Of a stretch of 32,000 bases of DNA, positions 1 through 32,000 are shown in pieces. The DNA is from Candidatus Lokiarchaeum ossiferum (GTDB taxonomy: Archaea; Asgardarchaeota; Lokiarchaeia; Sigyniarchaeales; Promethearchaeaceae), in NCBI GenBank assembly GCA_025839675.1, contig CP104013.1, forward strand, positions 4,890,001-4,922,000. The letters run 5' to 3'. Below the pieces are notes generated by a model. That model was not told the DNA's origin and made no database searches. It saw only the letters and a list, made by a program, of their open reading frames with translations. Positions within the stretch are counted from its first letter, which is position 1. Every line of letters begins with the position of its first letter. A program made the position numbers and the translations under genes.

Positions 1-1
1 T

Positions 2-283
2 ACTGATGAGATGTGTATTGCAGCCGCTGAAGAACTTGCCAAATTTGCTGCTCACAAGGGTATTAGTGAGAATTATATCATTCCTACTATGGAAGATATG
101 CAAGTTTTTATTGATGAGGCAGTTGCTGTTGGTCAAAAAGCAATTGAACAGAATGTTGCTCGAATTCGACTTTCTGCGGATGAAGCAAGGGATATTGCCA
201 CCAAACTCATTACTGATTCCCACGATCAAACAAAATTGTTAATGAAAGAAGGATTTATTCCAGAATATCCAAATTATCTTTAA
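2..283 (+). CDS. NAD(P)-dependent malic enzyme, C-terminal fragment (5' part lies outside the window)
   Basis: The frame is open from the window edge to TAA at 281-283. The translation 'TDEMCIAAAEELAKFA...YIIPTMEDMQVFIDEAVAVGQKAIEQNVAR' fits the recalled C-terminal pattern of prokaryotic malic enzymes (..DEM..AAA.ALA....IIP...D..V...VA.AV..AA...GVAR). Confidence 0.7.
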   Translation, partial: TDEMCIAAAEELAKFAAHKGISENYIIPTMEDMQVFIDEAVAVGQKAIEQNVARIRLSADEARDIATKLITDSHDQTKLLMKEGFIPEYPNYL

Positions 284-297
284 TTCTTTTGGTGTAA

Positions 298-311
298 TTT
301 TTTTTTTTTTT
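298..311 (+). terminator. oligo-T tract (T14), candidate archaeal intrinsic terminator
   Basis: An uninterrupted run of 14 T begins 15 nt after the malic-enzyme stop codon. Oligo-T tracts on the sense strand are the established termination signal for archaeal RNA polymerase. Confidence 0.5.
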
Positions 312-543
312 AAATTTAATTATTTGTTAAAATAATTCTAATTACAAAAATGGAAAAAAAAACGTTCGATTAAATGGAAGATTTGGTCTTTTAACGAATG
401 TCATTTGATAGCTATTTATAACCTTAGGTTAAAACTATTCCAATTGCTCACCCATAAATGAGATTTCTTCCACATCTATTTTAAAGAATTAATATGTATT
501 CTTTTGAATGAATTCATCATCCGAGGGATAGGAACACGAATCT

Positions 544-1035
544 ATGTCTTCACATGACATCACTGATATGGAAATTGGTATTGCTTTAAGCCATTATCAT
601 CATAAACTTGGGCCCCAATTTGTTGGAATTAGTTTCAACTTTACTTCATTTGATTCCATCAGTCAGTATAATATTCTTCAAGATTCAATATCCTCACGAT
701 CGAATGACCTTGCCTTATTTGTGAACAATAAGGAAGGAACCCCCTATACTATCCGAATTAAGAAAATTAAAATATTGGATCCCTTAGCTCGGGGCGGGGT
801 ACAAAGATATGCTGTAGTACTATTAATTCCAAGTGATTTACAAAAATTTGATTTTAATATCGAGGAAATTGCAGAAGATTTAATAGATAAATTGTCCCAA
901 GGTGCCAACATTCATCAATCTTTAAATGCATGGCATACATTATTGAATGATCAATTTGGGGCAATCAAACCTGATGAAGAGCTTAAAATTGTACGACGTA
1001 TTAAACCCAAAACTCAAACTTTAGACTTATTTTAA
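544..1035 (+). CDS. folliculin/Lst7-like longin-domain protein (hypothetical; function inferred from motifs only)
   Basis: 163-aa ORF. 'IGIALSHYHHKLGPQFV' and 'ILDPLARGGVQRYAVVLLIPSD...IAEDLIDKLSQGA' parallel the recalled human FLCN longin segments 'IVALCHFCELHGPRTLF' and '[22 protein letters not shown]...VRGIIDELQGKA'. The size fits a single longin domain. Confidence 0.55.
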   Translation: MSSHDITDMEIGIALSHYHHKLGPQFVGISFNFTSFDSISQYNILQDSISSRSNDLALFVNNKEGTPYTIRIKKIKILDPLARGGVQRYAVVLLIPSDLQKFDFNIEEIAEDLIDKLSQGANIHQSLNAWHTLLNDQFGAIKPDEELKIVRRIKPKTQTLDLF

Positions 1036-1053
1036 TTTTTTTTTATTATTTTT
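1036..1053 (+). terminator. T-rich tract (T9 A TT A T5), candidate terminator
   Basis: The tract starts immediately after TAA at 1033-1035 of the preceding CDS. Confidence 0.45.
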
Positions 1054-1252
1054 GATTACGTTGCTTCCTATCCTTCTAAACGTCTATTATTCTTCTTAAA
1101 TTCTTATTTGGTAAATTATTTTGAAAGTGATTTTGAATCATCGATTTGATATTATTCAGAATGGATGAGGTCAAATTTGATTATTATTCATCTTATTCTA
1201 AAATAATGATGAAATTCATTTTAAGTTCAACTGTCTTTTCTAGTCAATAACA

Positions 1253-2434
1253 GTGATTTCTATGGGAAATGAAAAATATACGTATGTACCATTCGAAGCA
1301 TTATGGCAACTCGAAAAAGATTCTTTTATTGGCATGGGTGTTCCAGATGAGGATGCAAAAATTTGTGCGGATGTGTTATTTGAAGCGGATAAACGAGGTA
1401 TTGATAGTCACGGTGTTGGACGACTATTTATGTATTATGCACGTGTTCGCCGAGGACAACAAAAAGCTACCACAAAAATAACGGTGGAACGTGAGAAAGC
1501 TGGAACTGCTCGATTGGCTGCTGATAATGGTATGGGGCAACCTGTATCTCATAAAGCGATGCAAATGGCGATTGATAAAGCAAAAAAATGTGGAATTGGG
1601 ATGGTGACTGTTGGAGAATCTAATCATTATGGGATTGCAGGTTATTATTCTCTTATGGCTTCAGAACAAGGGTGTATTGGTATAACTGGTACAAACGCAC
1701 GTCCATCTATCGCTCCAACTTGGTCTGTTGAACCGATGCTTGGAACAAATCCCCTTACTATTGCATTTCCAACAGATTATGAACCTACGGGAGGTCATTG
1801 GTTTGCTGATCATGCCACAAGCATTACTCAACGAGGAAAAATTGAGTGGTATGCGCGATTAAATAAACCTGCTCCAAAAGGTTGGGTGATAAACTCTTCT
1901 GGAGAGAATCCTACTGATACAAACCAAATTCTTAAAGATATGTTAGCAAAAAAAGCTGCTCTTACTCCTCTTGGAGGTAGTGGTGAAGAATTGGGTGGTT
2001 ACAAAGGTTATAACTATGCCACTTTTGTTGAAGTGCTTTCGGCTGGATTATGTTCTGCGAATTTCCTTCAAAATTGCCTTGGATTTCATTATGAAGGCGA
2101 AACGCAAGTATTTGATCCTTATCGATTGGGTCATTTCTTTATTGCCGTTGATATTGAAGCTTTTGAAGATCTTAACACTTTTAAGAAAACATCTGGTGAG
2201 ATTTTACGTTCTTGTGCTAATGCTAAAAAACAACCAGGTGCCGATCATATTTATGTTGCTGGCGAAAAAGAATATACTACAATTTTGGAACGTGAAAAAA
2301 CAGGTATTCCGTTATCCGAAGCGACTCAACTTCAATTACTTGAAATGATGGATGAGTTGAAAATGGATAAATCTAATTATCCTATAAAATGGACTGTTGA
2401 ATATTCTGGAAAAGCCGATGCCCAAGGATGGTAA
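1253..2434 (+). CDS. Ldh_2-family malate/L-lactate/L-sulfolactate dehydrogenase
   Basis: Motifs 'GIDSHGVGRL', 'ESNHYGIAGYY', 'EPMLGTNPL' and 'LGGYKGY' are characteristic of the Ldh_2 (ComC/MdhII/YlbC-type) family. The start is either GTG 1253 or ATG 1262. Confidence 0.8.
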   Translation: MISMGNEKYTYVPFEALWQLEKDSFIGMGVPDEDAKICADVLFEADKRGIDSHGVGRLFMYYARVRRGQQKATTKITVEREKAGTARLAADNGMGQPVSHKAMQMAIDKAKKCGIGMVTVGESNHYGIAGYYSLMASEQGCIGITGTNARPSIAPTWSVEPMLGTNPLTIAFPTDYEPTGGHWFADHATSITQRGKIEWYARLNKPAPKGWVINSSGENPTDTNQILKDMLAKKAALTPLGGSGEELGGYKGYNYATFVEVLSAGLCSANFLQNCLGFHYEGETQVFDPYRLGHFFIAVDIEAFEDLNTFKKTSGEILRSCANAKKQPGADHIYVAGEKEYTTILEREKTGIPLSEATQLQLLEMMDELKMDKSNYPIKWTVEYSGKADAQGW

Positions 2435-2460
2435 TAAGTATCCAAATTTTTCATTTGAAA

Positions 2461-2470
2461 TTTTTTTTTT
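2461..2470 (+). terminator. oligo-T tract (T10), candidate terminator
   Basis: T10 lies 27 nt after the TAA (2432-2434) of the Ldh_2 gene, in the 78-nt gap before the next CDS. Confidence 0.45.
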
Positions 2471-2512
2471 GCAATACATTCAAATCCTTTTTTAGCTAAA
2501 TTATATTTATCA

Positions 2513-4069
2513 ATGGTAGATTTTCCCAATAATCCCGTAAAAGCTGAAGATATTAGTCGATTGGATGAAAATTCTGTTAATCTTGGTATTCCGAAGTCAT
2601 TTCTCATGGAATGTGCTGGATTACAAGCGACTAACAAACTTATGGAGATGTATAACCTAAATTCCAGTTCCAAAGTAATTATTTTTGCTGGAACCGGTAA
2701 TAATGGGGGTGATGGGCTTGTTATTGCACGTCATCTTGCTACACGAGGCATAAATGTCATAGTTGCTCTAATTGGAGGGGCTTCCAAAATTCGAACAGAA
2801 GAATCTCAAAGAAATTGGCATATCTTAAGTTCGCTTGTTTTAACTTGTCAGATTGAAGAAATAGTCGATTCTTCCAATATTAAATTATTTGTTGATAAAA
2901 ATTCCAAGGCTGATATTATAGTGGATGCGTTGTTAGGCACGGGAGTAAAAGGAAAAATTCGTGAACCGATTGCCAGTATAATCGATGTTTATAATCAATA
3001 TAAGTGTCCTAAAATTTCTATCGATATTCCCACTGGAATTGATCCAAACACAGGTAAAATTTTCCAAAAAGCAGTAAACTGGGATTTCAGGATCGCCTTC
3101 CATCGAGATAAAATTGGAATCTATAAATTTCCAAATTCTTGGATTGCTCCAATTGGAATTCCTGTTGAAGCTCATGTAATAATAGGTGAAGGCGATCTGC
3201 AACAATGCTTGAAATTAAGATCTCGTTCAAATCACAAAGGTGAATATGGAAAATTACTTATCATTGGCGGGTCTGAAAATTTTTCTGGTGCTCCCGCCTT
3301 AGCTGCTTTAATCGCCATTGAATTTGGTATTGATTTAGTAAATGTTTTGGTTCCCAAAAATATTGCAAATACAGTGCGTCAATATTCTCCTAATCTTATT
3401 GTCCGTGAGGGAATAAATAAAAATTTATGTATAGATGATTTTTTCATGGCAAAAGAACTTTCAAATTGGGCGGATGCAATTGTAATTGGTCCCGGATTGG
3501 GAAAATCTGAAGAAACCACTTCCTTTTTTAAGAAATATGTTTCTTGGTTGCTTACTTCGAAAAAACCTTGTATCATTGATGCTGATGGGATTGGGCTTCT
3601 TGGTGAATTAATTGCTACAGAACAAGTTAACCTTTTGAACTCTAATTGTCTTATCACACCTCACAAAAATGAACTAAACTCGATTATATCCATAGAAAAA
3701 ATTCCTGCTAATGATTCATATTTTGCATCGTGCGATTTTTTCTACAAAAATTTAGCTAAAATTGGCGGAAATTATTTAATAAAAGGAGTGAATGATTATA
3801 TTATACCTCAAGGCTGTCAAAATCCAAAGGAGATTAGAATTAATCGTACTGGATGTCCTGAAATGGCTGTAGGTGGAACGGGGGATGTATTAGCGGGACT
3901 ATGTGGTTCTTTTGCAGCTCTTGGAAATTCTCTCGCACATAGTGCTGGTTGTGCTGCTTTTCTAAATGGATTGCTTGGTGAATACACAAAAAAAATACTC
4001 GGTTCCCGCATAAAAGCATCCGATTTAATCTTACATTTACGTTCTTTTTTAAAAAGTAAAAATTTATGA
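2513..4069 (+). CDS. nnr: bifunctional NAD(P)H-hydrate repair enzyme (epimerase + ADP-dependent dehydratase)
   Basis: The N-terminal half carries the YjeF_N motif 'FAGTGNNGGDGLVIARHL'. The C-terminal half carries carbohydrate-kinase-type motifs 'HKGEYGKLLIIGGS', 'IGPGLG' and 'GGTGDVLAGL'. At 518 aa the length fits the fused enzyme. Confidence 0.85.
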   Translation: MVDFPNNPVKAEDISRLDENSVNLGIPKSFLMECAGLQATNKLMEMYNLNSSSKVIIFAGTGNNGGDGLVIARHLATRGINVIVALIGGASKIRTEESQRNWHILSSLVLTCQIEEIVDSSNIKLFVDKNSKADIIVDALLGTGVKGKIREPIASIIDVYNQYKCPKISIDIPTGIDPNTGKIFQKAVNWDFRIAFHRDKIGIYKFPNSWIAPIGIPVEAHVIIGEGDLQQCLKLRSRSNHKGEYGKLLIIGGSENFSGAPALAALIAIEFGIDLVNVLVPKNIANTVRQYSPNLIVREGINKNLCIDDFFMAKELSNWADAIVIGPGLGKSEETTSFFKKYVSWLLTSKKPCIIDADGIGLLGELIATEQVNLLNSNCLITPHKNELNSIISIEKIPANDSYFASCDFFYKNLAKIGGNYLIKGVNDYIIPQGCQNPKEIRINRTGCPEMAVGGTGDVLAGLCGSFAALGNSLAHSAGCAAFLNGLLGEYTKKILGSRIKASDLILHLRSFLKSKNL

Positions 4070-4121
4070 ACTTGCGTTGCAAGAAAAAACTAATAGGTAT
4101 TACTAAACAAAGTGAAGCATA

Positions 4122-4901
4122 ATGCAAATTTTTCAAGTTATTCCTAATGGTGAAGTGCACGAAATTCTTGATGCGGATAAACCGATTGTTGATCTCTTAG
4201 ATTCAAACGAATCTTACATAATGTGTGATGATGATGCTCGGATTGTTTATTTATGGAAAGGTCGGGAATCTAAAGTTCGATCAAAGTTCATTGGTGCACG
4301 AAAGTTGCAAGATGTAAGAAGTCAAGTTGGCCTAAATTATCGAAGTACTTCAATGGATGAAGACGATGTGCTTGCTGGTGAATTTCCAGAATTTAGCGAA
4401 GCTATTATGAATCCTCGTTCCGATGGATTCGCACGTGAAATTCGTGAAGATGGAGATGATGTTCAATATAAAATTGAAAATGGAAATCCGCCTCCAAAAC
4501 CTAAATCCTACTCGAATTTAAATGCCAATAATTTAAATGAAAATCTCCAACAAACAGGACCAATTTATACTGGCGATGAAGGTGGCTTTTCCTCATATTC
4601 TTTGGCTCAACAATCCGGTGCTAAACCATATTCTAAGGTGGAATTAGAAAAAATAATTGATATTCTAGACGAAGAAGAAATTCCTGCTGGTTTTGAACGA
4701 GAAATGGTTATAATTGGTGATAAAAGTTATTCAGTTACCGAAAAAGTTCAATCATTTTTAGGAAAAAAAACTGTTGAACATCAATTGGAACCTATCAGCA
4801 CTTTACCCGAAGGTGTATTTTTTGCTGAAGGGTACGTTCCACGTGTTTTAGTTCAAGATCAAACGGTTGTTGCAATTGAATTCTTGCGTAAAATAGAATA
4901 A
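4122..4901 (+). CDS. gelsolin/villin-type domain protein (one N-terminal gelsolin repeat, N/P-rich linker, unassigned C-terminal domain)
   Basis: Residues 1-95 read 'MQIFQVIPNGEVHEI...SNESYIMCDDDARIVYLWKGRESKVRSKFIGARKLQDVRSQ...GEFPEFSEAI'. This follows the gelsolin repeat pattern (lqiwrve..., sgDsYil, iy.W.G..ss..Ek..a...a..l, E...F...F). It is followed by a low-complexity segment 'PPPKPKSYSNLNANNLNENLQ' and an ~85-aa C-terminal region I could not assign. Confidence 0.7.
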   Translation: MQIFQVIPNGEVHEILDADKPIVDLLDSNESYIMCDDDARIVYLWKGRESKVRSKFIGARKLQDVRSQVGLNYRSTSMDEDDVLAGEFPEFSEAIMNPRSDGFAREIREDGDDVQYKIENGNPPPKPKSYSNLNANNLNENLQQTGPIYTGDEGGFSSYSLAQQSGAKPYSKVELEKIIDILDEEEIPAGFEREMVIIGDKSYSVTEKVQSFLGKKTVEHQLEPISTLPEGVFFAEGYVPRVLVQDQTVVAIEFLRKIE

Positions 4902-4911
4902 TTTTTTTTTT
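4902..4911 (+). terminator. oligo-T tract (T10), candidate terminator
   Basis: T10 directly follows the TAA (4899-4901) of the gelsolin-domain CDS. Confidence 0.5.
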
Positions 4912-4939
4912 CCAAAAAATGATATTTTTTTAACTTCCA

Positions 4940-5353
4940 ATGTCTTATTTTACATCAAGGAACAAATTAATTATGTCTCTAAATCAAACTGATGCCCAAC
5001 AATTATCTGCTTATTTAGCAAACATCACTCAAAATACTGAGTTGGATGCACTTGCTTTGGTAACTCGAGAAGGTATGCGGTTAGCTTATTCAGCTGTTCC
5101 TGGGTATGAAGTAAGTCCAGATAATTTATCCGCAATGGGGGCAGTATTGCTTCAATCCGGTAATGATTCTGTCACAAAAATTGGGTATAACAAATTGATT
5201 GAAGTTGTTCTTCGTGGAAAAAAGAGTTTTTTAGTTGTCTCAGCAGCAGGACGTTTCTTTTTGATTGGAGCATCTCGCTCAATTCGTGATTTAGGGAAGA
5301 CAGTCACGGTTTTCCGTTATTATTCTAAAAAGATAGGGGAAACTTATCAATAA
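4940..5353 (+). CDS. Roadblock/LC7 (MglB-like) domain protein
   Basis: 'LDALALVTREGMRLAYSAVPGYEVSPDNLSAMGAVLLQSGNDSVTKIGYNKLIEVVLRGKKSFLVVSAAGRFFLIGASRSIRDLGKT' matches the Robl_LC7 pattern (ga.lv..dG..la......d.e.laAm.a.l......... l....i..v.i.......lvv..ag....l..........lG.v). A second possible start is ATG 4973. Confidence 0.75.
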   Translation: MSYFTSRNKLIMSLNQTDAQQLSAYLANITQNTELDALALVTREGMRLAYSAVPGYEVSPDNLSAMGAVLLQSGNDSVTKIGYNKLIEVVLRGKKSFLVVSAAGRFFLIGASRSIRDLGKTVTVFRYYSKKIGETYQ

Positions 5354-5354
5354 A

Positions 5355-5360
5355 TTTTTT
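5355..5360 (+). terminator. short oligo-T tract (T6), weak terminator candidate
   Basis: T6 begins 2 nt after the TAA (5351-5353) of the Roadblock CDS. Confidence 0.3.
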
Positions 5361-5449
5361 ACTTCACTAAACAATTTTTCTTTAATCTTTAATCGTACCA
5401 ATTTATTGAGTTTACATTTTTATTTGGTAATAACCAATATTCAAGTGAC

Positions 5450-7741
5450 ATGGAACTCAAACTTTTTGTAGAGATTGTGAGTAATATTAGTCAAAAATGC
5501 ATTCTAAGTGTGAAAAATGCTGCGAATCTAGGGCTACCTCAAGGGGGGTCTGTCATTTTAGTAGATCCCGCATTGAATACAAATATTGCATGCACAATGG
5601 AACCAGATTCCGAAGTTCTCGATTTCAGTGTTCGTGTAGCTAAGGATGTATTAACTCAAATTAATTTTACTGGGTTAGAAATAATCATTTTAAGTAATGA
5701 TGATCAGAATGGGGCGTCAATTCCTGCTCCAAATAATAAATCCCAGCCTCCGATTAACATTCCTCCTAGCCCTATCCTACCTCCTACACCGAGCACTTCG
5801 AATTTTCCAACTATTGATTTAAATTTAAATTCATCAACTGCACCAGCCCCAAATGTACCTTCGATGCAAACTCCTCAAGTTCCTCCGATGCAAGCACCTC
5901 AAGTTCCTCCGATGCAAACACCTCAAGTTCCTCCGATGCAAACACCTCAAGTTCCTCCGATGCAAACACCTCAAGTTCCTCCGATGCAAACACCTCAAGT
6001 TCCTCCGATGCAAACACCTCAAGTTCCTCCGATGCAAACACCTCAAGTTCCTCCGATGCAAACACCTCCGATGCCCGTATCTCAAATGCCTCCAATGCAA
6101 GCCCCACCTGTGCCCAATTCTCAAATGTCTGCACCTCAATCTTCCGTTCCTCAAAGCCTACCTCCATTAATTGAGGTGGATCCTTATCCTAATCGAATTC
6201 CTATTTCACAACTTGCTAATCAAACACCAAATTCCGCAATTTTAATTCCGAAAATTTCTAAAAAATCTCTTTCTGGAAAAATTGTTATTAATGCTAAAAC
6301 TGCTACTCAGCTAAATTTGTATCCTAATGCGATTGCAGGATGGGAAGATCACTTAACTCGTTCTACTGGATCTGCACGTGTTGAAATCATGGAATTGGGT
6401 GATGGGAATGTTGGTATGGATGAAAATACGATATTTGATACCAATGTGAAAGCTCCCCAATTAGTTGTATATTCTTTAGAGCCTCCAATTGTACCTGTTG
6501 AATCTTTAAGTCTTGAAGTTGAGTCTAAACCCGATTTAGGTGGATTTATTGAAATAAATCATCGTAATGCTCAAACCTTGCAAGTTACTGAAGGAGACAT
6601 TTTATCTTTTGAAGATGAATTGACAGGTGCCTTTGGTGCAGGAAAAGTTCGGTTCAATCCTAATGTTCAAGAATCTAATGCCATAATTGACCAAGAATTA
6701 GTAGAAGCAAGTGGAGTTGGGAGCTTTGAGGTAGAATTGAAAAAAAATATTCGGCAAATTATCCCTCTTCAATCCATTGAACTGGGTGTTTCGCCAATCA
6801 GTGGAGAAAATGTCTGGGAAATAATTTCCATGGCACGGGAAAATATAGATGTTGTTAAAAAATGGTTGAGCAATTATATCATTTATAAAGGAATTAAATT
6901 AAGGTGGAAGTCTGCAAATATCGCCATTGAAGTGCTTAACACGGTACCGGACTTGAGTGGTGATGTTCTTGCCTCTATTTCGCCTTCAACTGCCATTGAA
7001 TTGAAGCCTGTTAGTTTAATTACTTTTAATGCTATTCTTGTGATTGATATAAGCCGTTCTATGATGGCTCGGGATGTTCGGGTCACCAATATCGGTCCTG
7101 CTTTGGAAGGTATAAAATCTGCTATGCATGATCCTGAAATCCAAGACTTTTTGGCAAAATTTAAACCTGGAACCAATGTTCCGCGAAGATTATCTGCAGC
7201 TTTTTCAGCAATTTTGTTCTTATCTGAAAAAGTTGGAAGAGGTTTTGGAGAGCGTGTAAGTGTAATAAGGTTCGCTGATGAAGCTCAAATTTTACCAATG
7301 TCTGCTGGAAAACTGTGGATGGATTCTTCATCTGGTCAAAAGGGTGAACTCGAAAATTGTGCCCGTTTGATCGTTCGAGAAATTGGTAATGCTTATGGAC
7401 AAGCTACAAATATGGGATTAGCGATGCAAAAAGCACAAGAATTATTAAATCAATTCTCAATCGATCAGCCTGATCAACCTACAATGATTGTTCTACTGAC
7501 TGATGGAAATCCAACTGATGGAACTGCTTTTTTGGATGCTATTGACAAGATTTCTGAAAATCAAAATGTCGTTCTCTATATAATTGGACTTGGAAATTTA
7601 GATGATGGAATGATGAAGAAAGCAGCAGTGAAATGTGCTGGTGAATACTTTAAACCCGAAGATTCGGGAGAATTACTTGTTTGGTATAGTAAAAGAGCTC
7701 GAGATCTCACATTAAAACTTCGAAGAGAAGAGAAAAAATAA
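5450..7741 (+). CDS. von Willebrand factor A (vWA) domain protein with three N-terminal beta-barrel-like modules and a proline-rich repeat tract
   Basis: The C-terminal part has a MIDAS-type motif 'VIDISRSM' (DxSxS, codons 7046-7060), then 'NMGLAM' and 'MIVLLTDGNPTDG'. Residues ~130-235 are P/Q/M-rich ('PMQTPQVP' x8). Three modules share 'I.(V/I)N...A..L.L/V..G(D/S)'-type segments: 'ILSVKNAANLGLPQGGSVILV', 'IVINAKTATQLNLYPNAIAGW' and 'IEINHRNAQTLQVTEGDILSF'. I saw no signal peptide or TM helix. Confidence 0.75.
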   Translation: MELKLFVEIVSNISQKCILSVKNAANLGLPQGGSVILVDPALNTNIACTMEPDSEVLDFSVRVAKDVLTQINFTGLEIIILSNDDQNGASIPAPNNKSQPPINIPPSPILPPTPSTSNFPTIDLNLNSSTAPAPNVPSMQTPQVPPMQAPQVPPMQTPQVPPMQTPQVPPMQTPQVPPMQTPQVPPMQTPQVPPMQTPQVPPMQTPPMPVSQMPPMQAPPVPNSQMSAPQSSVPQSLPPLIEVDPYPNRIPISQLANQTPNSAILIPKISKKSLSGKIVINAKTATQLNLYPNAIAGWEDHLTRSTGSARVEIMELGDGNVGMDENTIFDTNVKAPQLVVYSLEPPIVPVESLSLEVESKPDLGGFIEINHRNAQTLQVTEGDILSFEDELTGAFGAGKVRFNPNVQESNAIIDQELVEASGVGSFEVELKKNIRQIIPLQSIELGVSPISGENVWEIISMARENIDVVKKWLSNYIIYKGIKLRWKSANIAIEVLNTVPDLSGDVLASISPSTAIELKPVSLITFNAILVIDISRSMMARDVRVTNIGPALEGIKSAMHDPEIQDFLAKFKPGTNVPRRLSAAFSAILFLSEKVGRGFGERVSVIRFADEAQILPMSAGKLWMDSSSGQKGELENCARLIVREIGNAYGQATNMGLAMQKAQELLNQFSIDQPDQPTMIVLLTDGNPTDGTAFLDAIDKISENQNVVLYIIGLGNLDDGMMKKAAVKCAGEYFKPEDSGELLVWYSKRARDLTLKLRREEKK
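5863..6069 (+). repeat. 24-bp coding tandem repeat, 8 full copies plus a truncated ninth
   Basis: The unit is GATGCAAACACCTCAAGTTCCTCC. Copies 3-8 (5911-6054) are identical, and copies 1 and 2 each differ by 1 nt. A 15-nt partial copy follows, then a degenerate P/Q/M-rich tail to about 6150. The repeat is in frame with the vWA CDS. Confidence 0.95.
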
Positions 7742-7748
7742 CATAAAA

Positions 7749-7769
7749 TTTTTGTTTTTTCTATTTTTT
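7749..7769 (+). terminator. clustered oligo-T tracts (T5, T6, T6), candidate terminator
   Basis: Three T-runs lie in the 36-nt gap between the vWA stop (7739-7741) and the GTG of rnhA (7778). Confidence 0.4.
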
Positions 7770-7777
7770 ACCTAATT

Positions 7778-8266
7778 GTGAATCAAACTTCATCTATACT
7801 TCAGGTTTATACTGACGGAGCGTGCGAAGGAAATCAATTCGATCAAAATTATGGAGGATGGGCTGCAATAATTTTAGAAAACAATTCCATTTTACATCAA
7901 ACTTCCGGTTCTACAAAAAATACTACGAACAATCGAATGGAATTATTGGCTGTTATTCGAGCTCTACAGATTATTGTTAGAAATAAATTACATGAATCCC
8001 ATATTATCCACATTTTTTCCGATTCTGCATATATTGTTAATTGTTTTGCACAAAAATGGTACATCAAGTGGAAGAAAAATAATTGGAGTAATTCTCAAGG
8101 AAAACCCGTTTTAAATCCTGATCTTTGGAAAGCTTTATTATCTCTCGTTGAAAGATGTAATTTTCAATTTATTAAAGTGAAAGGACACTCTGGGAATAAG
8201 TATAATGAAATGGTTGATCAACTAGCTGTGAGCGCTATAAAGGAATTAAAATTATTGGGAAAATGA
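7778..8266 (+). CDS. rnhA: ribonuclease HI (type 1 RNase H)
   Basis: The D-E-D-D active-site contexts are present: 'VYTDGAC', 'TNNRMELLAVIRAL', 'IFSDSAYIVN' and 'YNEMVDQLA', plus 'KVKGHSG'. The start is GTG. At 162 aa the length fits archaeal type-1 RNase H. Confidence 0.85.
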   Translation: MNQTSSILQVYTDGACEGNQFDQNYGGWAAIILENNSILHQTSGSTKNTTNNRMELLAVIRALQIIVRNKLHESHIIHIFSDSAYIVNCFAQKWYIKWKKNNWSNSQGKPVLNPDLWKALLSLVERCNFQFIKVKGHSGNKYNEMVDQLAVSAIKELKLLGK

Positions 8267-8280
8267 AATTCTTCCCACAC

Positions 8281-8937
8281 TTATATCCATTTTCCCTTCA
8301 ATTCCTCAGAATTAGAAGAATTTTTTTTTTTAACCTTTTTCCCCGTTAATTCTCGTGTTTCTATTATATTTTTCTTCGTAGCATCATCGATGTGCATACT
8401 ATGTTTCTTTATCCAAGAACCTGGCTTATATAAATGACTTGTTATAATCTTCTGTAAATCTTTCCACTTATTTGTAGATGATTGTAAATAGTTTTTTAAT
8501 TGTTCATGACGATCTTGTAGATATTGAAAGTATTTTGCTTCGGATTGAAAAGATTTTTCCACTTCTTCAGCGAAATTATAGAATGTTGAGACATTGCCGC
8601 TAAATTCCTTATCGAAGTATTTATGATATTTTTCATCGAACTTAATTTGTAGATTTTTTAGCTGTTTCATGGTGATATCGTGAGATTTTTCACCCAAAAT
8701 TACTATTACCATAATATATTTTTCAGAAATACTAAATGTAAAACGTAAATCTTCGAGTTGAAGAAAACTCACTTGTCGATGTGCAATTTCTGAGGAAAAT
8801 GTCATAATAGCATATAAATAGCCCGTAATAATTCCCGAATCTACATCGGTGGGTAATTCTTGAAATGTCTGCTCAAAAATACACATTCCGCTTTCTTTAT
8901 GGATGATCCAGAATTTTACAACATCCTTCATTAGCAT
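8281..8937 (-). CDS. longin-like (sybindin/sedlin/TRAPP-small-subunit-type) domain protein with helical C-terminal extension
   Basis: The N-terminal ~125 aa read 'VKFWIIHKESGMCIFEQTF...DSGIITGYLYAIMTFSSEI...LRFTFSISEKYIMVIVILGEKSHD...LKNLQIKFDEKY'. This follows the longin pattern seen in TRAPPC1/Bet5-like proteins (l.if...G.cl......d....l.G.l.si..fs..l....f....y.l......lk.v...d.). The assignment is by pattern only. Confidence 0.45.
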   Translation of the reverse strand: MLMKDVVKFWIIHKESGMCIFEQTFQELPTDVDSGIITGYLYAIMTFSSEIAHRQVSFLQLEDLRFTFSISEKYIMVIVILGEKSHDITMKQLKNLQIKFDEKYHKYFDKEFSGNVSTFYNFAEEVEKSFQSEAKYFQYLQDRHEQLKNYLQSSTNKWKDLQKIITSHLYKPGSWIKKHSMHIDDATKKNIIETRELTGKKVKKKNSSNSEELKGKWI

Positions 8938-9021
8938 ATTTAATGTTTTTTTCCCAATAAATTAAGCTAAATGTGAAAGTATGAGTAAATATTTTATTTA
9001 TCAAGAACTAATGGATGATCA
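8938..9021. promoter_or_regulatory. divergent promoter region
   Basis: This 84-bp AT-rich gap separates divergently oriented start codons (8937 minus, 9022 plus). The TATA-like word 'AAATATTTTATTTA' (8988-9000) lies ~25-30 nt upstream of ATG 9022. 'TTAATTTATT' on the minus strand (8953-8964) lies upstream of the 8937 start. Confidence 0.3.
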
Positions 9022-9528
9022 ATGAGTTATATCTCTGAACGGAATAATATTGGAAAAATAGCGTTGCATCTTGATCAAATAAATATTCCTTACCGATTTC
9101 AAGATATTGGTGATCAGGAAGATAAAATTTTTCCTGCATTAATTTGTACATTCCGTGTTGAAAATCTCGAATTTGATGTTATTATATATAATTTAAATAA
9201 GTGGATTCATGTCAAAACCCTTGTAATGGATACTGCAGATCTTTCTTCTGACATTCTGCTGAAAGTTTATGAATTGTGTTTAGAATTAAACTATGATCTC
9301 CCCGAAGTTACTTTTTCTGCTTTTCAAAAAAATATCTTTATTGAGGTTGATTGTCTGGTCGATGTGGATTTTGATGATTTTAAAGCGGAATTTCTATCTA
9401 TTGGAGATGGAATTGAAGCTTTTATTAGTACAATTAAACAAAGACAAAACATTTCCATCCAAAGCACGAAAGGATTTGTACCTGATAAAAATTCAAAAAT
9501 GCGAAGAAAAAAAATAAAAACCTTCTGA
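9022..9528 (+). CDS. YbjN-like / type III secretion chaperone-like fold protein (hypothetical)
   Basis: The pattern 'FPALICTFRVENLEFDVIIYNLNKWIHVKTLVM...SSDILLKVYELCLELNYDLPEVTFSAFQKNIFIEVDCLVDVDFDDFKAEFLSIGDGIEAF' resembles the YbjN family (..w..v...l.....ll..lLelN.......f.......l........d...l...l). The assignment is tentative. Confidence 0.4.
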   Translation: MSYISERNNIGKIALHLDQINIPYRFQDIGDQEDKIFPALICTFRVENLEFDVIIYNLNKWIHVKTLVMDTADLSSDILLKVYELCLELNYDLPEVTFSAFQKNIFIEVDCLVDVDFDDFKAEFLSIGDGIEAFISTIKQRQNISIQSTKGFVPDKNSKMRRKKIKTF

Positions 9529-9533
9529 ATAAT

Positions 9534-11471
9534 ATGACAATTGAAACCTCCCCTCTTGTATCACTTAATTTACTAAATTTTCCTCAACAATTGTTGATTG
9601 GAAAAAAAAATTATTTGTTGAACTTTGAAATCACTAATCTCGTGGCAACTAAAGAAGATTGTGTCATAAATTTTACGGGAGCTCATTGTAAAATATTAAA
9701 TGTTTCATCTAATTCAATTAAATTTTCATTGAATCCGTCTGAAAAAAAATCTTTTAATTTGGAGATAACACCCACGCATAATGGCGCAATAAATCTCAAT
9801 TTTGAAGTTATTCATCAAAAAAAGGAAGAATATCAGGAAATATTTTGGGAAGTAAAAAAAAAAATCGAAAAAACCTTAATACAAACAATTATTAACGAAA
9901 AACCTATTGAAAATTTTGACATTGATGCATTCATCTCGAAAATCCCAACTTCAATAGAATTAAACGGCATCGAGACTGTTACTTCAGAGCAAGCTCATCA
10001 TATTTTAAATGAAATCCAATCTCCACCCAAAGCACCTCCTCCACGAAAAATAATTCGATCTATTGAAAAAGTAATACCTTCTAATTCTAAAGAAGAAGAT
10101 CAACATCCTTCTGAAATTGAAACGAAAATAATTCATGAATCAGTTATTGAATATGTACAAGATCCTGCTCCTCCTTCCTTAACAATTGAGGAAAAAGATT
10201 CCCTATATTCGGATCTTGTCATCAAGGTTGCACAACATGATATTGAATGCGCACTTGAAACAATAAAACTAATTTCCAAAGAAGATATAAGGAAATCTCT
10301 CTATAAACAAATAGTTCCTTTAGGATATTCCCAAAATTATTCTTTTATATTGAAAGAAGTTTTAACAATTCCTTTTACTGACTTGAAAAATCATTTTTTA
10401 TCGGAAATGGCTTATTTTCGAGTAAAAACTGATCCGAATGAATCCGCAATGGTCCTTCTTAATATTAGTGATGATAATATGCGTGATAGCGTTCTTTCTC
10501 ATATCATTTTTTATATTTCTACAACCCAACCTAGTCTTGCTTCAAAACTAGTGTATCAAATTTCAACTCCAGAATTGCAACATAAGATTCTATTTGCCTT
10601 AATTAAAATCTGGAGTGAGAAGAACAGACAAATTGCTATATCTTCCCTCAAGAGTTTGATCGAGACAATTTTAACTAAAACTAACACAGAGCTTATCCGA
10701 TCCTGTATGATTTTACTTGCACATCTGACTAATCCTCCTGCAGTAGTTGAACTTATTGAAAATATGAAAGTTGAGGAAGACAAAATTTGGTTAAAAAATT
10801 TACTGAAAAAGGATTTAAAAGAAAAATCAAAACGGACTACCGTTAGAATGATTCCACAAATTGTTCAAACCTTATTTTATAGTTTTCCTTGTGCTACAAC
10901 TAATATTACTTCTTCTTTAGATTATCTTTCAAAAATTGGAGGTAATTTGAGCATAAATCTTTTAGATAATGTTCAATCTCCTCAAGTGATTTTCCTTTGT
11001 CCATTCAAACATAACTTTTCTCTCTATTCAAGTATCCAACAAGTCTATTTTTCTGTTGAAAGTGAGATAAAGAAATCTTTTGGCTTTATTCTATTTCCTG
11101 AAGATGATCTTTTGGCAGAATCGAATTGGGTTCATTTGAAAGATCTATTGGGAAAATTTATCATTCAAAATCCAAATCCAACTCATCTGATTTTATTGGA
11201 TTTTATTCCCTATATGTCAAAACCTTCCGTTTTTTATTCTTCAAACGAAATTAATCAAAATTCATCAATTTATACAAAATTATATTCAATTCAACAATAT
11301 GGAATCAATCTCTTTCATAATACACACTTTTTCCATGAAGGAGAGATTCTTAACAAAATTCAATCTCAAATCTCAAATTCTAATCTGAAATTTATTAATA
11401 TGGTCTTAACATATAATTTTCTTAGAGACCTCCCATTTCTGAATCTGCTTTTCAAAACAATCGTTCAATAA
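9534..11471 (+). CDS. hypothetical 645-aa multidomain protein (beta-sandwich-like N-terminus, P-rich linker, alpha-helical repeat middle, alpha/beta C-terminus)
   Basis: A long uninterrupted ORF starts 5 nt after the preceding stop. Residues 1-95 show CARDB/Ig-like strand periodicity ('NFEITNLVATKEDCVINFTG...SEKKSFNLEITPTHNGAINLNFEV'), with no signal peptide. A linker carries 'PPKAPPPRK' and 'DPAPPSL'. Residues ~230-440 are helix-rich. I recognise no family. Confidence 0.6.
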   Translation: MTIETSPLVSLNLLNFPQQLLIGKKNYLLNFEITNLVATKEDCVINFTGAHCKILNVSSNSIKFSLNPSEKKSFNLEITPTHNGAINLNFEVIHQKKEEYQEIFWEVKKKIEKTLIQTIINEKPIENFDIDAFISKIPTSIELNGIETVTSEQAHHILNEIQSPPKAPPPRKIIRSIEKVIPSNSKEEDQHPSEIETKIIHESVIEYVQDPAPPSLTIEEKDSLYSDLVIKVAQHDIECALETIKLISKEDIRKSLYKQIVPLGYSQNYSFILKEVLTIPFTDLKNHFLSEMAYFRVKTDPNESAMVLLNISDDNMRDSVLSHIIFYISTTQPSLASKLVYQISTPELQHKILFALIKIWSEKNRQIAISSLKSLIETILTKTNTELIRSCMILLAHLTNPPAVVELIENMKVEEDKIWLKNLLKKDLKEKSKRTTVRMIPQIVQTLFYSFPCATTNITSSLDYLSKIGGNLSINLLDNVQSPQVIFLCPFKHNFSLYSSIQQVYFSVESEIKKSFGFILFPEDDLLAESNWVHLKDLLGKFIIQNPNPTHLILLDFIPYMSKPSVFYSSNEINQNSSIYTKLYSIQQYGINLFHNTHFFHEGEILNKIQSQISNSNLKFINMVLTYNFLRDLPFLNLLFKTIVQ

Positions 11472-11491
11472 ATGAATAAAACGTGTGAATT

Positions 11492-13255
11492 ATGGCTAAA
11501 AAAAAGAAAAAGAATGATGCTTTACCCGATCTGTTTGGATCAGTCTTATCTAAAACACCAACGAATGATTCTAAATCAATTAATGCGGAATCATCTACTA
11601 AAAGCTCCCCGGTATCTGCTTCTTCATCAAAAAAAAAGAAGAAATTTAAATCACTTTCGAATAAATCGAAGCAAAATCCATCCATAACAGCCCATGAAAA
11701 AGATAACCAAATATTTGATTCTTCTTCAATGCGTGAGATTAATATTGATTCTCGCTCTTGGGAATCAATGTTAGCTGACACAAATTCATGGAAGTGGCTT
11801 CCATATTCTCATGGAATGGAACTAGAACTTGTAATTTGCGATAAAGACGGACATTACTTGGAAGGAGAGCAAATTGTTTTTATTCTCAAAGAATTGGTAA
11901 CTGACGCAACTAAAGCGATGAAGGCTATTATAAAAAATGAACATAATGCTTTCCCCCCAATGCCAGAATACATTCGTTCCAAAATAAAAAAATTTCCCTA
12001 TAATCGGACCGATAAAGAGAAGGGATTTTTAATGTGTTTCGATTATGAGATAAACAACTCAAATCTGAACAAAGTGATCCCAGTTGATAGTTTTGGTCGG
12101 GATGGAAATGTAACCATGAGCACAATAATATTAGAATTGGTCACTCCTCCATGCCAATATGCTGAAGAATTGGCATATTGGGCCAGTACATTATTTAATT
12201 TAGCAAAAACAGTTCTACCTAAAGGAAAAAATGCACTCTTTATTATGTCCACTGCTTTGAATCCAACAGTGAAAGAATATACTGCTGGATTATCGCATGG
12301 GGACCATCACCATATTGGATCATTTTATGATGATCGAGAAAAAGTACAATGCTATGACATGGTGCGCAATTTTTTACCCCATCTAATAGCATTATCTGTT
12401 AATTCCCCTATGATTAACATGGCACCTACAGATTCCATTAAATCAAAACTTATAGATGGAAAACCGCGGTACACTGCTCCTAAATGTATTAGGTCAATAA
12501 GATTACAGAATAATACTACTATGTTAAGTAATAGTGCTGATTCTGCAAAGTATTTACCCTATCTGGCCACGGGAGATCAATCTGACAAAGATCTCCTTTT
12601 GAAAACTCTTGAAAAAGCATCAATTGAAGATGCACGTTTTCAAGATGTTTACCCATTCACTAAATATGGTACTGTTGAGGTGCGAGTTATGGATGCTCAA
12701 CTTTCTATTGCTCGGAGAATTGGTTTAGCTTTATTATTAGAAACCATGTTTTATAAAGCGAGGAAACTCTATTATGGGGGTAAATGGGTCCCCAATGTTA
12801 ACTCTGAAACAATCTGCTTTAATAGAAGGATGGCTATTGAACGTGGGATGATTGGATTATTTAAAGGGGTTAATTCTGATAATCAACAATTGGCTGCCCA
12901 AGGTGATCAATTTTTTGCTGATTGTTATTTTGGTACCCAAGATAAACCCCACAGGTTTATGTTCCAAGCAGTTCAACAAATGTTTCATTATTTAAAGGAA
13001 GATCTAATAGAATTAGGATATCTTGATTCTCCCTTCATGAAACCATTATTACAATCTGTTTTTGGTGATATTTCATATGCTCAAACACCTATGACTGAAG
13101 CAGAATATCAATTATGCCTTTATGATTGGAAAGTAAAACAAAATGAGATTCCAGACATTGTGAACACCCTAATATATTATACTGGGGAATATTCTAAGGA
13201 TCCACTTCAACAACCCTTAACGGGAAACTTAAATCTTCCAAATTATATGCTCTAA
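11492..13255 (+). CDS. GCS2-family carboxylate-amine ligase (YbdK / glutamate-cysteine ligase 2-like) with Lys/Ser-rich disordered N-terminal extension
   Basis: GCS2-type motifs are present: 'HGMELELVICDKDG', 'IILELVTPPCQYAEEL', 'GDHHHIG', 'HLIALSVNSPM' and 'GTVEVRVMDAQ'. The first ~100 aa are low complexity ('AKKKKKN...SSSKKKKKFKSLSNKSK'). Confidence 0.7.
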   Translation: MAKKKKKNDALPDLFGSVLSKTPTNDSKSINAESSTKSSPVSASSSKKKKKFKSLSNKSKQNPSITAHEKDNQIFDSSSMREINIDSRSWESMLADTNSWKWLPYSHGMELELVICDKDGHYLEGEQIVFILKELVTDATKAMKAIIKNEHNAFPPMPEYIRSKIKKFPYNRTDKEKGFLMCFDYEINNSNLNKVIPVDSFGRDGNVTMSTIILELVTPPCQYAEELAYWASTLFNLAKTVLPKGKNALFIMSTALNPTVKEYTAGLSHGDHHHIGSFYDDREKVQCYDMVRNFLPHLIALSVNSPMINMAPTDSIKSKLIDGKPRYTAPKCIRSIRLQNNTTMLSNSADSAKYLPYLATGDQSDKDLLLKTLEKASIEDARFQDVYPFTKYGTVEVRVMDAQLSIARRIGLALLLETMFYKARKLYYGGKWVPNVNSETICFNRRMAIERGMIGLFKGVNSDNQQLAAQGDQFFADCYFGTQDKPHRFMFQAVQQMFHYLKEDLIELGYLDSPFMKPLLQSVFGDISYAQTPMTEAEYQLCLYDWKVKQNEIPDIVNTLIYYTGEYSKDPLQQPLTGNLNLPNYML

Positions 13256-13300
13256 TGGAAGAAATTCTTTTTTATATTCATCGACTGGTGAAATTAAACA

Positions 13301-22289: not shown

Positions 22290-23474
22290 TTAAGCGATTT
22301 TATACATGGATTTAATAATATTCCACCGTTTATTGATTTCTTCTGCCGTTCTCATTTTAACCAACAGCCATTTCAATCCGGTCCTATACATTCCATAGAT
22401 TTTTTTAATATGTTTATAATCTTTGGTTTTTTTAAGCCCCTTGGAATATAATTTTGCGAGGGATTTTGTCCAAAGATCCTCATTATGTTGTTTCGCAAAA
22501 TCTGCACTAAATTTTGCCATGCGCATCGAAGATGCAATTCCTGAAGCGCCTGATGCCTCCACATATCCAATAGCACCTCCTATTAACATTAATCCTGGAC
22601 GAGGCATTATATTTTCATGCAAAGCTCCAGTGTTGATACAAGAAACTCCTTCAAATTCCACAACAGTATTTTTCATCAAATCTGAGAAATGGGGATAATG
22701 TTCAATTAACTCGTACCAAACTCTTTTTAATTCTTCGTCATCAGGCATATCACAAAAATCTCGTAATTGCAAAGCCTCTGGGGTAAAAACCATTAATCCA
22801 ATCTCACATTCATCGTTACCACGGGGAAAAATAAAAATGATTGCAGGCGGAAATCTTGGAGCATATTTTAACATACCAGCAGAAATGAAGAAATATTCAA
22901 AACCTTTATATTCCCCTTTGAAATTTGAAATTTTTCTTTTTACTATTGGACATTGAATCATTTCATAAGGGACACCCATGGTCCTACCAATATTGCTTTT
23001 ATAACCATCACAAGCCATAACCGTCTTTCCATAAATTTTTTCACCAGATTTTAGTTGAACTCCAACACAAACTTTTTTATCAATTAGTGGATAAACAACT
23101 TCTGAATTACACCGAATTTCGGTTTCTGTTTCATTGACGCGATTAATTAATAAATTGATGAAGGTATCCCATTCATAAACAATAGAAGGTGAATCACGAT
23201 AAATCTCAAAATTATTTTTTGCATTTGGGCTATTGAATTTCCGTGCTGCTGTTATATGTTTAGAGAGCATATTCAACACGTTAGATCCAAGAACCTCGGT
23301 GAAGATACGGGCTGCATGTAACGTTTCTCCTCGTGGAAATGGGGATGGTCGGTCTTCTTTTTCTAAGATCAATGTGGATAAGCGATGGCGACCACATAGA
23401 ATACCAGCAGTTAAACCCGCTGGACCTGCACCACTGATGATCACATCGTAAGGATTTTCTTTTGTTCCTTTCAT
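22290..23474 (-). CDS. geranylgeranyl-reductase-family FAD-dependent oxidoreductase
   Basis: The N-terminal dinucleotide motif is 'YDVIISGAGPAGLTAGILC...LILEK'. Later come 'VMACDGYKSNIGR' and 'LIGGAIGYVEASGASGIASSM' (a GDAAG-like second FAD motif). The length of 394 aa is typical of the archaeal GGR family. Confidence 0.7.
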   Translation of the reverse strand: MKGTKENPYDVIISGAGPAGLTAGILCGRHRLSTLILEKEDRPSPFPRGETLHAARIFTEVLGSNVLNMLSKHITAARKFNSPNAKNNFEIYRDSPSIVYEWDTFINLLINRVNETETEIRCNSEVVYPLIDKKVCVGVQLKSGEKIYGKTVMACDGYKSNIGRTMGVPYEMIQCPIVKRKISNFKGEYKGFEYFFISAGMLKYAPRFPPAIIFIFPRGNDECEIGLMVFTPEALQLRDFCDMPDDEELKRVWYELIEHYPHFSDLMKNTVVEFEGVSCINTGALHENIMPRPGLMLIGGAIGYVEASGASGIASSMRMAKFSADFAKQHNEDLWTKSLAKLYSKGLKKTKDYKHIKKIYGMYRTGLKWLLVKMRTAEEINKRWNIIKSMYKIA

Positions 23475-23572
23475 TTTATATAAATATAATACATATCATC
23501 CTTAATTAAAAGCCATTGAAAGAAATTAACTAAAAATAAGGAAACCTTAAAAGATCATTGAGGTTAATTGTT

Positions 23573-23740
23573 ATGGAAATTGTAAAAAATGGAATTTGTA
23601 TTCAAGAAAAACAGTTAAGTGAGCGGTGTGGGCAGTGTGGTGAATGGTTGGTTCATTGTGTTTATAAATATCAATCAAAAAAATTAAAGCACGTTATTCG
23701 GTGTAAAAAATGCAATAGCGCCTCACGAATCAAGAAATAA
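23573..23740 (+). CDS. small zinc-ribbon protein (55 aa, hypothetical)
   Basis: Two CxxC pairs are present ('CGQCGEW' and 'CKKCNS'). ATG 23573 is preceded by GAGGT at 23560-23564 (SD-like, 8 nt spacing). There is no other support. Confidence 0.4.
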   Translation: MEIVKNGICIQEKQLSERCGQCGEWLVHCVYKYQSKKLKHVIRCKKCNSASRIKK

Positions 23741-23741
23741 A

Positions 23742-25088
23742 TTATAAAAAAAGACTTGGAATTTTTCCTAGCCCATCGTATGCGTTTCCAAGGCCAAAAT
23801 AAGTATTCGTCATAAAAGCGAGTGTGATTGAATTAGCCAAACCTTCATCTTCACGCGTGATTGCTGGTGTCGTGTCTGTTCCTCGATATTTTAATAGATC
23901 TAATAAGTTTTGTTCTGTAAAATGTGATGTTGAATTAAAAATGTCTTCAACATAAGCTTCCAGATATTGTTGTCGATCCAATGAATAATTTCCCCTCGTA
24001 AAACATGCTTCGTTCCACGTTTCATTAATGTACCGATTAGTGCTTACAAATGGGGATGCATATAATTGATATTTTTCAGGATAGCATTGCATTCCAATAA
24101 TGGATGTGTCATCAATAATCATAACATTAAACGAACAAGGTATTTTTGGTGAATTAAAATCTTCTATTATCATTTCTACGATTTCTTGACTGGTTTTTCC
24201 ACTTTCCAAGGCTTTTCGACTTAGAATCCCCGTTGGAGTTTGATATTCTCCAGAAGCATTACTATGGACAATGTTCACAAAGGTTTTAATTCCATAAGAA
24301 TTCATTGCACAAGGCATATTCAACATACCTCCCATCCGGAGACCAAATATTTCTGCTTTGCCAGGCATTTTAGTGTGGACCCATGCCAATCCCGGCAAGT
24401 ATCCTTTTTCTCCCCACCCTTTATTATTAATCACACGTGGAAAGTCAAAATTTTGTCCATAGGTCTTGGTCGAATTGTTTTCTTTAACTCCCACCACCGA
24501 ACATGCAATTTCCGCTCCTGGTTCATCCATCGTAGGATAGATTTGGGCATAAATAATATCAATAAAAGTGTTTTGGATAAGAATATCTTCAAAGGTTACT
24601 AAACTTCCGGTTTTTGCAGTTGCTCCTTTTGCCATTCCTTGCATTTCTTCAATGTAGTCTGAAGGAATAAATTCTTGGTATTTTGCTGCTTCTACCTTAT
24701 AATATGCATAATCATAGCCAGAAATCATAAGAGAAATGAGAATTTCAATTGAGAGAATCTCACTCCCGAGATTATATCCTTCGTGATATCCTAAATCGTA
24801 ATAATTTTCTGCTTCTACATAGAGATACTGCTGATTATTTCCTGCATCTCGCCATTCAGAATACCCTGTGGGATTATAGTGATTAAATAATCCTGTGAAG
24901 AAAAAAGGACAAAATCCAATTATGGCAATTAGGACGATGGCTGCAATTGGTCGAGCGAATTTGTTAAAACTTCCAAATAAAGCTTTATCTTTCTTCTTTA
25001 AAACAATTAAAACTAAAGTTAAAGTAAAAATAAGACTCAACGATATAATTATGCTTAATAGTATCATTACAATAATATTATCTTCCAT
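23742..25088 (-). CDS. membrane-anchored peptidase C45 / acyl-CoA:6-APA acyltransferase-like Ntn hydrolase
   Basis: Two N-terminal TM helices are followed by 'YDLGYHEGYNLGSEI' and 'GAEIACSVVGVKENNSTKTYGQNFDFP'. These fit the family pattern (y.rG.qhG..l..eI ... gCT.f.......g....grN.Dw) with a candidate nucleophile Cys. I prefer the ATG 25088 start; the ORF track extends to 25142. Confidence 0.5.
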   Translation of the reverse strand: MEDNIIVMILLSIIISLSLIFTLTLVLIVLKKKDKALFGSFNKFARPIAAIVLIAIIGFCPFFFTGLFNHYNPTGYSEWRDAGNNQQYLYVEAENYYDLGYHEGYNLGSEILSIEILISLMISGYDYAYYKVEAAKYQEFIPSDYIEEMQGMAKGATAKTGSLVTFEDILIQNTFIDIIYAQIYPTMDEPGAEIACSVVGVKENNSTKTYGQNFDFPRVINNKGWGEKGYLPGLAWVHTKMPGKAEIFGLRMGGMLNMPCAMNSYGIKTFVNIVHSNASGEYQTPTGILSRKALESGKTSQEIVEMIIEDFNSPKIPCSFNVMIIDDTSIIGMQCYPEKYQLYASPFVSTNRYINETWNEACFTRGNYSLDRQQYLEAYVEDIFNSTSHFTEQNLLDLLKYRGTDTTPAITREDEGLANSITLAFMTNTYFGLGNAYDGLGKIPSLFL

Positions 25089-25142
25089 TATTATAAACTG
25101 CGATGAAGAAACTTGCACAACATAGTGGAAAATATGTATCAA

Positions 25143-25286
25143 AAATACTTAAATAAACTTTTTTTGAATGAATTTTCATTTGATTGGTAGAAATTTCACA
25201 ATATTTAAATCTTGTCTGAACAAATTATCATTATTGGTTTCCGTACCTATTTATGGAAATCAATTTGAAATTAGAAATTACAATTT
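25143..25286. promoter_or_regulatory. divergent promoter region between the two peptidase genes
   Basis: A 144-bp (up to ~200-bp) AT-rich gap lies between divergent starts. TATA-like words are 'AATATTTAAAT' (25201-25211) and 'CTATTTATGG' (25248-25257), the latter ~30-40 nt upstream of GTG 25287 / ATG 25296. Confidence 0.3.
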
Positions 25287-28010
25287 GTGGTTGAAATGAT
25301 TAAAAATGTTAAAATTGTGAGGATTATACTTCTTGTCTTCATAGGGTCTATTATCGCAACTATTCCTACTGCACTAAGTCCAGAATCAAACATCGTTAAT
25401 TCTGACATTGTAGAATATAAGGAAATAGATTATGGGACGGAATTAAGGTCATTGAATATGGATAATATTCTTTTAAGCAATCCTTCCTTAATGCCATCAT
25501 CCTCAAGCGAAGATGAAATGATACCGTTATCAAGTGCTGCCAGTGTGGGGGATATTTTAAACTGGTATACAATTGATTCAACAAGTTCAAGCCAATTAGT
25601 TACTGCATCTTTTAAGTTACGTGCCATTGGGAGTCACACTGAAGTTTGGGTTCAACAAGATCTATCTTACCCCGATTCTCGACCAACTCCTGTAATTACA
25701 GATACCCAGTTAAATTATTTATTATCTGAATTCGAAAATACAATTTATCCAATCGATACAGAATATTTTGGTGATCCTGATTTTCATGATGGGACTGGGT
25801 CCTACTACAATGCTGACGGCAGAGATGTTGTGTTAGTCTCAAATATACGTGATGATATGTATTATGATGATACTTATCCTTATTATATCGCTGGGTTCTA
25901 TTGGAGTTATTTTGAAAGTACTTATGATCGAAACATAATTTCGATTGATTGTCGTAATTTTGATGATAAAGTAGGGACTGTAGCACATGAATATCAACAT
26001 TTAATTCATGATGATTATAATACCAATGATGACACCTTTATGAATGAAGGTTGTTCAATGTATGCAGAATTGTTATGTGGATATGAAGTACCTGCAGGGT
26101 ATACAACCGCATTCTTCACTACTCCTGATAATTCCTTAACCGATTGGAAAGATCAAGGTGATTTAAATTCAATTGCTGATTATGGATGCGTTTTCCTATG
26201 GACAACTTACTTAGCAGATCATTTTGGAGGGGCTGATTTAATTAGCTATTTTGTTCAAAATGGGGTTGCTGGGGTGAATGGTATCAATCAAGCTTTATCG
26301 CATTTTGGATATTCCGAAACTTTTGATGAAATTTTCCGAGATTGGACCATTGCAAATTACTTGTTAACTGATGCAATTGGTGGTGGAAAATATAACTACG
26401 ATAGTATTACTATAGAAGAAGAATTACGAGTTTATAATGTTGCCTCTCAAACAATCACTGATAAAACTGGCTCAAGTTTTGGGGAAACTATAACTTATAA
26501 CGATGATGGGACCGGTATCTATGAAATTTCTTCATATGGTTCTGATTATATTGAATTAACTGGAGTGGCCTCAAATCTTAATCAATATTTCACTTTTGAT
26601 GGGGATAATATTGCTGGATCCGATGGATTCTATTTAACATTAGTTAGTCTTGAATCTGGAGTTCCTACTGGAATTGAATTTGTTTCTCTCGATTCAAGTT
26701 ATGAAACCACCTTATCTCCTTTTGCTTTGTCTGCCATGACTGATGGAGATGTTGCTATGATTGTCTCCACAACTTCTGGATTGTCCGATTATAAATTTAG
26801 CATTTATCAAGAAGTCGATAACCCTCCAACCGTTGATATTACCAGTCCCGCTAATGGCGCCACTGTGGGTGACATAGTTTTAATTTCAGCTGAAGCTACC
26901 GATGGGGAAGGCATTGATTATGTCCGTTATCAAATTGATGGGGGATCATGGATTGTAGATAACACTGCTCCATATCAATGGTCTTGGGATACCACTGGAT
27001 TAGTCGATGGACAATCTTATACAATAAATGTGCAAGCTTTTGATACTGATGGAAACACTGCTGAAGATAGCATTACTGTTGTAGTTGATAATCGTGAAAT
27101 TTACCACACCGAAGTTGAATATACTGGTGCCGTTGCTGGATATGAAGTTGACTATTATCCAATTCAAGCTCAACCTGGAGCCATGACAGTTAGCGTTTCT
27201 TGGAGTGCTAGCAATGATATTGATTGCTATATCTGTACTGCCGAAGATTATTCAAACTATCTTGCTCGAGGTTATACTACTAATAATCCAGAATCTTGTT
27301 CTTATACCATTACAAGTGCTGGAACCTATTATGTTGCAGTTCGAATGTATACCAGTAGTGCTTCATCTACCGCCTATACATTAACGGTAGGATATTATAC
27401 TGGAAGTATTGAAGATCAAACTCCTTCTGTTTCTATTACTGGACCTACAGATGGTGAAACAGTCACTGGTGATGTCATTATTACAGCTGATGCTACCGAT
27501 GATATTGGAATTGATTATGTCCAATACCAAATCAATGGCGGTTCTTGGATTACCGACACTTCGGCACCTTTCCAATGGGCTTGGGACACAACCGGACTTG
27601 TCGACGGTCAAACATATACTATAGTAGTCCGAGCTTACGATACTGCTGGTCAATACGCGGAAGATTCTATTTCAGTTATTGTTGATAATGAAATCAGTGT
27701 AATTCATGTCACCGAAGAATTTTCAGGTAGTGTTAGCGCTCGCCAAGTACTCTATTTTGCAATTACTGCTGAACCTGGATTGGTAGAAGTATCGGCTTCT
27801 TGGGGAAATAGTTATGATATTGATGTATATATTTGTCAAAGTCAGAGTTATACTAGTTACTTAGCACGCGGATATACAACCAACAACCCTGAAACATGCA
27901 GTTATGACTTACAATCTGCTGGAACATACTACATCGCTGTAAGAATGTATTCTTCATCTGCTCCAAGCACTACATTTGCACTAACAGTCTCATATTATAA
28001 ACTTGCATAA
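25287..28010 (+). CDS. secreted zinc metalloprotease (gluzincin, HExxH...E; M30/M6-like) with two C-terminal Ig-like + pre-peptidase-C-terminal (PPC)-like modules
   Basis: The N-terminal signal/anchor is 'IVRIILLVFIGSIIATIPTALS'. The active site reads 'VAHEYQHLIHDDYNTNDDTFMNEGCSMYAE'. Two ~198-aa repeats each carry an Ig-like part ('GIDYV.YQI.GGSW......P.QW.WDTTGLVDGQ.YTI.V.A.DT.G') and a PPC-like part ('DID.YIC......Y.ARGYTTNNPE.CSY...SAGTYY.AVRMY'). The start is GTG 25287 or ATG 25296. Confidence 0.75.
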   Translation: MVEMIKNVKIVRIILLVFIGSIIATIPTALSPESNIVNSDIVEYKEIDYGTELRSLNMDNILLSNPSLMPSSSSEDEMIPLSSAASVGDILNWYTIDSTSSSQLVTASFKLRAIGSHTEVWVQQDLSYPDSRPTPVITDTQLNYLLSEFENTIYPIDTEYFGDPDFHDGTGSYYNADGRDVVLVSNIRDDMYYDDTYPYYIAGFYWSYFESTYDRNIISIDCRNFDDKVGTVAHEYQHLIHDDYNTNDDTFMNEGCSMYAELLCGYEVPAGYTTAFFTTPDNSLTDWKDQGDLNSIADYGCVFLWTTYLADHFGGADLISYFVQNGVAGVNGINQALSHFGYSETFDEIFRDWTIANYLLTDAIGGGKYNYDSITIEEELRVYNVASQTITDKTGSSFGETITYNDDGTGIYEISSYGSDYIELTGVASNLNQYFTFDGDNIAGSDGFYLTLVSLESGVPTGIEFVSLDSSYETTLSPFALSAMTDGDVAMIVSTTSGLSDYKFSIYQEVDNPPTVDITSPANGATVGDIVLISAEATDGEGIDYVRYQIDGGSWIVDNTAPYQWSWDTTGLVDGQSYTINVQAFDTDGNTAEDSITVVVDNREIYHTEVEYTGAVAGYEVDYYPIQAQPGAMTVSVSWSASNDIDCYICTAEDYSNYLARGYTTNNPESCSYTITSAGTYYVAVRMYTSSASSTAYTLTVGYYTGSIEDQTPSVSITGPTDGETVTGDVIITADATDDIGIDYVQYQINGGSWITDTSAPFQWAWDTTGLVDGQTYTIVVRAYDTAGQYAEDSISVIVDNEISVIHVTEEFSGSVSARQVLYFAITAEPGLVEVSASWGNSYDIDVYICQSQSYTSYLARGYTTNNPETCSYDLQSAGTYYIAVRMYSSSAPSTTFALTVSYYKLA
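26817..28007 (+). repeat. intragenic tandem duplication of a ~594-bp (198-aa) two-domain module
   Basis: Copy 1 is ~26817-27410 ('DNPPTVDITSPANGATV...TLTVGYYTGSI'). Copy 2 is ~27411-28007 ('EDQTPSVSITGPTDGETV...ALTVSYYKLA'). They are collinear, at roughly 60% amino-acid identity by eye. Confidence 0.85.
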
Positions 28011-28029
28011 AAATATCAACCTTTTCTAG

Positions 28030-28061
28030 TTTTTTTCTTTTTTCAACCTTTTTTTCGTTTT
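28030..28061 (+). terminator. cluster of oligo-T tracts (T7, T6, T7, T4), candidate terminator
   Basis: The cluster begins 20 nt after the TAA (28008-28010) of the metalloprotease gene. Confidence 0.5.
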
Positions 28062-28125
28062 ACTTTATTTGGGGTGTCCGAAGGTTATTTTCTTATAGAG
28101 ATTTCTATTTTTATTATTAACATAT

Positions 28126-28131
28126 AAAAAA
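28126..28131 (-). terminator. oligo-T tract (T6 on minus strand) downstream of tRNA-Arg
   Basis: A6 on the plus strand (T6 on the minus strand) lies 17-22 nt past the tRNA 3' end. Confidence 0.35.
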
Positions 28132-28147
28132 CTTTTGGGATATATAT

Positions 28148-28224
28148 GGCGGACCCGGAGCGATTCGAACGCTCGGCTTGTACCTTAGGAGGGTACCGCC
28201 CTATCCAGCTAGGCCACGGGTCCA
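28148..28224 (-). tRNA. tRNA-Arg (anticodon CCT), 77 nt, CCA encoded
   Basis: The reverse complement folds as GGACCCG-TG-GCCT-AGCTGGATA-GGGC-G-GTACC-CTCCTAA-GGTAC-AAGCC-GAGCG-TTCGAAT-CGCTC-CGGGTCC-G-CCA. That gives a 7-bp acceptor stem, 4-bp D stem (one U-G pair), 5-bp anticodon stem, anticodon CCT, 5-nt variable loop and 5-bp T stem. There is no intron. It forms a GC-rich island in AT-rich DNA. Confidence 0.9.
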
Positions 28225-28242
28225 AAATGAAAATTAAAAAGA

Positions 28243-28257
28243 ATTAATATTTCTAAT
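28243..28257 (-). promoter_or_regulatory. BRE/TATA-like element for tRNA-Arg
   Basis: The minus strand reads AGAAATATTAAT, with the TATA-like core about 20-28 nt upstream of the tRNA 5' end (28224). The same 74-bp gap must also hold the promoter of the divergent 28299 gene. Confidence 0.35.
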
Positions 28258-28298
28258 ATTTCATCTCAAAAAAATTTTTCTTCAGAGAAATTTACCAG

Positions 28299-29507
28299 AT
28301 GGATATTTATGATTGGAATCGGAACCTTCTAAAGATCAATCGACTAAATAATAAATATCACATGAAACCCGATGAATTTCTTAAATATCAATTCAGAACT
28401 TTAGAAGTTGTGCTTAAAGAAGATGTCCAGTATGATGGTAAAGATTATTTTAAGGACGTCTACTTTGTTCCGAACAATTTAACGACTGTTTCAATTTCTG
28501 ACGTGGATTTATCTTCCACTTTTATGGGGAAACGTTTGCAATACCCAATTTGTGTCGCTTCTTTAACTGGAGGCGACAAAAAATTGACAGAGATTAATAA
28601 AACCATTGGCGCTTTTGCGAACGAATATCAAATTGCTCAAGGGATTGGAGACCAAATTCATTGTGTCCAACCCAATGTTTCAAAAGAGGTTATAGAAAGC
28701 TATTCCATTGTTCGTGAACAAAATCCTAATGGTATGATTTTTGCAAATCTTTCTGGGAAATATTTGATTAAATCTAAGACATATATTAATGATGTCCGAA
28801 AAGCTATTGAAACTATTAATGCTGATGCTCTTGAAATTTATATTGAGCCCTTATTAAACATTTTATGGTCTCGGGAATCTCCTGGAACTCTTGGGTTTTT
28901 AGAACGGTTAAAAAAGGTGATTCTCAGTACCGATATTCCCGTATTTGTAAAGACAGTTAGTACGGGTTTGAGTAGTGAAGATGTTCGACAACTTTGGGAT
29001 GCTGGTGTTGCAGGAATTAATATTCAAGGCATAGGGGGAACAAGTTTTGCTCGAATTGAAACCTTGAAACGCCTTACACTTTCTCAAAAGCAAGCTGTTC
29101 CTACTGTAAAACGTCCTTTTGATTATTTTGGGACTCCCACCGTTTGGAGTTTGTTGGATGTGAAACTACGTCCCGAAAATAAGGACATCCCCTTAATTCT
29201 TGGAGGGGGTATCCGTGATGGAAGACAGGCGGTTAAAGCATTAGCGTTTGGTGCAGATATCATTAGTCTCGGATATCCTGTATTAATCAAGCTTACGGAA
29301 GATTTTGGCTATCCTGAAGAACATAATTTGGAGCGATGGTTTACACGTTTTATTCACCAGATGAAAATGACCATGTGCTTATTGGGGGCTCGTAATATTG
29401 ATGAATTACGTGAAATTGTCCGCAGTAGGGTCGTTATATTTGGAAAAACCAAAGAATGGCTCGAAGGGCGAAATTTGTCATTTCCACCTAAAAATAAACA
29501 TTTGTAG
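28299..29507 (+). CDS. type-2 isopentenyl-diphosphate isomerase (IDI-2/Fni)-like FMN-dependent TIM-barrel protein, divergent
   Basis: IDI-2-like motifs are retained: 'YPICVASLTGG' (MTGG-like), 'NIQGIGGTSF' (GxGGT) and 'LILGGGIRDGRQAVKALAFGADII'. Several other recalled IDI-2 motifs look substituted (see findings). The start could instead be ATG 28362. Confidence 0.55.
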   Translation: MDIYDWNRNLLKINRLNNKYHMKPDEFLKYQFRTLEVVLKEDVQYDGKDYFKDVYFVPNNLTTVSISDVDLSSTFMGKRLQYPICVASLTGGDKKLTEINKTIGAFANEYQIAQGIGDQIHCVQPNVSKEVIESYSIVREQNPNGMIFANLSGKYLIKSKTYINDVRKAIETINADALEIYIEPLLNILWSRESPGTLGFLERLKKVILSTDIPVFVKTVSTGLSSEDVRQLWDAGVAGINIQGIGGTSFARIETLKRLTLSQKQAVPTVKRPFDYFGTPTVWSLLDVKLRPENKDIPLILGGGIRDGRQAVKALAFGADIISLGYPVLIKLTEDFGYPEEHNLERWFTRFIHQMKMTMCLLGARNIDELREIVRSRVVIFGKTKEWLEGRNLSFPPKNKHL

Positions 29508-29512
29508 CCTTT

Positions 29513-31879
29513 TTACATTGAAGCTCTATTTTTTAATATTTTTTCCACTTTGTGATCCAGTTGATTTAAAAAGGACAAATAAGCAGTTGATTTAAACAAG
29601 CGATTCTGGATGGTTTTTGGTTTGTCAATCAAGCTTTGATCTTGTTTACACAACGTAGCAATAAATTTCAAGATGAATTCTTCTAGTTCCTTTGCAAAAC
29701 TGCTAAGCTCCAGATGGTTCAAGTCTTTAGAACAATATTCTGGGATGTTAACGTCCAATGGATGCTTATGAATGTTTCGAAGACTTCCGGATGCTCCAGT
29801 ACTGCCTACCTTCTTAACTCGTCTTGTAATATATGGACTATTTAAAATTCCCAGCAGAAAATATGCTTCTGGAAGTGTTTCAGGTATAAAAAAGTAGAGG
29901 GATGTGTCAATAATCGCAGGATCTGTTATTATGGCGGCTTTTACGATACTTCCAATTCCATTGTATACTACTTTTGGCTGCATAAATTGGCGAGGGTCAC
30001 TCAGAGCTTTCCCATAGTTAAGTCGTTGAAGTAAATTTGAGATTTGAGCTCCATCTTTCTTGTGTTCTTGATACAATTTGGTAAGCAATTGGTAGTGTTT
30101 TTTAGCAAAGGGTGTTTTTGGCGAATTTACTGTGTAAGAATGATCTGATTCTTTGTTCAAAGGCAAAAAGGCGTGATACTTTTGAATATACTGAAATGGG
30201 ATTAATCCCGTACTTTTTGCTACTGAAAAACAGTATTTACTCTCAATTTGAGCGCGTTCAAAGGCTTTGAATTGCCAAGTGCTATACTTTTTGGATTGAA
30301 TCCATCGGGATGGTTGAATTGTTATTATTTTTTGAACTCGGTCTTTTTCATTCGAAATAGGTTCTATAAACAGTAAATTTCTGGGAACTAACGACGCTCC
30401 CTGACGAAATTTCGACTTATATGAAGATTCTTGTTTTCCATTTTTTGAAATTCCATTTACAATGGCTGAAATCATTTTTTTTTGAGTGGTTGGATCAAAA
30501 GGAGCTAATCTTCCAACTAAGAACGAACAATCTGTTTTTATTGGGTTATAGGGGCTCTTTTCTATCTTTGAATCTTTGTTTGTGATACTCATTGGAAAAT
30601 ACCATTGGGTTGAAGCTAATTTTACAGAAAAGGGGTTTTCCACACAGTCAAAGATGTTCCATTTAATCTTCAATCGATCTTCTAAAGACATTTTTCCTTT
30701 CTCTGCTTTCATACAATGATTATGGATCCGAAAAACATCTTTGGTAAATGCCCAAAATTCAATATTTTTTAAACCTGTGAATTGACGAAACAGAGCATGC
30801 TGTCCCGCATTTGCTAAACTGGCCGGGGTCACAAAAAACATTTTTCCTCCCTCCTCCAAATTCTGTCGTTGAGAATGGGTGATAAAAATGGTTGTCAACT
30901 CTGTTGAAGTTGCTAATTTTCCCCCTAATAAGATTCCATAATCCATCCCTAATTTTTTGATTCTCGTTTTTTCTTCTTTTGACGAGATTCGATTTAATAC
31001 AACCCAAGGAGGATTTCCTATAAGTAAATCCATTTTTACTTGTGAAACATGGTTTGTTGGATTTGAAGGAAAAAGAAAATTGTCGTGAATTATTTTGGGA
31101 TCAATTAACTGATTCATTTGTTCTTCTTGGATTAAAATCAGATTTGCTCTTGCCATAAAACAAGCTAGGGGATTAATATCAATGCCATGTAGATTATTGT
31201 AAGCTTCTCTCTTTTCTACCATAGTTTTTTTTGAAGTGAATATTTTTTTAGCAATCTCACAAAGAAACGTGCCGGATCCGCATGAGGGATCTAAAACACG
31301 GTCACCAAACTCGTAAATGTCTCCCACCATCAAATGAGCTAACTCTGAATGGGTATAAAATTCCCCTTGGGGATGGCGAGTGGTGTTTGCAATCAATTCT
31401 TGATATATTTGCGTAAAAAGATCTTCTTTTTTAAATGAAACTGTCTTGAATGACTCTAATTTTTCATATTCTGCAAAGAAAATATTGATTATTTCTTGAT
31501 TTTCAATAATCCACCTCATATATGACGGGATTTTTAATAATTTTTCCATACTGTGAAATTTATTCTGAACCGTGCTTATTTGATCCGCATTTTTTTTATT
31601 TGGATTCCTTTCTTGAAAGATATAGATTATAAAAAACACTGATGTTATCAATTGAACGTGTTTTACAAACAATTCTTGATTAACCTCATCTTGCAGATAT
31701 AAATTTCGGAAGGATTCTTGCCATATTTTAAAATTGGCTTGGATCTTGTTGATTCCTCCCATTTGTAATTTCGAAGTTACTATTTTTTTCAGTTCTTTGC
31801 CGATTGGAGAAGAAGTTCCCCATTTTTCCATCAACCACGATCCACTGATCATAAAATTAAGTTTTTGCTCCTTCTCCAT
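29513..31879 (-). CDS. N6-adenine DNA methyltransferase (gamma class, Eco57I/TaqI-like catalytic core with large N- and C-terminal domains)
   Basis: The motif order is X-I-IV: 'GEFYTHSELAHLMV', 'VLDPSCGSGTFL', 'LHGIDINPLACFMARANL' and 'DLLIGNPPW'. The ~170-aa N-terminal domain is helical and the ~380-aa C-terminal region is target-recognition-like. I saw no PD-(D/E)xK nuclease motif. Confidence 0.8.
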   Translation of the reverse strand: MEKEQKLNFMISGSWLMEKWGTSSPIGKELKKIVTSKLQMGGINKIQANFKIWQESFRNLYLQDEVNQELFVKHVQLITSVFFIIYIFQERNPNKKNADQISTVQNKFHSMEKLLKIPSYMRWIIENQEIINIFFAEYEKLESFKTVSFKKEDLFTQIYQELIANTTRHPQGEFYTHSELAHLMVGDIYEFGDRVLDPSCGSGTFLCEIAKKIFTSKKTMVEKREAYNNLHGIDINPLACFMARANLILIQEEQMNQLIDPKIIHDNFLFPSNPTNHVSQVKMDLLIGNPPWVVLNRISSKEEKTRIKKLGMDYGILLGGKLATSTELTTIFITHSQRQNLEEGGKMFFVTPASLANAGQHALFRQFTGLKNIEFWAFTKDVFRIHNHCMKAEKGKMSLEDRLKIKWNIFDCVENPFSVKLASTQWYFPMSITNKDSKIEKSPYNPIKTDCSFLVGRLAPFDPTTQKKMISAIVNGISKNGKQESSYKSKFRQGASLVPRNLLFIEPISNEKDRVQKIITIQPSRWIQSKKYSTWQFKAFERAQIESKYCFSVAKSTGLIPFQYIQKYHAFLPLNKESDHSYTVNSPKTPFAKKHYQLLTKLYQEHKKDGAQISNLLQRLNYGKALSDPRQFMQPKVVYNGIGSIVKAAIITDPAIIDTSLYFFIPETLPEAYFLLGILNSPYITRRVKKVGSTGASGSLRNIHKHPLDVNIPEYCSKDLNHLELSSFAKELEEFILKFIATLCKQDQSLIDKPKTIQNRLFKSTAYLSFLNQLDHKVEKILKNRASM

Positions 31880-31931
31880 TAGCTATTATAATCCATGCTT
31901 TTATTTTAAACCCATTTTTTTATTGATCTTG

Positions 31932-32000
31932 ATGGATGTAAAATATAGATTTACAATCGTTCGCCATGGTCAAACACCTGGAAACTCAAGTAATCGTTAT
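31932..32000 (+). CDS. histidine phosphatase (phosphoglycerate-mutase-like) superfamily protein, N-terminal fragment (continues beyond window)
   Basis: From ATG 31932 the translation is 'MDVKYRFTIVRHGQTPGNSSNRY', which contains the RHG.T..N catalytic signature. The ORF is cut by the window end, so it is absent from the ORF track. Confidence 0.55.
   Translation, partial: MDVKYRFTIVRHGQTPGNSSNRY

Follow-up and report, generated by a model that had tools for sequence, protein, structure and literature searches.

FLCN-FNIP, GATOR1 and C9orf72-SMCR8 are longin GTPase-activating proteins (GAPs) that control Rag and Arf GTPases at the lysosome; mutations in them are found in Birt-Hogg-Dube syndrome, epilepsy and ALS/FTD. 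The origin of the catalytic longin of these eukaryotic GAPs is an open question in eukaryogenesis, and it is raised again by a small gene in the 32,000-nucleotide stretch of Candidatus Lokiarchaeum ossiferum DNA analyzed here (contig CP104013.1; hereafter, the window): is its product a longin protein of the folliculin type, and might it act as a GTPase activator? NPRL2-like and FLCN-like Asgard longins were described in 2020 (bioRxiv 10.1101/2020.10.19.343400), and 15 sequences of Asgard GAP-type "FLCN/SMCR8-type" longins with a GP motif and an arginine finger in 2025 (PMC12290439), with the stress in those papers on Heimdallarchaeia and Thor/Loki NPRL2-like families. The class is thus already catalogued in Asgard archaea (2020-2025); what is new here is an unannotated family of Lokiarchaeia, which we set against the published longins by description. 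To this we add a cultured host, P. syntrophicum MK-D1 (DSAG12_01735), besides a Lokiarchaeial genome closed at 6.27 Mb; a candidate substrate, the Rag-like GTPase whose gene adjoins the longin gene in MK-D1; and a natural paralog that has lost the motifs. With cultured host, candidate substrate and paralog at hand, an assay for R83-dependent GAP activity is straightforward to design. If such activity is real, arginine-finger longin GAPs predate eukaryotes.

A conserved stand-alone gene

The 163-aa ORF that a preliminary description had placed at 544-1035 is indeed found there, on the forward strand and with an ATG start. The features to which we refer below are the following.

11..283, + strand: 3' end of the NAD(P)-malic enzyme gene, given as context (at every locus the gene upstream matches Pfam malic/Malic_M)
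544..1035, + strand: complete gene for the 163-aa stand-alone longin protein (from the ORF list; ATG at 544, TAA at 1033-1035)
571..624, + strand: β1-β2 hairpin, EIGIALSHYHHKLGPQFV, residues 10-27; its GP motif, G23-P24, is at 610-615 (from conservation and hhalign)
574..954, + strand: predicted longin domain, residues 11-137 (from AlphaFold2 models and Foldseek)
655..693, + strand: helix α1 (residues 38-50), where conservation in the family is highest, with Q41, Y42, L45, D47, S48 and I49 invariant
778..798, + strand: β4-β5 loop DPLARGG, residues 79-85, with the candidate arginine finger R83 at 790-792 (from hhalign and conservation)
955..1032, + strand: C-terminal tail, residues 138-163, predicted disordered and differing from clade to clade in the alignment
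1036..1053, + strand: T-rich tract directly 3' of the stop codon, a T9 run and then TTTT (read from the sequence)

A second in-frame ATG lies at 568 (M9), just 5' of the conserved core, which begins at E10. The identical 163-aa protein is recorded in NCBI CP163304.1, and some 55 homologs with 37-94% identity were collected, all of them from Promethearchaeota (Lokiarchaeia) and including cultured MK-D1; a related-locus search with the family alignment gave 12 loci, and those with a taxon in their record are again all from Promethearchaeota. None of the homologs has a functional name given by its source or a precomputed Pfam domain, and those that are named are called hypothetical or uncharacterized; likewise, we found no NCBIfam family for the 163-aa protein and no mention of DSAG12_01735 in the literature. 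Comparison with orthologs gave pN values of 0.17-0.30 and pS values of 0.75-0.81 (saturated), and selection on the gene is strongly purifying; an antisense ORF of 55 aa (744-911) was rejected because it sits within this gene. The ORF is a genuine gene, whose product is conserved in Lokiarchaeia as a stand-alone longin-domain protein.

Predicted longin fold

AlphaFold2 gave a full-length model with a pLDDT of 81.8, in which residues 142-153 and 160-163 fall below 50, and a model of the core (9-139) with a pLDDT of 91.6 and a pTM of 0.85. The predicted elements are β1 (12-19), β2 (23-30), α1 (38-50), β3 (55-61), β4 (67-78), β5 (86-96), α2 (106-118) and α3 (123-137), with G23-P24 at the β1-β2 turn and R83 in the β4-β5 loop. 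This topology, β-β-α-β-β-β-α-α, lacks an N-terminal helix and has two C-terminal helices, an arrangement that marks a longin rather than a Roadblock domain (PMC10933270). The predicted fold, with a five-stranded antiparallel sheet, is longin, the outcome on which the preliminary description had made its case depend. The structural neighbors agree with it: the top seven Foldseek matches of the full model, as well as the top seven of the core model, are all chains of FLCN or NPRL2/Npr2, the catalytic subunits of longin GAPs. TM-scores are about 0.5, and those of the non-GAP longins DENND10 and DENND1A are 0.50-0.52, their E-values being poorer by a factor of only about 10-50. The structural alignments to FLCN have 14-19% identity.

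Similarity to folliculin

FLCN lies out of reach of methods that compare an HMM with single sequences. Searched exhaustively with an HMMER profile, 1.84 billion representatives yielded no more than 19 matches, none obviously eukaryotic and none to FLCN; the family is detectable by HMMER in Promethearchaeota only. In the PDB, all of whose sequences were searched with phmmer and with hmmsearch profiles, neither FLCN nor NPRL2 was matched, and no other match was meaningful. The gap is bridged only by profile-profile comparison, sub-threshold Pfam matches and structure. When the 56 family members were scanned with the 24,736 Pfam models, Folliculin (PF11704) was the only recurrent match, in 47 of 56 members, always below its gathering threshold of 23.3 bits and with a best E-value of 3.1e-4. 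For the ORF of this window the match is likewise sub-threshold, at 15.0 bits and E 0.022, with HMM positions 34-101 aligned to residues 53-121. No NPR2, Longin, Robl or other longin-type Pfam model matched any of the 56 members at E<=1. BLASTP of the ORF against FLCN 1-233 gave E=0.088 for the segment with the arginine and 0.57 for the segment with the GP motif.

Profile-profile comparison gave a clearer signal. Aligned by hhalign with an alignment of N-terminal FLCN sequences, the 56-member family obtained E=1.1e-3, and 1.1-1.6e-4 when match states were taken from human FLCN (probability 20-56% across the hhalign runs). The score of 33.0 compares with 13.0 +/- 2.8 for 400 column shuffles, none of which reached it (maximum 27.6; z ~7), and with 14.6 for a reversed control. 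Two independent segments align colinearly with FLCN and, when the N-terminal halves alone were compared, the GP hairpin was aligned independently (P=0.018). Under the same scoring, the archaeal family is more similar to FLCN (33.0, P 1.1e-4) than FLCN is to NPRL2 (19.9, P 0.022); between the archaeal family and NPRL2, the match (21.7, P 0.012) is restricted to the hairpin and the start of α1. Thus, single-sequence similarity to FLCN is not significant and family-level similarity, as judged from these alignments, is. FLCN is the best match of the archaeal longin by profile-profile comparison and by Foldseek alike, and the preliminary description was right to expect a better profile match to FLCN than to unrelated families. 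Among FLCN, NPRL2 and SMCR8, the affiliation suggested by sequence is "closest to FLCN" and is to be read no more finely than that.

The preliminary description had drawn three parallels between ORF peptides and FLCN strings. The ORF peptides were located at residues 11-27 (IGIALSHYHHKLGPQFV), 75-98 (IKILDPLARGGVQRYAVVLLIPSD) and 109-121 (IAEDLIDKLSQGA), and the FLCN strings agree with PDB 6ulg_L, from which the 579-residue human sequence used here, with R164 in DSLARG, differs by one mismatch at position 476. The third parallel, IAEDLIDKLSQGA with VRGIIDELQGKA, holds in part: both peptides belong to the same helix (α2), but hhalign places their register two residues off and the alignment is weak.

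The GP hairpin and the arginine loop

The two segments of the alignment bring together the residues of greatest functional interest. By hhalign, hairpin residues 10-27 align to FLCN 3-19 and to NPRL2 10-24 (LGP), such that H17-Y18 corresponds to FLCN H9-F10, and G23-P24 to FLCN G15-P16 and NPRL2 G20-P21; FLCN and the archaeal protein thus both have GP at the β1-β2 turn after a histidine and an aromatic residue, and NPRL2 has a near-identical hairpin pattern, S-x-[FY]-H-x-x-L-G-P. In the second segment, D79-P-L-A-R83-G84 pairs with FLCN D160-S-L-A-R164-G165, a D-x-L-A-R-G loop between β4 and β5 in both. Codon 790-792 reads CGG, so the Arg83 of the preliminary description stands, and the profile-profile alignment puts it where that description had, in the column of FLCN R164. 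This arginine is the catalytic finger of FLCN, whose loop 10-16 contacts RagC and sets specificity (PMC9473554). A GP motif at the end of the β1-β2 loop or the start of β2, with an arginine finger in a neighboring loop, is the signature of GAP longins and of an Asgard longin class; non-GAP longins (adaptins, TRAPP, DENND proteins) lack the GP motif (PMC12290439). Judged by sequence, the family has both the GP motif and the conserved arginine of GAP-type longins. A further pairing, of QDSISSRS in α1 with FLCN QACVRSLS, appears in a greedy hhalign run (-mact 0.05) and has low per-column confidence.

Conservation among orthologs, on which the preliminary description had also staked its case, is high: G23 is present in 54/54 aligned homologs, and P24 and R83 in 52/54 each, the two sequences that lack either residue lacking both. 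Because the family is narrow (at least 47% identity among most members, with 48 positions at least 90% conserved), conservation of R83 and the GP motif is not far above background. In GCA_030592305.1 and its relatives, a tandem paralog (P0019/P0020) lies beside the canonical copy, with the GP proline and the arginine gone, although purifying selection still acts on it (dN/dS 0.26). It is altered at 10 of the 48 family-conserved sites, including P24S and R83P, and nine of these changes fall within hairpin 10-27 or loop 79-90 (Fisher p=7.5e-4). The joint loss of P24 and R83 argues that hairpin and arginine loop form a single functional site. Distant relatives (P0067-P0069) keep KLGP and have no arginine.

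Genomic context

The order of malic enzyme and longin genes is kept in several Lokiarchaeia genera, and the longin gene is single-copy at its locus in most genomes. An operon with the malic enzyme gene or with Ldh_2 was rejected, given spacers of 260 and ~220 bp and the T9 tract after the stop codon. We take the T-rich tract to be a possible archaeal oligo-T terminator, in which case the gene would be monocistronic. Within the 260-bp upstream spacer, near 480, lies a TATA-like box, TTTTAAAG.

In the window, no GTPase was found either by Pfam (all ORFs of at least 90 aa) or by tblastn with four Lokiarchaeal GTPases, and no second longin by Pfam in ORFs of at least 90 aa. In P. syntrophicum MK-D1, the longin gene is followed after 323 bp, in the same orientation, by the gene for a GTPase of Gtr1_RagA type (Pfam E 2e-11) whose switch II contains DLAGQ (CP042905.2, complement of about 1,283,390-1,284,880). 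Rag-like GTPases lie at most 10 kb from the longin gene in eight distinct genomes or MAGs, and Arf/Ras-type GTPase genes are also near it at several loci; the neighboring GTPases are of two different architectures. Since MK-D1 has 74 small GTPases, chance adjacency to any GTPase amounts to a few percent, and proximity in other genomes may be inherited synteny. The order found elsewhere (Ldh_2, TBP, a 140-aa gene, a 600-aa gene, GTPase) is rearranged in this genome, with TBP on the opposite strand 9 kb upstream, and a GTPase may therefore lie beyond the window.

Possible function and alternative explanations

On balance, we suggest that the protein is probably a GAP-type longin, of the class of FLCN/Lst7, SMCR8/C9orf72 and NPRL2/Npr2, and a putative GTPase activator. 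It would dimerize through the longin sheet and helix α1, as a homodimer or with a non-catalytic paralog as its partner, and bind a Rag/Arf-like small GTPase from the same archaeon at the face that takes up the nucleotide. The β1-β2 hairpin (H17-Y18 ... G23-P24) would touch the GTPase, and Arg83 of the β4-β5 loop would enter the nucleotide pocket as an arginine finger; the resulting faster GTP hydrolysis would turn the switch off. A more specific version, which we regard as unlikely, is that of a minimal, ancestral-type FLCN/Lst7 GAP: a longin of ~130 residues, as a homodimer or together with an Arg-less paralog, whose R83 would turn off the adjacent Rag-like GTPase-Roadblock protein of MK-D1. 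If this version is true, a working archaeal FLCN-Rag module is older than TOR and lysosomes and could be reconstituted from a cultured organism.

The protein could instead be a longin of the FLCN lineage that serves as a platform, scaffold or GEF-type subunit, its arginine and GP motif being kept for folding or binding. We consider this a serious but lesser possibility, since most longin and Roadblock proteins are platforms or GEFs and GAPs are the exception (PMC10933270; PMC12290439), structural scores separate GAP from DENN longins only slightly, and KLGP without arginine in P0067-P0069 makes GP alone no sign of catalysis; the lack of a GTPase detected in the window by Pfam and tblastn points the same way. 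It sits less well with an arginine that an unsupervised profile alignment puts exactly in the R164 column, with a degenerate paralog that drops arginine and GP proline jointly while keeping the rest of the fold, and with the missing GP motif of adaptin, TRAPP and DENND longins (PMC12290439). The protein could also be the catalytic half of an obligate heterodimer, inactive without a partner encoded elsewhere, with an ArfR or Rab-like rather than Rag-like target, as for SMCR8-C9orf72. Eukaryotic longin GAPs are all heterodimers (PMC12290439), their partners being larger, a point that also weighs against the GAP reading above; and some Lokiarchaeia have tandem catalytic and degenerate copies. Arf/Ras-type GTPase genes lie close by at several loci, and PF11704 covers SMCR8 besides FLCN, as the "UDENN FLCN/SMCR8-type" names on PF11704-bearing FLCN homologs indicate. 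However, most genomes have one copy at the locus, no second longin was found in the window by Pfam, and sequence does not reveal target specificity; we think this arrangement rather unlikely.

Very unlikely, in our judgment, is that the likeness to FLCN reflects chance or convergence, the protein being an unrelated small α/β domain, such as a PAS/LOV-like one or some generic sensor of the Roadblock superfamily, that serves outside GTPase regulation, perhaps tied to the conserved neighborhood of malic enzyme and glycerol-3-phosphate dehydrogenase. It is true that LOV/PAS chains occur among the Foldseek matches (E 2e-3 to 2e-2), that single-sequence BLASTP is not significant, that every Pfam match is sub-threshold and that the best-conserved neighbor is a metabolic gene, the malic enzyme. 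But the LOV/PAS matches have lower TM-scores (0.34-0.41) and an rmsd of 10-18 Å, and one helix between β2 and β3 with two C-terminal helices is the longin rather than the PAS topology; a PAS/LOV domain was rejected on both grounds. Moreover, the profile-profile score stands 7 sd above shuffles, the two separate segments are colinear with FLCN, and no model but Folliculin recurs among those of Pfam.

Comparison with known longin and Roadblock proteins

The predicted longin fold is common to the archaeal protein and FLCN/Lst7 (PF11704; PDB 8DHB, 6NZD, 6ULG), and differences lie in what surrounds it. The archaeal longin lacks the DENN module of FLCN, comes with no FNIP/Lst4 partner found in the window, and has no counterpart of FLCN 25-105, a Cys-rich insert of ~80 residues between β2 and α1 in which C82 and C85 are invariant in the FLCN alignment (a metazoan insert). 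It is therefore no FLCN ortholog but recalls minimal forms of the Lst7 kind; the longin-only, Lst7-like architecture proposed in the preliminary description is borne out by 163 aa without DENN, Lst7 being a longin without the DENN module. NPRL2/Npr2 of GATOR1/SEACIT (PF06218; PDB 6CES, 7T3B, 8ADL) shares the longin fold and is among the top Foldseek matches. Its C-terminal domain is absent from the archaeal longin, in line with the lack of any NPR2 Pfam match in the 56 members. Its arginine finger is R78, in the equivalent β4-β5 region, a position not confidently aligned to the archaeal longin.

SMCR8-C9orf72 (CSW), an Arf GAP, is likewise an arginine-finger longin GAP, and we liken it to the archaeal protein by description only. 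SMCR8 has its arginine finger at R147, and both SMCR8 and C9orf72 have GP motifs (PMC12290439), a pairing of a catalytic with an Arg-less, GP-bearing protein that recalls the canonical family and P0067-P0069; the eukaryotic proteins, in contrast, are large longin-DENN proteins with WDR41. Among prokaryotes, MglB is a small dimeric GAP of the Roadblock superfamily that acts on the small GTPase MglA in bacteria and archaea (PMC10933270). Its topology is that of Roadblock, N-terminal helix included, whereas the archaeal protein has the longin topology and no Robl_LC7 match; an assignment to Roadblock/LC7 (MglB-like) was rejected on this Pfam result and on the absence of an N-terminal helix from the model. 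To our knowledge, MglB supplies no arginine finger. Robl_LC7 is matched by another ORF of the window, at 4940-5353.

A conserved longin gene of Lokiarchaeia

The longin ORF begins with ATG, and its translation contains the three ORF peptides that the preliminary description had set against folliculin (FLCN); the codon at 790-792, read there as Arg83, is CGG and does encode Arg.

11-283, 3' end of a malic-enzyme gene, upstream of the longin ORF
544-1035, + strand, longin ORF, 163 codons

The gene looks monocistronic, given the 260-bp spacer separating it from the malic-enzyme gene, the T9 tract immediately 3' of its stop codon and the further ~220 bp between this tract and a gene for an Ldh_2-family dehydrogenase. 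The window is AT-rich (GC 0.29-0.38), and an antisense ORF of 55 aa (744-911) was dismissed as not credible. An identical protein is recorded in GCA_041410205.1 (CP163304.1, at ~5.24 Mb of a closed 6.27-Mb chromosome).

A search of 5.8 billion proteins returned 55 homologs (37-94% identity), which, where the source names an organism, belong to Promethearchaeota/Lokiarchaeota, Ca. Harpocratesius and Promethearchaeum syntrophicum MK-D1 (DSAG12_01735). They are named only "hypothetical" or "uncharacterized", and none of the 55 carries a precomputed Pfam domain. When 1.84 billion cluster representatives were searched exhaustively with a HMMER profile, only 19 proteins reached E ≤ 1e-3; scanning 185,579 species genomes gave 12 loci, the named ones all from Promethearchaeota. 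Nonsynonymous differences between the ORF and its orthologs are low (0.17-0.30 per site) and synonymous sites are saturated (0.75-0.81), indicating strong purifying selection. The ORF is a genuine conserved gene of Lokiarchaeia. Among the aligned homologs, G23 is found in 54/54, and P24 and R83 in 52/54 each; conservation by itself tells little about these residues, since the family is narrow and 48 of its positions are at least 90% conserved. Helix a1 has the invariant residues Q41, Y42, L45, D47, S48 and I49.

AlphaFold2 with the family alignment gave a pLDDT of 81.8 for the full-length protein, with only the N-terminal 5 and C-terminal ~25 residues poorly modeled, and a pLDDT of 91.6 (pTM 0.85) for the core, residues 9-139. 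The predicted elements are:

12-19, b1
23-30, b2
38-50, a1
55-61, b3
67-78, b4
86-96, b5
106-118, a2
123-137, a3

The model has two C-terminal helices and no N-terminal helix, and by the contrast drawn in PMC10933270 this predicted fold is the longin arrangement, not that of Roadblock. In the model, G23-P24 (the GP motif) forms the b1-b2 turn, and R83 lies inside the b4-b5 loop, DPLARGG.

Similarity to folliculin

Four independent lines of evidence, each modest alone, agree on the likeness of the ORF to folliculin. Against 24,736 Pfam models, its sole match was Folliculin (PF11704; E 0.022), at 15.0 bits, below the cutoff of 23.3 bits, and the ORF is thus not a formal member of that family. 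The same model was matched by 47 of the 56 family members (best E 3.1e-4), which are interrelated and hence not 47 independent observations; the runner-up Pfam family was matched by 9. The NPR2, Longin, Sybindin, Robl and DENN models were absent from the Pfam matches of the 56 members.

For profile comparison, human FLCN and NPRL2 sequences were checked against PDB chains and homologs were gathered for each. The archaeal family matched the FLCN N-terminal alignment with hhalign at E 1.1e-3, or 1.1-1.6e-4 when human FLCN supplied the match states. The score was 33.0; FLCN profiles with shuffled columns (n = 400) gave 13.0 ± 2.8 with a maximum of 27.6, and a reversed FLCN profile gave 14.6. The Viterbi alignment spans ORF 58-119 and FLCN 142-206, placing D79-P-L-A-R83-G opposite D160-S-L-A-R164-G of FLCN. 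Aligned alone, the N-terminal halves matched at the hairpin (ORF 13-27, FLCN 5-19; P 0.018). Greedy realignment was colinear across ORF 11-138, with H17-Y18 opposite FLCN H9-F10, G23-P24 opposite G15-P16, and QDSISSRS opposite QACVRSLS. As a yardstick, FLCN and NPRL2, both accepted members of the class, score just 19.9 against each other (P 0.022); the archaeal family scores 21.7 against NPRL2 (P 0.012), on the S-x-[FY]-H-x-x-LGP hairpin. Between the two single sequences, ORF and FLCN, BLASTP recovers the two motif segments alone, at nonsignificant E-values (0.088 and 0.57). The match initially noticed by eye is real, and reaches significance only with family-level statistics.

In Foldseek searches of the PDB, both models ranked FLCN chains (8dhb_J, 6nzd_H, 6ulg_L) and NPRL2/Npr2 chains (9o5d_D, 9o5a_H, 8adl_S, 9h4q_T, 7t3b_B, 9v0j_A) first, with E 5.5e-5 to 3e-3 and TMq up to 0.54 (core); chains were identified by sequence comparison with PDB chains and by chain lengths. 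We consider it highly probable that the ORF is a longin homolog of the FLCN/NPRL2 class. An FLCN ortholog is ruled out by the absence of the DENN module and Cys-rich insert.

A degenerate paralog and the proposed function

In GCA_030592305.1 and two related assemblies, the malic-enzyme gene is followed by a tandem longin pair (JAUVJG010000016.1, locus L010, 10001-11465; also L012, 4100-5564). The upstream protein, P0019 (197 aa), shares 57% identity with the canonical downstream copy, P0013 (160 aa); its ORF is unbroken in several assemblies, and its dN/dS relative to the neighboring copy is 0.26. P0019 is altered at 10 of the 48 family-conserved positions, nine of them in the hairpin (H17Y, Y18N, K21E, P24S; GP to GS) or in the b4-b5 loop and b5 start (A82S, R83P, G84K, Y89F, A90T; ARGG to SPKG), as against 1 of 28 conserved positions elsewhere (Fisher p 7.5e-4). 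This concentration implies that the b1-b2 hairpin and Arg loop behave as one functional site, which can disappear as a whole from a protein that retains the fold. FLCN fits this pattern: its finger is R164, and loop 10-16, which includes F10, both touches RagC and determines specificity (PMC9473554). P0019 is a candidate non-catalytic partner subunit. The distant relatives P0067-P0069 (~150 aa, E 1e-6 to 1e-5), each on a short contig (P0067 at L008, 1328-1780), keep KLGP and lack the Arg of the b4-b5 loop, recalling C9orf72, in which GP is present and the finger absent (PMC12290439).

The predicted longin fold, a similarity to the FLCN longin that reaches the level of homology, and a GP hairpin and Arg loop at corresponding positions under coupled constraint suggest how the protein may act. 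Dimerization would involve the longin sheet together with helix a1, the family's most conserved surface; on binding the G domain of a GTPase of the Rag/Arf-like type, the protein would supply R83 as arginine finger, making it a GAP resembling FLCN-FNIP, GATOR1 and C9orf72-SMCR8. We lean slightly towards such an arginine-finger GAP. The main rival, to which we give a minor share of probability, is a longin that serves as a non-catalytic platform or is of the GEF type: the non-GAP longins DENND10 and DENND1A come next in Foldseek with similar TM, at E-values 10-50 times worse. We think it very unlikely that the likeness is accidental or the protein a PAS-like sensor; LOV/PAS chains, whose TM is 0.34-0.41 and whose rmsd is very large, reach E 2e-3 to 2e-2. 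The preliminary observation is confirmed; its interpretation is supported within the reach of sequence and predicted structure, and the function is inferred.

The central idea of that interpretation, a prokaryotic longin with the folliculin-type GP and Arg signature, is already in print at class level: FLCN-architecture proteins were described in Heimdallarchaeia, and NPRL2-like longin families as abundant in Thor, Loki and others (Liu et al., bioRxiv 10.1101/2020.10.19.343400), and a 2025 Traffic paper defined the GP motif as GAP-longin-specific (PMC12290439). We file the ORF with the known "Asgard GAP-type longins", a result unsurprising to specialists after 2025. What appears new is the Lokiarchaeia-restricted family, together with its comparative nearness to FLCN, the gene pair of MK-D1 and the degenerate tandem paralog. 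The family may overlap the 15 published Asgard sequences of PMC12290439; the sources searched give it neither a functional name nor a precomputed Pfam domain, and it has no NCBIfam entry. With this family, whether arginine-finger longin GAPs arose before eukaryotes could be tested cleanly in a culturable system.

Neighboring GTPases

No small GTPase was found in the window, either by Pfam on every ORF of at least 90 aa or by tblastn with four Lokiarchaeal GTPases. Conserved neighbors are metabolic (malic enzyme and, farther out, a DAO/Pyr_redox_2/DUF1667 cluster). In MK-D1, the gene next to the longin ortholog, 323 bp downstream on the same strand, encodes a 496-aa Gtr1_RagA-type GTPase (CP042905.2, L001, 8851-10341; Pfam E 2e-11) with G1 GPQEVGKST, switch II DLAGQ and a C-terminal extension of ~300 residues. 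Rag-like GTPases of this or a second architecture (~120-residue N-terminal extension, GTPase and C-terminal region, ~430 aa) lie 0.3-10 kb from the longin gene in eight distinct genomes or MAGs; in Harpocratesius and related MAGs, the second is found repeatedly at a distance of 5-8 kb, beside a Ras/Arf-like GTPase. With 74 small GTPases in the 4.3 Mb of MK-D1, chance adjacency is a few percent, and the recurrent proximity may be inherited synteny. MK-D1 GTPases generally lie outside operons with longins (Tran et al., PMC10933270). We regard the nearby GTPase as a lead to a substrate, not evidence of one.

In the window genome, TBP and a gene of 141 aa are found on the opposite strand, 9 kb upstream of the longin gene (L009, 1-982). 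In related genomes (L005, L002, L010), TBP and a ~140-aa gene, presumably the same one, lie between Ldh_2, on their upstream side, and the Rag-like GTPase; in the window genome, this GTPase block was apparently split from the longin gene by an inversion.

Other genes of the window

Three co-directional genes (4122-7741, +) form a possible Roadblock-centered module, with no GTPase gene beside them:

4122-4901, + strand, 259-aa ORF, no match in Pfam or NCBIfam
4940-5353, + strand, Roadblock/LC7 gene (Pfam E 8.3e-6), 3.9 kb downstream of the longin ORF
5450-7741, + strand, VWA-domain protein, 763 aa

The Roadblock/LC7 gene looks like part of a cluster separate from the longin gene. At 5858-6127, within the VWA gene, 8.8 near-perfect copies of a 24-nt unit encoding PPMQTPQV (97% matches) and then a looser 39-nt repeat jointly specify a Pro/Gln-rich linker; owing to the repeat, other frames and the opposite strand also contain long ORFs that are spurious. 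Three ORFs at 8281-11471 (218 aa, -; 168 aa, +; 645 aa, +) have no family in Pfam or NCBIfam and are unrelated to the 140-aa and 600-aa genes at a similar position in related genomes. Two further genes are:

25287-28010, + strand, protein with Big_7 and PPC domains, 907 aa
29513-31879, - strand, N6_Mtase/Eco57I/TaqI_C protein, 788 aa

The latter looks like a fused type IIG-like restriction-modification enzyme, and the former is likely secreted or surface-located.
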